Shown here: piece after piece, positions 1-64,000 of the stretch
How positions within the stretch are numbered: position 1 is the first letter of the stretch
How the letters are laid out: each line of letters starts with the position of its first letter
Assembly (NCBI GenBank): GCA_050950785.1
Contig: JBMNIG010000029.1
Coordinates: 63,023-127,022, forward strand
Length of the DNA stretch: 64,000 nt
Source: Eubacteriales bacterium
GTDB taxonomy: Bacteria > Bacillota > Clostridia > Oscillospirales > JAAYOS01
Reading direction: 5' to 3'
Made by a program: the position numbers and the translations under genes
The notes under the pieces: generated by a model
Told to the model about the DNA's origin: nothing
Database searches by the model: none
The model's input: the letters and a program-made list of their open reading frames with translations, nothing else

Positions 1-464
1 AGGCAGAGCTTGGGAGTATTGCGGCAGGAGAGCATTCCCATGAGGGGAAGTCCGACGATTTGGAGATATATACAGATCCCTGGCAGGCTGAACTTTTCGT
101 CAATGAAACCGGGGTGGATGCATTAGCTGTTTCGATCGGTACTGTACATGGTTTGTATAAGGGCGTGCCAAACATTCGAGTCGATATATTAAAGGTAATT
201 GCGGAAAAAGTCAAAATCCCCCTGGTAATGCATGGTGGGTCGGGTGTTCCGGAAAAAACCATAACAGAATGTATAAAGAACGGTATTAGAAAAATCAATG
301 TCAATACAGAGATATCGGTCTATGCCGTTGATAAAATCGCTGAAGTATTCAGCAAAGGAGGCAGGCCCCATCTTTCGGTCTTAGGAGCAATGACCGAACG
401 GAATGTACGGGAGGTGGTGTCAAAGTACATAAGATTTTTTGGCCAAAAGCCAACGGATGTGTAA
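1..464 (+). CDS. class II (FbaA/GatY/KbaY-type) ketose-bisphosphate aldolase, C-terminal part; 5' end off-window
   Basis: The frame is open from nt 3. The translation ...AELGSIAAGEHSHEG...VDALAVSIGTVHGLY...PLVMHGGSGVP...KINVNTE resembles the conserved C-terminal half of class II aldolases. Stop TAA at 462-464. Confidence 0.8.
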   Translation, partial: AELGSIAAGEHSHEGKSDDLEIYTDPWQAELFVNETGVDALAVSIGTVHGLYKGVPNIRVDILKVIAEKVKIPLVMHGGSGVPEKTITECIKNGIRKINVNTEISVYAVDKIAEVFSKGGRPHLSVLGAMTERNVREVVSKYIRFFGQKPTDV

Positions 465-500
465 GTCAATTACAGGCATAAGTATTTAGGAGGGTATGCT

Positions 501-1874
501 ATGTCTTTGACGGTATTACTTATTGGATTCGTTGTATCATTGGCGTTTGTGCTGGTAACGATCATCAAATTTAAGCTCCATCCAATTGTAGCGCTGTTTC
601 TTGGTGCCATTCTGATGGGAATCATCGGAGGCCTTACATTGCCGGATACCGCGGCAAAAATTGCATCAGGTTTTGGCAGCACTCTTGGTGGAATCGGAAT
701 CATAATCCTATGGGGTGTCGTGCTCGGCAACTTGTTGCACAAATCCGGTTGTACCGAAGAGATCGCAGCTACGATGCTTCGGTTGACCGGTGAAAAACGT
801 GCACCTACTGCAACCATGCTGACAGGATTTCTCGTGTCCATCCCTGTTTTCTTTGATGCGGCATTTGTAATTCTGGTAAATTTGATAAAGCAGCTATCCC
901 GAAAAGGGAAGATACCCTTTATAACATTGGTAACATCCCTTGCTATCGGACTTATAACCACACATGCAATGGTTATCCCAACCCCAGGTCCTCTAGCTGT
1001 TGCCGGTGCTATGAACATAAATCTCGGAGCATTTTTTGTGTATGGTGCGATTATTGCGTTGATCGGGGCTACTTTGGGCGGCGTTGTTTACGCAAAAGCA
1101 ATTGGTAAAATCCCGAGCAATTCTGCCTACTATGAGGGAGATGATTTAGCAGGGGACGACAGCATCAACACAACAGACAAAAAGCCATCCGGCGGGCTGG
1201 GAATTTTCTTGATTTTCTTTCCCATTGCCCTCATACTTATCGGAACCCTCGGAAAGCAGTTTATTACGGAAGGGTCATTTGTCCATCAGCTCTTTGCCTT
1301 CATTGGAGACAAAAATATTGCCCTTTTGGTTGGAGTGTTGGTGGCATTTTTTGCTCTACGTCCATACCTCAAAGAGAAATTCGAAAGCTTCATTACCGAG
1401 TCTGCGACCCAGTCGGGAATTATTTTGCTGATTACGGGGGCAGGCGGTGCATTCGGAGCGGTCATTAATGGCACCGGTATAGGTGATAAATTAGTAGAAG
1501 GGATGTCCGGTTGGACTTCCACGTCTACAACCATACTTTTGATATTGATTGCATGGGCTATCAGCCAGATACTTCGTGCTGCCCAAGGCTCAACGACTGT
1601 AGCATTGGTCACAACCTCTGCGATTCTTGCGCCGCTGGTCGCTTCACTTGGCACGGTTTCGCCCGTCCTCGTAGGACTTGCGATTTGCGCCGGAGGCATA
1701 GGTGTATCATTGCCAAACGATTCAGGCTTCTGGGTAGTAAACCGCTTTGCAAACTTCTCATTGAAACAGACGATCCAGACATGGACTATCGGAGGTACGA
1801 TTGCAGGATTAGGCGGACTTGCAGTTTGCATTATATTATCACTGTTCCAAAATGTACTTCCCGGACTCTTGTAA
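501..1874 (+). CDS. GntP-family acid-sugar:H+ permease
   Basis: 457-aa polytopic membrane ORF with a central hydrophilic loop (YYEGDDLAGDDSINTTDKK). GAGGAFGAVI and SLPNDSGFWVV segments are typical of the GntP family. RBS taggaggg lies upstream of ATG 501. Confidence 0.85.
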   Translation: MSLTVLLIGFVVSLAFVLVTIIKFKLHPIVALFLGAILMGIIGGLTLPDTAAKIASGFGSTLGGIGIIILWGVVLGNLLHKSGCTEEIAATMLRLTGEKRAPTATMLTGFLVSIPVFFDAAFVILVNLIKQLSRKGKIPFITLVTSLAIGLITTHAMVIPTPGPLAVAGAMNINLGAFFVYGAIIALIGATLGGVVYAKAIGKIPSNSAYYEGDDLAGDDSINTTDKKPSGGLGIFLIFFPIALILIGTLGKQFITEGSFVHQLFAFIGDKNIALLVGVLVAFFALRPYLKEKFESFITESATQSGIILLITGAGGAFGAVINGTGIGDKLVEGMSGWTSTSTTILLILIAWAISQILRAAQGSTTVALVTTSAILAPLVASLGTVSPVLVGLAICAGGIGVSLPNDSGFWVVNRFANFSLKQTIQTWTIGGTIAGLGGLAVCIILSLFQNVLPGLL

Positions 1875-1913
1875 CATAGGTTTTCTAATTAGAAAACTTG
1901 TCGGTACGACGCT

Positions 1914-3455
1914 ATGCAAAAGGAGTCATCAATGGTCTATGTAATTTCACTTGACGTTGGCACGTCAAGTATGCGCGCGATTTTGTATAACAAGTACGGC
2001 GAGATTTTGGTTTCATTCGGGTATGAGTACCACACAGTGTTTCCACGGCCTTCATATGTGGAACAGGACCCTGCTACATGGGAATATGCAGCAGTAAAGG
2101 TTCTGTCCGATATGGCAGAGTATATAAATGACAAAGGCATTTTTGCTTCAGTAATTTCCGTGACATCGCAAAGAGCATCATTGATACCTGTTGGAGCAAC
2201 TGGCAAACCGCTTTATAATGCAATTATGTGGCAGGATAAGCGGACGATCGATATATGCCACAGGCTGGAAAATGAATACGGCCTTAAGTATCTGTATAGA
2301 AAAACAGGCCTTCGGGTAAATCCATTCTTTGTTCTAAACAAGCTCATTTGGCTACGTGAAAACGAACCGGGAATATTTGCAGATTCAGTAAAGTTTGTAG
2401 GAGTTCAGGACTATGTTATCCACTTTCTGACGGGTGAATATGTCACAGACTGGACGCAGGCAAGCCGAACGATGTTGATGGATTTGAAAGAGCTTCGCTG
2501 GGACGAAGACCTGTTGCGACTAGCCGGTATCGGAGCAGACAAACTCTGCAGACTAGATCCACCAGGCACCTATGCCGGAAAGTTACTTAAAACAATAGCC
2601 GACCGGTGTGGTTTGCCATCGGGCCTGCCTGTAATCATATCGGGTGGGGATCAGCAAAACGCTGCACTTGCGTTGGGTGTTACTCGACCGGGAATGGCGG
2701 AGGCAAATACGGGAACAGGTTCATTTTTGCTCTCGTATACCGACAAGCCGGTATTTGACGACGAGTGTAGAGTGATTTGTCAGGCAGGTGCGAGCGCTGG
2801 CAGCTATGTGACCGAAACCGCAATATTTAATACCGGTTCGATATTTCGCTGGTTCAAAGAACAGTTTTGCCCTGACTACGTGGAAGCTGACGACCCATAT
2901 GATAGGATGTGCCAAGAGGCTGATAAGGAAGTCTATGATGGTGACGGCATTGTAATGCTGCCGCACTTTGAAGGTAGTGCTGCACCCAACTGGAATCCTA
3001 AGGCCAAGGGCGTTTTCTTCAATCTTGGCCTTGCTTCCACAAGGGGTATGATGATTCGTTCGATCATGGAAGGGATCGCTCTTGAGATTGCCGAGAATTT
3101 GGAGCTGATGCGATCCCTTATCGGTGATATCGACGAAGTGCATGTTGCAGGCGGGATGACGCGAAGCGATCTGTTTTGTTCAATGCAGGCTTCGGCGTAT
3201 GGAACTAAAGTTGTCCGTCGCAGAAACCCTGAAGCAAGCTCCCTTGGAGCCTGTTGCAATGCAATGGTGGCACTAGGAGTATATAACTCGCCCGAACACT
3301 TCTTAGCCGAAATCAGAACTGCTGACAATAAAGGTAATGATGAATTTTTACCCGATGCGAAAGCACGATCAAAGTACAAAAGTCTTATGCAAAAAAGAAA
3401 AGCCCTCTACAGTGCTTTGGATAGTAATAAGGTGTATGATCTATTTATGAGTTAA
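1914..3455 (+). CDS. FGGY-family carbohydrate kinase (xylulokinase/glycerol-kinase-like)
   Basis: 513-aa ORF with the N-terminal LDVGTSSMRAILY sugar-kinase motif and a C-terminal GGMTRSDLFCSMQASAYG motif. The start could be ATG 1914 or ATG 1932. Confidence 0.85.
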   Translation: MQKESSMVYVISLDVGTSSMRAILYNKYGEILVSFGYEYHTVFPRPSYVEQDPATWEYAAVKVLSDMAEYINDKGIFASVISVTSQRASLIPVGATGKPLYNAIMWQDKRTIDICHRLENEYGLKYLYRKTGLRVNPFFVLNKLIWLRENEPGIFADSVKFVGVQDYVIHFLTGEYVTDWTQASRTMLMDLKELRWDEDLLRLAGIGADKLCRLDPPGTYAGKLLKTIADRCGLPSGLPVIISGGDQQNAALALGVTRPGMAEANTGTGSFLLSYTDKPVFDDECRVICQAGASAGSYVTETAIFNTGSIFRWFKEQFCPDYVEADDPYDRMCQEADKEVYDGDGIVMLPHFEGSAAPNWNPKAKGVFFNLGLASTRGMMIRSIMEGIALEIAENLELMRSLIGDIDEVHVAGGMTRSDLFCSMQASAYGTKVVRRRNPEASSLGACCNAMVALGVYNSPEHFLAEIRTADNKGNDEFLPDAKARSKYKSLMQKRKALYSALDSNKVYDLFMS

Positions 3456-3475
3456 GTGATACATACCACGTAAAA

Positions 3476-3515
3476 AGAGCACCGAAACAGGATTTTGATC
3501 TTGTTTCGGTGCTCT
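3476..3515. terminator. bidirectional rho-independent terminator between convergent genes
   Basis: 16-bp stem AGAGCACCGAAACAGG / CTTGTTTCGGTGCTCT with an 8-nt loop. An A-tract lies 5' (taaaaag) and a T-rich tail 3' (atattt). It sits between the kinase (+) and the CNNM gene (-). Confidence 0.7.
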
Positions 3516-3654
3516 ATATTTACAGATGTTAAAATGTTATTCTACCTTAAGTATTATGCTGTTGGTATTTTACTGTGAGCACAGTACTGTGAGTATAGCT
3601 ATGTGGCAACGTTGCTGTCAATTACGAATTTTCAGCATAGCCTATAAGACAAAA

Positions 3655-4920
3655 CTACTCCTGCTCTTCTTCAAAAACAGGACTTACTTTCACATACAAC
3701 TTTTCAACCCTGCGGCCATCAAGCTCAGTAACTGTCACAGTAAGATTTTTATATTCAAAAGTGTCGCCGACATTCGGAAATCCGTCAAACATTTCGATCG
3801 CCCATCCTCCGACTGTGGTGTACTCGCTGTCAAAGTCGCGGTCATCGATGTCCATATACTCGAGAAAATCATATATCGACATATCACCGCTTACTTCATA
3901 ACTGTTCTCGCTCACCAATACAAATTCATTTGTGATTTCGTCGCTTTCATCCCAAATATCTCCAACAAGCTCCTCAAGGATGTCCTCCATTGTCACGCAA
4001 CCCATGGTGCCGCCGTATTCGTCGGTGACAATGGCCATTTCAAGTTTCCTTTTCTGAAGTTCGGAAAATGCATCAGGGAGCTTCATGGTTTTGTGTATAT
4101 AGCAGACATCGATCAAAATCGAACGAATATCTATTTCATCGGACTGGACAAGGTGCTTTAGGAAGTGTTCGGTGTGAAGGATTCCGATAATGTTGTCAAT
4201 AGAATCATCGTAGACAGGGATCCTTGAAAAATTCGATTCTATGACGGTATCAGCTATTGATTCAATTGAGTCGTTGATGTCTACTGATACCATATCGATG
4301 CGAGGTGTGATGACTTCTTCAACGGTTATGTCGGAAAACTCAAGAACGGACTGCAACAGGTCGCTTCTGTCCTCATCGATTATTCCGTTGTCCTTTACAT
4401 TTTCTATCAGAGTGACAAGTTCCTCTTCGGTCACGGAGGGCTCCTTCTCGTTGCCATCGCCCCAGAGCTTTGAAACTTTGTCAACGATCCAGACAACTAC
4501 TCTGATTATGGGTTTAAGGACAAACATTAGAATTCGCAAAGGATAAGATACCAGCAGTGTTATTTTGAAATTGTTTTGCCGTGCAATTATCTTGGGTGTT
4601 ATCTCTCCGCATATAAGTATTAAAGCGGTCATCACTAGCGTAGAGACCCCGGCCCCGGCATTACCGATCATATCTATCAAGATAACTGTGGCTACTGCTG
4701 AAGCTGCAATATTTACAAGGTTGTTACCGATAAGTATGGTTGACAACGCATCGTCGTAATGCTCATAGATATACATTGCAATTTTAGCACGCTTGTCGCC
4801 ATTTTCTAAGGCCACTTTCAGCTTGGTTTTGCTGACAGAGGTGTATGCTATTTCCGTTCCCGAAAAGAACGCGGACAGAAGGAGAAGAATAACTATCGCA
4901 ATAAAAGGCCATATGTCCAT
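3655..4920 (-). CDS. CNNM/TlyC-family membrane protein (DUF21 + CBS pair + CorC_HlyC domain)
   Basis: 421 aa. The N-terminal TM region has SGTEIAYTS and LIGNNLVNIA. A CBS pair (RIPVYDDSIDNIIGILH; EMAIVTDEYGGTMGCVTMEDILEELVGDIWDE) is followed by a C-terminal CorC_HlyC-like segment. Confidence 0.85.
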   Translation of the reverse strand: MDIWPFIAIVILLLLSAFFSGTEIAYTSVSKTKLKVALENGDKRAKIAMYIYEHYDDALSTILIGNNLVNIAASAVATVILIDMIGNAGAGVSTLVMTALILICGEITPKIIARQNNFKITLLVSYPLRILMFVLKPIIRVVVWIVDKVSKLWGDGNEKEPSVTEEELVTLIENVKDNGIIDEDRSDLLQSVLEFSDITVEEVITPRIDMVSVDINDSIESIADTVIESNFSRIPVYDDSIDNIIGILHTEHFLKHLVQSDEIDIRSILIDVCYIHKTMKLPDAFSELQKRKLEMAIVTDEYGGTMGCVTMEDILEELVGDIWDESDEITNEFVLVSENSYEVSGDMSIYDFLEYMDIDDRDFDSEYTTVGGWAIEMFDGFPNVGDTFEYKNLTVTVTELDGRRVEKLYVKVSPVFEEEQE

Positions 4921-4965
4921 TATTATTTAATTCACTCCAAATATGAATAATGAGGTAAACCCAAT

Positions 4966-5999
4966 TTACAGCGCCTGCGGAGAAGCTAATTGCGGTTTTG
5001 ATTCACTGACTACATCATCTTCGTCCCAAATGTCGCCCACAAGTTCTTCAAGTATATCCTCAATTGTTATGATACCAAGTGTCTTGTCCGCGTGGTCGAC
5101 CACAACAGCCATATGGAGCTTCTTTGTGCTCATTTCATGGAGGAGGTCGTTTATACATGTAGTGCTGCTTGTCATATGTGCGTTTATTAGCAGATTCCGC
5201 ATGTCAAACTCTTTATGCTTCAATATGTATTTAAGGAAGTCTCTGACATGCAGTATTCCAATTATATTGTCCAAATTGTTTTCATATACAGGCAGCCTTG
5301 AGTATTTGACCGACTTGATTGTTTGCAGGACTTCTTCTGCTGTGGAGTTTACTTCGATCGCAATTACATTTTCCCTTGGGGTAAAAACATCTCCCACGGC
5401 AACTTCGTCAAAGCTAAGGGCTGAGCGCACAAGTACTTGCTTCTCCTTGTCCAGGACCCCTTCCTCTTCAGCAGTTTCAATTATATCGAGAAATTCCTCT
5501 TCGGTTATTACAGATTCATCATCTGCCGGGAAGAGCTTTGTCAGGGTCTTGGATATGTACATAAATAAAAAAGTCACCGGCGATAGGATCCTCATAATAA
5601 AGTGCAATGATCCCGAAACTGCCAACACAAACTTATCACTGTTTGCTTTAGCAATGCTCTTAGGTATCATTTCACTAAAGAGGAAGACATGCACAGTGCT
5701 TACTATGGTCAAATATTTAACTGATTGTACACCCCAAATCTGGGTGGCTATCAAAGTAACAAGGGCAGCAAAAGCTATATGCGTGATATTATTTCCAATC
5801 AAAAGTGTGGTTATTGCACGATCAAAATTATTGGAAATTTTCAACGCAAGTTTTGCACGCTTATCTCCGTTGTCCCGCAAGGGTTCTGGATGCGGAGCTT
5901 GTTCATCGCAGCAAATGAAGTTTCAGTTGCGGCAAAGTATGCCGCTCCAAGTGTAAGTGCTACTAATGACAGGATTCGCAACCAACCGTCACTATCCAT
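4966..5999 (-). pseudogene. second CNNM/TlyC paralogue (DUF21 + CBS pair, no CorC_HlyC tail), split by a 1-nt frameshift
   Basis: The 304-aa ORF 4966-5880 starts mid-domain (RDNGDKRAKLAL...LIGNNITHIA...). The missing N-terminus MDSDGWLRILSLVALTLGAAYFAATETSFAAMNKLRIQN is encoded from ATG 5999 in another frame, which stops at 5841. Adding one C to the CCC run (+ strand GGG 5881-5883) joins the two frames as ...IQNPLRDNGDKRAK... Confidence 0.7.
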
Positions 6000-6325
6000 T
6001 TATGGAACCAACTCCCTTTCAAATAAAAATATAAACAACAAATGGAACTGTTTATCATTTATAATATTCATTATGCATGATTTTGTCAAGTATGCATTTC
6101 CGGTATGGTTCGGTCTATCCGGAGTGATCTACTATTCATTTTTTCTGTACAATTATGTCTATATGCATCGATTTGCTGAACGCTACTTTATTCTTTCTGC
6201 AGTATTGTTTTATGGAGTTGGTGGTATTGTTCACAATTTATTCACATTTTGCTGTTATATTTTTTCGGTATAGATAATGTATAATAAATGAAAAACAGCA
6301 ATCTGAAAGCGGGAGTTGAGGCTAA

Positions 6326-7384
6326 TTGATTGAAGTCAAAAATTTAACGAAGGTATATGGCGACCACACTGCTGTGTCAGATTTAACATTTACAGTTTCA
6401 AGCGGACAAATCTACGGCTTTCTTGGGCCTAACGGGGCAGGAAAAACTACCACTATGAACATAATTACGGGTTGTCTTGCTGCGACTTCAGGAAGTGTCT
6501 CAATCAACGGATATGATATCTTTGAGGATGCAGAGAAAGCAAAAAAGCTTATTGGTTATCTGCCCGAGGAGCCGCCGCTCTATCCCGATATGACTCCGTA
6601 TGAATACCTCGACTTTGTTGCAAAAGCAAAGCGAGTACCGAAGTCGGAAAGGGAAAACAAAGTTGATGAGGTAATGAAGGTCACGCGAATCACTTCGGTT
6701 GCGGACAGGCTTATAAAAAACCTGTCCAAAGGTTACAGGCAGCGTGTAGGCATAGCGCAGGCACTGATAGGCGATCCTGAAATAATCATACTAGATGAGC
6801 CTACTGTAGGACTTGATCCAAAACAGATAATTGAGATAAGGGAACTTATAAAGAGTCTGGGAGAAAAGCATACAGTCATATTGAGCAGCCACATCCTGTC
6901 TGAGGTTCGTGCTTTATGTGACAACATTATGATCATCTCCCGTGGTAAACTTGTGGCCTGTGATACTCCGGAAAATCTTGAGAGGCTTTTTTCGGGTACC
7001 ACCACGATCGAGATGACTGTTAAGGCGGAAGAGGATCAGGTCAGAAGTGCCCTGTCCGGAATAATCAATATCCTGGATATTCATTATTCAAAGACAGGCG
7101 AAGATGGCAGGGCTGAGGTGACTATTACCACAGACGGTAAAGAGGATATTAGCGAGAAGGTGTTTTTTGCGTTTTGTGATATCCGCCGGCCGATACTTAG
7201 GATGAACCATGTTCATGCAAGCCTTGAAGATGTATTTGTTGAACTGACTTCTGCAAAGGACGGGGCTAAGATATACGATGAAAAACAAGCCCAGTCCGAA
7301 ATTACGGATGATTTGTGGGATGATCCTCAGGACGTATCCATGGGAGCAGACGCTGAGAAACTTGCTGATGAGGGGGGAAAATGA
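6326..7384 (+). CDS. ABC transporter ATP-binding protein (ABC-2/GldA-like subfamily) with acidic C-terminal tail
   Basis: Walker A GPNGAGKTT, signature LSKGYRQRV, Walker B IIILDEPT. TTG start at 6326 after gggagttgagg. Confidence 0.9.
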   Translation: MIEVKNLTKVYGDHTAVSDLTFTVSSGQIYGFLGPNGAGKTTTMNIITGCLAATSGSVSINGYDIFEDAEKAKKLIGYLPEEPPLYPDMTPYEYLDFVAKAKRVPKSERENKVDEVMKVTRITSVADRLIKNLSKGYRQRVGIAQALIGDPEIIILDEPTVGLDPKQIIEIRELIKSLGEKHTVILSSHILSEVRALCDNIMIISRGKLVACDTPENLERLFSGTTTIEMTVKAEEDQVRSALSGIINILDIHYSKTGEDGRAEVTITTDGKEDISEKVFFAFCDIRRPILRMNHVHASLEDVFVELTSAKDGAKIYDEKQAQSEITDDLWDDPQDVSMGADAEKLADEGGK

Positions 7385-7387
7385 ACA

Positions 7388-8251
7388 GTGAGAGCCATTA
7401 TCGGACGAGAGCTTAGATCATATTATAACGGGGCAGTGGGCTATGTTTTTGCTGCCTTTATCCTGCTTTTTGTAGGGATCTATACCATGGCAATAAATCT
7501 TAAAGGTTATGTGGCCAACTTTGAGTTTTCGCTCAGTCAGATGAGTTTTGTATATCTGATAGCAATACCGATCATTACAATGCGGATGATCGCTGAGGAA
7601 AAGAGGCAGAAAACCGACCAACTTCTATATTCGCTGCCAATGGGTGTGACTAGGATCGTATTAGGTAAGTACTTTGCTTCTCTGATCGTACTTGCGGTGC
7701 CGGTGGCGATAATATGCTTTTATCCACTGATTTTGACTCTTTACGGGACAGTCAACCTTTTTAGTGCATACGGATCTATTTTGGCATTCTTTTTGCTTGG
7801 AGCCTCACTTATTTCGGTGGGAATGTTCATATCTTCAGTGACTGAAAGCCAGGTTGTGGCTGCAGTTCTCAGTTTTATTGCAATGCTGATAAATTTTTTC
7901 ATTTCTCAGCTTGCAAATCTCGTGTCGGCATCTACGATGTCGTCGTTTATTGCAATGACGATATTTGTAGTCGTGTTGGCTGTTATAATCAAGTTGCTGG
8001 TCAAGAGCGGGATCTTCGCCGTTGTTTTTGCCCTTGTCTGTGAGATAAGTTTGATCGTATCGTTCATTACGTCCCGCAGCTCCTTTGAAGGCCTGTTCCC
8101 GGCTATAATGAAGGGGATTTCAATGTTTGATCGCTTTTACAGCTTCATAGGCGGGGTCTTTGATATAACCTCAATAGTATATTTCATAATGACAAGCTTT
8201 GTATTTGTGTTCCTTACTGTTCAATCACTTGAAAAGCGGAGGTGGAACTGA
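7388..8251 (+). CDS. ABC-2 type permease (GldF-like)
   Basis: 287-aa ORF with about six hydrophobic helices. It starts 4 nt after the ATPase stop. The N-terminus MRAIIGRELRSYYNG is typical of ABC-2 permeases. Confidence 0.8.
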   Translation: MRAIIGRELRSYYNGAVGYVFAAFILLFVGIYTMAINLKGYVANFEFSLSQMSFVYLIAIPIITMRMIAEEKRQKTDQLLYSLPMGVTRIVLGKYFASLIVLAVPVAIICFYPLILTLYGTVNLFSAYGSILAFFLLGASLISVGMFISSVTESQVVAAVLSFIAMLINFFISQLANLVSASTMSSFIAMTIFVVVLAVIIKLLVKSGIFAVVFALVCEISLIVSFITSRSSFEGLFPAIMKGISMFDRFYSFIGGVFDITSIVYFIMTSFVFVFLTVQSLEKRRWN

Positions 8252-9679
8252 TGGGGGCTATAAAGTCGTTTTTCAAAAGCCGCGCATTCCGTATAGGAAT
8301 GTACAGTGCAATATCCTCTATCATAGTTATTGCCATTGCCGCGGGAGTGATCATGATCACAGATGAGCTTCCAACCACTTATACTAAGCTCGACATGACA
8401 CAAAATCAACTATACTCCATTTCTGAGCAGACCGAGAAACTCCTTGGAAACCTTGACAAGGATGTTGAGATATACCTTCTTGCTCAAAGCGGCAATGAAG
8501 ATAGCACATTGCTTAACATGCTGAAAAGATACGAAGCGATCAATGATAAAGTCAAGGTGATCCTAAAGGATCCGGTGGTGTATCCTAACTTTGTGCAGCA
8601 GTATACTACCGAAGCTGTATACGAAAATAGCGTTATTGTTGTTAGTGGCGAGAGAAGTCAGTACATCAGCTATTATGAGATCTATGTTTCGCAAATTGAT
8701 TACAGCACATATCAGAGAACCATCGATTTCTATGGTGAAAGCTGTGTTACAAGTGCTATTGATTATGTCACAAGCAGCAACCTACCAAAGGCATATTTAC
8801 TTACGGGACATGGTGAGAAAGAATTAAACACAACAGTTGACACTTTAATAGCAAAAGACAATATTGACGCCGAAACTCTGAACCTGCTCACTGTGGAGGA
8901 AGTTCCGCAGGATGCCGATTGTCTGATAGTTAACAGTCCCGCTTCCGATATCCCGCAAAGTGAGATAAAAAAGATAGAAACTTTTTTGATAAATGGTGGC
9001 AACTTGCTTCTGATTACGGATGTTACGGACATTCAAATGCCCAATATTTCTGCCATGATGAAAGACTATGGCGTTGAGGTTGGTAGACGGTATGGTGCTT
9101 GAAGGTGATCCCAATTACTGTTTAAGTATGTATACCCACTATCTTTTGCCCAAGATCGATACACATGTTATAACCAATCCGCTGAGGGATGGCGGGTATT
9201 ATGTGCTTATGCCGATTGCCTCAGGTATTATGGAGCTGGACGAGAAGCGCGATACTGTAAAGATCGATAAGTTACTTACCACGTCCGACAGTGCTTTTTC
9301 GAAGGTCGACGTTATGAACATGACATCTGCGAAAAAGGAAGAAGGGGACATCGACGGTCCATTTAGTTTGGGCGTTGCGATAACAGACTCGGCAGATCAA
9401 GTAGAAACTAAAATAGTATGGTTTACTTCATCCAGCTTATTAGAGCCCTCAATAGATGAAATGGTATCCGGGGGCAACTTCGACCTGTTTCTAAACTCCC
9501 TTAACTGGATGTGCGAAAGGGAAGAGAAGATCTCGATACATCCAAAGACGATCAAGAATGAAATACTGATGGTTCCGGCTGCTGCAGCGACCCGTTGGAG
9601 CATACTCCTTGTCGGAATCCTGCCTGCTATCTTCCTAATAGCCGGGATCAGCGTATGGGTAAGGAGGAGACGCAGATAA
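8251..9679 (+). pseudogene. GldG-like ABC-transporter auxiliary protein, interrupted by a 1-nt frameshift
   Basis: ORFs 8242-9102 and 9068-9679 are the two halves of one GldG-type protein (N-terminal TM, AYLLTGHGEKEL motif, C-terminal TM + RRRRR). The reading frame changes within 9068-9102. ATG 8251 overlaps the permease stop (ATGA). Confidence 0.7.
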
Positions 9680-11052
9680 TGAAGCGCACGACGCGAATGC
9701 TAATACTGGCCGCAGTGCTTGCCGTGGTGGTGATCGGGTATACAGCGGTATCAAGACTTATCACCGGACAGGATGAAGCAGACGTTGATGGCGGGGACAT
9801 TTCTGTGACCTCCCACGATTTGATGGCGATCGAAAAGCTTGAATGGGAGTACAATGGAGAAAAAATCACTTTGAGCAAAGAAGGCGGCCGGTGGAGGTAC
9901 GCTAAAGACGGTGCATTCCCACTGGATCTGAATAAGGTCGAGACAATGCTCTCTGCGATCCAAGAAATCAAGGCATCCCGCTCAATCGAGCAAATCGATT
10001 CGTTGTCGGAGTACGGTCTTGAGGAGCCTGGGTGCAAAATCACTGTTGGCACCCTTGAGGGATCAAAATTTACCTATCACGTTGGTGATAAAAATGAAGT
10101 CACCGGAGAATATTACCTCCTCACTGGCCAAAGCGAAAAAGTATATATGGTAGACTCCGGTCTGCATAATGCCTTCAGTAAAACTCTTATGGATATGGTC
10201 CAGAGACAGGAGATCCCTGATCTTTCAAGCGCAAAAGAAATCATGATCGAAACGCATGATAGCTTAAAGAAAATCGTATACAAAGACACCCACAAAGGAA
10301 TCACCTATACAAATGCCTACAAGTGGTTCTATGAGTTTGATGTTGAAGGGAATATAGTATACTCCCCACTCGGATCAAACAAAGTGAGAAGGTTGCAGAG
10401 CAGCGTTTCGGATATTACATGGAAAGGCTGTGTCGATTATGATGCAACAAATGACGAGCTTGCAAACTATGGACTCGACAGGCCACGTGTAGTTGTCAAT
10501 GTAAAGTACTCCAACGGGGATTTCAACCTGATGTTTGGTGATCAAGTTGACGACAATTGCTATGCGAAGACCGGGGATACAGGGATCGTGTATTTGGTTT
10601 CAACAGATGTTGTGGAGGAGCTTATTTCGGTAGACTTTGAGTCACTTCGCCCCGATGATGTCTGCCTGATGGAATGGAATACAGTCGATTCGATTGAGAT
10701 CGAGGTGGATGGCAAAGCGCTCACCATTTACTTTGACCGTAGCAATGAAGGAGCGGTTTCATATATCGTTAACGGCTATCAGGGTGACGCTGAAGCAGTT
10801 GAGAACCTGCTTGACTCTATTACGGGCATGACATCTGTTGAACAGACCGATAAGGCATCTCCCTTTAAGGAACCTGAAGTTAGGATAGTATTTCACCGCA
10901 ACACGGAGTTTTTCCACACTATGACACTATCGCTATTCAAGTTCAACAGCCAAAGCTACTTGGTTGAGTTTGATGGTCAATCACGACTCCTTGTAGGAAA
11001 CGACGACGTGTTTGAGCTCAAAGAGGCTTTTGCCGAGCTTGCAGACCAATGA
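9679..11052 (+). CDS. DUF4340-like membrane-anchored protein, the usual partner of GldG-type modules
   Basis: ATG 9679 overlaps the GldG stop (TAATG) and follows RBS aaggagga. MKRTTRMLILAAVLAVVVIGYTAV is a signal anchor. The family call is from memory of the GldG-DUF4340 synteny. Confidence 0.65.
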   Translation: MKRTTRMLILAAVLAVVVIGYTAVSRLITGQDEADVDGGDISVTSHDLMAIEKLEWEYNGEKITLSKEGGRWRYAKDGAFPLDLNKVETMLSAIQEIKASRSIEQIDSLSEYGLEEPGCKITVGTLEGSKFTYHVGDKNEVTGEYYLLTGQSEKVYMVDSGLHNAFSKTLMDMVQRQEIPDLSSAKEIMIETHDSLKKIVYKDTHKGITYTNAYKWFYEFDVEGNIVYSPLGSNKVRRLQSSVSDITWKGCVDYDATNDELANYGLDRPRVVVNVKYSNGDFNLMFGDQVDDNCYAKTGDTGIVYLVSTDVVEELISVDFESLRPDDVCLMEWNTVDSIEIEVDGKALTIYFDRSNEGAVSYIVNGYQGDAEAVENLLDSITGMTSVEQTDKASPFKEPEVRIVFHRNTEFFHTMTLSLFKFNSQSYLVEFDGQSRLLVGNDDVFELKEAFAELADQ

Positions 11053-11084
11053 ACAAGGATGCTGCTTGACGATTTCGACAGCGT

Positions 11085-11118
11085 TGGACAGGGGACAGGT
11101 TCCCTGTCCACATTTTAT
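11085..11118 (+). terminator. rho-independent terminator of the ABC-2/GldG/DUF4340 operon (also unit A of a repeat family)
   Basis: Perfect 9-bp stem TGGACAGGG (11085-11093) / CCCTGTCCA (11102-11110) with an 8-nt loop, then cATTTTat. Confidence 0.6.
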
Positions 11119-11205
11119 AATGGACAAGGAACCTGTCCCTCGGTTCACCTGATCACCATTTCCTTGGACGAGGAACCTCTCTACATTGAGACCTCATATC
11201 GCATG
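11085..11205. repeat. three tandem, diverged 36-44-bp units beginning TGGAC(A/G)(A/G)GGAACC
   Basis: The units start at 11085, 11121 and 11165. They share AATGGACAAG(G)AACC with the 46.3-46.5 kb array. Confidence 0.6.
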
Positions 11206-11344
11206 CTGTTTTGGTCAGAACAAAATCACAAAATGATGCATGAAAACATATACTTGAGCATATATTCTGCTCATACTAAACAAACATACAAAACACCATC
11301 ATTTGAGCTTGCACATTTTGTATCTATTGCGCTAAATTGATATC

Positions 11345-11373
11345 TTGACAAATTGCCGGTCACAAGATACAAT
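11345..11373 (+). promoter_or_regulatory. sigma-A-type promoter of the liv-like operon
   Basis: TTGACA (11345-11350), 17-bp spacer, TACAAT (11368-11373), about 30 nt upstream of RBS gaggtga and ATG 11404. Confidence 0.5.
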
Positions 11374-11403
11374 CATTAGCATTAACTGAAACGAGGTGAA
11401 ATT

Positions 11404-12549
11404 ATGAAGAAGCTAGTGTTTTTGCTGACTATCATCATGCTTGTATCTATCGTTGCAGGTTGCTCGACCTCCGACTCCAATGAGATAAAGATCGGCATAA
11501 ACTATGAGCTTAGCGGCGGTGTTGCCTCCTACGGTCAGAGTTCCGTAGACGGAATCATGCTCGCTATCGATGAAATCAACGCAGCCGGAGGCGTTAACGG
11601 CAAAAAGATCGCTCCAGTTCAGTATGATAATGGTTCTGAACCGGCAGAAGCAGTTATTATTGCCAACAGACTGATTTCTCAGGATAAGGTCCTGGCAATT
11701 CTAGGCCCTGCCACATCAGGAGCTTTTAAGTCTGAGATATCAGTTGCAGAAAAGGAAAGGGTACCGGTACTTAGTGGTTCCGCTACTGCTGACGACGTTA
11801 CAGTAGATGAAAACGGAAATGTAAAGAAGTATGCCTATAGGATTTGCTTTGCAGACTCATATCAGGGCGCAGCAATGGCTGAATTTGCTATCAACAAGCT
11901 TGGAGCCCAAAAAGCCGTACTGATTAAGGACACCTCGAGTGACTACGCCAAGGGATTAGCTGAAAACTTCACGGCAACATTTGAAGCCAACGGCGGGACA
12001 ATTGTCGGCGAAGAAGCATATGTTGCCAAGGATACCGATTTCAATGCAATACTTACTAAAATCAATGCTCTTGATTTTGACGTCATCTACATACCCGGAT
12101 ACTACGAAGAGGCAGGCCTTATAATCAAACAGGCAAGAGGTCTTGGTATTGATGCACCGATACTTGGTGCTGACGGCTTCGATTCTCCTACCCTTGTTGA
12201 CTTGGCCGGAGCTTCTGCACTAAATGATGTATACTTTACAAACCACTATTCTTCTCTTGACAACGATCCCAAGGTCGCAAAGTTCATCGAAAGCTTTAAA
12301 GAAAAGTATGGTAAAGAGCCTGATGCCTTTAACGCTCTCGGTTATGACCTGGCAATGTTCTTGATCGACGGTCTGAAACGCTGTGAGAAACTTGACCGCG
12401 AGACATTGAGAGACACTTTGGAGAAGACGACCAACTTCGAGGGAGTCACGGGAACCATCAGCATTGATGAAAATCATAACGCTATTAAATCTATTGTTGT
12501 AATCGGCTTACAGGACGGAGTACAGGCAACTGCTGAAAAGTCTAGCTAA
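11404..12549 (+). CDS. branched-chain amino-acid ABC transporter substrate-binding lipoprotein (LivJ/K-like)
   Basis: Lipobox LVSIVAGC. The body (IKIGINYELSGGVASYGQS...ILGPATSG...) matches the type I periplasmic-binding fold of the Leu/Ile/Val binding family. Confidence 0.9.
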   Translation: MKKLVFLLTIIMLVSIVAGCSTSDSNEIKIGINYELSGGVASYGQSSVDGIMLAIDEINAAGGVNGKKIAPVQYDNGSEPAEAVIIANRLISQDKVLAILGPATSGAFKSEISVAEKERVPVLSGSATADDVTVDENGNVKKYAYRICFADSYQGAAMAEFAINKLGAQKAVLIKDTSSDYAKGLAENFTATFEANGGTIVGEEAYVAKDTDFNAILTKINALDFDVIYIPGYYEEAGLIIKQARGLGIDAPILGADGFDSPTLVDLAGASALNDVYFTNHYSSLDNDPKVAKFIESFKEKYGKEPDAFNALGYDLAMFLIDGLKRCEKLDRETLRDTLEKTTNFEGVTGTISIDENHNAIKSIVVIGLQDGVQATAEKSS

Positions 12550-12691
12550 AAACTAAGTGATATACTTATTCGTTTAGACTAGAAGTCTATTAAACCACGG
12601 GTTAGCTTTTCATGATGTTATACAAGGGCGATGCCTATCGCCCTTGTTTCTCATAAGGATTATTACTCAGCGAGAACAGGGGGAGACACTG

Positions 12692-13573
12692 GTGAACTTA
12701 CTTCAACAGGTAATTAACGGGCTGTCATTGGGAAGTATATATGCATTGATAGCCCTGGGTTACACCATGGTATATGGGATCATAAAGCTTATAAATTTTG
12801 CTCATTGTGATATTTATATGATAGGTGCGTATGTGGGGTATTTGTGCCTTACCACATTAAAGATTGGGGTTCTCCCGTCCCTCCTTATCGCTATGGTCGT
12901 GTGCACAGTACTTGGCATATTGATTGAAAAGATTGCATACAAGCCACTTAGGAATGCAACACGAATTGCTGTCTTGATAACGGCTATTGGTGTTTCGATA
13001 TTCCTGGAGTATGTCATGATGTATATCTTTAAGGCAAATGTACGCGCCTATCCTCCAATGACAGGTTGGATGGCAAAGTCCTTCCACATTAGCGGTCTAA
13101 CTCTAACATCACAGCAGATCCTGATATTTGCAGCTACTGTGGTTTTGATGATTTTGCTTCAGTTTACTGTCAAGAAGACTCGCATTGGAAAAGCAATGAG
13201 GGCCGTATCCTTGGACAGAGACGCTGCCGAACTTATGGGCATAAACGTCAACTCCACGATTTCATTTACATTTGCCCTGGGCTCCGCTCTGGCCGGTGCC
13301 GCAGGGGTGCTAGTTGGAATATACTATAATTCTATAAATCCTTTGATGGGTGCGCTGCCGGGCTTAAAGGCTTTTGTTGCCGCTGTTTTCGGAGGCATCG
13401 GAATAATTCCCGGAGCGATGATCGGTGGGTATTTTATTGGAATAGTAGAGGTTTTTGTATCGGGGTATGGAAACTCAATGTACAAAGATGCCGTTGTGTT
13501 TGCTATACTGATCTTGATTTTGATCATCAAGCCATCCGGTCTGCTCGGCAAAAACACCAGAGAGAAGGTGTAG
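12692..13573 (+). CDS. livH: branched-chain amino-acid ABC permease LivH
   Basis: The probable start is GTG 12692 after gggggag. VNLLQQVINGLSLGSIYALIALGYTMVYG is the classic LivH N-terminus. Confidence 0.85.
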   Translation: MNLLQQVINGLSLGSIYALIALGYTMVYGIIKLINFAHCDIYMIGAYVGYLCLTTLKIGVLPSLLIAMVVCTVLGILIEKIAYKPLRNATRIAVLITAIGVSIFLEYVMMYIFKANVRAYPPMTGWMAKSFHISGLTLTSQQILIFAATVVLMILLQFTVKKTRIGKAMRAVSLDRDAAELMGINVNSTISFTFALGSALAGAAGVLVGIYYNSINPLMGALPGLKAFVAAVFGGIGIIPGAMIGGYFIGIVEVFVSGYGNSMYKDAVVFAILILILIIKPSGLLGKNTREKV

Positions 13574-13577
13574 GCTT

Positions 13578-14567
13578 ATGAAGAAGATTATGAAAAACAG
13601 AACTATAATAAAGGCACTTGTTCTGCTTATCTGCTTTGTAGTGGTGCAACTTTTGGATTTTGCCGGCTTTATAGATGGCTACATAATGGGAATACTTGCA
13701 AGGATCTGCATAAACATCATATTGGCTGTTAGTCTCAACTTGATCACCGGCTTTACCGGACAGTTTTCACTTGGTCATGCGGGATTTATGTCAATTGGCG
13801 CATATGCCTGTGCAATAACAACATTCAGATTTCCTACGATTCCCGGCTTTATTGCAGGCGTATTTTTGGGAGCTATATGCGCGGCTATTGTTGGAGCCCT
13901 TGTCGGGCTACCCACACTTCGACTTCGCGGCGACTATCTAGCAATCGCCACACTTGGTATGGCTGAGATCATTCGCATAATGTTCTTGAATATGGATATT
14001 ACGAACGGCGCAGCAGGACTTATAGGTATACCGCAGTTTGTTAATTGGCCATGGCTGTTTATCTTTACTGTTGGTACCGTTGTGCTTATCAGAAACTTTA
14101 TAAAATCAGCCCACGGCAGGGCATGCATTTCGATTCGTGAAGATGAGATTGCATCTGAGTCAATGGGTACCAACACTACAGGCACTAAAGTGATGGCTTT
14201 TACGATTGGCGCTTTCTTTGCAGGTATTGCTGGTGCGCTTTATGCATCATACTTTTTCTTTATCAAACCTGAATTGTTTGGTTTTCAAAAGTCCATTGAC
14301 GTTCTTGTAATCGTTGTTTTCGGAGGCTTGGGAAGCATCTCCGGTTCTGTTGTGGCAGCTGTGTTGCTTGAAGTGATTTCCACAATGCTACAGAGTATTG
14401 TCGAGCTTAGGATGGTCTTCTATGCTACACTGCTTGTCATCATAATGCTTTTCCGGCCGCAGGGACTTATGGGATCGAAGGAAATCACTGCTCTGATGTT
14501 TAAAGATCAAGCCGGAAAGCTGTGGAACAGAATTCGCTCGGCAAGAGGGAAGGGGGGGCAAGCGTAG
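13578..14567 (+). CDS. livM: branched-chain amino-acid ABC permease LivM
   Basis: 329-aa polytopic protein. GFTGQFSLGHAGFMSIGAY is the LivM hallmark. Confidence 0.85.
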   Translation: MKKIMKNRTIIKALVLLICFVVVQLLDFAGFIDGYIMGILARICINIILAVSLNLITGFTGQFSLGHAGFMSIGAYACAITTFRFPTIPGFIAGVFLGAICAAIVGALVGLPTLRLRGDYLAIATLGMAEIIRIMFLNMDITNGAAGLIGIPQFVNWPWLFIFTVGTVVLIRNFIKSAHGRACISIREDEIASESMGTNTTGTKVMAFTIGAFFAGIAGALYASYFFFIKPELFGFQKSIDVLVIVVFGGLGSISGSVVAAVLLEVISTMLQSIVELRMVFYATLLVIIMLFRPQGLMGSKEITALMFKDQAGKLWNRIRSARGKGGQA

Positions 14568-15340
14568 TGTCTGTGTTGAAAGTTGAGGGGCTAACTAAGA
14601 CTTTTGGTGGTCTCACTGCTGTTCTTAAAGCTAGTTTAGAGTTAAAGCAGGGTGAGCTTATCGGACTTATTGGTCCCAACGGTGCCGGAAAAACTACCGT
14701 CTTCAACCTCCTTACAGGTATTATTGAACCTACAAGCGGTACGGTCACACTGAGAGGAAAACAAATACAGGGACTTAAGCCCCATGTTATTTGCAGAGAC
14801 GGTATTGCGAGGACCTTCCAAAATATACGACTTTTTAAGGATCTGACTGTTCTTGACAATGTAAGGATCGCAATGAACAAACAGGTTAAACACGGTCTGT
14901 TTTCTGCTTTCTTCCACACAAGAGCTTACAAAAAAACTGAAGCTGAGATCCTTAAAAAATCAAATGACCTATTGAAGATCTTAAATCTTTACCACAAAAG
15001 AGATGAGCTTGCAAAGAACCTGCCCTATGGTGAACAGAGGCAGTTGGAGATTGCACGGGCTCTTGCCACAGATCCTATAATCCTCCTTCTTGATGAACCA
15101 GCGGCAGGCATGAATCCATCAGAAACTGCTCAGCTTACAGAGCTGATTGCATCGATACGCAAACGGTACAATGTTACAATACTATTGATAGAACACGATA
15201 TGTCCCTTGTTATGAACATATGCGAACGCATCTATGTACTGGATTACGGAGTGGTAATCGCTGAGGGTACCCCGGATGAAATCAAGTCGAACAAACGGGT
15301 CATAGAGGCTTACCTTGGAGAGGAAGTGGAAGATGCTTGA
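14567..15340 (+). CDS. livG: branched-chain amino-acid ABC ATP-binding protein LivG
   Basis: Walker A GPNGAGKTT, YGEQRQLEIARAL, Walker B ILLLDEPAAG. The start is uncertain: GTG 14567 overlaps the livM stop, and the ORF is open from 14522. Confidence 0.85.
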   Translation: MSVLKVEGLTKTFGGLTAVLKASLELKQGELIGLIGPNGAGKTTVFNLLTGIIEPTSGTVTLRGKQIQGLKPHVICRDGIARTFQNIRLFKDLTVLDNVRIAMNKQVKHGLFSAFFHTRAYKKTEAEILKKSNDLLKILNLYHKRDELAKNLPYGEQRQLEIARALATDPIILLLDEPAAGMNPSETAQLTELIASIRKRYNVTILLIEHDMSLVMNICERIYVLDYGVVIAEGTPDEIKSNKRVIEAYLGEEVEDA

Positions 15341-16049
15341 GAAGATGCTTGAGATAAAAAATCTTGATGTCCATTACGGCGTGATCCACGCTCTTAAGGA
15401 TGTTTCCCTTGAAGTAAATCAAGGCGAGATCGTAACGCTTATCGGTGCAAATGGAGCCGGTAAGACTACGACTCTTCGTACCATCTCCGGACTGAAGAAG
15501 CCAACAAGTGGGACAATTGTTTTCAACGAAAATGACATCACTTCCATCAGTGCGCAAGATAGAGTCAAGTTAGGGATTTCACATGTTCCCGAAGGCAGGC
15601 ATGTTTTTTACAATATGACCGTGCTGGAAAATCTTGAGCTTGGAGCTTATTTGCGGCGCGACAAGGCAGGGATTTCACGGGATATCGATATGGTGTATGA
15701 ACACTTTCCTGTTTTGGCCGACCGGAAAAAACAGCTTGCAGGCACGCTCTCGGGGGGCGAACAGCAGATGCTTGCAATGGGAAGGGCACTCATGTCAAAT
15801 CCCAAAATGCTTATTCTTGATGAGCCATCAATGGGTTTGGCACCGTTGTTTGTTCAAGAAATATTTGATATAATAAAGAAAATAAACGCACTTGGCACTA
15901 CGATATTCCTTGTTGAACAAAATGCCAGACTAGCTCTTAAGATCGCGAATAGAGCGTATGTAATGGAGACGGGTTCAATCGTTCTTTCGGGAACAGGAGC
16001 CGAACTTATGCAGAGCGATGAAATAAGGAAAGCATATTTGGGAGGTTGA
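15333..16049 (+). CDS. livF: branched-chain amino-acid ABC ATP-binding protein LivF
   Basis: Walker A GANGAGKTT, LSGGEQQMLAMGRAL, MLILDEPSMG. ATG 15333 overlaps the livG end and follows ggagaggaag. Confidence 0.85.
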   Translation: MLEKMLEIKNLDVHYGVIHALKDVSLEVNQGEIVTLIGANGAGKTTTLRTISGLKKPTSGTIVFNENDITSISAQDRVKLGISHVPEGRHVFYNMTVLENLELGAYLRRDKAGISRDIDMVYEHFPVLADRKKQLAGTLSGGEQQMLAMGRALMSNPKMLILDEPSMGLAPLFVQEIFDIIKKINALGTTIFLVEQNARLALKIANRAYVMETGSIVLSGTGAELMQSDEIRKAYLGG

Positions 16050-16050
16050 T

Positions 16051-16695
16051 ATGATGTATGTCAGAAGCAAGATGACTATAAACCCGTATACTGTTTCCCC
16101 TTCCCAGTCAGTAATCGATGCACAGGAACTCATCGCAAAACACGGCGTCAAACGCCTACCGGTAGTTAAAAACGGAAAGCTAGTAGGCCTTGTGACAAGT
16201 AGAGACATCTCGCGATACTCTCCTTCTAAGGCGACATCCCTTAGTATGGGAGAAATCAGCTATCTCCTTGCCAAGACCAAAATCAGCAGCATAATGACAA
16301 AGGATCCAATCACGATTTCACCTGACTCCCTGCTAGAAGAAGCAGCCACTCTTATGCGCGATAATGATATAGGTTGCCTGCCTGTTGTTGAGGGAGATAA
16401 AGTGGTAGGTATAATAACAGAGAGTAACCTACTGGACGCTTTTATCGAATTGCTGGGCTTCAAAGAGCCTGGCACAAGGTTAACGGTTGAGGCAGTGGAT
16501 GCTCCCGGGATTTTGTCTAAGCTCACAGGGATCTATGGCGAACACGATGCCAATATCACACATGTGGCGGTCTACCGCGGCAAGAACGGGAAAAGCGACA
16601 TTGTGATCGGAACGAACTCCCTTGAGACTCAAGGAATTGAAAAGAGCCTTGAGCTTGGTGGTTACAAGGTTGTTTACAAGCTGCAAAACAAGTAA
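16051..16695 (+). CDS. CBS-pair + ACT domain protein (AcuB-like), translationally coupled to livF
   Basis: ATG 16051 lies 1 nt after the livF stop. There are two CBS motifs (VKRLPVVKNGKLVGLVTSRDI; IGCLPVVEGDKVVGIITESNL) and then an ACT-like tail (TRLTVEAVDAPGILSKLTGIYGEHDANITHV). Confidence 0.75.
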   Translation: MMYVRSKMTINPYTVSPSQSVIDAQELIAKHGVKRLPVVKNGKLVGLVTSRDISRYSPSKATSLSMGEISYLLAKTKISSIMTKDPITISPDSLLEEAATLMRDNDIGCLPVVEGDKVVGIITESNLLDAFIELLGFKEPGTRLTVEAVDAPGILSKLTGIYGEHDANITHVAVYRGKNGKSDIVIGTNSLETQGIEKSLELGGYKVVYKLQNK

Positions 16696-16779
16696 CGACA
16701 TCGCATCTACAAGTGCGATATTCATATAGCACCATGGCTTTTTGCATTGACTTATATTACATAGCCTGACATTGATTTA

Positions 16780-16816
16780 CCACCCTGTTTGAAACATAAA
16801 CAGGGTGGTGTTTTTT
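16780..16816 (+). terminator. rho-independent terminator of the liv/CBS-ACT operon
   Basis: Stem CCACCCTGTTT / AAACAGGGTGG with a 7-nt loop, followed by TGTTTTTTG. Confidence 0.85.
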
Positions 16817-17021
16817 GTGCGCAAACTGTCGAAGATTGTCGAAAGACACAAAAGTAATAAAATAATCATATTGACTATTATGGAATATAAATATATACTT
16901 AAGGCATATAAAAGAAATGGTATAGTAATTTCAATGAGAGAAGGTGGTTATAGATTACGATGGGTGTGCTTTATTTAGGTAGGCGTACATATTTATCTAA
17001 TTTGAAGAAAGGGGAAATATC

Positions 17022-19013
17022 ATGAACAAAAGGATTGGAAAGTTTTTGTCCATCATGCTCAGTGCTTCGCTATTGCTTACACTAGGCGTAGCAGCAAATG
17101 CTGAAGAGCCGGCTACCGGTACTTTTGACCTGCTTGCAACCGGCTATGACTGGGGAACACCGATTACTGATATCAAAGTTAATTTTCCCGAACCACTAAG
17201 TGAGAATATTACAGCCGAAGATCTACTTGAAGCGTTTTCAATATCCATTGATCTGGAGTATGTGTTTTATGGTATTGAAGTCAATGCCGAGAGCGACGTT
17301 GTTGCGGTCGAGAGTGCCAGCATTGCGGAGGATAGAACTTCCGCGACCTTGAACATAGGCACTAAATATGCAGATCACAACCTTACTCGCATAAGTAACT
17401 TCACAAAGTATGATGGCTCCTGGAACATCTCCCTCGCTAAGGATCTTGGTGACTTGAAGGAAGGCACAGAGTTCGAATGGAGCGGCAAAGTGATCAACGA
17501 GTGGGCAGATAAATTTGAGCGACTCACTGTTGAAACCGAGTATACTTATGTAAACAACCGTACAGGTGAAACAACCACGTATACCTCGATGGACGCGAGA
17601 TTGTATACCCCGGATAAGACCAAATATGAGGACAAGGGTGACGGATATCCATTGGTTGTTTGGCTACACGGCGGTGGTGAGGTTGGAGACGATAACGAGA
17701 TACATATTACTGCCAACGCTGTAGTCAATTGGGCAAAAGACAAAGCTCAGGATATATTTGGAGGAGCATATATCCTCGCACCACAAAACCATGCCGGGAG
17801 AAGCGTAAAGGCTTGCATGGAAGTAATTGAGTACGTTTTGGATAAAAATACGGACATTGATACAAGCAGGATCTATGTAGGAGGATGTTCCTACGGTGGA
17901 GGAGCAACTTGGTCAATGATCAAGGCGTTCCCGGATTATTTTGCTGCGGCATTCCCGATCTGCGCTGGCACGACGCTGACCGAGGAAGATCTGGAAAACC
18001 TCTATGACCTTCCGGTATATATGGTCGTATCGACAGGCGACTCAATGCCGGTCAGCATGATGCAAGCATATAATGCTCTTGTCGACTATGCGCTTTCAAA
18101 AGGAGCGGAGCCGAAGACCTACATAGCCCTGTTTGAGCATGTCGACTTTGAGGGACTTGAGGATTCTCAAAAGCTCATGGCAACAGCTCAGGGTGCGGAA
18201 TATACCGAGGAAACACGATTTGATTTCATGGCTTTGGACCACTGGAGCTGGATCTATGTACATAACGGCTTCGACGCCAAGGGCGATGACTATGACGGAA
18301 AGATGTTCATCGAAACCGACGTTGCAGCCGAATACGACAACTGCACAGTGGTTGAGGTGACAGAGGACAACATTGACGAGATCAGGGCGACGATGGGCGA
18401 GAACATTGCAAAGACAGTCAATATCGGCGACCTCTTGGTACACTGTGTAAGGGAAACGATGGATGAGGACGGCAATGTGGTATCGACTACCCATGCTTAT
18501 ACGCCCAACTTTGCTCCTTCGGATATAGGCTACGAGACATTTACTCACTTCCTGGCTGCGCAAACCGACGGGTATGCATTCCCGTTCAAGGACGTTCCTG
18601 AGGGGAGCAAATACTTTGATGCGGTCAGAAAACTGTACGATGCAGGGTTGACAAACGGTAAGGACTACAACCTTTATGATCCGGATGCAGGGTTGACCCG
18701 TGCCGAGTTTATGACCTTCCTTGGACGTGTGGTTGGTGCGAAAGTCGATCACACATTGAAGCCGGAATTCACAGACGTATCAATTGACGGCTGGAGCACC
18801 GGATATATTGCCTGGGGCCTGGAAAATGGTCTGATCCAAGGCTATGGCGATGGAAGGTTTGGGCCTAAGGATACCCTCACTCAAGAGCACGTAAATCTGA
18901 TAATTGAGAGATTTGCGAATAAATTTGACAGGGAAGTCGTTGGATTTGACGGTCCTGCAGGTGATGCAACTCGTGGTCAGGTTGCAGTAATCCTAGCAAG
19001 TCTTCTCGATTAA
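17022..19013 (+). CDS. secreted alpha/beta-hydrolase (esterase) with C-terminal SLH cell-wall anchoring domains
   Basis: Signal peptide ...LTLGVAANA. Esterase core VVWLHGGGEVGDD and nucleophile elbow GGCSYGG. The C-terminus has SLH-like repeats (FKDVPEGSKYFDAVRKLYDAGLTNG; FTDVSIDGWSTGYIAWGLENGLIQGYGDGRFGP). Confidence 0.8.
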   Translation: MNKRIGKFLSIMLSASLLLTLGVAANAEEPATGTFDLLATGYDWGTPITDIKVNFPEPLSENITAEDLLEAFSISIDLEYVFYGIEVNAESDVVAVESASIAEDRTSATLNIGTKYADHNLTRISNFTKYDGSWNISLAKDLGDLKEGTEFEWSGKVINEWADKFERLTVETEYTYVNNRTGETTTYTSMDARLYTPDKTKYEDKGDGYPLVVWLHGGGEVGDDNEIHITANAVVNWAKDKAQDIFGGAYILAPQNHAGRSVKACMEVIEYVLDKNTDIDTSRIYVGGCSYGGGATWSMIKAFPDYFAAAFPICAGTTLTEEDLENLYDLPVYMVVSTGDSMPVSMMQAYNALVDYALSKGAEPKTYIALFEHVDFEGLEDSQKLMATAQGAEYTEETRFDFMALDHWSWIYVHNGFDAKGDDYDGKMFIETDVAAEYDNCTVVEVTEDNIDEIRATMGENIAKTVNIGDLLVHCVRETMDEDGNVVSTTHAYTPNFAPSDIGYETFTHFLAAQTDGYAFPFKDVPEGSKYFDAVRKLYDAGLTNGKDYNLYDPDAGLTRAEFMTFLGRVVGAKVDHTLKPEFTDVSIDGWSTGYIAWGLENGLIQGYGDGRFGPKDTLTQEHVNLIIERFANKFDREVVGFDGPAGDATRGQVAVILASLLD

Positions 19014-19066
19014 GCTAAGTTTTATAAGAACTTCTGAATAATTAGATATGAAAACTGCTTAAAATA

Positions 19067-19108
19067 GGAGTGTCCTGTAGTTAAATCTTCAGGACACTCC
19101 GAATTTTT
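19067..19108 (+). terminator. rho-independent terminator of the SLH-esterase gene
   Basis: 11-bp stem GGAGTGTCCTG / CAGGACACTCC with a 12-nt loop, then gaATTTTTg. Confidence 0.85.
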
Positions 19109-19243
19109 GCCTATAATTGTGTTAGAAGATTCACAAGTAAAGAATTCTGTTGAATAATATATTAACGGGTGGCAACATATCCGGTCAACACATAGGAGTA
19201 TCCATTCGTTATATAGGTGAGTGCAACGAAAGGAGAGTTCGTC

Positions 19244-19396
19244 ATGATAAGGCTTCCGCATATAATTTTCGATGTTCAGTCACCCGATATAAATAAATTC
19301 TGCAGATCGGAACATATATTTGAACCAATAGCACTTATAAATGAGCAAGGAAAGCTTGAAATGCTCAGAGCATTACTGAGCTGCGTGTTTGGTTGA
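19244..19396 (+). CDS. possible 50-aa small ORF (hypothetical, below the ORF-track cutoff)
   Basis: Strong RBS gaaaggagag lies 7 nt before ATG 19244. Translation: MIRLPHIIFDVQSPDINKFCRSEHIFEPIALINEQGKLEMLRALLSCVFG, stop TGA 19394-19396. I recognise no family, and it may be a gene remnant. Confidence 0.25.
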   Translation: MIRLPHIIFDVQSPDINKFCRSEHIFEPIALINEQGKLEMLRALLSCVFG

Positions 19397-19632
19397 ATAT
19401 TAATAATACAATAAAACTCTGCTACCTAGCATAGGCATACGGTGCGTCACCTGGTATTTATAATTTATTTGGCGTGGTCTAATTAACTTAGACGAATAAA
19501 AAAATCTGTCTAACTAAAAATCAAGGTTTTAAGTGGGACAGATGATTGTTTTTGGATTACATATAATATTTTCCGCCAGCAAGTAGGGTTTAGTATTTGA
19601 TTCACAATGACAACGAGCCAACAAGCAAATAG

Positions 19633-19660
19633 CCCGGTTTGATCAAAAAACCAAACCGGG
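19633..19660 (-). terminator. hairpin downstream of the bactofilin gene (weak terminator candidate)
   Basis: Stem CCCGGTTTG / CAAACCGGG. The T-run lies in the loop rather than after the stem on the minus strand. Confidence 0.35.
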
Positions 19661-19700
19661 GATCAAATCGGTAGTTAACTAAAACCAGTTGTATAAAATC

Positions 19701-20357
19701 CTATTCGACAGTATAGTCAGGCTTGGTATCTAGCCTTAAATTGTACTCGTCATCGGTCAGAGTATCTCTGTCGGTGGTCACCTTGACGGTACCGTCAATA
19801 AACGCACCTTCTTCGATGGATAGATGTTGAGAGTTTAGGTTTCCGATAAGGACCGTGCTGCTGCCAAATGTGGCGTTGGAATAGACTTTGACGTTGCCTC
19901 TCACAGTTCCGTTCAAATTAAGTTTGTCGCAGATTATATCTCCTCTGATTGCCGAGTTTTCAGTTACCAGAACATTTGACTCGCTTGTTATGTTTCCTAC
20001 GATTTTCCCGCTCTGAATATCCACTGACTTGCCTGCAATGTCGCCTTCGACAGACCCTGTCACCATAACAGTTGATTTGCTGATCACGTCTCCATTTACG
20101 GCACCCTGGATCTTGACATTTGCATCACTCTGTATCGAACCGTTGATGATCGTTTGCTTAGAAATGATCGTTGTCTCCTCCGGGCCTGCAACATGAGTGG
20201 GGATGGGTCGTTCCCTATGTACTACAACTGTGGAAGGTTCATCTTGATCATTATAGGTTTGATTGGGGGTATCGCTTTCCTTTTTTGAAATGCCGGATAA
20301 TAGGTTTGCCCATGCAGTTTTTAAATTTTCCTTGATTTTGGAACTCGAGTTGTTCAT
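19701..20357 (-). CDS. bactofilin-family cytoskeletal protein with disordered N-terminal extension
   Basis: The beta-helical repeat region INGSIQSDANVKIQGAVNGDVISKSTVMVTGSVEGDIAGKSVDIQSGKIVGNITSESNVLV... is typical of the bactofilin (DUF583) domain. RBS aaggaga lies 7 nt upstream of the ATG. Confidence 0.85.
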   Translation of the reverse strand: MNNSSSKIKENLKTAWANLLSGISKKESDTPNQTYNDQDEPSTVVVHRERPIPTHVAGPEETTIISKQTIINGSIQSDANVKIQGAVNGDVISKSTVMVTGSVEGDIAGKSVDIQSGKIVGNITSESNVLVTENSAIRGDIICDKLNLNGTVRGNVKVYSNATFGSSTVLIGNLNSQHLSIEEGAFIDGTVKVTTDRDTLTDDEYNLRLDTKPDYTVE

Positions 20358-20451
20358 ATATGTATTCTCCTTTTATATTACCTTATTAGCCGTTTGTAAA
20401 ACTCAAAAAAGCCGCACGGCACAAGGCTTTTTCGTGAAATATACTACTGAT

Positions 20452-21230
20452 TTTTCTCCGCTTTTATGGTATAATTTGGTAGGTAAGAAAACAAAAAACC
20501 ATAAAAGCAGGAGAAAAAATCATGCGAAATAAAATGCAAATGTCATTGTTTGACATCTACAACGATGTGTCCGAAGCGGTTGAAAAGAAGAAGCCGAAGT
20601 TAATTGCCCTCCTTGAAGAACACATCGATTTTCAAAGAATAATTCCCGCAAGTTTTTACCATGCGTTCTATTCTCGCTACGGCAGAAACAATATTTATCA
20701 TCTCGAAAACTACATCAAAGCATTGCTTTTGCAAAAGATCCTCGGTATCCCGACAGACAAGCTCTTACTTGACATACTGAAATGCTCTCGTGAGTTAACC
20801 GATTTCTGTGGCTTTGAAAAAATACCTGACGGTTCGGCCATGACACGGTTTAAACAACGCTTTGCCGATTATCTTGCGGAAATGTTTGAATGTCTTGTTG
20901 CTTTAACCGAACCAATCTGCCGTGAAATTGATGAAAAGAAATCCGATTATCTTATCTATGATACTACCGGAATCGCTTTTCCCGTTGCCGAAAACAATCC
21001 GAAATATCTGAACGGCATACTCAAGCAAACAAAGAAACTTGTTAAAAGCAATCCGGATTTCAACCCTTACGGTGCAGCATATAATCTTATGCCGCCTGCT
21101 TCAAAAACGAACACGAATGCCCGCCAGCAATACATCAACGGTCACTTCTGTTATGCCGCTAAGGTGGGTATTCTGACAAACGGTCTCGGCATCCCGAGAC
21201 ATATTGCATTCTTTGATGAGCAATTGACTA
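20452..21230 (+). mobile_element. remnant of an IS5/IS1182-like insertion sequence (left end + 5' half of transposase only)
   Basis: A promoter/hairpin structure typical of IS ends (20452-20517) is followed by a transposase N-terminal domain. Similarity ends near 21225, where the sequence becomes AT-rich. Neither outer boundary is defined. Confidence 0.55.
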
Positions 21231-21280
21231 TATTATCTTATGAAAGCAAATTCACCTTTATCAACACTTCGGTTCTATAG
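20522..21280 (+). pseudogene. truncated transposase (InsH/DUF772-type N-terminal domain; DDE catalytic half missing)
   Basis: MQMSLFDIYNDV...YHLENYIKALLLQKILGIPTDKLLLDILKCSRELTDFCGF...PDGSAMTRFKQRF resembles IS5/IS1182-family N-termini. The 252 aa end in unrelated residues with no DDE region. Confidence 0.65.
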
Positions 21281-21428
21281 GTATTAGGAAAATCAATTGT
21301 GCACTTGTTATATATAAACAATAAAACTTATTATCCGACAAAAAATGACTGTTTCACTATTATATTTATTATATTACAACTTACCAAGTCTGTCAAGTAA
21401 TGGTTGCCTTAATTCGGCATTTTTATCG

Positions 21429-22493
21429 TTACACCTCTGTAGTCCACCCAAATTTGTCCGGTAGCCTGCCCCACTGGATACCTGTAAGTTCATCATACAG
21501 TCTTTGTGAAATAGGACCTGTGTTTCCGTTGTTGATTTCATAAACTTGTTCGCCAAAGGCAAGGTGACCGATCGGGGATATCACTGCAGCCGTGCCTGTT
21601 CCAAAGGCCTCTTTGACTCTGCCGTTTTTAAGTGCAGCCCTAACTTCGTCATCAGACAGCAAACGTTCTTCACAAGGTATAGACCAAGAGCGAAGCATCT
21701 CAAGGCAGGATCTCCTGGTGATACCCGGGAGGATACTTCCGGAAAGGGCAGGTGTTACTACAGTGTCATCAATGCAGAAGAAGACATTCATTGTCCCGAC
21801 TTCTTCAATATATTTACGGTGAACACCGTCAAGCCAGAGAACCTGGGTATAACCCTTTTCCGCTGCTTTGATTTGAGCCCTGATGGTTGCCGCATAGTTT
21901 CCGCCGGCTTTGGCTTCTCCGGTTCCGCCCCGAACCGCACGGACATCCTCATCCTCCACATATATCTTTACAGGGGCCATACCCTCGGGGTAGTACGCAG
22001 CAACTGGAGACATGATTATTGCAAAAAGATAATCGTTGGATGCGCGAACTCCAAGGTGCGGATCGGTGGCTATCACGAAGGGACGGATATACATTGAGGT
22101 TCCCTCTTCTTTTGGCATCCAGTCCATGTCCACACGCAGCAGTGTTTTTACGGCCTCCACCGCAAAATCCACATCCACCGGTGGGATGCAGAGTCGATTG
22201 TGCGAGGAATTTAGCCGGTTGAAGTTGTCCCATGGACGGAAGAGAAGAGTTCTTCCATCGCCAGCGTAATAGGCCTTCATACCCTCGAATGTCTCCTGCG
22301 CATAATGGAGTACCATTGCCGAAGGATCAAGAGAAATCGGACCGTAGGGGACGATCCTTGGGTCGTGCCATCCGCTGTCCGGTGTGTAATCCATCAAAAA
22401 CATGTGATCGGTAAAATATTTTCCAAACCCAAGCTTGGAGTAGTCGGGCTTGGTCTTTGGGGTGCTGGTTTGTCTGATAGTAATTTCTTTCAT
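21429..22493 (-). CDS. ilvE: branched-chain amino-acid aminotransferase
   Basis: MKEITIRQTSTPKTKPDYSKLGFGKYFTDHMF... is the canonical class IV aminotransferase IlvE N-terminus. ATG 22493 is preceded by GGAG. The ORF track extends to a TTG at 22505. Confidence 0.9.
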   Translation of the reverse strand: MKEITIRQTSTPKTKPDYSKLGFGKYFTDHMFLMDYTPDSGWHDPRIVPYGPISLDPSAMVLHYAQETFEGMKAYYAGDGRTLLFRPWDNFNRLNSSHNRLCIPPVDVDFAVEAVKTLLRVDMDWMPKEEGTSMYIRPFVIATDPHLGVRASNDYLFAIIMSPVAAYYPEGMAPVKIYVEDEDVRAVRGGTGEAKAGGNYAATIRAQIKAAEKGYTQVLWLDGVHRKYIEEVGTMNVFFCIDDTVVTPALSGSILPGITRRSCLEMLRSWSIPCEERLLSDDEVRAALKNGRVKEAFGTGTAAVISPIGHLAFGEQVYEINNGNTGPISQRLYDELTGIQWGRLPDKFGWTTEV

Positions 22494-22581
22494 TTTATGC
22501 TCCAAACCGCCCCGAATGGCGGTAGCCGCTTTTTGCCGGCAACGGCAGGCCTGATTTGCAAAAATAAAGTTAATGTCTGCT

Positions 22582-22610
22582 ATTATATCACCGATTTAGT
22601 TAGATGAAAA
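22582..22610 (-). promoter_or_regulatory. candidate extended -10 promoter for ilvE
   Basis: The minus strand reads TTTTCA, 17 bp, then TGaTATAAT (-10 at 22582-22587). Confidence 0.4.
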
Positions 22611-22743
22611 GAGTGGAAGTTCACAACGGAAATGTTTACACTCAATAGTTCTATGATTGAAGTGAATAATTCATTATGATATACTGTAAAGGACATATTA
22701 TATGACTTTAGATGAAGATCCGCCTATTATAAGGAAGATTGAT

Positions 22744-23937
22744 ATGAATAGAATGAAATTTAGCAAATGGGCTGTCTTGGTGTTGGCGCTTGTTTTGCTT
22801 TTTGGGGTTTTGTCAAGTTCTGCTGAGGAGGATAATATCTATTTTACGGCAGTCAATGACACCCTAAAGAAACTTCAAGCTTCAACCATGCCCTACTACT
22901 ACAATGATGAGTATTATGTGCCCTATACTATATTTGACGATCTGTCCCTTGGCGTATTCTATTCGGACAACAGTGAAAAAAACCATACACTTGCTCTGTA
23001 CAACAGATACAACACCCTTATTTTCCAACTTTTATTGGAATACTCATATGACAACAATCAGCAGTATAGAGAAAGAGCTATATCACACAACAACACGTTA
23101 TATATACCGATAAAATTTGTCTGTGAAAGGTTCGGGCTCAAGTATCAGTTGATCAAGACGCCGATTCCCGTAATACGTGTTGTTTCAGACGCAAAACTCG
23201 ATGCAAATGAATTTAAGGACAAGTATTATGACAGGATAATAAGCGAAGGAAGGGATTTTCTCAACTTGAATCAAAGTCCTTCTCCCAGCGTCCCAGTCAC
23301 CAGTGTATCTCCGCCACCATCAAAAGAACCGACATTGGCTCCGGAGGTCTACTTGACCTTTGACTGCAAAACGCCGGATGGTTTGAAGGAAATGATAGGA
23401 ACCCTTGATAAGCACAAAATCAGCGCTACCTTCTTTCTCACTGAAGATATGATCGGTTCAGAGCGGGATTTGGTGCTAAGTATAATAGGATCAGGGCATA
23501 ATATTGGGATTTATGAGAACGAATCATTAGCGGAATCTCAGGGTGACTCTCAGTCGATAGTCGAATACGTGCAGAGAGCAAATCGTCTGCTTGACAGCTA
23601 TACACATACGAAGACAAGACTTTTTCGTTTCAGGACCGATTCGCCGTTTAAGGATGACAAGTCGATAAGAGAAACGCTGGCCGAATCGGGTTATGCTGTT
23701 TGGGATTGGACACTGAATGCTGATAGCATTACTGCATCAACCAATTGGCAGACGTCCCATAGATGGATTTCCATCATTGAGCAATCCGCTGAAAATGGAA
23801 ACCCGGTGGTTTTTCGAGCAGGTGTCAAGGCTGATTTGAACGCAACAGTTGATATACTACTTGACTATTTTGATGATGAGCAAGCGGTATTTCGCTTGAT
23901 TACTCCTGCTACGGAATCGGACAAATTAATCGGATAG
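22744..23937 (+). CDS. secreted CE4 (NodB-type polysaccharide deacetylase) homologue with N-terminal stalk-like domain; catalytic motifs look degenerate
   Basis: RBS aaggaag precedes ATG 22744. Signal peptide MNRMKFSKWAVLVLALVLLFGVLSSSAEE. The NodB-like core is VYLTFDCK...ISATFFLTE...GSGHNIGIYENES...RLFRFRTD...WDWTLNADS. Confidence 0.75.
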   Translation: MNRMKFSKWAVLVLALVLLFGVLSSSAEEDNIYFTAVNDTLKKLQASTMPYYYNDEYYVPYTIFDDLSLGVFYSDNSEKNHTLALYNRYNTLIFQLLLEYSYDNNQQYRERAISHNNTLYIPIKFVCERFGLKYQLIKTPIPVIRVVSDAKLDANEFKDKYYDRIISEGRDFLNLNQSPSPSVPVTSVSPPPSKEPTLAPEVYLTFDCKTPDGLKEMIGTLDKHKISATFFLTEDMIGSERDLVLSIIGSGHNIGIYENESLAESQGDSQSIVEYVQRANRLLDSYTHTKTRLFRFRTDSPFKDDKSIRETLAESGYAVWDWTLNADSITASTNWQTSHRWISIIEQSAENGNPVVFRAGVKADLNATVDILLDYFDDEQAVFRLITPATESDKLIG

Positions 23938-23952
23938 GAGCAAAACAAAAAC

Positions 23953-25134
23953 ATGGTAATCATTCTCGGTAAAATGGGCGAGGTCGTGTTGAAAGGTCTA
24001 AACCGGAAGATGTTTGAAAACCGGATGCTGAGGAGCTTGAGATACCGTCTTTCGCTTATAGGTAATTATAAAGTATATTCCGCACAGTCCACTGTCTATG
24101 TGGAACCCCTTGACGAAAATGCAGATATGGATGCCGCCTTCAATATAGTTAGGAAGGTGTTTGGTCTTGTCGCAGTGAGTAAAGCATACTCATCTGAAAA
24201 AAATATTGATGCGATAGTTGAATCTGCTAAGAAGAATCTGGCTTCCGAACTTAGGCGCGTGCGGACTTTTAAGGTTGAAAGCCGCAGATCCGACAAGTCA
24301 TTTCCGTTGAAGTCCCCGGAGATTTCAAGAATTACGGGGGGAGCGCTGCTGCAAACCCTTCCGCACCTGCGTGTTGACGTACACGATCCTGATGTGACTG
24401 TTTTCGTTGAGGTGCGGGAACTGGCTGCATTTGTCCACACCGATCCCGCTCCGGGTGCCGGAGGACTTCCGATAGGTTCTTCGGGTAAAGCCGCTATCCT
24501 TTTATCGGGTGGCATTGACAGCCCGGTGGCCGCTCAGCGTATGGCAAGGCGCGGAATCGAACTGGAAGCGATCCACTTCTATAGCTATCCATATACTTCG
24601 GAGCGTGCTAAACAGAAGGTCATAACCTTAACAGAAAAATTAAGCGAATACTGTGGACGTATTCCGCTTCACATTGTGCCCTTTACAAAAATCCAAGAGG
24701 AAATAGGAGCAAATTGTCCTGAGGAGTACTTTACGCTACTTATGCGCCGCTCCATGATGAGAATCAGCGAGCGTATAGCGCTGCAAAATGGTTGCAGTGC
24801 TTTAATAACAGGTGAAAGCTTAGGCCAGGTCGCAAGCCAGACCATGCAGGCTATGGCAGTGACCGAGCAGGCAATAACGATGCCGATCCTGCGGCCGTTA
24901 GTCGGTATGGACAAAGAGGAGATAGTCAGGATCGCAAGAGAAATAGACACCCTTGAAACCTCAAACTTACCATATGAGGATTGCTGCACCGTTTTCACAC
25001 CCAGACGTCCCAAGACCAAGCCAAAGCTTGAAAATATATTAGAAATCGAGAAAGCAGTACCCTTTGCCGAATTGGAAGAGGAAGCGGTTGCAAACTGCGA
25101 GAGGCTGGTGGTTTCAAATGAGTATGACAGCTGA
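23953..25134 (+). CDS. thiI: tRNA 4-thiouridine synthase ThiI (no rhodanese domain)
   Basis: N-terminal ...GEVVLKGLNRKMFE, a THUMP region, and the PP-loop LLSGGIDSPVAA. Confidence 0.9.
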   Translation: MVIILGKMGEVVLKGLNRKMFENRMLRSLRYRLSLIGNYKVYSAQSTVYVEPLDENADMDAAFNIVRKVFGLVAVSKAYSSEKNIDAIVESAKKNLASELRRVRTFKVESRRSDKSFPLKSPEISRITGGALLQTLPHLRVDVHDPDVTVFVEVRELAAFVHTDPAPGAGGLPIGSSGKAAILLSGGIDSPVAAQRMARRGIELEAIHFYSYPYTSERAKQKVITLTEKLSEYCGRIPLHIVPFTKIQEEIGANCPEEYFTLLMRRSMMRISERIALQNGCSALITGESLGQVASQTMQAMAVTEQAITMPILRPLVGMDKEEIVRIAREIDTLETSNLPYEDCCTVFTPRRPKTKPKLENILEIEKAVPFAELEEEAVANCERLVVSNEYDS

Positions 25135-26395
25135 GATTTTGTCGATTGGCACAGAGTTGCTCCTTGGAAATATTGCAAACACAGATGCCCAGATCATCTC
25201 GCAAGGGCTGTCTGAACTTGGTATAAATGTCTATTATCACACTGTTGTGGGTGATAACCCCGAGCGTATAAGACGTGCGGTGGAGATTTCCCGGGAACGG
25301 GCTGACATCATTATTACAACAGGCGGCCTTGGACCGACATATGACGATATAACAAAGGAAACTATTGCCGAGTGTTTTGGGAAAAAACTCATACTCAATG
25401 AATCGGCTGTGAATAAGATCCATTCTTACTTTAAGAATATTTCAGCCGAACCCTCTCCAAATAACATGAGACAAGCCATGCTTCCCGAAGATTGTGTAGT
25501 GTTTGATAACGACTGGGGAACTGCTCCTGGTTGTGCATTTGAAGCACAGGGAAAGCATGTGATAATGCTTCCGGGCCCGCCGAGGGAATGCACTCCAATG
25601 TTCAGAGAGCGTGCAGTTCCATATTTGAAAAAGCTGTCTGACGCCACTCTGGTATCGCGCAATATCCACATATTCGGGATGGGAGAAAGCTTGATAGAAA
25701 GCCGGCTGCACGACTGGATGATAACTCAAATAAATCCGTCGGTGGCGCCTTACGCAAAGGAAGGCGAAGTGACGATAAGAGTTACCGCCAAGGCAGAAAA
25801 TGAGGCAGCCGCATTTGCAATGACAGAGCCGGTCGTTGATAAGGTGCTGAGCATTCTCGGAGATGTAGTCTACGGTGTGGACGTTGATAGTCTTGAAGAG
25901 GTGGTAAAGCAGCTTCTTGAAGAAAATGGGCTTACACTTGCATCTGCGGAGTCATGTACCGGAGGTTTACTCTCTGCAAGAATGACTGAACTACCGGGCG
26001 TTTCCGCTGTGTTTAACGGCGGTGTCTGCGCATACTCAAACGAAGTTAAAATGAACGTACTCTCTGTGCCTGAAAGCTATATTAAGAAATATGGTGCCGT
26101 CAGTGAACAAGTAGTGCGCTCTATGGCGGAAAATGTTCGAAAGCAACTTGGCGCAGACATTGGAGTCGCCATATCCGGAGTTGCAGGTCCTGCTGCAAGT
26201 GAAAGCAAACCTGTCGGCACTGTATGTATTGCAGTTTCTTCAACAGTATGTACCGAGGCTTACACCTATAATCTCGGACGCGCGCAAAATCGAGGTCGGA
26301 TAAGGACATTGTCTGTCAACAGAGCACTTGATCTTATCAGGCGACACATCATAAACAATAAAAACCTTTTAACTAATAACGGAGGAACCCTTTGA
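25118..26395 (+). CDS. cinA: competence/damage-inducible protein CinA (MoCF-like + PncC nicotinamide-nucleotide amidase domains)
   Basis: MSMTAEILSIGTELLLGNIANTDAQ is the classic CinA start. The C-terminal ...ASAESCTGGLLSARMTELPGVS... is the PncC domain. The start overlaps the thiI end. Confidence 0.9.
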   Translation: MSMTAEILSIGTELLLGNIANTDAQIISQGLSELGINVYYHTVVGDNPERIRRAVEISRERADIIITTGGLGPTYDDITKETIAECFGKKLILNESAVNKIHSYFKNISAEPSPNNMRQAMLPEDCVVFDNDWGTAPGCAFEAQGKHVIMLPGPPRECTPMFRERAVPYLKKLSDATLVSRNIHIFGMGESLIESRLHDWMITQINPSVAPYAKEGEVTIRVTAKAENEAAAFAMTEPVVDKVLSILGDVVYGVDVDSLEEVVKQLLEENGLTLASAESCTGGLLSARMTELPGVSAVFNGGVCAYSNEVKMNVLSVPESYIKKYGAVSEQVVRSMAENVRKQLGADIGVAISGVAGPAASESKPVGTVCIAVSSTVCTEAYTYNLGRAQNRGRIRTLSVNRALDLIRRHIINNKNLLTNNGGTL

Positions 26396-27801
26396 GCAAT
26401 TTTGTTACAGAACAGGAAATGGAATATCAGCGCGAATGCATGCATAGAGTTGCCGCACAAAACAACGGTCGCACAGCTTGCGTAGATACTTATGGATGCC
26501 AACAAAATGAAGCTGATTCTGAACGCATGCGGGGCATGCTCACAGAAATGGGATATATACTTACCGACTCCGACGAAGCGGACGTCGTTATCATAAACAC
26601 CTGCGCGGTTCGAGAGAATGCCGAAAATCGCGTCTTTGGTGTGATCGGGAGACTTGTGCATTCGAAGCGCAAAAACCCGTCGCAGATAATCATTCTTGCC
26701 GGTTGTATGGGCGGCGAGACATCTGTGAGAGAGAAAATCAAAAAAAGCTACAAGCATGTTGACGCTGTCCTCGACACCACCTCGTTTTGGAGGCTTCCCG
26801 AGGTCATTCTCGGCATTCTTGAAGGAGATGCAACAGTTGCAGAGATAAATGCCGTAGACGGTGTGGTCTCGCCGGACAACCGCATTGCCGAGGGAATGCC
26901 GGTGCAGCGTGTTTTCCCACACAAGGCGTGGATTTCGGTTATGTACGGCTGTAATAACTTCTGTACATATTGTATTGTGCCATATTTACGCGGTCGGGAA
27001 CGCAGTAGGCGCAGTGAAGACATACTGCGAGAGATCCGCGGGGTAGTGGAAGACGGTTGTAAAGACATAACCCTCCTAGGCCAGAACGTAAACTCATATG
27101 GCAAAAACTCCGAAGGAGAGACCGACTTTGCCGGTTTGCTGGAAATGGCCGCAAAGGTTGACGGTGAGTTCCTCATAAGATTTATGACAAGCCATCCCAA
27201 GGATACGTCCAAAAAACTTCTGGATACGATGGCATCATATCCGAGAATTGCTCGCCATCTACACTTGCCCGTGCAGTCAGGGTCTGACCGGATCCTTAAA
27301 ATCATGAACCGTCATTATACGTCCGAAAGCTATCTCGAGCTTATCCGATATGCAAAAAAGGTGATGCCCGATATAGTTCTGACAAGTGATATAATCGTCG
27401 GCTTCCCAGGCGAAACCGAGGAAGACTTCCAGCAAACACTTGATTTGGTTGCTGAAGTGGAATATGATTCATTGTTTACCTTTATATACTCCCAACGTGA
27501 AGGGACTCCTGCAGCGAAAATGGAGGATCCCACTTCTCCGGAAGAGAAAAGTGACCGGTTTAATCGCCTGATCGAACTTCAAAATTCGATCTCGCTTAAA
27601 AAACACAGCGAATATGTTGGAAAAACATTGACTGCCCTTATAGACGGCGAAGGGAGAAGTGGTGAATTTAATTTGACTGCCCGCACAAATGGGGGAAGAC
27701 TGATACATCTTAACGGAGATCCTTCGATGATAGGACGGTTTTCACCTGTTCGTATTACAAAGGCCACAACATGGTCTCTTGTTGGGGAAATAGTTAAGTA
27801 G
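26392..27801 (+). CDS. miaB: tRNA-2-methylthio-N6-dimethylallyladenosine synthase MiaB
   Basis: TYGCQQNEADSE (UPF0004 domain), radical-SAM CNNFCTYCIVP, and a TRAM C-terminus. The TTG 26392 start overlaps the cinA stop after acggaggaa; an ATG 27 nt downstream is an alternative. Confidence 0.9.
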   Translation: MSNFVTEQEMEYQRECMHRVAAQNNGRTACVDTYGCQQNEADSERMRGMLTEMGYILTDSDEADVVIINTCAVRENAENRVFGVIGRLVHSKRKNPSQIIILAGCMGGETSVREKIKKSYKHVDAVLDTTSFWRLPEVILGILEGDATVAEINAVDGVVSPDNRIAEGMPVQRVFPHKAWISVMYGCNNFCTYCIVPYLRGRERSRRSEDILREIRGVVEDGCKDITLLGQNVNSYGKNSEGETDFAGLLEMAAKVDGEFLIRFMTSHPKDTSKKLLDTMASYPRIARHLHLPVQSGSDRILKIMNRHYTSESYLELIRYAKKVMPDIVLTSDIIVGFPGETEEDFQQTLDLVAEVEYDSLFTFIYSQREGTPAAKMEDPTSPEEKSDRFNRLIELQNSISLKKHSEYVGKTLTALIDGEGRSGEFNLTARTNGGRLIHLNGDPSMIGRFSPVRITKATTWSLVGEIVK

Positions 27802-27893
27802 ACAATAGTTTGCTTATTGCAAAGGAATTATTAATTAGTTATCGAAATAGTGTAAACATATTTGGAACAGTATGGTTGAGTGGGGTATTATGG

Positions 27894-30551
27894 ATGTCTG
27901 AAACACCGATGATGCGGCAATATAAAAAGATAAAGCGGCGCAATCCCGATTGCATTCTTTTCTTCAGGCTTGGTGACTTTTATGAAATGTTCGGAGATGA
28001 TGCAGTCATTGCTGCAAAGGAGCTGGATTTGGTTCTGACCAGCCGCAGCAAGAACGTGCCTGAGGACGAGAGGATCCCGATGTGCGGTATTCCGTACCAC
28101 GCGGCCGAAAGCTACATATCCAGGATGGTGGCTAAGGGGTATAAGATTGCTATTTGTGAACAGATGGAAGACCCCAAGTTGGCAAAAGGGTTAGTTAAGC
28201 GCGATATCGTAAGGATAATAACACCCGGAACAGCAATTGAAAGCTCCATGTTGGAGGACTCAAAAAACAACTTTATTTGTGCTGTGTACATTTCAGGACA
28301 AATGACATCTGCCGTGTCCAAGGACAGTGATCCCGATAGTGCCGGTGTTTGTTTTTGCGACCTTTCTACAGGAGAGGCATATTGCGCTGAGTTTGCAGGT
28401 GATAAAGCGGTTGACCAATTGATAAACGAGCTTGGAAGATTTGCTCCTGCTGAAGCTCTGCTGAACGTTGTCGCAATGCAGGAATCGAAAGTTGTTGGAT
28501 TTCTGCGTGACAAGCTGGGATGTATGGTGGAAGAGCTTCCCCAGTCAACACCTACAGGCGATGATGTTTGGGAGTTGGTAGAAAAACAGTTTGGCAAGGA
28601 AAACCCTCTAATTCAGAATGGAAGAAGACTATCTTGTGCTGCTAATGCCTGTGCAGCGCTGCTCCAATATCTCTACGAAACTCAAAAAACAGATTTAAGT
28701 CATATTCGCTCTTTGACCTACAATGATCAAGAAATGTTTATGGAGCTGGACTATACTGCGCGTAGAAACCTGGAGCTTTGTGAGACGATACGCACAGGAG
28801 AGAAAAAGGGCAGTTTGCTTTGGGTGCTGGACAAGACGCGTACTCCCATGGGAGGAAGGCTGATAAGGTCATGGCTTGAAAAGCCCCTTACAAATCCTGC
28901 TGCCATCAACAAGCGACTGACTGCTGTTGAAGAGCTACTACAGGATCACATACTCCGTGATAAGATCGTAGATGAGCTTAAGGGCATTTCCGACATGGAA
29001 CGGATAATCGGCCGGGTAGTTTATGGGTCTGCCAATTGTCGTGATCTTCGTGCTTTGTCAGATGCCGCAAAACATATACCTGTTATTAGAGAGCTGTTGC
29101 AGGATACAAAATCAGCCGCCCTGTCCGAAGTTAGCAGACAGGCCGATCCGCTTATGGATATTACGGAGTTGCTTGACAGTGCTATTGTGGATGACCCGCC
29201 TTTCTCTGTCCGGGAAGGTGGATTCATAAAAAGCGGATATAACGCGGATATTGATAAGCTTAGGGAAGTTCTTTCCGGTGGGCGGGGCAGTATTGCCTCA
29301 TTCGAGGCTGATGAACGTGAGCGGACGGGCATAAAGTCACTCAAGGTTGGATATAACCGGGTGTTTGGGTATTATATAGAGGTTAGAAAATCAGGCTATG
29401 ATCAGATACCCGAACACTACATACGTAAGCAAACGCTTGTTGACCGTGAAAGGTACATAACTGAAGAGCTAAAAGAACTAGAGACTACTATCCTGACTGC
29501 AAGTGAACGTGTTACGGCTCTTGAATATGAGCTATTCACAGAGTTGCGCACATTGGTTGCAAATCAGCTACAAAGGATCCAACAAACAGCACACGCCATA
29601 GCACAGTTGGACGTGTTTTGTTCGTTCGCTGAGTCTGCTTACAGAGGGCATTATTGCAGACCGGATGTTGACGACTCAGATCGCATTGAAATTACTGACG
29701 GCAGACATCCCGTGGTTGAAAGGATGCTTGCCGACGGTCTGTTTGTGCCAAATGACGTAAACATGGATTGCAGTGATAATATGGTCTCCATCATTACCGG
29801 ACCCAACATGGCCGGAAAGTCCACGTATATGCGCCAGGTAGCGCTTATTGTATTGATGGCTCAGGCTGGCAGCTTCGTGCCTGCTAAATCAGCGCGGATC
29901 GGAGCCGTGGATCGCATTTTTACCCGCATCGGGGCATCCGACGATCTGGCTTCGGGACAGTCGACATTTATGGTTGAAATGAGTGAGGTCGCCGACATAT
30001 TGCGAAACGCAACTTCAAAAAGCCTTCTTATTTTAGATGAGATCGGTCGAGGGACATCTACATTCGACGGAATGGCGATCGCAAGAGCCGTTCTGGAATG
30101 GGTAAGCAATACAAAGCGTCTTGGCGCAAAGACTTTGTTTGCAACCCACTATCATGAGCTTACCGATCTTGAAAACCAAATCAGGGGTGTCAAAAACTAC
30201 AATATCGCGGTCAAGAAAAGGGGCAGTGAGATCATCTTCTTACGAAAGATCGTGCCCGGCGGAACGGATCAAAGCTACGGAATCGAGGTAGCAAGGCTTG
30301 CCGGTTTACCCGATGGGCTTATAAAAAGGGCAAATGAAATACTTCAGTCCCTTGAAAAAGGTGAGTTGAAGGCTCCGATGAAAGATCGGATGCGTGAAGC
30401 TGACAAAGCTGAAAGCGACAGCGCTCAGATCTCGCTTCTTGACATGAGTGCAAATGAAGTGGTTGAAACCCTTAAGAAAGTAGAGCCGGACACCTTAACG
30501 CCTATAGAAGCGCTAAATCTCGTATACAAACTTAAGAAAAAAATACAATGA
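27894..30551 (+). CDS. mutS: DNA mismatch repair protein MutS
   Basis: MSETPMMRQYKKIKRRNPDCILFFRLGDFYEMF and Walker A GPNMAGKST. The ORF track's upstream extension to 27810 is unlikely to be real. Confidence 0.95.
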   Translation: MSETPMMRQYKKIKRRNPDCILFFRLGDFYEMFGDDAVIAAKELDLVLTSRSKNVPEDERIPMCGIPYHAAESYISRMVAKGYKIAICEQMEDPKLAKGLVKRDIVRIITPGTAIESSMLEDSKNNFICAVYISGQMTSAVSKDSDPDSAGVCFCDLSTGEAYCAEFAGDKAVDQLINELGRFAPAEALLNVVAMQESKVVGFLRDKLGCMVEELPQSTPTGDDVWELVEKQFGKENPLIQNGRRLSCAANACAALLQYLYETQKTDLSHIRSLTYNDQEMFMELDYTARRNLELCETIRTGEKKGSLLWVLDKTRTPMGGRLIRSWLEKPLTNPAAINKRLTAVEELLQDHILRDKIVDELKGISDMERIIGRVVYGSANCRDLRALSDAAKHIPVIRELLQDTKSAALSEVSRQADPLMDITELLDSAIVDDPPFSVREGGFIKSGYNADIDKLREVLSGGRGSIASFEADERERTGIKSLKVGYNRVFGYYIEVRKSGYDQIPEHYIRKQTLVDRERYITEELKELETTILTASERVTALEYELFTELRTLVANQLQRIQQTAHAIAQLDVFCSFAESAYRGHYCRPDVDDSDRIEITDGRHPVVERMLADGLFVPNDVNMDCSDNMVSIITGPNMAGKSTYMRQVALIVLMAQAGSFVPAKSARIGAVDRIFTRIGASDDLASGQSTFMVEMSEVADILRNATSKSLLILDEIGRGTSTFDGMAIARAVLEWVSNTKRLGAKTLFATHYHELTDLENQIRGVKNYNIAVKKRGSEIIFLRKIVPGGTDQSYGIEVARLAGLPDGLIKRANEILQSLEKGELKAPMKDRMREADKAESDSAQISLLDMSANEVVETLKKVEPDTLTPIEALNLVYKLKKKIQ

Positions 30552-30612
30552 TCTGCTGCCGGACAAGGGTGCGGTATCAGCCGGGGAGTATTAGCCGGGG
30601 GATGAGGATATA

Positions 30613-32511
30613 ATGGGTAAGATATTAAAACTGGACAGGCATGTTGCGGATCTGATTGCCGCGGGGGAAGTGGTCGAGAGGCCGGCATCGGTCGTAAAGG
30701 AACTAGTAGAAAATGCCGTTGACGCCGGGGCCGACGCAATTACAGTAGAGATCAGACGCGGCGGCTTGGAGATGATAAGAGTTAGCGACAATGGCTCCGG
30801 AATCGAACCGGAGGACATCCGCACCGCATTTTTACGCCATGCAACCTCCAAAATCCGAAAAGCAGAAGACCTTGATTCGATATATACAATGGGGTTTAGA
30901 GGGGAAGCGCTGGCATCGATCGCGGCTGTATCCAAAGTCTCCGTGTTTTCAAGGGTCGAAGACTCTACCGCAGGCTTTTGCTATGAGATTGAAGGCGGGG
31001 ACGAGAAGAGTTTTTCGGAGGCCGGTTGTCCTACAGGGACCACTATCATTGTAAGTGAACTTTTCTATAATACGCCTGCCCGCATGAAATTTGTAAAAAA
31101 GGACTCAACTGAAGCCGGGCATATACAAACTGTAGTTAGAAAAGCTGCTTTGGCAAGACCGGATATCTCCTTTAAGTTGATCCGGGATGGTGAGGAGATA
31201 ATTCATACACCGGGAGACAACTCACTGCTTTCGGCAATGTACTGTACATATGGGAAGACTTTTGTTGCCGGCTTGGAAAAGGTCTCAGCCGTACACGAAG
31301 GGGTGCGCGTAACAGGTTATGTATCAAAGCCAACATATAGCCAGGGAAATAGAGCAAAGCAGGAGTTCTTTGTAAATGCCCGACCAATTAGGGCAAGGAT
31401 TTTGACGGTTGCTTTAGAAGAAGCATATAAAAACAGGTTAATGGTAGGACGATATCCTGCGTGTGTACTTCAAATCGAAATCAATCCGGTCCTTCTGGAT
31501 GTGAATGTACATCCAACCAAGAGTGAAGTAAAATTCGCATACGAGAAACCCGTATTTGACGCGGTGTATCTTGCGGTCAAAGCTGCGGTGGATGATGAGG
31601 ACTCCAGGGCTGTTATACATTCAAAGCTTTCAAGTGCACCGAAGTTTGAAATGACCGATCAAAACTATGTCCAAACCACCATGAGCGTGCAAAAAAATCC
31701 TGAATTCTACAATACTATGACTACCGAAAAATTCAGGGAGATATATTCATCGAATATAAGAACCGGATTTGAATCGACCGATGCGTCGATTGGAAATGTG
31801 ACCGATCATACGGATAAGGATAATATCGAGAGCACTATACCTGCTGATACGGTGGAGCTAAACGAACAGAAAATCGCAAGCATTGAAGAGAGTCCGGATG
31901 TATCTGATTATCATATCGATTATGGCAAGTCCGATAACGATCTTCCAAAGTGGAGGATATTGGGGGAAGCCTTTGAAACTTATATCATTGTAGAAGATAG
32001 GGACGACATCCTCTTTATAGACAAGCATGCCGCCCATGAGCGTATGCTGTTCAACAAATTGCTTGAAAACCAGGATAAACCTATTTCGCAGTATCTGCTT
32101 GAACCTGCGGTACTGCAGTTTGAACGCGATGATTTGGAGGATATAATATCAAACATAGATTTGCTGAGCAGTATGGGATTTGAAATAGATGGATTTGGAG
32201 GAAACAGCATCATCGTGCGAGCTCTGCCGGAGGAGATCGATAGTGATGATGCAGAGGCATCTCTTCAGGAGATAGCCGAGAGCCTGCGGGCAAACCGCCG
32301 CATGACCATAACTAGTCGGCGTGAGGAAGTTTATCGTTTGGTTGCCTGCAAGGCGGCTCTTAAGGCGGGGAATAAATCTTCCTATATGGAGAACCATCAA
32401 CTGGTCACAAGGGTGTTGGAGTTTGAAGATGTTCGATATTGCCCGCATGGGAGACCGGTTGTGGCTGTTCTCAAAAGAAGCGAGCTTGAGAAAAGATTCG
32501 GGAGGTCCTGA
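30613..32511 (+). CDS. mutL: DNA mismatch repair protein MutL
   Basis: IAAGEVVERPASVVKELVENAVDAGA and GFRGEALASI (GHKL ATPase motifs), with a C-terminal dimerisation domain. Confidence 0.95.
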   Translation: MGKILKLDRHVADLIAAGEVVERPASVVKELVENAVDAGADAITVEIRRGGLEMIRVSDNGSGIEPEDIRTAFLRHATSKIRKAEDLDSIYTMGFRGEALASIAAVSKVSVFSRVEDSTAGFCYEIEGGDEKSFSEAGCPTGTTIIVSELFYNTPARMKFVKKDSTEAGHIQTVVRKAALARPDISFKLIRDGEEIIHTPGDNSLLSAMYCTYGKTFVAGLEKVSAVHEGVRVTGYVSKPTYSQGNRAKQEFFVNARPIRARILTVALEEAYKNRLMVGRYPACVLQIEINPVLLDVNVHPTKSEVKFAYEKPVFDAVYLAVKAAVDDEDSRAVIHSKLSSAPKFEMTDQNYVQTTMSVQKNPEFYNTMTTEKFREIYSSNIRTGFESTDASIGNVTDHTDKDNIESTIPADTVELNEQKIASIEESPDVSDYHIDYGKSDNDLPKWRILGEAFETYIIVEDRDDILFIDKHAAHERMLFNKLLENQDKPISQYLLEPAVLQFERDDLEDIISNIDLLSSMGFEIDGFGGNSIIVRALPEEIDSDDAEASLQEIAESLRANRRMTITSRREEVYRLVACKAALKAGNKSSYMENHQLVTRVLEFEDVRYCPHGRPVVAVLKRSELEKRFGRS

Positions 32512-32512
32512 T

Positions 32513-33457
32513 TTGAACAAAGTGATCTGTGTTGCCGGCCCTACGGCGTCCGGTAAGACATCCCTTGCAATAGATCTTGCATTAGCCCTCAACGGTGAAA
32601 TCGTGTCATGTGATTCCATGCAAATTTACCGGGGTATGGACATAGGAACTGCTAAACCCGACATGGATGAAAGAAAGGGTATTCCCCACCATATGATGGA
32701 CATTGCCGACCCTACAGAAGATTATTCAGTTGCACGATATGTGGAGGAAGCTTCCCGTTGCATCGACGACATCTTTCGTAGGGGAAAGGTCCCGGTCGTT
32801 GTAGGCGGAACCGGACTATATATGGATGCATTAATAAAAGGTTTATACTTTTCAAATGGAACAAGAAATGGTATACTGAGGAAAAGAATAGAAGATTTAC
32901 ATGACAGGTTTGGCGGTCCTCGGCTTTATCGTCACCTTAAGTCAATAGATCCGGGTGCTGCGGACAAGATCCATCCAAACGACCGCAAAAGACTCTGCAG
33001 AGCCCTTGAGGTATATTACGGCTCCGAGAGGTCGATTTCTGCTCACAACGAGGAGACGAGGAAGCTGCCCCCGAGATATAACGCCGTGTATATAGGGCTT
33101 GACTACAAAGACAGACAGATACTGTATTCCAGGATAAACGATAGGGTAGATCAAATGTTTCAGATGGGTCTGGTGGAAGAAGTGAAGCGCCTGTTGAACA
33201 AAGGTGAACTATCTGCGACAGCTTCTCAGGCTATCGGGTATAAAGAAATCATAGCGGCCATAAATGAAAATCTTCCTCTTGAGTCAGCCACGGAAGAGAT
33301 AAAACGAGCTACCCGCCGCTATGCCAAGCGGCAGCTTACATGGTTTCGCAGGAATCCTCGGATCATCTGGTTTTACAAAGATTTGCAGAAATATGAGGAC
33401 ATATTACAGGCTTCGACAGAATATTTTTTAAGGTCGAGATACAATAATCAAGTATAG
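32513..33457 (+). CDS. miaA: tRNA dimethylallyltransferase MiaA
   Basis: P-loop VAGPTASGKTSLA. The probable starts are TTG 32513 or GTG 32522, just after the mutL stop. The ORF-track start 32321 lies inside mutL. Confidence 0.9.
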   Translation: MNKVICVAGPTASGKTSLAIDLALALNGEIVSCDSMQIYRGMDIGTAKPDMDERKGIPHHMMDIADPTEDYSVARYVEEASRCIDDIFRRGKVPVVVGGTGLYMDALIKGLYFSNGTRNGILRKRIEDLHDRFGGPRLYRHLKSIDPGAADKIHPNDRKRLCRALEVYYGSERSISAHNEETRKLPPRYNAVYIGLDYKDRQILYSRINDRVDQMFQMGLVEEVKRLLNKGELSATASQAIGYKEIIAAINENLPLESATEEIKRATRRYAKRQLTWFRRNPRIIWFYKDLQKYEDILQASTEYFLRSRYNNQV

Positions 33458-33504
33458 GTGGAAAAGCTCTGCGTCTAGAAAAATAAAATTAAGGAGTTGC
33501 CATT

Positions 33505-33750
33505 ATGCAAAAAAACTATAATCTTCAGGACTTTTTCCTCAATCAAGCAAGAAAAGAAAGGATTCCCCTCACAGTTTTCCTGATGAATGGCGTACAGATG
33601 AAGGGACAGGTACGTGGTTTTGATAACTTTATTGTAATCATCGAAAGTGAAGGCAGACAACAAATGGTCTACAAGCATGCCATCTCAACCATCATTCCTA
33701 TCCGCTCTATTGATATGTCAGGTCTAACCAAGCAGGACGACGAAGAATAA
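33505..33750 (+). CDS. hfq: RNA chaperone Hfq
   Basis: [59 protein letters not shown] is the Sm1/Sm2 core. RBS aaggag is present. Confidence 0.9.
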
Positions 33751-33782
33751 GAGTATACCAAAGTGAAGCGCAGGAAATTTGA

Positions 33783-35006
33783 ATGAGACGAAACAGCCTT
33801 GTATCGGGACTGATCCTTTTACTTATTCTGATGGTAGTCGGCTACATGGCCTACTACATATTCGTAGCCGTCTCAAGTCCCCTTAAGACTGCTGAAGCTG
33901 TATTGTATACCGCAGAAGAAATCGTATCTATAAAGGGATACTTTTTCCGCGATGAGATTCCGGTTCCGATGGGCAACAACCCGGTGCAAAAACTGCTTGT
34001 TTCAGAGGGAGAAAAGGTTCACAAGGGACAGGTGCTATCAGTTAGCTATGACAGCGAAGAGGATATGAAAATAGACCGTCAGCTTGAACAGACGGAGCAA
34101 ATGATATCCCTGTTGATAGAGGCAGTTGATAGTGGGAACACCATTGACATATCCCAAGTTGACAAAAACATTTCTAATCACCTGATAAACCTTATCTATG
34201 GTATTGAGCAGCCGAAGTCCACCGATATCAATCACGAGGCAAATAAGCTTAAGTCAAACGTACTTAAGAGGGGCCTTGCCTTTTCCAACTCAGGAAGTGA
34301 ACAGGCATCTGCCGAATTGTCCCGGTTGGCTTCGGAAAAAAGACGTCTATCAGCTATGGCTCATAGGGGTACGGCATCTGTCAAATCACCGCAGTCAGGT
34401 TATTTTTCTGCTTCAGGCGATGGATTTGAGGGCGTTCTAACTATTGACAAAAGCAAGTCACTTACCCTTACAGAATTTTACGATTTGGAAGCTCTGAAAA
34501 GAACTGACAGTACCGGGTCATATTTTGGAAGACTGGCAACCGGGTTTGAGTGGCGATTTGCTGCGAGCATCCCTGAAAATTACGCCAAAATGCTTGCCGA
34601 GGGGACTAGGGTCACTCTAAGGTTCACAGGGGACTATATAGGTGAAGTTAAAGTAACTGTTCTACGCATTAGCCAGGCGGAAAACGGGACATGTCTTGTG
34701 GTGTTTTCGGGATCAACTCATGTAAGTGAGCTGCTGGGACTTCGTTACCAGAGCGCAGATATCGTCCTTTCAAAATATGAAGGTATACGTATACCAAAGC
34801 AAGCTCTGCGTATCAACGAGGAAGGTAAGACAGGGGTGTACTGTCTTGTCGCTTTTCAGGCGAAATTTGTCGAAACCGAGCAGATCTATGAACTCGATCA
34901 TCATTATATAGTAAAATACGATCCCAACAGCACCGGAGGACTGCGACCCGGGGAAGAGATCATTGTGAGCTCCAAGAACCTCTATGACGGTAAAATCGTG
35001 CAATAG
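33783..35006 (+). CDS. HlyD/membrane-fusion-protein-like membrane-anchored protein (orphan; no adjacent pump)
   Basis: N-terminal TM (LVSGLILLLILMVVGYMAYYIFVAV), a lipoyl-like hairpin (LLVSEGEKVHKGQVL), a coiled-coil stretch, then a beta-rich C-terminus. Confidence 0.6.
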   Translation: MRRNSLVSGLILLLILMVVGYMAYYIFVAVSSPLKTAEAVLYTAEEIVSIKGYFFRDEIPVPMGNNPVQKLLVSEGEKVHKGQVLSVSYDSEEDMKIDRQLEQTEQMISLLIEAVDSGNTIDISQVDKNISNHLINLIYGIEQPKSTDINHEANKLKSNVLKRGLAFSNSGSEQASAELSRLASEKRRLSAMAHRGTASVKSPQSGYFSASGDGFEGVLTIDKSKSLTLTEFYDLEALKRTDSTGSYFGRLATGFEWRFAASIPENYAKMLAEGTRVTLRFTGDYIGEVKVTVLRISQAENGTCLVVFSGSTHVSELLGLRYQSADIVLSKYEGIRIPKQALRINEEGKTGVYCLVAFQAKFVETEQIYELDHHYIVKYDPNSTGGLRPGEEIIVSSKNLYDGKIVQ

Positions 35007-35048
35007 CGGAGTGTCAATGTAATACAGTGGAGAGGAAAACCGGACACA

Positions 35049-35786
35049 ATGAACAACTCGATCAACAGCAATAACAATGACAATCGTGCAAGAGAGATTC
35101 TAAGAAATGTCGCGCTCATAAGAGAGCGAATGATGACTGCAGCAATTTCTGCTGGAAGGAATCCTGACGAGATTTCCCTTGTAGCTGTTTCCAAGTCTTT
35201 TGACGCAGAAACTGTCAAGCTTTCTCACGACTGTGCTTTATCTGCGTATGGTGAAAACCGCGTTCAGGAGATGCTTGCAAAACAGGCAGAGGGTGCCTAC
35301 GGAAATACTCCTGTGCATATGATTGGAACCCTGCAGAAAAACAAAGTAAACAAGGTCGTTGGAAAGGTTTCCCTTATCCAATCGGTCGATTCGATCGAGC
35401 TTGCTTGTTGCATATCCAGGCGCGCTGTGGCACTAGGTGTTACTCAGGAAATTCTCGTGCAAGTCAATATTGGCAGAGAATCGACAAAAGGGGGAGTATA
35501 TCCCGAATGTGCTGATGAGCTGACGGCTATGATATCAGAGCTAGACGGGATAAAATTGCGGGGATTGATGGCAATACCACCAAAAACTGAAGTTTCGTCC
35601 GAAAATATGAAATATTTCTTGGAAATGTATAAACTCTTAGTTGACATAAGAGGGAAAAAATACGATAATATATCTATGGACATCCTATCCATGGGCATGA
35701 GTGGAGATTTTGAAGCAGCTATTGCCGGAGGATCGAATATGATCCGGATTGGATCGGCAATATTTGGACAAAGAGATTCCCGGTAA
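35049..35786 (+). CDS. yggS: YggS/YlmE-family pyridoxal-phosphate homeostasis protein
   Basis: LVAVSKSF (PLP lysine context), HMIGTLQKNK, and SMGMSGDFEAAIAGGSNMIRIGSAIFG. Confidence 0.85.
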   Translation: MNNSINSNNNDNRAREILRNVALIRERMMTAAISAGRNPDEISLVAVSKSFDAETVKLSHDCALSAYGENRVQEMLAKQAEGAYGNTPVHMIGTLQKNKVNKVVGKVSLIQSVDSIELACCISRRAVALGVTQEILVQVNIGRESTKGGVYPECADELTAMISELDGIKLRGLMAIPPKTEVSSENMKYFLEMYKLLVDIRGKKYDNISMDILSMGMSGDFEAAIAGGSNMIRIGSAIFGQRDSR

Positions 35787-35840
35787 TATGCCATGTAAGG
35801 ATATAACTTAGAATATATACCGCACAGGAGGAGAATATAA

Positions 35841-36281
35841 ATGAGCCTTTTTGATGAACTAAAGCGTCTGGCGAGACCTTATGCAGAAGATAATGAGGAC
35901 GAGTTTGAAGGCTTTGAACCTCGCTCTGCTATCAGGGAACGCAGTACCGGCCTGGAAGTAAATCTCGATACTAAGCGCGACAAGGTAGTAAACATACACG
36001 CAACAACTCAGCTTTCGGTAGTATTGGTCAAACCTGAGAGATTTGAAAATGCTGCAGAGATAGCTGATCATCTGCGTGAAAAGAGAACTGTCGTCTTAAA
36101 CCTTGAGTCAACTAATAAGGACATTGCGCGCAGGCTCCTTGACTTCCTGAGCGGTGTAGCATATGCAAATGAGGGGAAAATCAAAAAAGTAGCAAATTCA
36201 ACTTACATAATCACACCTTTCAATGTTGAAATCCTCGGTGACATTATTGATGAGTTGGAAAACAACGGGCTGTACTTTTAA
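35841..36281 (+). CDS. sepF: cell division protein SepF
   Basis: 146 aa. ...VVLVKPERFENAAEIADHLREKRTVVLNLE...RLLDFLSGVAYANEGKIKKVANSTYIITP is the SepF core. Confidence 0.85.
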   Translation: MSLFDELKRLARPYAEDNEDEFEGFEPRSAIRERSTGLEVNLDTKRDKVVNIHATTQLSVVLVKPERFENAAEIADHLREKRTVVLNLESTNKDIARRLLDFLSGVAYANEGKIKKVANSTYIITPFNVEILGDIIDELENNGLYF

Positions 36282-36307
36282 CGCAAAATCCGCTGGCGGA
36301 TAATGGC

Positions 36308-36336
36308 AAAGGCCGGGCGTTAAGTCCGGCCTTTTT
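36308..36336 (+). terminator. rho-independent terminator after sepF
   Basis: Stem AAAGGCCGG / CCGGCCTTT with a 9-nt loop and a T5 tail. Confidence 0.7.
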
Positions 36337-36359
36337 CGAAATGTAAGGGAGGTATTGAG

Positions 36360-37331
36360 ATGTTGACACCCCAGGAGGTTCAAGATAAGAAATTCCCTAA
36401 GTCTCTTTTTAGCGGATACGATATGGGAGAAGTGGACGACTTCTTGGACGCTGTCTCGGTTGATTACGCTGCTCTCTACAAGGAAAACGTCGTATTGAAA
36501 AATAAGCTGAAGGTGCTGGCTGAAAAGATCGAGGAGTATCGCAGTGTGGATGCCGCAATGCGAAAAGCATTACTTGCCGCACAGAAGATGGCAGCGGAAA
36601 TAACCGAAGAAGCGAAGACAAAAAGTGAACAACTGCGTATGAAAGCCCAGTCCGACTACGAAAACAGCATATCAGCACTGAAAGATAGCATAAGAAACGA
36701 GGAGCGAAGGCTTGAAAAACTCCGGGAAGAGACAAGCCGGTTTGCAGAAGCCTCCATAATTATATATCAGCGGCAGATCGACACATTAAAAAGAATGGTG
36801 ACCGAACCTGCCGTCAAGAAACCAAGCCCTGTCGATCAGACTGTGGAAATCATTGAACAGAGCGTAAAGCAGGCAATACATGAGGAGATCCCAGGGGTTC
36901 CTACCAGGTCAGCAGAACCATCGAATACATATAATGTGGAAAAGCAACAGGATCTAGAAGCTGCAGCTCCGGTCAACGAGCCATCAACAGCTGCTGAATA
37001 TCAAGATCAAACAGATATAGATAGCATCCCTATTGAAAAAGTTAAGTCAAATGATACAATAATCGAGCGCGATAACGCATTTGTTACCGCTCATTCTGAA
37101 ACTATTGTAAGTGACAGTTCAGATTCTGGTTACAATAACTATGACCTATCTACACTTTTTCCATCCGACACCACGAGCGAAGACACAGAACAAGATACTT
37201 TTAACATCAGTGCTAAGAACAACCGTGGTAGAGACCAGCGCAAGCCAAGGGATGTCAATGTCGGTGGAATGAGCGTGCGTGTGTTTGAAATGGATCTCAG
37301 TTCAGACAAAAAAGATGACAATACGATATAA
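36360..37331 (+). CDS. divIVA: DivIVA-domain protein with long low-complexity C-terminal tail
   Basis: MLTPQEVQDKKFPKSLFSGYDMGEVDDFLDAVSVDYAALYKEN is the canonical DivIVA N-terminal domain, followed by coiled coil. RBS aagggagg is present. Confidence 0.85.
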   Translation: MLTPQEVQDKKFPKSLFSGYDMGEVDDFLDAVSVDYAALYKENVVLKNKLKVLAEKIEEYRSVDAAMRKALLAAQKMAAEITEEAKTKSEQLRMKAQSDYENSISALKDSIRNEERRLEKLREETSRFAEASIIIYQRQIDTLKRMVTEPAVKKPSPVDQTVEIIEQSVKQAIHEEIPGVPTRSAEPSNTYNVEKQQDLEAAAPVNEPSTAAEYQDQTDIDSIPIEKVKSNDTIIERDNAFVTAHSETIVSDSSDSGYNNYDLSTLFPSDTTSEDTEQDTFNISAKNNRGRDQRKPRDVNVGGMSVRVFEMDLSSDKKDDNTI

Positions 37332-37425
37332 CAGTTATATAATACGAAAATCAGATCATATAGGCCAATAACAGCCATGCGGAAATCAGTCCGCGATTTG
37401 ATCCATCAGCAAAGGAGTAGTTCCA

Positions 37426-40233
37426 ATGGCACTTGACTATAATAAAACATTAAATTTGCCAAAAACAGATTTCCCTATGCGTGCCGGGTTGCCAAACCGT
37501 GAGCCGGGTTTTTTAAAGCAGTGGGAAGATGACAAGGTATTTGAGGAGTTATTAAAAAAGAATAAAGGGAAACCCAAATATGTCCTTCACGATGGCCCTC
37601 CCTTTTCAAACGGGAACATTCACATGGGGACAGCCCTCAACAAGGTTTTGAAGGACTTCATTAACCGTTACAAAGCTATGTGTGGTTATTACACCCCTTA
37701 TAAGCCGGGCTGGGATAACCACGGAATGCCCATTGAAAGTGCAATAATAAAAAAGAGCAAGCTTGATCGCAAAAAGATGACGATCCCCGAATTTCGCAAT
37801 AAATGCAGGGAGTTTGCCGAGTCTTTTGTAGATATTCAGAGAGAACAGTTTATACGACTTGGAGTGATGGGGGATTGGGAGAACCCATATCTCACCATGG
37901 ATCCGAAGTTCGAAGAGGAAGAGGTAAAGGTCTTTGGGGAGATGTATCAGAAGGGATATATCTACAAAGGTCTTAAACCCGTTTATTGGTGTCCTCATGA
38001 CGAGACAGCACTGGCTGAGGCCGAAATAGAGTATTTTGACGATCCGGTAGAATCTATTTATGTCAAATTTAGGGTGACAGACGATTTGGGTAAATTTTCA
38101 GGAGTCTGTGATATTGATAAGCTCTATTTTGTCATATGGACTACAACTACCTGGTCACTTCCCGGTAACCTCGCAATTGCGCTTAATCCTTCTGAGGAGT
38201 ATGCACTTGCACGTGTTCCTTCAGGAGAGACATATATAATGGCGAAGGCCTTGATCGATAAAGTAATGAACTTTGCAGGCCATACAGACTATGAGATCAT
38301 TCATGAATTTGAAGGTGTGCAGGTCGAAGGAATGAAGGCAAGGCACCCGTTCCTTGACAGAGAGAGTCTGCTAGTCTTAGCCGACTATGTTACTATGGAC
38401 TCAGGAACAGGGTGTGTCCACACTGCACCTGCTCATGGTCTTGAGGACTATGAGTCGGGTAGAAAGTACAATTTGCCCGATATAACACCTATCGACGACA
38501 GAGGATATATGACATCCGAAGCAGGTAGCTTTGAAGGTCTCTATTATGAAAAAGCAGCAGACGCTATTCTAGAACACCTAAAAGAGACCGGGGCACTGTT
38601 TGCAAGCGAACAGCTGATCCACTCTTATCCTCACTGCTGGCGCTGCAAAGATCCTGTTATCTACCGTGCCACATCACAGTGGTTTTGTTCAGTAGAGGCC
38701 TTTAAGGATGAGGCTGAAAAGGCCTGCAGACAGGTGAAATGGATCCCCGCTTGGGGTGAGGAACGGATCGTAAGCATGATCCGCGACAGGGCCGACTGGT
38801 GTATTTCCCGGCAACGTCATTGGGGTCTACCGATCCCTGTGTTCTATTGTGAAGACTGTGAAAAACCTGTTTGCACTCCGGAAACTATTGATGCGGTTTC
38901 CAAACTGTTTGGCCAATTTGGATCGAACGTTTGGTATGAAAGGGAAGCTAAGGACATCCTGCCTGAGGGCTTTGTATGTCCTCACTGCGGTGGAAAGACC
39001 TTTACAAAGGAAACCGATACCCTTGACGGTTGGTTTGATTCCGGTTCATCGCATTTTGCTTCACTTGACAAGCAGGAAGACGCTACTTGGCCAGCTGACC
39101 TATATCTTGAAGGATCAGATCAGTACCGCGGATGGTTCCAGTCATCCATGCTTACTGCAGTGGCAACAAAGGGAACAGCTCCTTATAAAGCAGTTCTGAC
39201 TCACGGCTGGGTTGTAGACGGTGAAGGTAAGGCAATGCACAAATCACTTGGAAACACCATCGCCCCTGAAGATATCATCAAGGTATATGGTGCCGATCTA
39301 CTGCGTCTTTGGGTAGCATCAAGTGACTACAGGGCTGATGTACGCGTTTCTGATGCGATCTTCAAACAGCTGTCTCAAGCCTATCTGAAAATAAGAAACA
39401 CAGCGCGTTATATCCTTGGAAACCTAAACGGCTTTGATCCAAACGATCTCGTCCCGTACAACGAACTGGAAGAACTGGACCGTTGGGCTTTGATGAAGCT
39501 GGACCAGCTTACAGAGCGTGTATTAAGGGCATATGATGATTTTGAATATCATATCATCTCCCACTCGATCCATAATTTCTGCGTTGTTGATATGTCAAAC
39601 TTCTACCTGGATGTGATCAAGGACAGACTTTATTGCGAAGGCAGTGACAGTCTCTCTTATCGCAGTGCCCAAACAACTATGTATATCATTCTTGATGCAA
39701 TGGTTCGTATGCTGGCACCGATCCTTGCTTTCACCTCGGACGAGATATGGCAAGCCATGCCACACGCAGATGGCGACGATCCTCGTCATGTGGTGTTCAA
39801 CTCTATGGCGGTTACCCATCCTGAATACCGTTTTGATGCTGAAATGACCGAAAAGTGGGATAAGATAGTCCTGCTGAGGGATGGAGTAAACCTGGCGCTT
39901 GAACAGGCACGTGCCGAGAAGAAAATCGGCAAATCCCTGGAAGCCAAGGTGACATTGAACTGCAGTGAAGATACACTCGAATTTGCAAAATCACTTGAGA
40001 AATTCCTTCCCACGTTGTTTATTGTATCGCAGGTATACGTAGACAGCGGTACTGTAGGTGAACCCTGTGAGGGAATTGAAGGTGTTCGAATAGTCGTTGA
40101 CAGTGCCGACGGAGAAAAGTGCCCGCGTTGTTGGAGCTTTTCCCTGGATGTTGGCAAGGATGACGATCATCCAACGCTCTGCGCTCGCTGTGCGAATGTA
40201 GTTAAAACTTTTTATCACGATCACGAGATGTAA
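37426..40233 (+). CDS. ileS: isoleucine--tRNA ligase (type 1, C-terminal zinc-finger)
   Basis: PPFSNGNIHMGTALNK (HIGH region), KMHKSLGN (KMSKS), and C-terminal CPRCW...CARC. Confidence 0.95.
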   Translation: MALDYNKTLNLPKTDFPMRAGLPNREPGFLKQWEDDKVFEELLKKNKGKPKYVLHDGPPFSNGNIHMGTALNKVLKDFINRYKAMCGYYTPYKPGWDNHGMPIESAIIKKSKLDRKKMTIPEFRNKCREFAESFVDIQREQFIRLGVMGDWENPYLTMDPKFEEEEVKVFGEMYQKGYIYKGLKPVYWCPHDETALAEAEIEYFDDPVESIYVKFRVTDDLGKFSGVCDIDKLYFVIWTTTTWSLPGNLAIALNPSEEYALARVPSGETYIMAKALIDKVMNFAGHTDYEIIHEFEGVQVEGMKARHPFLDRESLLVLADYVTMDSGTGCVHTAPAHGLEDYESGRKYNLPDITPIDDRGYMTSEAGSFEGLYYEKAADAILEHLKETGALFASEQLIHSYPHCWRCKDPVIYRATSQWFCSVEAFKDEAEKACRQVKWIPAWGEERIVSMIRDRADWCISRQRHWGLPIPVFYCEDCEKPVCTPETIDAVSKLFGQFGSNVWYEREAKDILPEGFVCPHCGGKTFTKETDTLDGWFDSGSSHFASLDKQEDATWPADLYLEGSDQYRGWFQSSMLTAVATKGTAPYKAVLTHGWVVDGEGKAMHKSLGNTIAPEDIIKVYGADLLRLWVASSDYRADVRVSDAIFKQLSQAYLKIRNTARYILGNLNGFDPNDLVPYNELEELDRWALMKLDQLTERVLRAYDDFEYHIISHSIHNFCVVDMSNFYLDVIKDRLYCEGSDSLSYRSAQTTMYIILDAMVRMLAPILAFTSDEIWQAMPHADGDDPRHVVFNSMAVTHPEYRFDAEMTEKWDKIVLLRDGVNLALEQARAEKKIGKSLEAKVTLNCSEDTLEFAKSLEKFLPTLFIVSQVYVDSGTVGEPCEGIEGVRIVVDSADGEKCPRCWSFSLDVGKDDDHPTLCARCANVVKTFYHDHEM

Positions 40234-40250
40234 CCTGTTTTGTTAGACCG

Positions 40251-40290
40251 GGTGGGACGGGGGCGTAGTCCCTGTCCCGCCTTATAAATT
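40251..40290 (+). terminator. rho-independent terminator of ileS
   Basis: GC-rich stem GGTGGGACGGGGG / (T)CCCTGTCCCGCC with G-U pairs and a 5-nt loop, then TTATAAATTT. Confidence 0.6.
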
Positions 40291-40333
40291 TACGAAAAAA
40301 TCCGGTGCTGTAACCGGATCTGGAGGTAGCTGA

Positions 40334-40882
40334 ATGCTTTACCTGTTGTTGGCTGTCATTATAGCGGTTACCGATCAGTTGGTAAAAAACTGGGCAGTAC
40401 TTAATCTCAGGGGCAGAGGAACTGTAGAGTTTGTCCCCGGCATTCTGAACTTTTATTATGCCGAAAACACCGGTGCCGCTTTCAGTATACTTCGCAACCA
40501 GCGTTGGCTTTTTATAAGTGTGTCGATTATAGCAGTTATAGTTATTATTTACATTATTCTATTCAAAAAGATACGGTCGGTGTGGGGACTGCTCCCGCTT
40601 TCAATGGTGCTTGGAGGTGCTGTTGGAAATTTGATCGACCGCATTGCCAACGGTTATGTAGTGGACATGTTTGAATTTGCCTTTGTCCGATTTGCCATTT
40701 TTAATGTTGCCGATATATTTGTTACCGTTGGTGGTATCCTGTTTTGTATATACTATCTGTACGCAGAAACTGTGAAACTAAAAAAATCCGAAGCTTTTGC
40801 AGCGGCTGAGAACTCTCAGGATGAAGACAGTAGCGGTGAAGTGGCTGGACAGCCTTACACGGAGGGCGAAGAAAATAAGTAA
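40334..40882 (+). CDS. lspA: lipoprotein signal peptidase II
   Basis: NTGAAFS, GGAVGNLIDR and FNVADIFVTVG motifs. It has an acidic C-terminal tail. Confidence 0.9.
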   Translation: MLYLLLAVIIAVTDQLVKNWAVLNLRGRGTVEFVPGILNFYYAENTGAAFSILRNQRWLFISVSIIAVIVIIYIILFKKIRSVWGLLPLSMVLGGAVGNLIDRIANGYVVDMFEFAFVRFAIFNVADIFVTVGGILFCIYYLYAETVKLKKSEAFAAAENSQDEDSSGEVAGQPYTEGEENK

Positions 40883-41834
40883 ACTGAAGGGACAGGACAC
40901 AGAAAAAAAAGTAATTGTAGTCAAAGAGGATCAGACGGGTGAGCGTCTGGATACCATTTTGGCATCTTTATTAGAGATGAGTCGCAGCTCGATCCAGAAG
41001 CTTATTGAAGACGGCTCTGTGACATTGGGCGGCAAAAGTATCAAGAAAAATCACAAGGCATCAGCAGGTGAAGTCTTTGAGATAAAGATACCCGAGCCTG
41101 TCGATGAAAAGCTTTATCCGGTGAAAATGGCACTCGACATTGTCTATGAGGACGAAGCCATAATTGCTGTGAACAAACCTAAGGGGATGGTTGTTCACCC
41201 CGCACCGGGCCACACTGATGATACACTTGTCAATGCATTGCTTGCGCACTGCGGAGAAAGCCTGTCAACGATAAATGGAGAGTTCCGCCCGGGAATCGTT
41301 CACCGGATCGACAAGGACACCTCCGGAATTCTATTGGTGGCAAAAAACGACAGTGCACACCTCTGCTTGTCAAGACAAATCAAATCCCGTTCAGCAGTTC
41401 GAGTTTATGAAGCAGTAGTGAGGGGAAACTTCATAGAGGACAGTGGACGCGTTGAAGCTCCTATCGGACGACATCCTGTTTACAGAAAAAAGATGGCGGT
41501 CACCGACAAAAATTCTCGATATGCAGCAACAGACTGGGAAGTGATTACGAGATACCCCGGAAACTCAGACATACCGACATACACCCATATTCGATGTATC
41601 CTAGATACCGGGCGCACCCATCAGATTCGCGTTCATATGGCACATATCGGACATCCTGTTGCCGGTGATTCTTTATATGGTGGGAAAAGAAGCGAGTTTG
41701 GACTTCAAGGACAGTGCCTGCATGCGAAGAGTATTGAATTTGACCACCCGGTAACCGGTGAAAGAATGCTACTCGAGACAGATTTACCTGAAGACTTTAA
41801 AAGAGTATTGACAATACTACAGAGAAGGGTGTAA
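40797..41834 (+). CDS. rluD: 23S rRNA pseudouridine synthase, RluD subfamily (start codon uncertain)
   Basis: S4 domain (GERLDTILA...), catalytic HRIDKDTSG, and GRTHQIRVH. The only ATG upstream of the S4 domain is 40797, 86 nt inside lspA. There is no ATG/GTG/TTG between the lspA stop and the S4 domain. Confidence 0.85.
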   Translation: MQRLRTLRMKTVAVKWLDSLTRRAKKISKLKGQDTEKKVIVVKEDQTGERLDTILASLLEMSRSSIQKLIEDGSVTLGGKSIKKNHKASAGEVFEIKIPEPVDEKLYPVKMALDIVYEDEAIIAVNKPKGMVVHPAPGHTDDTLVNALLAHCGESLSTINGEFRPGIVHRIDKDTSGILLVAKNDSAHLCLSRQIKSRSAVRVYEAVVRGNFIEDSGRVEAPIGRHPVYRKKMAVTDKNSRYAATDWEVITRYPGNSDIPTYTHIRCILDTGRTHQIRVHMAHIGHPVAGDSLYGGKRSEFGLQGQCLHAKSIEFDHPVTGERMLLETDLPEDFKRVLTILQRRV

Positions 41835-41849
41835 ACTATAAAAAAAGAT

Positions 41850-41945
41850 GTAGGGGGGCTGGCGGCAAGCCGGCTGAGAGGAAACCTGACTGCGGTTTCG
41901 ACCCGGGAACCTGATCCGGATAATGCCGGCGTAGGGAAACATAAA
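41850..41945 (+). promoter_or_regulatory. TPP (THI-box) riboswitch aptamer
   Basis: GGGGGGCTGGCGGCAAGCCGGCTGAGAGGAAACCTGACTGCGGTTTCGACCCGGGAACCTGATCCGGATAATGCCGGCGTAGGGAAAC contains the invariant CUGAGA and ACCUGAUCYGGAUAAUGCCRGCG...GGGA elements. Confidence 0.9.
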
Positions 41946-41962
41946 TAATTGTTGAAGCTACG

Positions 41963-42002
41963 CCGCATTTTATACTATATCAGGTATAAGATGCGGTTTT
42001 CT
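41963..42002 (+). terminator. riboswitch expression-platform terminator
   Basis: 13-bp stem CCGCATTTTATAC / GTATAAGATGCGG with loop tatatcag, followed by TTTTCT. Confidence 0.75.
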
Positions 42003-42138
42003 ATATAGGTTTCGAACACATCTTTTTTGAAATTCAAATATGGGCAGGTTCTGGCTCTATTACTGCATTTAGAGAGATATCGATCTTTAGGCGGGATAAG
42101 TCGATACAAGTCTGCTCAAGAATACAAAGGAGATTGTT

Positions 42139-42669
42139 ATGACAAAGAAATTCACAAAGACGCGTATAGTTACTGAAAGTGCTATACTTATTGCGATGGC
42201 GTTTGTTCTGAGCTTGTTTAAGTTGTGGCGTATGCCAATGGGTGGCAGTGTAACTGTTGTTTCTATGCTTCCAATATTGCTGATTGGATATCGGCACGGA
42301 CTTGGATGGGGATTGATATCGGGACTTGTTTATTCGCTACTGCAATTTGTTGAGTCGCCCTATTTTCTGACACCGGTGCAGCTTTTACTTGATTACGTGC
42401 TGGCCTTTACGGTCTTGGGTGTTACAGGCTTTTTCAGAGACAAGAAATACGGTTTTCAAATTGGTACTATCTTAGGGATATTCGGAAGATTTATATGTCT
42501 AGTACTTTCGGGAGTTATCTTCTACGGCATGTATGCTGCTGATGCAGGTTTTGAGTCACCCCTTGTCTACTCAATAGTTTACAACGGTTCATACCTACTT
42601 CCCGAACTTATCCTTACCCTAATAGTCGGAACGATCGTGGTAGGAGTTCTCAAAAAAATGCGACTGTAA
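42139..42669 (+). CDS. thiT: ECF-type thiamine transporter S-component ThiT
   Basis: 176-aa protein with six TM helices. KTRIVTESAILIAMAFVLS...MPMGGSVTVVSMLPILLIGYRHGLGWG is ThiT-like. It lies downstream of the TPP riboswitch. Confidence 0.85.
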   Translation: MTKKFTKTRIVTESAILIAMAFVLSLFKLWRMPMGGSVTVVSMLPILLIGYRHGLGWGLISGLVYSLLQFVESPYFLTPVQLLLDYVLAFTVLGVTGFFRDKKYGFQIGTILGIFGRFICLVLSGVIFYGMYAADAGFESPLVYSIVYNGSYLLPELILTLIVGTIVVGVLKKMRL

Positions 42670-42772
42670 TTTTGCGACCGTAATTTATTGGTCTGTGAGG
42701 CTCCTTGGTTCAGTACACACACATACATCAATAAATTTTGAGTAACCTCATAAATAATTCATAACATATAAG

Positions 42773-42817
42773 AAAGACACGTACTGGAGATTCACTTCAG
42801 TGCGTGTCTTTTTTTGG
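42773..42817 (+). terminator. rho-independent terminator after thiT
   Basis: 12-bp stem AAAGACACGTAC / GTGCGTGTCTTT, then a T7 tail. Confidence 0.85.
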
Positions 42818-43001
42818 ATCATTGTCAATTGTGGTGCTAAAAGTCAACTGTTGGGGTAGTCAATTCTATACCACCAATTTGGAACCCAAGAATTTTTTAT
42901 TGTTCGATTATACAAATGAACTCTATATTAAGCAGAGCTATAGGACTCTTAATTAGGATTAATCAAAATTAGGATCAGTTTGCATTGTAAGTGTGGGTTT
43001 A

Positions 43002-46000
43002 TTACCGGCTAAAGTGATGTACCACAGCCCTGGCAATCGACTGGGCAAGTTCCGTTTGCATTTGATCGTTGCTTAGCCATTCATATTCGGTGGGACTGCA
43101 AATAAATCCGGTTTCGAGTATAACTGAAGGCGCCCAAAATCCTCTGCATACGTACAGGCTTGCCTGATTTGCCTTTCGGTAAAAGCGCCCAAGATCGGAT
43201 GAGATATAGTTGACTAGATCTGATGCGACATCATGGGAGATGCCTCGCATATACCAGGTACTTATGCCTACGATCGAGGTGGCGTCAACATCAACTTCAA
43301 CAGCATTGTTGTGTATCGACAGAAAGAGATCGGGTTTAGCCTTTCTGGACATACTAAGGCGTTCATCCAATGTTACAGTTTCATCGTCTGTACGTGTCAT
43401 CAAGACTTCTGCACCCAACAGTTCCAATTCGTACTTCACTTTTTTTGTTGTGTAGAGGGCGATGTCCTTTTCGGCAAGGTCGAGTCCTAAAGGACCGAGG
43501 GCTCCGGCATCAGCCTTGCCATGTCCGGCGTCTAGCATAACCACGATGCCCTTTAGTGGTTTGTCGATCAAACCGGACACTGTAGGACGTCTTTTGAGAT
43601 ACAATGACAGCGTGCCGGATGCCTTAAGCGGGTCTTTCGAATCATCGACAGAGTACTCTGTATCGATATAATAGCCGTCAAGATCAACATTTTTGTCCAG
43701 CGTCAGCCGGTAAACAGCACTGCCGTCTTCAAGGTTGGATGAATAGGCAGAAACAAGACCACCTGAGATCAGTTTGATCGGATGTAGTTTGTCAACATTG
43801 CTGATAGTGAGTGAGAGTGTGGAATTATCGAGAGATACCTTGGCGGCAGGCATACCGTTGATTGTAAACCGAATACGATCCCATTTGTCGCCAACCTCGT
43901 ACTCCGATGCAATGATTTCAGCGGTGAAGGAAATGTCGTCTTCAAAGCGTTCTACATCGAAACTTTGGACCCATCCGCCCATTCTGAGGCGCACCCAAGT
44001 TCCTGAGGTGGTAACTGCGGTAACGTAATCTACCATTCCAGCTTTCAATTCACCTATCGGTCCGCCGGAAGTGGAACTTTTAGCGTAAAGAAAGGCATTG
44101 TCATTTATAACCTTTGCGTAATACGGGGCACCCGGAGTTACACAGCGCAGTGCTGCGGTTGCAGTCTTTGTAACAGTGGTTCCCTTATATGTCATTTTAT
44201 ACACAGGGGTACCAATTACAAGTATCTTTCCTGTTTTATCGGTTTTTGGCATTGTGTAGGTATAAGAATATCTTGTGTAATAGACAGCATCATCCCCGGG
44301 ACTTTTTGTTGTAGCAGGGTGGAGTTTGTAGGTATTGCCTGCGATGGTAACATTTACTGTAGCTCCTATAGGTGCGGTGCATCGAAATGTTATTTTTTCG
44401 CCGGGCATTATATAGACGTCGCTGTTGTGTGGATAAGTTGAGCCATCGATTATCTCAGCGACATCTTTCTTTACAGGGTCTGCCACCGGTTGAGAGACAG
44501 ACCTGTGAATTTTTCGGATGAGAGTGGTTTCACCCTGCACAAATTCAAGAATATTCTCGCCCTCATCCAGCTGTACTAAAACGCCGAAATAACCGCCATC
44601 AGTCACATTGTCAACCACTTCGCCATTAAGGTAAAGAGTCTGATCGGGGTCACAGGTGCCAATGACATACATCTTACTAAATGTCGTTGTGATATCCTTT
44701 GCAGGTCGCCCAAGTGTTAGGCTGTTTTCATGATCCGGACCCTCCATGACCGGATAGTCCACGCTTTCGGCGGGGCCATAGTGATGATGGATTATATAAT
44801 TTGCCAAAGGGGGATAGGTAATGAAAAAAGCATACCTGAAGTGAACAGAGCCGGCGACCTCGGGATGGGAAGCATTAAGTTCAAGTTGTCGGCGGATCTC
44901 AGCCGTTCCATACCAAGGGCTGTCCGGATTTTCATTTCCACTGCGGTAGGATGCATGACCGATGTATAGGTCCACATCAGTGTTGCGTACAACATCTATC
45001 CACCAATTTAGCAGTATCTCGTAGTCTGCAATGTTGTAACCGATGTTCCAATAGATTTGCGGACAGATATAGTCGAGCCAGCCATTGAGCACCCACTTTC
45101 TTGTGTCAGCATAATGGCTGTAGTAGGATTGATTGCCGTTTGTGTCGCTTCCAAGTTTATTTGAGGATTTATTTGCCCAGATGCCAAAGGGGGATATACC
45201 GAAGCTGACATCAGGGTCTATGGCTTTAATAGCTGAGTATGCCTCTTCAACAAGCTTGTCGATGTTATTTCTTCGCCAGTCGTCCCGGTTGGAAAATCCG
45301 TCTCCATATTTGAGATATGTCTCTTCATCACCAAAGTTGCTGTCAGGGTAGAAGTAGTCATCAAAGTGGATTCCGTCCACATCATAATTTTCAACTATTT
45401 CAACGATTCCGTCGACTATTAGGGATCTTACAGCGGGGATACCAGGGTTAAAGTACATATGTCCATCAGTATGCATCACAACCCATTCAGGATGCTTATA
45501 TGCATAGTTTTCAGGAGACAGTGTTTCAAGGTCGTGAGTTAGGCGTGCTACACGGTAGGGGTTTAGCCATGCGTGAAGCTCCAGCCCTCTGTCATGAGCC
45601 TGCTCAACCCAGAACTCTAACGGGTCAAAATCCTCCTCAGGTGCAAGCCCTTGCTTACCGGTAAGGTATGCCGACCAGGGGAATAAATCCGACTTATAGA
45701 ATGCATCTCCAGACGGGCGCACCTGTAAAAAGACGGCGTTAAAGCCCATCTTTGCGCAGTTGTCCAGTATTTCAACTGCCTCAGCTTTCAGTTCTGATAC
45801 TGAAAGTCCCGGCTTCGAAGGGTAATCCAGGTTGATGACCGTAGATACCCAAATGCCGCGAAAAGCTTCGTCTTCAATTTCCCCTTCGCCTTCAACTTCA
45901 AGTCCGGTGTCAGGTGTAGGAGTTGTTTCGTTATATTGAGGCTCATCGGAGGGCGGGATTTCTTCCGCTCCGGAGTATATATGTCCAAATGTGCTTATTA

Positions 46001-46076
46001 TCTGGCTGCATCCGGATAGGATTATAGTAGCGGCAAGGATAAGCGGCGCTATGAACCGGAGCTTTTTTGATGTCAT
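43002..46076 (-). CDS. 1024-aa lipoprotein fusing a GHL10 (DUF187, YngK-like TIM-barrel) domain, a beta-rich middle region and a C-terminal N-acetylmuramoyl-L-alanine amidase (Amidase_3)
   Basis: Lipobox ILSGC. FRGIWVSTVINLDYPSKPG...AVFLQVRPSGDAFY...LHAWLNPYR is GHL10-like. The C-terminal VVMLDAGHGKADAGALGP...DLFLSIHNNA...ILETGFICSPTE is Amidase_3-like. RBS ggaggtg is present. Confidence 0.8.
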   Translation of the reverse strand: MTSKKLRFIAPLILAATIILSGCSQIISTFGHIYSGAEEIPPSDEPQYNETTPTPDTGLEVEGEGEIEDEAFRGIWVSTVINLDYPSKPGLSVSELKAEAVEILDNCAKMGFNAVFLQVRPSGDAFYKSDLFPWSAYLTGKQGLAPEEDFDPLEFWVEQAHDRGLELHAWLNPYRVARLTHDLETLSPENYAYKHPEWVVMHTDGHMYFNPGIPAVRSLIVDGIVEIVENYDVDGIHFDDYFYPDSNFGDEETYLKYGDGFSNRDDWRRNNIDKLVEEAYSAIKAIDPDVSFGISPFGIWANKSSNKLGSDTNGNQSYYSHYADTRKWVLNGWLDYICPQIYWNIGYNIADYEILLNWWIDVVRNTDVDLYIGHASYRSGNENPDSPWYGTAEIRRQLELNASHPEVAGSVHFRYAFFITYPPLANYIIHHHYGPAESVDYPVMEGPDHENSLTLGRPAKDITTTFSKMYVIGTCDPDQTLYLNGEVVDNVTDGGYFGVLVQLDEGENILEFVQGETTLIRKIHRSVSQPVADPVKKDVAEIIDGSTYPHNSDVYIMPGEKITFRCTAPIGATVNVTIAGNTYKLHPATTKSPGDDAVYYTRYSYTYTMPKTDKTGKILVIGTPVYKMTYKGTTVTKTATAALRCVTPGAPYYAKVINDNAFLYAKSSTSGGPIGELKAGMVDYVTAVTTSGTWVRLRMGGWVQSFDVERFEDDISFTAEIIASEYEVGDKWDRIRFTINGMPAAKVSLDNSTLSLTISNVDKLHPIKLISGGLVSAYSSNLEDGSAVYRLTLDKNVDLDGYYIDTEYSVDDSKDPLKASGTLSLYLKRRPTVSGLIDKPLKGIVVMLDAGHGKADAGALGPLGLDLAEKDIALYTTKKVKYELELLGAEVLMTRTDDETVTLDERLSMSRKAKPDLFLSIHNNAVEVDVDATSIVGISTWYMRGISHDVASDLVNYISSDLGRFYRKANQASLYVCRGFWAPSVILETGFICSPTEYEWLSNDQMQTELAQSIARAVVHHFSR

Positions 46077-46168
46077 TACACACCTCCACGATACTCAGCT
46101 TTTATCACATCTATACGACTACAATTTCCTTATAAATCAAGACAATAAGTATCAAAAAAGTTTTTTTC

Positions 46169-46197
46169 ATCTTATCATAGAATTCGACGAAGTTCAA
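46169..46197 (-). promoter_or_regulatory. candidate promoter of the GHL10-amidase gene
   Basis: The minus strand reads TTGAAC (46197-46192), 17 bp, TAAGAT (46174-46169), about 90 nt upstream of ATG 46076. Confidence 0.3.
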
Positions 46198-46305
46198 CAG
46201 AGGATGTTCCCGGGCATATAGCTGTTTATAACAGCTTGTTTGATACTTATGTATTAAGGATATGCGTTTATCTACGTTTTCATGAAGGCATAGATCAAGC
46301 TCGAT

Positions 46306-46516
46306 GTGGACAGAGGAGGACGCGGGGACTGGTACTGTCTTTAGTGGATAAGGAACCAGTCGCCGCGCCCACATTACAGTGACCAATGCAGGGAACCAGG
46401 CGCCGCGTCTACATTACAGTGCCCAGTGGGCAGGGAACCAGGCGCCGCGTCTACATTTCTGTGCCCAATGGACAAGAACCAGTCTCCCCTGTCCACACAC
46501 CCATCCACCCGCGTCC
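46306..46516. repeat. GC-rich tandem repeat array (three good 40-42-bp units, one degenerate unit, one inverted partial copy)
   Basis: Units start at 46349, 46389 and 46431 (the last two are 38/42 identical), with a degenerate unit from 46473. The segment 46306-46335 resembles the reverse complement of the unit core. The array is bracketed by GTGGACAG ... CTGTCCAC. Confidence 0.8.
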
Positions 46517-46533
46517 AAAAAAATGGGCATTAT

Positions 46534-46570
46534 AAAAGGCGGGAGCATACTTGCCGAACTCCCGCCTTTT
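46534..46570 (-). terminator. bidirectional-type rho-independent terminator of the GH3 gene
   Basis: Stem AAAAGGCGGGAG / CTCCCGCCTTTT with a 13-nt loop. T-runs follow the stem on both strands. Confidence 0.8.
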
Positions 46571-46600
46571 ATCTATTCAGTTTTGTATAGGGAACACTTA

Positions 46601-48304
46601 CTAAAATTTAGTGTCAACTCTACCGCAGAAGGGGTCTACCGGGCTCTTACCCTTGAATGGAGAACGACCCATCATCTTTTCGATGACTGCTGGCATTGTA
46701 AATTCGTTGTTTGTGTATGCGTTGATAAATGTTTTCATCATTGGCACATCAAGCAGGTGATAGGGGTTTGCAAAGCTAATGGCCATGGTGGGGATCTCCT
46801 TTGAGAACCAGGGAGTGTTAGCGCCGCCAAGACCGCCCTTCCAGGAAATTCTGATAACTGTGTTATTTGAAGCAGTCGGGAAGTCAAAGACGTAAAGGGC
46901 AAGGTCATAGTTGTTCTTGAAGCTGTCAACAGTTACCGGCTTGTCGGTAATGTATCCTCCGGCTGGTGGGTCGAGTACTTCAAACCCCTCCGCCTCAAGT
47001 GCTGCCTTGATTTTTTCTTCAAGACCTGAGGTTTCGCCGAAGTAGCCGCCGCCCTCTGATACGAACAGAGCGATCCTCTTGTACTTCTCAGGAGTGATCG
47101 GTAGTAGTCCGGCTGTATCCTTTACGAGTGTAACAGATTTGTCAGCGCATTCTTTCGCCCACTCCACATATTTATCGCAGTGGAGAATTGAGAGAGCTTC
47201 TTCAGTTGGAACGAGTGTATTGTTTTGTTTTTTGACGTGGAGCCCAAGAGAGGCTTTTAGACCTAGGATCCTTGTAAGGGCTTCATTCAGACGCTCATCA
47301 GTAAGAATTCCGTTTTTGTAGCCCTGCATCATAAACTCGTAGTCTTCGTCAAAGCTCTTGTTGAACAGGAACATATCGCAACCGGCAGCAATGCTGGTCG
47401 GAACGGCCAGTTCACGAGGCATAGCACATGTGAAGCCCAGCATGGGGGTGGCGTCTGTGACTATCATACCGTTGAAGCCGAGGTGCTCTCGCAGAAGTCC
47501 GTTAAGGATTTCGGGCGATAGCGTAGCAGGGGTCAGATATGCATCTTCCTCCGACAGGTCAGGGTTGATTTTCTTTGCCCAGGCGGGCTGTGAAATGTGG
47601 CCCACCATGACGGTTTTTGCGCCTGCGTCAATCAAGCCCTTGTAGATCATGCCAAATGTGGCATCCCATTCATCGGCGGACAGATCATTCTGGGTTACAT
47701 GAAGGTGTTGATCTCGCTCATCCACTCCGTCGCCGGGGAAGTGCTTAATGGAAACAGCAACTCCTGCTTCATCAGCGCCTCTTAGATATGCAAGTCCCAT
47801 CCGAAGAACGCGCTCTGCACTATCTCCAAAGGTACGGAGGTTTGTTATGGGATTTCTGAAGTTCATATCGATATCAACTATAGGAGCAAAGGACCAGTTA
47901 CAACCGACTGCTGCGCCTTCGCTACATGAGATCAGACCGAGCCGATATGCCTGCTCCTCATCATCTGTAGCGGCTACCTGCATTGGCTTTCCGAAGTTTG
48001 TGCCGTCTATTGCTGAGCCGACGCCGCCTGCTTCAAGATTTGCTGCCAATAGAAGCGGTATTTTAGAGTTGTCCTGTAGGAAACGGTGGGTGTCCTGAAT
48101 GTCCTTGCCTAAGCCGGCACGATACATCATTCCGCCGATACCCTTGCTTAGCATTGCTTTAAGGACTTCTGGATCAGTTGAAAAACCAACCGGGCAAAAG
48201 AGTTGTCCAATTTTTTCTTCGATGGACATGCCTTCGATGGTCTCCTCGACCCATTTTATTGCTTCATCGTCCAGATAAAAAGGTTTTGCTTTTAAATCTA
48301 CCAT
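46601..48304 (-). CDS. glycoside hydrolase family 3 protein (NagZ/beta-hexosaminidase- or beta-glucosidase-like), cytoplasmic
   Basis: 567 aa with no signal peptide. GH3 N-domain motifs are present: IKHFPGDGVDERDQH and MVGHISQPAW. Confidence 0.85.
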   Translation of the reverse strand: MVDLKAKPFYLDDEAIKWVEETIEGMSIEEKIGQLFCPVGFSTDPEVLKAMLSKGIGGMMYRAGLGKDIQDTHRFLQDNSKIPLLLAANLEAGGVGSAIDGTNFGKPMQVAATDDEEQAYRLGLISCSEGAAVGCNWSFAPIVDIDMNFRNPITNLRTFGDSAERVLRMGLAYLRGADEAGVAVSIKHFPGDGVDERDQHLHVTQNDLSADEWDATFGMIYKGLIDAGAKTVMVGHISQPAWAKKINPDLSEEDAYLTPATLSPEILNGLLREHLGFNGMIVTDATPMLGFTCAMPRELAVPTSIAAGCDMFLFNKSFDEDYEFMMQGYKNGILTDERLNEALTRILGLKASLGLHVKKQNNTLVPTEEALSILHCDKYVEWAKECADKSVTLVKDTAGLLPITPEKYKRIALFVSEGGGYFGETSGLEEKIKAALEAEGFEVLDPPAGGYITDKPVTVDSFKNNYDLALYVFDFPTASNNTVIRISWKGGLGGANTPWFSKEIPTMAISFANPYHLLDVPMMKTFINAYTNNEFTMPAVIEKMMGRSPFKGKSPVDPFCGRVDTKF

Positions 48305-48382
48305 GCTTAAAATCCCCTTTCACACAACTTAATTATTATAAAAGCCTAAATTTTAGTAAACTCGATGTTGATTGACTTATCC

Positions 48383-49036
48383 TTATGTATTAAGAAGGGA
48401 ATCAATGTCAAGATGTGCAAGGTCATCGATTACAATATCCGCCCCGGGCAGGTTTTCGGGTTTTCCAATTCCCACGACATAGATGTTTTCAGACTTTCCG
48501 GCCTGTACCCCTGCAAGAGCGTCCTCGAAGATCACACACTCTGTTGGGTTCACACCAAGCTCTTTTGCTCCGAGTAAAAAGACCTCGGGGTCGGGCTTTG
48601 CTTTAGTTGTTTTGTTGCCGTCTATTACAGCATCGAAGTAATCCATAATTTCCAGTCTGCTTAAAATGATGGGTGCATTTTTGCTGGCAGAGCAGATGGC
48701 GGTTTTTATTCCACGTTTGCGGCACTCTTCAAGCACATCGAGGGCACCCGGCAATAGTTCTGAGCGATTGAACTCATGCAGATACTCGACATACCAATCA
48801 TTTTTCATGTTGGCAAGCCGTACCATTTCTTCTTGATCGGCAGTGCGATTTCCAAACCCTAGCAACAGCTCCATGCAGCGCATCCTGCTTACGCCCTTGA
48901 AAGCCTCGTTTGCCTCTTCATCAAAAGGTATGTCCAACATGTCGGCAAGGCGCTTCCATGCAAGATAGTGATACTTTGCCGTATCGCAGATAACCCCATC
49001 AAGATCGAATAAAAAAGCTTTATACTTGGACAACAT
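48383..49036 (-). CDS. pgmB: beta-phosphoglucomutase (HAD-IA)
   Basis: FLFDLDGVICDTAKYHYLAWKRLA...FKGVSRMRCMELLL...KAKPDPEVFL...FEDALAGVQA are the HAD motifs I-IV in a beta-PGM arrangement. Confidence 0.85.
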   Translation of the reverse strand: MLSKYKAFLFDLDGVICDTAKYHYLAWKRLADMLDIPFDEEANEAFKGVSRMRCMELLLGFGNRTADQEEMVRLANMKNDWYVEYLHEFNRSELLPGALDVLEECRKRGIKTAICSASKNAPIILSRLEIMDYFDAVIDGNKTTKAKPDPEVFLLGAKELGVNPTECVIFEDALAGVQAGKSENIYVVGIGKPENLPGADIVIDDLAHLDIDSLLNT

Positions 49037-49127
49037 TTGCCCCCCTATAATTAAAGTTTTGGTCAGCAGTTACATTACTGCTACAATATTTATCACATTT
49101 TATACAGTATAACAAACACTAATATGT

Positions 49128-49156
49128 TTGACAAGCGATTTTTGGCTATTTGTAAT
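49128..49156 (+). promoter_or_regulatory. candidate promoter of the ACT/UPF0210 operon
   Basis: TTGACA (49128-49133), 17 bp, TGTAAT (49151-49156). This would give a leader of about 135 nt. Confidence 0.35.
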
Positions 49157-49300
49157 TGCAAACCGTATAAGAATAGGATAAACTAAATAGCAGCGATTTT
49201 GGTTGTTTTAGAGACTTAAAGTCATCTTTTTTTCGTTGCGCTATGGACTGCGTTGCCAATAAAGAAAACTTAAATAAATGAAAGTAGGGAGCGGTTAGTT

Positions 49301-49576
49301 ATGGAAAAGCGAGCTGTCATTACAGTTGTCGGGCGGGACAGCGTTGGTATTATCTCAGGGATATCGGGTGAGCTTGCAAAAAATAATGTGAATATCCTTG
49401 ATATTTCTCAAAGCGTTCTGCAGGATCTTTTTGCTATGGTAATGTTAGTTGACGCTTCAAAATGCGGAATGCGCTTTACCGACTTTGCTAAAGAGCTTGT
49501 AACTAAAGGCGAAGAGATGAATGTAAAAATACATGTTATGCATGAAGACATATTCAACTCTATGCACAGGATTTAG
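49301..49576 (+). CDS. ACT-domain protein (UPF0237 family)
   Basis: MEKRAVITVVGRDSVGIISGISGELAKNNVNILDISQSVLQDLFAMVMLVD is the typical UPF0237 ACT fold. It is paired with a UPF0210 gene. Confidence 0.8.
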   Translation: MEKRAVITVVGRDSVGIISGISGELAKNNVNILDISQSVLQDLFAMVMLVDASKCGMRFTDFAKELVTKGEEMNVKIHVMHEDIFNSMHRI

Positions 49577-49692
49577 AATGTACTTAGCCATTACTAATAG
49601 GTAGATGGTAACTGAAATTTGGGATAGGGAGTCATACACCTGCCCTGTGCTTTTTTTGAATTTCGAACATACTTTTGAGGAAAGTGGTTTTT

Positions 49693-51051
49693 ATGCTGAA
49701 TACATTTGATATATTGGAAACAATTAAAATGATCGAAGAGGAACACCTTGATATACGTACCGTCACTATGGGAATTTCACTACGTGACTGCGCTTCTGAC
49801 AGTGTGAAAAAGGTGGCGGAAAGGGTGTATGATAAGATATGTATGCGCGCTGAAAAACTTGTACCAACATGTGACGAAATATCAGCCGAATATGGCATAC
49901 CTATTATCAATAAGCGAGTATCGGTAACTCCGATCTCTTTTCTTTGTGATTCGGTGGAAAGCGACGATGTCATACCGATCGCACTTGCCATGCAGCGTGC
50001 CGCTGAAACTGTTGGCATCAACTTTATCGGTGGATTTTCAGCACTGGTACACAAGGGATTTACCATCGGTGACAGGCGCCTGATCAGTGCTATTCCCGAA
50101 GCTCTTGCCGAAACTGAATGTGTATGCTCATCGGTAAATGTTGCTACAACGAGGGCCGGGATCAATATGGATGCCGTAGAAGAGATGGGCAGGATTATTA
50201 AGAACGCCGCTTATTTGACAAGGGATAAGGACTCTATAGGCTGCGCAAAGCTTGTTGTGTTTGCAAACGCACCTGAGGATAATCCATTCATGGCAGGTGC
50301 TTTTCATGGATTTGGTGAGGCTGAGTGTGCTATCAATGTCGGGGTTTCAGGGCCGGGGGTAGTCCTATCAGCAATAGAGAGGGCAGGAAAATGTAGCTTC
50401 ACAGAATTGGCAGAGGTAATCAAACGTACAGCTTTCAAAATCACACGCATGGGACAGCTAGCTGCAACTGAAGCATCCCGCCGCTTAGATGCGGAGTTTG
50501 GTATTGTTGATCTTTCACTGGCTCCTACACCTGCAATGGGGGATTCAGTAGCAAGGATCCTTGAGGCTATGGGGCTCGAGGTAGTAGGAACTCATGGCAC
50601 TACAGCCGCACTTGCTCTGCTAAATGACGCGGTAAAGAAGGGTGGAGTAATGGCATCATCCCATGTTGGTGGCCTATCCGGAGCTTTCATTCCTGTTTCT
50701 GAAGATGCCGGGATGATAGAGGCAGCAGTATCGGGCTCCCTAAACCTGGACAAGTTAGAAGCTATGACCTCAGTATGTTCGGTTGGACTTGATATGATTG
50801 CCATTCCGGGTGACACAGCAGACACTACCATTTCAGCTATCATTGCGGATGAGATAGCTATCGGTACAATCAATAACAAGACCACTGCTGTGCGAATAAT
50901 ACCTGTTTACGGTAAGGGCGTAGGCGACAGCGTATGCTATGGAGGTCTTCTTGGTGAAGCGCCGATCATGCCTGTGCACAGCGCATCATCTGAGCTTTTT
51001 ATCGCAAGGCGCGGCCGCATACCTGCACCAATCCACAGCCATCGCAACTAA
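49693..51051 (+). CDS. UPF0210/DUF711 (PFL-like) family protein
   Basis: [33 protein letters not shown] is the conserved UPF0210 N-terminus. The ORF-track start 49675 is probably too far upstream. Confidence 0.85.
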
Positions 51052-51206
51052 ATATTTAATACTGCATGCAAGAAAACTCACCTCTTGGAACCTTAAAGAT
51101 GGTGGGATGATTAGCCGTAAACCATCTCGAACACGCTGGATTCAAATAAGCCACAATGATTGATTGGAAAATAGCAGGTTATTATTAATTATCAGAACAA
51201 TTCCAG

Positions 51207-52522
51207 GCGAGTTGTAAAATTAAATGAAACACAAATAAAGAAATAAATAGACCCACGAGAGCTTCTCTGTTATAATGTTAGTTCCTACAACAAACAGAAA
51301 CGGAGAAGCTTCATGAGCCAAGTCTATTGTATCAGAACTCGCATAAAAGGTAAACACCTAAGGTTCGAAGAGCGTGAAGAGCTAGAAGCGATAGTAACTA
51401 AGAACAATTACTTGCCTAAGAAATCAAGGCTTAGCCATCGGGAAATAGCAGAACGAATGGGAGTAAGCCCAGCCACAATAAGTAGGGAGCTGAGGCGTGG
51501 GAAGGTAATCTTAAGGGATTGCCAATGGCGTGAAGTGGTTAGCTATTCAGCCTTAAAAGCCCAAGAGGACTATGATGAGAAGGCAAGTGCAAAAGGGGCT
51601 CATCTAAAAATTGGTAAGAACTATGAGTTAGCAGAAAAAATTGAGAACTGTATTATAAATGGCAAGTTCTCTCCTTATGCGACCATAGAGAAACTTAAGG
51701 ATGACCCTGACTATCAAAGAACACCCATATCTAAGCGAACGCTCTATAATTATATAGACCGTGAGTTATTACTCAATGTAACAAAAAAGGACTTACCTCG
51801 AAAAGGCAAGAGTTCAAAACGCAAGTATACCCGAGTAACCCGCAGAATACGGGATGTAGACGCCAAACGCATAGATGAGCGCCCACAAGAGGCGAATGAC
51901 CGCAGTGAGCTCGGTCACTGGGAAATGGATTGCGTTGAACCAGGTCGAGGAAAAGGCAGGGCATGCTTGCTTGTGCTGGTTGAGAGGCTATCTAGAAAGA
52001 CACTGATATTTAAGTTGCGTAGCCAAACACAAAAAGAAGTGCTAAAACGACTTGACCAACTAGAGAAAAAGATAGGTGCAAAGCGATTTCGAAAGATGTT
52101 TAAAACAATAACAGTTGATAATGGAAGTGAGTTTTTAGATTGGCGCAAGCTAGAACGGTCCTGCATAAGCAGTAAAGCACGCACCCGAATTTACTACTGT
52201 CACCCATATCATTCATGGGAAAGAGGTACCAATGAACAGATAAATGGACACATACGACGATTTATCCCCAAGGGATGTTCGATAGCGAAATACAGTACAA
52301 AAGCAATATTAAAGATCCAAGAATGGCTTAATGATTACCCACGTAAGGTTTTAGAAGGTAAATGCGCAAACGAGGTAGTTAAAGAAGAACTAAGAAAGTG
52401 TTCATAGCGAAAGCATTTCCCGTTCCGCCCAGACCCAAACCGCCAGAAACAAGTGAAAACTACAAGATATCTAGATAACATTTGACAGAGAAAAAGTGTT
52501 TCACTTTAACTTGCAATTTGCG
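51207..52522 (+). mobile_element. IS30-family insertion sequence, apparently intact (about 1.3 kb)
   Basis: Imperfect terminal inverted repeats GCGAGTTGTAAAATTAAATGAAACAC (51207-51232) and the complement of GTGTTTTCACTTTAACTTGCAATTTGCG (52495-52522). The element is flanked by the identical 16-mer ATCAGAACAATTCCAG at 51191-51206 and 52523-52538. Confidence 0.8.
51313..52407 (+). CDS. IS30-family DDE transposase
   Basis: N-terminal HTH (SHREIAERMGVSPATISRELRRG). DDE region with HWEMDCVE, TITVDNGSEF, and YYCHPYHSWERGTNEQINGHIRRFIPKG. Confidence 0.9.
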   Translation: MSQVYCIRTRIKGKHLRFEEREELEAIVTKNNYLPKKSRLSHREIAERMGVSPATISRELRRGKVILRDCQWREVVSYSALKAQEDYDEKASAKGAHLKIGKNYELAEKIENCIINGKFSPYATIEKLKDDPDYQRTPISKRTLYNYIDRELLLNVTKKDLPRKGKSSKRKYTRVTRRIRDVDAKRIDERPQEANDRSELGHWEMDCVEPGRGKGRACLLVLVERLSRKTLIFKLRSQTQKEVLKRLDQLEKKIGAKRFRKMFKTITVDNGSEFLDWRKLERSCISSKARTRIYYCHPYHSWERGTNEQINGHIRRFIPKGCSIAKYSTKAILKIQEWLNDYPRKVLEGKCANEVVKEELRKCS

Positions 52523-52547
52523 ATCAGAACAATTCCAGCAACAATAA

Positions 52548-52576
52548 TTGTAAATTATGGCTATAGGTGATATACT
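52548..52576 (+). promoter_or_regulatory. candidate promoter of tldD, retained downstream of the IS30 insertion
   Basis: TTGTAA (52548-52553), 17 bp, TATACT (52571-52576), with TG at -15/-14. Confidence 0.45.
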
Positions 52577-52624
52577 AATTGGAGTAACCACCACTAAATG
52601 TGAAAGTCATCAGGGGGGATTTGT

Positions 52625-54016
52625 TTGCTAAAAGACCTGATATCAAAGTACCGTGATCAGCTGCATGAGCATACAGAACTGCGTGCTCAAGTTAACACAA
52701 ACCGTGCGGTAACCTTGGTTGGAGGCAACCTCGTTACAAACTCACGTTCGGACCAGAGTGGTGTGTCTGCAAGAATGTACAAAAACGGGGTATATGGATT
52801 TGCTTCCGGTGCGGAATACACCGACGAAAGCATCAGGGCAGTTCTTAAAGCAGCAGAGGAAAATGCTCTTTTTATGGACTCTCGTGTAAAGAAAAATAAA
52901 GGGCCACTGCCTAAAGTGGCGCCGGGCACAGTTAAACTTGATCGGGATGTTAACAACCCGGACCAGAAGCTATATATTGACTTTGCTCGTGAACTGGACA
53001 GCTATTTAGCAGAAAAGTATCCGAAGCTGGCAAGCAGGGTAGTCAATATACGGTCTGACTCAATGGAGAAGTTGTTGGTTGTAAGTGACGGACATAGCTC
53101 CCATTCACTTATGCCCCGGAGCTTTATCTATTTATTCTTTACCGCGGAAACTGCCGATGGCGCACCGGTAGAACTATACAAGGTTTTTGGGGGACGAGGA
53201 TATTTTGATGAGAACTTCTCAAGCCTTGAGGATCTTTATCCGGGAATCGAGGAGCTCTACACCAATATCATGAAGAAGGCAGAAGGAGTATATCCTAACG
53301 CCGGCCACAAACAAGTGGTTATGCACCCAAACCTTGCCGGGATCCTTGCGCACGAAGCGGTTGGCCACACCGTGGAAGCCGACCTTGTTCTCGGCGGTTC
53401 AGTTGCCGCTCACAACCTAAACAGACAAGTGGCAAGTGAAATCGTGACAATGGTCGACTTTGCTCACACCGCTCTTGGAGAGACAGCGCCGCTTCCTGTT
53501 TATGTTGATGATGAAGGCACCCCATGTGAAGATGCAGTTCTGATAAAGGACGGAATCCTGACTGGCTATATGAATAGCAGAGAGACCGCGCAGCACTTTG
53601 GGATGAAACCACAGGGCAATGCAAGAGCGTATCTGTTTTCCGATGAGCCCCTTATTCGCATGAGGAACACTGCCATCCTGCCCGGGAAGGATAAGCTTGA
53701 GGACATGATTGCTTCAATTGAAGATGGTTATTACCTGACGGAAACAAATAACGGGCAGGCAGATACCACAGGTGAGTTTATGTTCGGAGTCTCGATGGGA
53801 TATGAGATAAAGAACGGAAAACTTGGCAGGGCGATCCGTGACACAACGATATCAGGTGTTGCCTTTGAAATGCTAAAAACGGTGGATATGCTTTCCGATG
53901 ATATGATTTGGACCTGTTCGGGAATGTGCGGCAAAAAACAACCGATGCCCGTTGGAATGGGCGGTCCCGCCATCAGGTGCAGGGTCAACATCGGCGGAAG
54001 AGGTAGTGTAAAGTGA
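52625..54016 (+). CDS. tldD: TldD-type metalloprotease (TldD/PmbA family)
   Basis: HExxxH motif in GILAHEAVGHTVEADL. C-terminal GxC motif region ...WTCSGMCGKKQPMPVGMGGPAIR. TTG start after aggggggat. Confidence 0.85.
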   Translation: MLKDLISKYRDQLHEHTELRAQVNTNRAVTLVGGNLVTNSRSDQSGVSARMYKNGVYGFASGAEYTDESIRAVLKAAEENALFMDSRVKKNKGPLPKVAPGTVKLDRDVNNPDQKLYIDFARELDSYLAEKYPKLASRVVNIRSDSMEKLLVVSDGHSSHSLMPRSFIYLFFTAETADGAPVELYKVFGGRGYFDENFSSLEDLYPGIEELYTNIMKKAEGVYPNAGHKQVVMHPNLAGILAHEAVGHTVEADLVLGGSVAAHNLNRQVASEIVTMVDFAHTALGETAPLPVYVDDEGTPCEDAVLIKDGILTGYMNSRETAQHFGMKPQGNARAYLFSDEPLIRMRNTAILPGKDKLEDMIASIEDGYYLTETNNGQADTTGEFMFGVSMGYEIKNGKLGRAIRDTTISGVAFEMLKTVDMLSDDMIWTCSGMCGKKQPMPVGMGGPAIRCRVNIGGRGSVK

Positions 54017-54113
54017 TATATGAAAAAGGTGGTTAAAGCAAGAGGTTGAAAAAGAACCCCTAATAACTCAAAAATGAGTTGATATAAAGCTCCCGCCACC
54101 CTTGACAAACCCC

Positions 54114-54208
54114 CAAAAATAATGCTTAGACATCACAACCGACGGCGAAGAACTCAAGAACAGCTAGAGTTCACCGTCGTTGGATGAGGCATTGTGACAT
54201 TATTTTTG
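54114..54208. other. 95-nt imperfect hairpin between the convergent tldD and transposase genes (possible bidirectional terminator or IS-end structure)
   Basis: Outer stem CAAAAATAATG (54114-54124) / CATTATTTTTG (54198-54208), perfect 11 bp. Inner stems TCACAA / TTGTGA and CGACGGCGAA / TTCACCGTCG (1 mismatch). 20-nt loop. Confidence 0.5.
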
Positions 54209-54267
54209 AGTGTTATCAAGGGCAAGTCCCTACGGGATGGCTTGGTCGTTTACCTCTGGCTCAGAAT

Positions 54268-55554
54268 CTAAGAACAGACACAGCCCTTGTCTTTTTGAAG
54301 TTGTAATTGCAGTATGGTTTGTTGTCCAAGGAAAATCAGCAGCTGCCATTTACCCGGCATGTTGTCAGCATCACGAAGCATATCAACGTTATTGAGAACT
54401 CTGTAATTGTTGGTCTTATGTGGGCGCAAGAAGTTGTAATAAGCAACCCAAAGTGCGACACTGTAGTTGGCACCATCAAAATTATCGTATCCACAAGTGA
54501 CGCGATAAGAAGCCTTAAAAGTACGATTAAGGCGCTCGACGATCTGCTTAAAAGGACGGAATTCAGTGGAAACCTCATCATCATTTGTAAGACCAATAAC
54601 TTGAGTGATATCAAAGTGTAGTCCACCATTTTCTTCTTTAGCAAACTGTTGTGCTGCTAAAGGATAGGCACTATAACCGTCAGCAATGAAGTAAAACTTT
54701 TCGGGAATTTTTCTAAGATGCCTAAAGGCCATGCGCATGGCAATAATGCATGGACCAACACCACGATTATCTGAGACTTGATACCCGATGATGGATCGTG
54801 AGATTGCATCCATAATAAACCAAATATAGCCTTTAAGGCCACGAACTTTGATATAGGTTTCGTCAGCCACCATAGTATTGGAGGCTTTGTAATCGTAATG
54901 GTCAACGAAAGGCTTAATGACAGTGGCAGCCGTTTTTGCATAGTTGGCCACCATGGTATGGGATACCTGAATGTTATATAGATCTCTAAGTGCCTGTGAA
55001 GTCTTGCGAAGGGAAAGTCCAAGGTTCACATGAAGAGTTAAGCAAAGAGACATGATGTAAGCATTGTTCTTGGTGAATTTCAAAGACGAGGCATTCTTGG
55101 GTAAGGAATCTAAATCCATGCTGAAGAAGTCTACGGTGAACTCGCGGTAGATATAATGGAGCTTATATTTGTTTTTGCCAAAATCTTCGAGATCCTTCGG
55201 ATCAACTTTTTTAAGATTATGTAGGTAGTATGAGCATCTAGTATTAACACATTTGTGTATGATGAAATGCTTACGGTCTTTCTTGTGAACAAGTGCATGT
55301 CCGCAATAAGGGCAACGCAGTTTAAGAGGTTGGTTGTACTTGTTTTCTGAACTAAATCGGGTCTGGCATACCTTGCAAAGCACTTGACCCTTGGAGCCAT
55401 TATTCTTGTATAAATAAGGCGAAGGTGCACCGCAACGAGGGCAGTGGCACTCCTCCGGAATATCACATTTTTCTACGACGCCTAACCGGCTTGACAGTGT
55501 AGTTGTAACGTTCTTTGTAGTACTGGATAAGAAGAAGATAATCAACAATCTCAT
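54268..55554 (-). CDS. DDE transposase, IS6/IS240-like core with N-terminal double zinc-ribbon region
   Basis: CHCPRCG...CKVCQTRF and CPYCGH...HKCVNTRCSYY form zinc ribbons. DDE core: MVADETYIKVRGLKGYIWFIMDAISRSIIGY, FIADGYSAYP, and IVERLNRTFK. The true N-terminus probably continues into ORF 55463-55729 through a frameshift. Confidence 0.8.
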   Translation of the reverse strand: MRLLIIFFLSSTTKNVTTTLSSRLGVVEKCDIPEECHCPRCGAPSPYLYKNNGSKGQVLCKVCQTRFSSENKYNQPLKLRCPYCGHALVHKKDRKHFIIHKCVNTRCSYYLHNLKKVDPKDLEDFGKNKYKLHYIYREFTVDFFSMDLDSLPKNASSLKFTKNNAYIMSLCLTLHVNLGLSLRKTSQALRDLYNIQVSHTMVANYAKTAATVIKPFVDHYDYKASNTMVADETYIKVRGLKGYIWFIMDAISRSIIGYQVSDNRGVGPCIIAMRMAFRHLRKIPEKFYFIADGYSAYPLAAQQFAKEENGGLHFDITQVIGLTNDDEVSTEFRPFKQIVERLNRTFKASYRVTCGYDNFDGANYSVALWVAYYNFLRPHKTNNYRVLNNVDMLRDADNMPGKWQLLIFLGQQTILQLQLQKDKGCVCS

Positions 55555-55729
55555 AGTTAATTACAACAGGAAGAATATCAGTTTTAAACTTTTGATATTT
55601 AGGGGAATGAGAATCGTCAAAGTTCCACTGCTTGAGTGGAATGAATTTTGCGATGAAACGCGTTAACCAACAAATTTGGTAATATTGGTATTGGATTAGA
55701 GTAAGTAAATAGGTTATAATTGAAGACAT
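55463..55729 (-). CDS. 88-aa upstream ORF, likely the displaced N-terminus of the IS6-like transposase
   Basis: It ends ...YTVKPVRRRRKM* and overlaps the main ORF by 92 nt. Removing one A from the A5 run (+ strand T5 55468-55472) fuses it as ...RRRKCDIPEECHCPRCG. Confidence 0.4.
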   Translation of the reverse strand: MSSIITYLLTLIQYQYYQICWLTRFIAKFIPLKQWNFDDSHSPKYQKFKTDILPVVINYEIVDYLLLIQYYKERYNYTVKPVRRRRKM

Positions 55730-55907
55730 AACAATGACATCCTTTCAGGGATTTTTGGTGTGTGGTAACTTCAATTATAACTGAAAATGGGGGGTCATTG
55801 TTATTTTTATGTAAAAAAAATCAGAAAACCCTTGAAAATAAAGGGTTATTCCAAAAAAAAGGAGTGTCAGACTTGACACTACCGCGGAAGATAAGGAGGG
55901 AGCTCTT

Positions 55908-57206
55908 ATGAAAACAAACCGTGAAATTGCGGAGTATACGCTGGAGGCTTTGAAAAAAGCAGGTGCCGACCATGCGCAGTGCATCGTGGCAAACGGTAAT
56001 GTTGACGAAATCAACGCTGACGGCGGAGAGTTTAGCCTCATGCGTACACTTTTCAACAGTTCTATTTCAATGAAGGCTCTCAAGGACGGAAAGAAAGGAA
56101 CGATTTCCGTCAACAAGGTTGACAAGGAGACTATTGATGCAGCGGTCAAGGATTGTATCGCAGCAGCAGAGTCCTCAGTTGCCGATGAAGCGGAAAGCAT
56201 CGCACAATTAGATAGAAATGAGAGCTTTACGGTCGGTGTTTTACAACCGGATCGTGATAAACTCTTTGACAGGCTCCAAGAGTATCTTCAGGATGTAAAA
56301 AATGAATATCCCAAGATAATAATGGAGCAGCTGATATCTTCCTACACACGCGGCACCCAACTATTGATGAACACAAATGGCGTGGAATACAGCTACGATT
56401 ATGGTGGATATGACATCAGCGCAATGTTTTCGGCCCACGAAGGAGAGAAATCATCATCATTTGTCGGTTATGGCGGTGACATCAAAAACCTTGACCAAAG
56501 GCTAATTGATTTTGGGATGATGAGAACTCTTCTTGCCGAAAGTGAGCGTCAGCTGGATACAAAGCCGGTAGAGGGCAAGTTTGTCGGGAAGGTAGTGATT
56601 ACACCCGCTTGTCTTGACAGCATACTGATGACGATTTTCCGAAACTTCATTTCGGACACAACACTTATTGATGGCACAAGTCCATGGAAAAGCAAGCTCG
56701 ATCAAAAGGTTGCGTCTGACAAGTTGTCTATTTCTACTGTCCCCCTTGATGAACGCGTAGTATGCGGCGAAAGGTTTACAGGTGAGGGCTATAGAAGTGA
56801 GAATATGGAAATAATAAGCGACGGCGTTTTGAAAAACTTTCTTTTGACAGAGTATGGTGCCAGAAAGACCGGTTTTACAAGAGCCAAGAACCTAAGCCAC
56901 AACTTGTGGGTACGTCCCGGGGATGTCACACATGATGAAATCATAAGTACGATAGATCGCGGTATCCTTTTAAATAGGTTCTCCGGTGGCCGTCCCGGAA
57001 CAAGCGGTGATTTTTCAGGAGTTGCAAAAAACAGCTTCCTGATCGAGAACGGCAAAGTTACTGCTGCAATTAGTGAGACGATGATAAGCGGCAATCTTGC
57101 CGAAATGCTAAACAATGTTGTTGCTATTTCCTCCGACACAGTATGCGATGGTGTGTCCATACTGCCGTGGATTGCGTTTGATGGTATTACCATCTCAGGC
57201 AAGTAA
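55908..57206 (+). CDS. pmbA: PmbA/TldE-type partner of TldD (TldD/PmbA family, no HExxxH)
   Basis: 432 aa starting MKTNREIAEYTLEALKKAGADHAQC, with a C-terminal ...FSGVAKNSFLIENGKV...ISGN... typical of PmbA. RBS aaggaggg is present. Confidence 0.85.
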   Translation: MKTNREIAEYTLEALKKAGADHAQCIVANGNVDEINADGGEFSLMRTLFNSSISMKALKDGKKGTISVNKVDKETIDAAVKDCIAAAESSVADEAESIAQLDRNESFTVGVLQPDRDKLFDRLQEYLQDVKNEYPKIIMEQLISSYTRGTQLLMNTNGVEYSYDYGGYDISAMFSAHEGEKSSSFVGYGGDIKNLDQRLIDFGMMRTLLAESERQLDTKPVEGKFVGKVVITPACLDSILMTIFRNFISDTTLIDGTSPWKSKLDQKVASDKLSISTVPLDERVVCGERFTGEGYRSENMEIISDGVLKNFLLTEYGARKTGFTRAKNLSHNLWVRPGDVTHDEIISTIDRGILLNRFSGGRPGTSGDFSGVAKNSFLIENGKVTAAISETMISGNLAEMLNNVVAISSDTVCDGVSILPWIAFDGITISGK

Positions 57207-57235
57207 CACTCTATCCTTGTTTTTTGAGACGAAAA

Positions 57236-57277
57236 AAGGGACTGTTGCTCCGTATTCAAGGGGAGAAACAGTCCCTT
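57236..57277 (-). terminator. rho-independent terminator of the DUF503 gene (hairpin also closes pmbA)
   Basis: 11-bp stem AAGGGACTGTT / AACAGTCCCTT. On the minus strand it is followed by TTTTTTCG. Confidence 0.75.
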
Positions 57278-57358
57278 AAAGCATATGTCTCATTTCCAAT
57301 CGATATTGGCCGGGTTTGGAAACTATCGTAGGACGCGGGGGATAGGCTGGTAACAGCG

Positions 57359-57640
57359 TTATCTGAGTTCCCGCCGGATCTCAATAATCTCAGCGTCAGT
57401 ATTTCCCTCGATAAATGATAGTACCGAGTCAATAATACTATCTGCATGTGATACACTGCCGGCGACACAAGCGAGCCCTAGCACAATAGTCTGATGCACA
57501 TCCTGCTCGTCTATCTCAGCAATCGAAATATTGAACTTTTTCTTTACTCTATCGATCAAGCTTTTTACAACCATGCGTTTTTCTTTCAAAGAATGGACCC
57601 AAGGTGCGTAAAGCTTAATGGTCGCCGCTTCAATGATCAT
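57359..57640 (-). CDS. DUF503 (YlxP-like) protein
   Basis: MIIEAATIKLYAPWVHSLKEKRMVVKSLIDRVKKKFNISIAEIDEQDVHQTIVLGLA is characteristic of DUF503. Confidence 0.8.
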   Translation of the reverse strand: MIIEAATIKLYAPWVHSLKEKRMVVKSLIDRVKKKFNISIAEIDEQDVHQTIVLGLACVAGSVSHADSIIDSVLSFIEGNTDAEIIEIRRELR

Positions 57641-57872
57641 GCCGTGATTTTTCCTTTCTTGACACTCCCCACAACTAAAGCCATGGGATTCTTTAGTGGT
57701 AGTCGGAAGTTCGTTTCCGCTATCCTTAGTTCCAAAAGTAGTGTGCCATCATCCTTCCTAAGACAGTGCATATAGCATCTTAGGCTGGCAGACTATCCCT
57801 CATCGCTACTCCATCTGCCACAGGATCTGCATGATAAGTATAGTCGGGGAATTTCTAAAAACCAATGGTGGT

Positions 57873-57906
57873 TTCGATATGTCCATATATTCGATATGTC
57901 CATATA
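57873..57906. repeat. perfect tandem duplication of a 17-bp unit
   Basis: TTCGATATGTCCATATA occurs at 57873-57889 and again at 57890-57906, immediately 3' of the DUF2804 stop codon. Confidence 0.9.
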
Positions 57907-57912
57907 GTTAAG

Positions 57913-58974
57913 TCACCATCTGTTTTTAACTTTCTCCGCAAAACCGATAAAGTCTTTGATTGAAATTATTTTTCCATCATCAAGGACAGCATTTCCCGAA
58001 AATCTTCCGAAAACCTGGTGCTGGTCTGATTTTATCACAACTACGCTTGTACAGGATGCCCTGTCGATTATCGGCTCAAACTCCATTTCGAAACGTTTAT
58101 CGTCGCTTGTGAAAGTCCATTTCTTCAAGTAATCTTCTTTTCCCTTTTCCTTTAACGGGATATTGAAGCTTACATTGCTCAACTTATGGGCTTTGCCATC
58201 ATAAAAAAGCATGTTTTCTGTTGCTGCAGAGGTGTCTCCAAAACCGTAACCGATGTTGAATCCGAAGGGGACACCATCAACTGTTCCTGACGCGCTGCCC
58301 CAATACCAGGTATTACTGTATGTCCATACTCCTCGTCCCCAGTCGAGCACTGCAAAAGAATCCTCAGGACTGAAGACATATTCTGCCTCACCCAATTTTA
58401 CAACACCTTCTGCAGTCATGCAATTAATTTTCTGATTGAAATAGAAATGCCCTTTTCTTCTAAATGGAGTTGCAATGACCATGCTTTCTTCGGGTTCGTT
58501 GTCAAGTGTTATCAGCCCTGATATTGGTTTGCCTTCATAAAAGGGATCCATTTGAAAATCAAGAATTCGTTTTCCATCCTGATGACAGAAACTGATCCTG
58601 TAGTTTTTGCCCATTACACTGACATTGCCTGTGGATGAAGAGGATGGCAGATTTTTTTTGCCCATGGTCAGTATCTGCATGAGACTTACTGTTTTTTGCC
58701 AGGGTTCATCGAAATTTAGAAACGTTATTGAATCTAATCCCATATATGAGTTGTCAGCTATCGTCAATGCAACGGCGTAGTGATCGTTAGCTATCAAATA
58801 GTAATCCCATTCCTTGATTCGCAATTTGTTGGCCCTGATGTCATTGCGATTGTAGACTGGCAAAAGCTTTCTTGCATATCCTGCGACTTTGAGGTTGCCC
58901 CTATCGTCCAGTAATGGTGTAGATTTGGTAATTTCATTTTGCACCGGCAAAGACTTAGTGACAGTGTTTGACAT
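57913..58974 (-). CDS. DUF2804-family protein
   Basis: MSNTVTKSLPVQNEITKSTPLLDDRGNLKVAGYARKLLPVYNRNDIRANKLRIKEWDYYLI... resembles DUF2804. ATG 58974 follows ggaaggggga. The ORF track extends to a TTG at 58992. Confidence 0.8.
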   Translation of the reverse strand: MSNTVTKSLPVQNEITKSTPLLDDRGNLKVAGYARKLLPVYNRNDIRANKLRIKEWDYYLIANDHYAVALTIADNSYMGLDSITFLNFDEPWQKTVSLMQILTMGKKNLPSSSSTGNVSVMGKNYRISFCHQDGKRILDFQMDPFYEGKPISGLITLDNEPEESMVIATPFRRKGHFYFNQKINCMTAEGVVKLGEAEYVFSPEDSFAVLDWGRGVWTYSNTWYWGSASGTVDGVPFGFNIGYGFGDTSAATENMLFYDGKAHKLSNVSFNIPLKEKGKEDYLKKWTFTSDDKRFEMEFEPIIDRASCTSVVVIKSDQHQVFGRFSGNAVLDDGKIISIKDFIGFAEKVKNRW

Positions 58975-59174
58975 ATAAATTCCCCCTTCCAAAGCTTAGA
59001 AATAAAGTTGTAGGTCATGCACATAGATAAATTAAAAAATGCCAGACTATTTATCAATTATACCATAAATATGTATATTTACAAGCAAACTAATACAAGA
59101 GGACGGTCCTACTGTGCATTTTCCTTGTGCAAAGAAGAACCGTCCCCTTGTGTCTGTATTCTTCGTCATGGTTG

Positions 59175-59939
59175 TCAACCGAGGGAGCGATAGCGATTAT
59201 AGCGCTGAGTGGCGAGCTCTTCACCCGAAAGGGCGCCGAGTTGCTTAAGAGCTGTTGACAGCTCATTGCGAATTATGTGAAATGTGCTTTTGGGCAGAGA
59301 CTCGCTGATCACCTTATCAACTACACCGAACTTTAGCATATCTTTTGCGGTGAGCTTTAGGTTTTCCGCCGCCCTGTCAGCCAACTTCGGGTCTTTGTAG
59401 AGAATTGAAGCACAGCCCTCGGGAGAGATGACCGAGTAGACTGCTTTCTCAAGCATCCAAACCTCATTTGCAACTGCGAGCGCCAATGCACCACCGCTGC
59501 CGCCTTCGCCTATCAAAATAGTTATGATCGGTGTCTGAAGATCCATCATTTCCATGAGGTTTTCAGCAATTGCCTGGCCCTGTCCGCGTTCTTCAGCACC
59601 AATTCCACAGTACGCACCTGAAGTGTCTACAAAGCAGATCACAGGCCGGTGAAATTTCTCGGCTTGTTTCATGAGGCGAAGTGCTTTTCGATAACCTTCG
59701 GGATTCGCTGAGCCGAAATTGCGTTCAATGCGTGATTTGGTGTCTTGGCCCTTTTCAATTGCAATCACGGTTACAGTCATATTACCGATTCGTGCAAGGC
59801 CGCCTATTATAGCTTTATCGTCAGCAAAGCGGCGGTCACCATGCAGTTCTATGAAATCTGTAAAGACATTGTTTATAAAATCCAAACCGGTACTGCGACC
59901 TTTGGCCCTTGCAGCATATACATATTCAATAGCTTTCAT
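59175..59939 (-). CDS. accA: acetyl-CoA carboxylase carboxyltransferase alpha subunit (short form)
   Basis: FIELHGDRRFADDKAIIGGLARIGNMTVTVIAIEKG...FVDTSGAYCGIGAEERGQGQAIA... Confidence 0.9.
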   Translation of the reverse strand: MKAIEYVYAARAKGRSTGLDFINNVFTDFIELHGDRRFADDKAIIGGLARIGNMTVTVIAIEKGQDTKSRIERNFGSANPEGYRKALRLMKQAEKFHRPVICFVDTSGAYCGIGAEERGQGQAIAENLMEMMDLQTPIITILIGEGGSGGALALAVANEVWMLEKAVYSVISPEGCASILYKDPKLADRAAENLKLTAKDMLKFGVVDKVISESLPKSTFHIIRNELSTALKQLGALSGEELATQRYNRYRSLG

Positions 59940-59975
59940 GATTTAACCTTACCCTTTGATTGGATCCTTTCTGGT

Positions 59976-60821
59976 TCAAGAGTGCATCCAAAGTAGTTTA
60001 CCAATGGTTTTTCTCAGTTCGGTCCGCTTTACGATTGCATCAATAAAGCCTTTTTCCAAAAGGAACTCAGCTTTTTGAAAACCAGCGGGCAGCTTCTGCC
60101 TTGTTGTCTGAGCAATAACGCGGGGTCCTGCAAAGCAGATGAGTGCATCGGGTTCAGAAAGAATAATGTCCCCGGCCATGGCAAAGGATGCTGTTACCCC
60201 ACCTGTAGTCGGATTAGTCAGTACGGCGATGTAAAGAAGTCCTGATTTGCTGTGTTTGGAAACAGCACCGCTCGTCTTTGCCATTTGCATCAAAGAGAGG
60301 ATACCCTCCTGCATACGGGCGCCACCTGAAACCGTAAACCCGACAACCGGCAGCTTTTGTTCTATTGCAGTTTCAAATAGCCTTGTTATCTTTTCGCCGA
60401 CAACTGTACCCATACTTCCCATCATAAAGTTTTTCTCCATCACAAAAACTGCACAGCGAACACCAGCTATTGAGCACAGCCCTGTCACAACAGCTTCATT
60501 TTCTGAAGAGGCAAGTTTAGCATGCTTGAGCTTCTTTTCATAGTCGGGAAATCCAATCACATTTGTGGACTGCATATCTCGATCGACCTCTGTGAAGCTG
60601 TCTTTGTCCGCTATAAGATGGAGCCGCATACGCGCGTTGATATAAAAATGGTATCCGCACTTGGAGCAAACATTTGCGTTGTCTGATAACTCATCTGTTA
60701 TCATTGCTTTTTTACAAGACGGACAGTATGTGAACATTTCATCCGGAATCGATGGAGTCCGTTTTTTACCGTTTTTCAAAATGAACTCAAGTTCGTTGCG
60801 TGGTTTTTTGAATTGAAACAT
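59976..60821 (-). CDS. accD: acetyl-CoA carboxylase carboxyltransferase beta subunit
   Basis: N-terminal zinc ribbon CPSCKKAM...CSKCGYH, then FMMGSMGTVVGEKITR...SGGARMQEG. Confidence 0.9.
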   Translation of the reverse strand: MFQFKKPRNELEFILKNGKKRTPSIPDEMFTYCPSCKKAMITDELSDNANVCSKCGYHFYINARMRLHLIADKDSFTEVDRDMQSTNVIGFPDYEKKLKHAKLASSENEAVVTGLCSIAGVRCAVFVMEKNFMMGSMGTVVGEKITRLFETAIEQKLPVVGFTVSGGARMQEGILSLMQMAKTSGAVSKHSKSGLLYIAVLTNPTTGGVTASFAMAGDIILSEPDALICFAGPRVIAQTTRQKLPAGFQKAEFLLEKGFIDAIVKRTELRKTIGKLLWMHS

Positions 60822-60861
60822 TGTCTACTCCGTTTCACTTGATTGAGTGCTAAAATCTTTC

Positions 60862-62223
60862 TCAATCGTTTTTGCTGACCGGCTGTCTGGTTAAGAATTC
60901 TGCTAAAAAACCGGTACTGTAGCTTCCGTCAACAAAAGCTGAGTTCTCCAGAAGCTCCATATGAAAATCAATATTGGATTCCACTCCCTCGATTATCAGT
61001 TCACAGAGGGAGGCTTGCATTTTTCGTATTGCCTCTTCACGATCTGTTGCATGGACGATCAGCTTACCGATCATAGAATCGTAGAAGGGAGGGATGGAAT
61101 ATCCTTGATAGACTGCGCTGTCAAATCTGATCCATGGTCCGCTAGGAATGTGTAGTGAGGTGATTTTTCCGCAGCTTGGGAGAAAGTTGAGATACGGATT
61201 TTCCGCATTGATCCGGCATTCGATTGCATGACCTGAAAAACGGATGTCTTCCTGTTTGAATGGCAACTTAACATCTGCGGCTATTCGTAATTGCCATTTT
61301 ACAATATCGATACCAGTAATCATTTCCGTGACCGGATGCTCAACCTGTAAACGAGTATTCATCTCCATGAAGTAGAAATTTCCATCTTCATCGAGTATGA
61401 ATTCGATCGTTCCGGCATTCCGGTATCCGATCGCTGACGCTGCTTTTAGCGATACGTCGATAAGCTTGCGCCGCAGCTCATCACTGACGGAAGGGGAAGG
61501 ACTTTCCTCGATCAGTTTTTGGCTCCTTCGTTGCATGGAGCATTCACGTTCACCAAGGCACACTGCATTTCCATAGTGATCGCATAACAGCTGTACTTCT
61601 ATGTGCTTTGCCGGTTCAATATACTTTTCAAGATATATGCCGCCGTCTCCGAAAGCCGATTTTGCTTCGATGGATGCGGATTGAAATGCCTGCTCAAACT
61701 CATCCATACTTGTGACAAGGCGGATCCCGCGGCCGCCACCGCCTGAGCGGGATTTGCAGAGCAGGGGAAACCCTATACGCTCTGCCTCTTTTTTGGCATC
61801 TTCAATGCTTTCAACGACATTGCAGCCCGGTACTACAGGAACGCCTGCCATTTGCATTGTCTTTTTAGCTTTCTCCTTATCACCCATATTCCGAATCACT
61901 TCTGCGGTCGGGCCGATAAACGTGAAATTGCATTTCTCACAGAGCTCAGCAAACCGTGGGTTCTCCGAGAGCAAACCGTAACCGGGGTGGATGGCTTCGG
62001 CTCCTGTATATATGGCGGCGGAAAGTATTGCGTCCATGTTGAGATAACTTTCACTTACTGTGTTCCCGCCAATGCATACGCTCTCATCGGCCAGACTGAC
62101 ATGCAGTGAATTTGCATCCGCGGTGGAATAAACCGCAACCGTTGCGATGCCCATCTCTCGGCAAGCTCGAATAATTCGTACAGCAATCTCGCCACGGTTT
62201 GCTACAAGTATTTTCGAAAACAT
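60862..62223 (-). CDS. accC: biotin carboxylase
   Basis: MFSKILVANRGEIAVRIIRACREMGI...GGGGRGIRLV...EMNTRLQVEHPVTE. Confidence 0.95.
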   Translation of the reverse strand: MFSKILVANRGEIAVRIIRACREMGIATVAVYSTADANSLHVSLADESVCIGGNTVSESYLNMDAILSAAIYTGAEAIHPGYGLLSENPRFAELCEKCNFTFIGPTAEVIRNMGDKEKAKKTMQMAGVPVVPGCNVVESIEDAKKEAERIGFPLLCKSRSGGGGRGIRLVTSMDEFEQAFQSASIEAKSAFGDGGIYLEKYIEPAKHIEVQLLCDHYGNAVCLGERECSMQRRSQKLIEESPSPSVSDELRRKLIDVSLKAASAIGYRNAGTIEFILDEDGNFYFMEMNTRLQVEHPVTEMITGIDIVKWQLRIAADVKLPFKQEDIRFSGHAIECRINAENPYLNFLPSCGKITSLHIPSGPWIRFDSAVYQGYSIPPFYDSMIGKLIVHATDREEAIRKMQASLCELIIEGVESNIDFHMELLENSAFVDGSYSTGFLAEFLTRQPVSKND

Positions 62224-62646
62224 TTATTCCCCTCCAATCAATGCAAAGGAGAATTCGCCCTCCACACTCAGTTTTCCGTTTACCCTCCCTTTTCCTTCAG
62301 CAAAGTAAAAGGGGGCTCTTTGCTTTTTGATTTTGCAAACAAACTCTATCGTATCGCCGGGCTTTACAACATTTCTGAAGCGGACTTTATCAAGACTTGT
62401 GAAATATGGCGTTTTACCGCTACTGTTTTCCGCCAAAAGCACTGCGCAAGTCTGTGCCATCATCTCGCAGAGAATAACACCCGGCACAACCGGATCACCC
62501 GGAAAATGTCCTTGCAGGAAGAATTCATCTCCGCGGACGGTATATGTTCCGAAGGCACTGCCATCTTCGTTGATTCCGACCTGTTCAATGAGTAGCATAG
62601 GATGACGATGGGGCAGTATTTTTTCAATTTCAGATTTATTCATCAT
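62224..62646 (-). CDS. fabZ: 3-hydroxyacyl-ACP dehydratase FabZ
   Basis: LPHRHPMLLIE...LQGHFPGDPVVPGVILCEMMAQ. The stop abuts the accC start. Confidence 0.9.
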   Translation of the reverse strand: MMNKSEIEKILPHRHPMLLIEQVGINEDGSAFGTYTVRGDEFFLQGHFPGDPVVPGVILCEMMAQTCAVLLAENSSGKTPYFTSLDKVRFRNVVKPGDTIEFVCKIKKQRAPFYFAEGKGRVNGKLSVEGEFSFALIGGE

Positions 62647-62668
62647 TTGATTTTCTTACCCTCATAAC

Positions 62669-63121
62669 TTAGATGATTTTGAAGAGAGGTTGTGCAAACT
62701 CTACCACTTGACCATTTTCGACGCAGATTTTTGCTATTTCACCATCTCTGTCCGAAGTGATCTCATTCATCAACTTCATCGATTCGATTATACAAAGAAC
62801 ATCGCCCTTTTTTACTTTGCTGCCTACCCGTACATAAGGTTCTTTGTCAGGGGCGGGCGCTGCGTAGAATACTCCAACCATTGGCGATTTGACTTCGTGC
62901 AAAGCCGGCTCATTTGCAGGAGCGGCCTCTATAGAAATATCACTTTTTGTGATTACATTTGTATCATGCATTATTTTCACAGGGCTACATCGCTCAGCTT
63001 CTGCCAAGCAACCTCGTGCAACTTTGATTTTGATCATCATATTGTCGATATGGAGCTCAATGCTCTCAAGATTATTTTCATTTGCGATTTTTGCAAGCTC
63101 CCGGATTTTGTTTGTGTTCAT
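62669..63121 (-). CDS. accB: biotin carboxyl carrier protein
   Basis: C-terminal biotinyl domain with VKKGDVLCIIESMKLMNEI (biotinyl-Lys motif). Confidence 0.9.
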   Translation of the reverse strand: MNTNKIRELAKIANENNLESIELHIDNMMIKIKVARGCLAEAERCSPVKIMHDTNVITKSDISIEAAPANEPALHEVKSPMVGVFYAAPAPDKEPYVRVGSKVKKGDVLCIIESMKLMNEITSDRDGEIAKICVENGQVVEFAQPLFKII

Positions 63122-63165
63122 CGTCCACCTTCCAATCTGCGTTCAGTTGATCATCAACAACAGTC

Positions 63166-64000
63166 TTACCTGGATTTTGAGAATGCAAGTACTCCGTTAT
63201 GTCCACCGAATCCAAGCGAGGAGGATAAAGCAAATTCCAAATCTGCATGTATACTCGTGTTTGGCGTGTAATTTAGGTCACAATCAATGTCCGGTTGTTC
63301 ATAACCGATAGTAGGGGGGATGACTCCGTTTTTAAGAGCCAGGATGGAAGCGATTGCTTCAACAGCACCGGCAGCACCAAGCATATGACCGGTCATTGAT
63401 TTTGTGCTGCTTATATGAACGCCCATCGCTCTCTCGCCAAATACGTTTTTGACTGCAAGTGTCTCTGCAGCATCGTTTAGCGGTGTTGAAGTACCGTGTG
63501 CGTTGAAGTAGATTTTATCGGTGTCAAGCAGCTCGGGAGATTCCACACCGGACTCAGCCAGTGCTAAGCGTATTGCTTCCGCTGCACCTTTCGATTCAGG
63601 GTGGGGAGCTGTTATGTGATAGGCATCGCAAGTATTTCCATAGCCTATTAATTCAGCATAGATTTTTGCTCCTCGTTCGATCGCATGCTCATACTCTTCG
63701 AGGATAACGATTCCTGCTCCTTCGCTTAGAACAAAGCCGTCCCTGCGCTTGTCGAAGGGGATCGATGCCGAGGACGGATCGTTACGGAAGGATAGTGCCA
63801 TGCAGTTGGTAAACCCGGCTACGGCAAGGGGATTGACCGCAGCCTCTGCGCCTCCGGCTATGATAGCATCAGCATAACCATACTTTATAGCCCTAAAGGC
63901 TTCGCCGATGGCATGCGTGGAAGTCGCACACGCTGTTACGACGGGGAGACAAGGTCCCTGTGCATTGTGGCGGATTGCAATCGTTCCTGCCGCCACATTG
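63166..64000 (-). CDS. fabF: beta-ketoacyl-ACP synthase II, C-terminal part; 5' end off-window
   Basis: ...CATSTHAIGEA..., NAHGTSTPLND, KSMTGHMLGAAG, SLGFGGHNG. The frame is open to the window edge. Confidence 0.9.
   Translation of the reverse strand, partial: NVAAGTIAIRHNAQGPCLPVVTACATSTHAIGEAFRAIKYGYADAIIAGGAEAAVNPLAVAGFTNCMALSFRNDPSSASIPFDKRRDGFVLSEGAGIVILEEYEHAIERGAKIYAELIGYGNTCDAYHITAPHPESKGAAEAIRLALAESGVESPELLDTDKIYFNAHGTSTPLNDAAETLAVKNVFGERAMGVHISSTKSMTGHMLGAAGAVEAIASILALKNGVIPPTIGYEQPDIDCDLNYTPNTSIHADLEFALSSSLGFGGHNGVLAFSKSR

Follow-up and report, generated by a model that had tools for sequence, protein, structure and literature searches.

The 42-bp tandem array analysed here is a real feature that is best read as an ordinary bacterial VNTR, its unit being carried in two to five copies, depending on the strain, by one species of Clostridia. 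The array is probably a non-coding, single-locus and lineage-specific minisatellite (VNTR), and we infer no sequence-specific function for it. It was studied within a 64-kb stretch of DNA, referred to throughout as the window, where it occupies the spacer between two genes that both lie on the minus strand, a NagZ-like GH3 gene (46601-48304) and a GHL10+Amidase_3 gene (43002-46076; the amidase gene below). Following the direction of transcription, the order of elements is GH3 stop, terminator hairpin, degenerate unit, three units, inverted copy, AT-rich region and amidase start. A preliminary description of this DNA had placed the array between the GH3 terminator and the promoter region of the amidase gene, which is correct once the strand is considered.

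The upstream boundary of the variable spacer is the intrinsic terminator of the GH3 gene (46532-46572, minus strand; stem GGCGGGAG/CTCCCGCC), an inverted repeat whose 14-nt arms are 100% complementary and whose hairpin is kept in the sister lineages L013 and L043. Because this hairpin has A and T runs on both of its flanks, it looks bidirectional. At the other side of the spacer, a putative amidase promoter was read from the sequence (46169-46197, minus strand), consisting of TTGAAC, a 17-nt spacer and TG-n-TAAGAT; an automated promoter scan did not return this site, and the motif is kept upstream of amidase orthologues in six lineages (L013, L017, L019, L043, L046 and L050). The array lies approximately 110-330 bp upstream of the inferred promoter (about -110 to -330) and, being situated between a strong terminator and a conserved promoter, it is not obviously part of either mRNA.

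Two further motifs were observed in this region. The 17-nt spacer of the inferred amidase promoter contains CGTCGAA, which is kept in five other lineages, while the sixth, L019, has TGTCGAG. CGTCGAA resembles a Spo0A box (TGNCGAA), a hint that the GHL10-amidase gene may be controlled in sporulation or stationary phase. Closer to the array, the motif TCATGAAAnCGT...GCATATCC (46258-46285, minus strand) is kept in the window, in L013 and more weakly in L017, the rest of the spacer being unalignable.

The array itself is built from three head-to-tail units spanning 46349-46472, and their limits are exactly those that had been quoted: 46349-46388 for unit 1 (40 nt), 46389-46430 for unit 2 (42 nt) and 46431-46472 for unit 3 (42 nt), with units 2 and 3 identical at 38/42 positions when read directly. 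On the plus strand the units share the invariant core GGAACCAG-K-CGCCGCG, and the core CGCGGCGMCTGGTTCC is the same in all unit variants seen across strains. Tandem Repeats Finder (TRF) delimited the array at 46352-46482 (period 42, 3.2 copies, 85% matches, score 178) and reported it as the sole repeat with a period above 17 in the window. A search with the 30-nt unit core, allowing up to three mismatches, gave three matches in the window, all of them inside the array, and dinucleotide-preserving shuffles contained such matches in 0/100 cases. The degenerate unit proposed to follow from 46473 was borne out, in that it carries GAACCAGTCTCC, a sequence common to the full units. Positions 46473-46519 are filled by this fourth unit and the right end repeat, followed by a GC-rich tail that closes with CCCGCGTCC, adjoining the T-run of the terminator.

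The sequences that flank the units can pair with them and with each other. An inverted partial copy of the unit core (GGACGCGGGGACTGGTAC, 46318-46335) had been recognised previously and pairs better than was first stated, with 88% complementarity over 16 nt between 46318-46333 and 46355-46370. Two further pairings of the inverted copy with units each cover 15 nt at 87%, and pairing is possible with any unit core; the copy is identical across all conspecific contigs. The array had also been said to be bracketed by 8-nt sequences. The bracket is present, and its length was underestimated: the left end repeat TGTGGACAGAGGAG (46305-46318) and the right end repeat CTCCCCTGTCCACA (46484-46497) form an inverted repeat of 14 nt in which 13/14 positions pair (93%). 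Each unit is composed of one inverted-repeat arm (GAACCAGKCGCCGCG, complementary to the inverted copy) and ~24 nt of adjacent sequence, suggesting that a hairpin-prone segment became tandemly duplicated. Some unit junctions carry a palindrome of 11-13 nt, GCCCAnTGGGC, which is degraded at other junctions; over its full length the unit is not palindromic. The units, 40-42 nt in length, are contiguous, their successive starts being 40 and 42 bp apart. They are thus distinct from a CRISPR array, in which repeats are parted by unique spacers of similar length, as the preliminary description had concluded.

The composition of the block sets it apart from its surroundings. The GC content of 46306-46519 is 59%, whereas the whole window has 44.6% and the adjoining 46090-46305 has 33%, and the block is indeed far more GC-rich than the AT-rich spacer in which it sits. 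Only 0.06% of the 214-bp stretches of the window reach this GC content, with the block ranking first.

That no ORF explains the array, as had been proposed, was upheld by the change of frame between its 40-nt and 42-nt unit variants and by the lack of a Pfam match. A plus-strand ORF at 46386-46535 (49 aa, MQGTRRRVYITVPSG QGTRRRVYISVPNG..., with an in-frame 14-aa repeat) ends just before the terminator. We rejected a small protein encoded by this ORF because the first unit is 42 nt in other strains instead of 40 nt, which shifts the frame, and because the ORF is not preceded by a ribosome-binding site and has no Pfam match. A 131-aa ORF called in L002 was likewise set aside, since it is broken in the window. 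Pfam returned no match for any ORF of the array, and no ORF is conserved between strains.

A look-up of the exact GH3 protein (567 aa) yielded ten contigs from independent assemblies, with flanks 98.4-99.6% identical to the window and an identical GH3 protein. Among conspecific strains the number of units is observed to vary. Seven conspecific contigs hold two units of 42 nt, arranged a,b, and L002 holds two units of which one is the 40-nt variant; the window allele has three units, and L004 five, arranged a,b,c,c,b. All these copy numbers derive from assemblies of short reads, in which tandem repeats may be collapsed or broken. The unit orders differ between strains, which argues for real alleles over collapsed assemblies. 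In L008, L009 and L036 the ends of the contigs fall inside the array, and the strain-variable array is the reason that several metagenome contigs break here. The array shows two properties of a VNTR, contiguous head-to-tail units within the ~10-100 bp range and copy-number polymorphism among close strains (in short-read assemblies).

Also in keeping with a minisatellite, the spacer tolerates change, including the insertion of an IS in most conspecific strains. At the equivalent of position 46205, an IS with a UPF0236 (PF06782) transposase is present in L001, L003-L007, L010 and L036, its junction lying 8 bp upstream of the -35 hexamer of the amidase promoter. Past this IS, those contigs run into an SLH-domain gene, not the amidase gene, which suggests an IS-mediated rearrangement. 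Because the IS and the rearrangement part the array from the amidase gene in most strains, the array travels with the GH3 side and persists without an amidase neighbour. We also considered the array as the end of a neighbouring IS, the UPF0236 transposase gene being ~480 bp downstream of GH3 in most strains; this was rejected because the IS junction at 46205 is outside the array and the end repeats are unrelated. Elsewhere in the window, two IS insertions (51206-52523 and 54001-55884) are missing from the conspecific L002 and L004. One of them is IS30-like (HTH_38 + rve, 364 aa), and the other encodes a DDE transposase (428 aa) with IS66/IS240-type matches and lies between two PmbA/TldD genes.

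According to the model that we infer, a ~200-bp GC-rich segment with imperfect inverted-repeat bounds would have been located in an unconstrained terminator-promoter spacer, where one inverted-repeat arm and ~24 nt of adjacent sequence would have undergone tandem duplication. The copy number now goes up and down in 42-bp steps, the likely mechanism being slipped-strand mispairing in replication or unequal recombination between units, and the hairpin-forming arms would probably promote such slippage or recombination. If the array affects the amidase gene at all, it would do so indirectly, by way of the spacing or the local DNA structure ahead of the promoter. As found, the array matters little: it is a strain-variable marker with a possible use in typing this anaerobic-digester Clostridiales species. 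One property that stands against the minisatellite reading is that the block has the top GC content in 64 kb, which a neutral and purely local origin leaves unexplained.

The possibility of a REP/BIME-like element, raised in the preliminary description, is contradicted by the confinement of the unit to a single locus. Mismatch search, blastn-short and nhmmer with a unit profile (--max), applied to the 64-kb window and to 243 kb of related loci, detected no second copy. A 22-nt degenerate unit pattern was then scanned over one genome per species for 185,579 species, and it matched this locus in the conspecific MAG JAAYOS01 and one site in an unrelated Bacillota MAG (L011). By our estimate, about 0.5-1 match would be expected by chance over this set; the L011 match about equals the one chance match so estimated and is consistent with chance. 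L011 was rejected as a copy, being a single 22-mer within a 10-bp hairpin after a carboxyltransferase-like ORF and showing no tandem structure. The unit was absent from the viral contig, plasmid and phage collections searched. The end-repeat pattern had 18 matches in metagenomes, of which only L036 was real and represents this same locus; the other 17/18 were chance matches. Within the limits of the representative genome, these searches rule out membership of a REP, BIME or MITE family; the sole conspecific genome scanned was a fragmented MAG, such that further copies dispersed over the genome to which the window belongs are not strictly excluded. Absence of other copies and of conservation in relatives had been named beforehand as the pattern that would point to a neutral local duplication, and this is what was found for the part of it that can be computed.

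The anatomy of the block also invites a reading as a solo, decayed and non-autonomous mobile element of the BOX, BrickBuilt or MITE type, which would have inserted just after the terminator and since lost its mobility. Its parts would be inverted-repeat end modules (TGT...ACA), a tandem internal module and inverted sub-terminal motifs that are putatively bound by a transposase, and the end sequence that a partner transposase would match is TGTGGACAGRGGAG. Such an element would account for the 14-nt end inverted repeat (13/14) with its TG...CA termini, for the GACTGGTWC that adjoins both ends in inverted orientation, and for an internal tandem module that varies in number, like boxB in BOX (PMC3049150) and the 23-nt unit in BrickBuilt (PMC4596501). 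The GC content of the block is foreign to its surroundings, the genome is rich in IS elements and, in the sister lineage L043, a GC-rich block opens with the same TGTGGACA(C/G)GGAG directly after the terminator. We nevertheless consider a mobile element unlikely. There is no second copy in the window, in related loci, in 185,579 species genomes or in the metagenome, viral, plasmid and phage collections. Neither candidate boundary has a target-site duplication, the flanks reading ...GCTCGA|TGTGG and CCACA|CACCC with no direct repeat. Sister lineages offer no clean empty site, as the whole spacer differs, and the terminal repeats of the IS30-like and IS66-like elements of the window and of the UPF0236 IS are unrelated to those of the block. 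Of three hallmarks of MITE, BOX and BrickBuilt elements, the block has terminal inverted repeats, target-site duplication and multiple copies or a matching transposase all being absent in these searches. A decayed solo element is a possible origin of the GC-rich seed from which the minisatellite arose.

No named family was found for the array, in line with the preliminary description, which had recognised none. Bacterial intergenic VNTRs serve in MLVA typing, the mycobacterial MIRU-VNTR loci being an example, and MIRUs form a family over about 40 loci, often reaching into the stop and start codons of the genes on either side. The array resembles VNTRs in having intergenic head-to-tail units of tens of bp, in differing in copy number between close strains and in the shuffling of variant units, probably by slippage or unequal recombination. 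Unlike MIRUs, it occupies one locus, between a terminator and a promoter, and is accompanied by an inverted partial copy and bracketing inverted repeats. The REP elements of enterobacteria are short palindromic units with hundreds of copies, which alternate in orientation within BIMEs. With these the array shares the character of a GC-rich, hairpin-forming extragenic sequence at a gene end, such sequences being sometimes clustered, whereas here the repeats form a direct tandem array and, instead of many dispersed copies, there is one locus.

REP and BIME elements are also mentioned in the literature (PMC3049150; PMC3184786). The BOX elements of pneumococci have the structure boxA-(boxB)n-boxC, with pairable end modules and a ~45-bp internal tandem module in strain-variable number; they are intergenic, MITE-like and dispersed over many genome loci (PMC3049150). 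The array is similarly modular, with pairable ends around a variable number of tandem internal modules, but the 42-bp element is single-copy in all collections searched and has no sequence in common with BOX. BrickBuilt of Porphyromonas gingivalis is a MITE with an internal minisatellite, leader and tail subunits and small inverted-repeat ends, and it is intergenic and found in one species; its unit is 23 nt, it occurs 19 times in ATCC 33277 and it contains promoter elements (PMC4596501). Here too there is a spacer-less tandem repeat with inverted-repeat ends that is intergenic and restricted to one species; however, this element is built on a 42-nt unit, occurs once and showed no promoter within the array. 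Although the anatomy is similar, the element was not filed with BOX or BrickBuilt, because neither multiple copies nor target-site duplications were found.

We turn to the orthologous loci. GH3 identity to the window is 92% in L013-16, 85% in L017-18 and 76% in L019, and in all of these lineages the HAD-GH3-amidase gene order and the amidase promoter are kept, each having a GH3 terminator of its own, which in the 92% lineage (L013-16) is the same as that of the window. The array is missing from L013-16, L017-18 and L019, where the terminator-promoter spacer does not align with the window, and units are also missing from L046 and L050 despite the kept promoter.

This distribution bears on a further explanation, in which the units are phased protein-binding sites (42 bp corresponding to four helical turns) that tune or insulate the GHL10-amidase gene, with copy number serving as an inherited setting, as at a contingency locus. 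The position of the array at -110 to -330 from a conserved promoter would suit this role, and strains do differ in copy number. The 42-bp period of four helical turns and the junction palindrome GCCCAnTGGGC are also what would be expected of phased binding sites, and in this respect they speak against the minisatellite reading; the core CGCGGCGMCTGGTTCC is invariant in all unit variants seen and a second, unrelated array is present in the same spacer of L043. However, binding sites conserved at orthologous promoters were not found, since the sister lineages have the same promoter and lack the units. Several units have a degraded form of the palindrome (GTCCATTGGGC, GCCCATTGGTC and GC--ATTGGTC), no regulator gene is adjacent, and the units (at least 80% identity) are too young for an invariant core to mean selection. 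Moreover, in most conspecific strains the array persists where the IS and the rearrangement have parted it from the amidase gene, which argues against a role tied to that gene. Taken together, a binding-site function appears very unlikely.

A structured RNA had also been put forward among the possible roles, beside iterated protein-binding sites and the REP/BIME-like element, and none of the three gained support. Such an RNA could be a stabiliser in the 3' read-through of GH3, a 5' leader of the amidase gene, or a plus-strand small RNA ending at the bidirectional terminator. Compared with 200 shuffles, both strands of the array fold better than all (z = -3.3 and -3.7), and A and T runs flank the terminator on both sides. 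There is in addition a promoter-like sequence just upstream of the array, TCGGCA-17-TATAAT (10/12; 46529-46557, minus strand), which overlaps the GH3 terminator and is directed into the array. The strong fold scores arise because inverted and tandem repeats alone yield them. The promoter-like site occurs at the frequency of chance (1 found compared with 1.5 expected) and is not kept in L013 or L043, and the array comes after a strong intrinsic terminator and before a conserved promoter. Rfam, for which a check had been suggested, contains no family matching the array region: there was no match at E<=10 beyond terminator-driven noise, and the matches near the array, among them one of 11 bits (E=9), are far below the gathering score. 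The element is missing from orthologous spacers, so that no covariation test is possible. These observations make a structured RNA extremely improbable. A Group II intron fragment, a DnaA-box cluster, WalR sites and a Noc-like site were each tried as identities for the array and rejected, their motif matches being at chance level and without an Rfam match.

The sister lineage L041/L043 (GH3 ~90% and amidase 81% identical to the window) has an array of its own in the same terminator-promoter spacer. This GC-rich array (L043:293-424) comprises 2.5 copies of a 52-bp unit with an internal 10-bp sub-repeat, CCCTTGGTTG, and it is preceded by a GC-rich block of ~90 bp. Directly after the terminator the L043 spacer opens with TGTGGACACGGAG, which matches the window end repeat at 12/13 positions. 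Homology between the window element and the block or array of L043 was tried and rejected, because the best local (Smith-Waterman) scores of 20-21 were matched by 30/300 shuffles, and nhmmer found no relation between the 42-bp unit and the L043 array. The suggestive likeness between the two loci is limited to the 12/13 match, TGTGGACA(G/C)GGAG, after the terminator.

A third array was found in L020 (GCA_902363555.1), whose GH3 is 74% identical to that of the window. It is GC-rich, has an internal hairpin and comprises 2.2 copies of an 82-bp unit (L020:6191-6368); it lies ~490 bp downstream of the GH3 orthologue, behind the terminator of a separate small unit, beginning right after the terminator T-run and ending ~65 bp before the rtcB gene. 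An E-value scan of this array against Rfam gave no convincing match.

These three were the only intergenic minisatellites in the fetched loci, which were centred on GH3, and all of them lie downstream of GH3, in the window species, L043 and L020. All three begin directly behind a terminator T-run, and their unit sequences are unrelated. Counted post hoc, 3/7 lineages have an array downstream of GH3, compared with none in the other fetched spacers. The L043 array in the same spacer and the L020 array downstream of GH3 speak against the array of the window being a minisatellite of purely local origin, and the recurrence of arrays at one place may be a sign of selection or of a process specific to the site. 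It could reflect an undescribed element or process that targets terminators, or selection for a structural module, tunable in copy number, upstream of a cell-wall hydrolase gene. We regard it as quite improbable that the spacer after the terminator of the nagZ-like GH3 gene is a repeated birthplace of GC-rich minisatellites with three unrelated units. If the recurrence of unrelated post-terminator arrays were non-random, it would indicate either a process that generates repeats at a specific site or a dial, set by copy number, that acts on a peptidoglycan hydrolase gene.

Other repeats and regulatory elements were observed in these loci. In L050 (3297-3369), and also in L051 and L052, a 24-bp repeat is present three times in the N-terminal coding region of an amidase orthologue with 69% identity; this is a coding tandem repeat that is unrelated to the 42-bp array. 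The sole Rfam match of the window at the gathering score is a TPP riboswitch elsewhere in it (41842-41955, plus strand; 66.5 bits, above the gathering score), which lies upstream of a ThiT/YuaJ thiamine transporter gene (42139-42669), and in L043 a TPP riboswitch and a ThiT/YuaJ gene are arranged as in the window.
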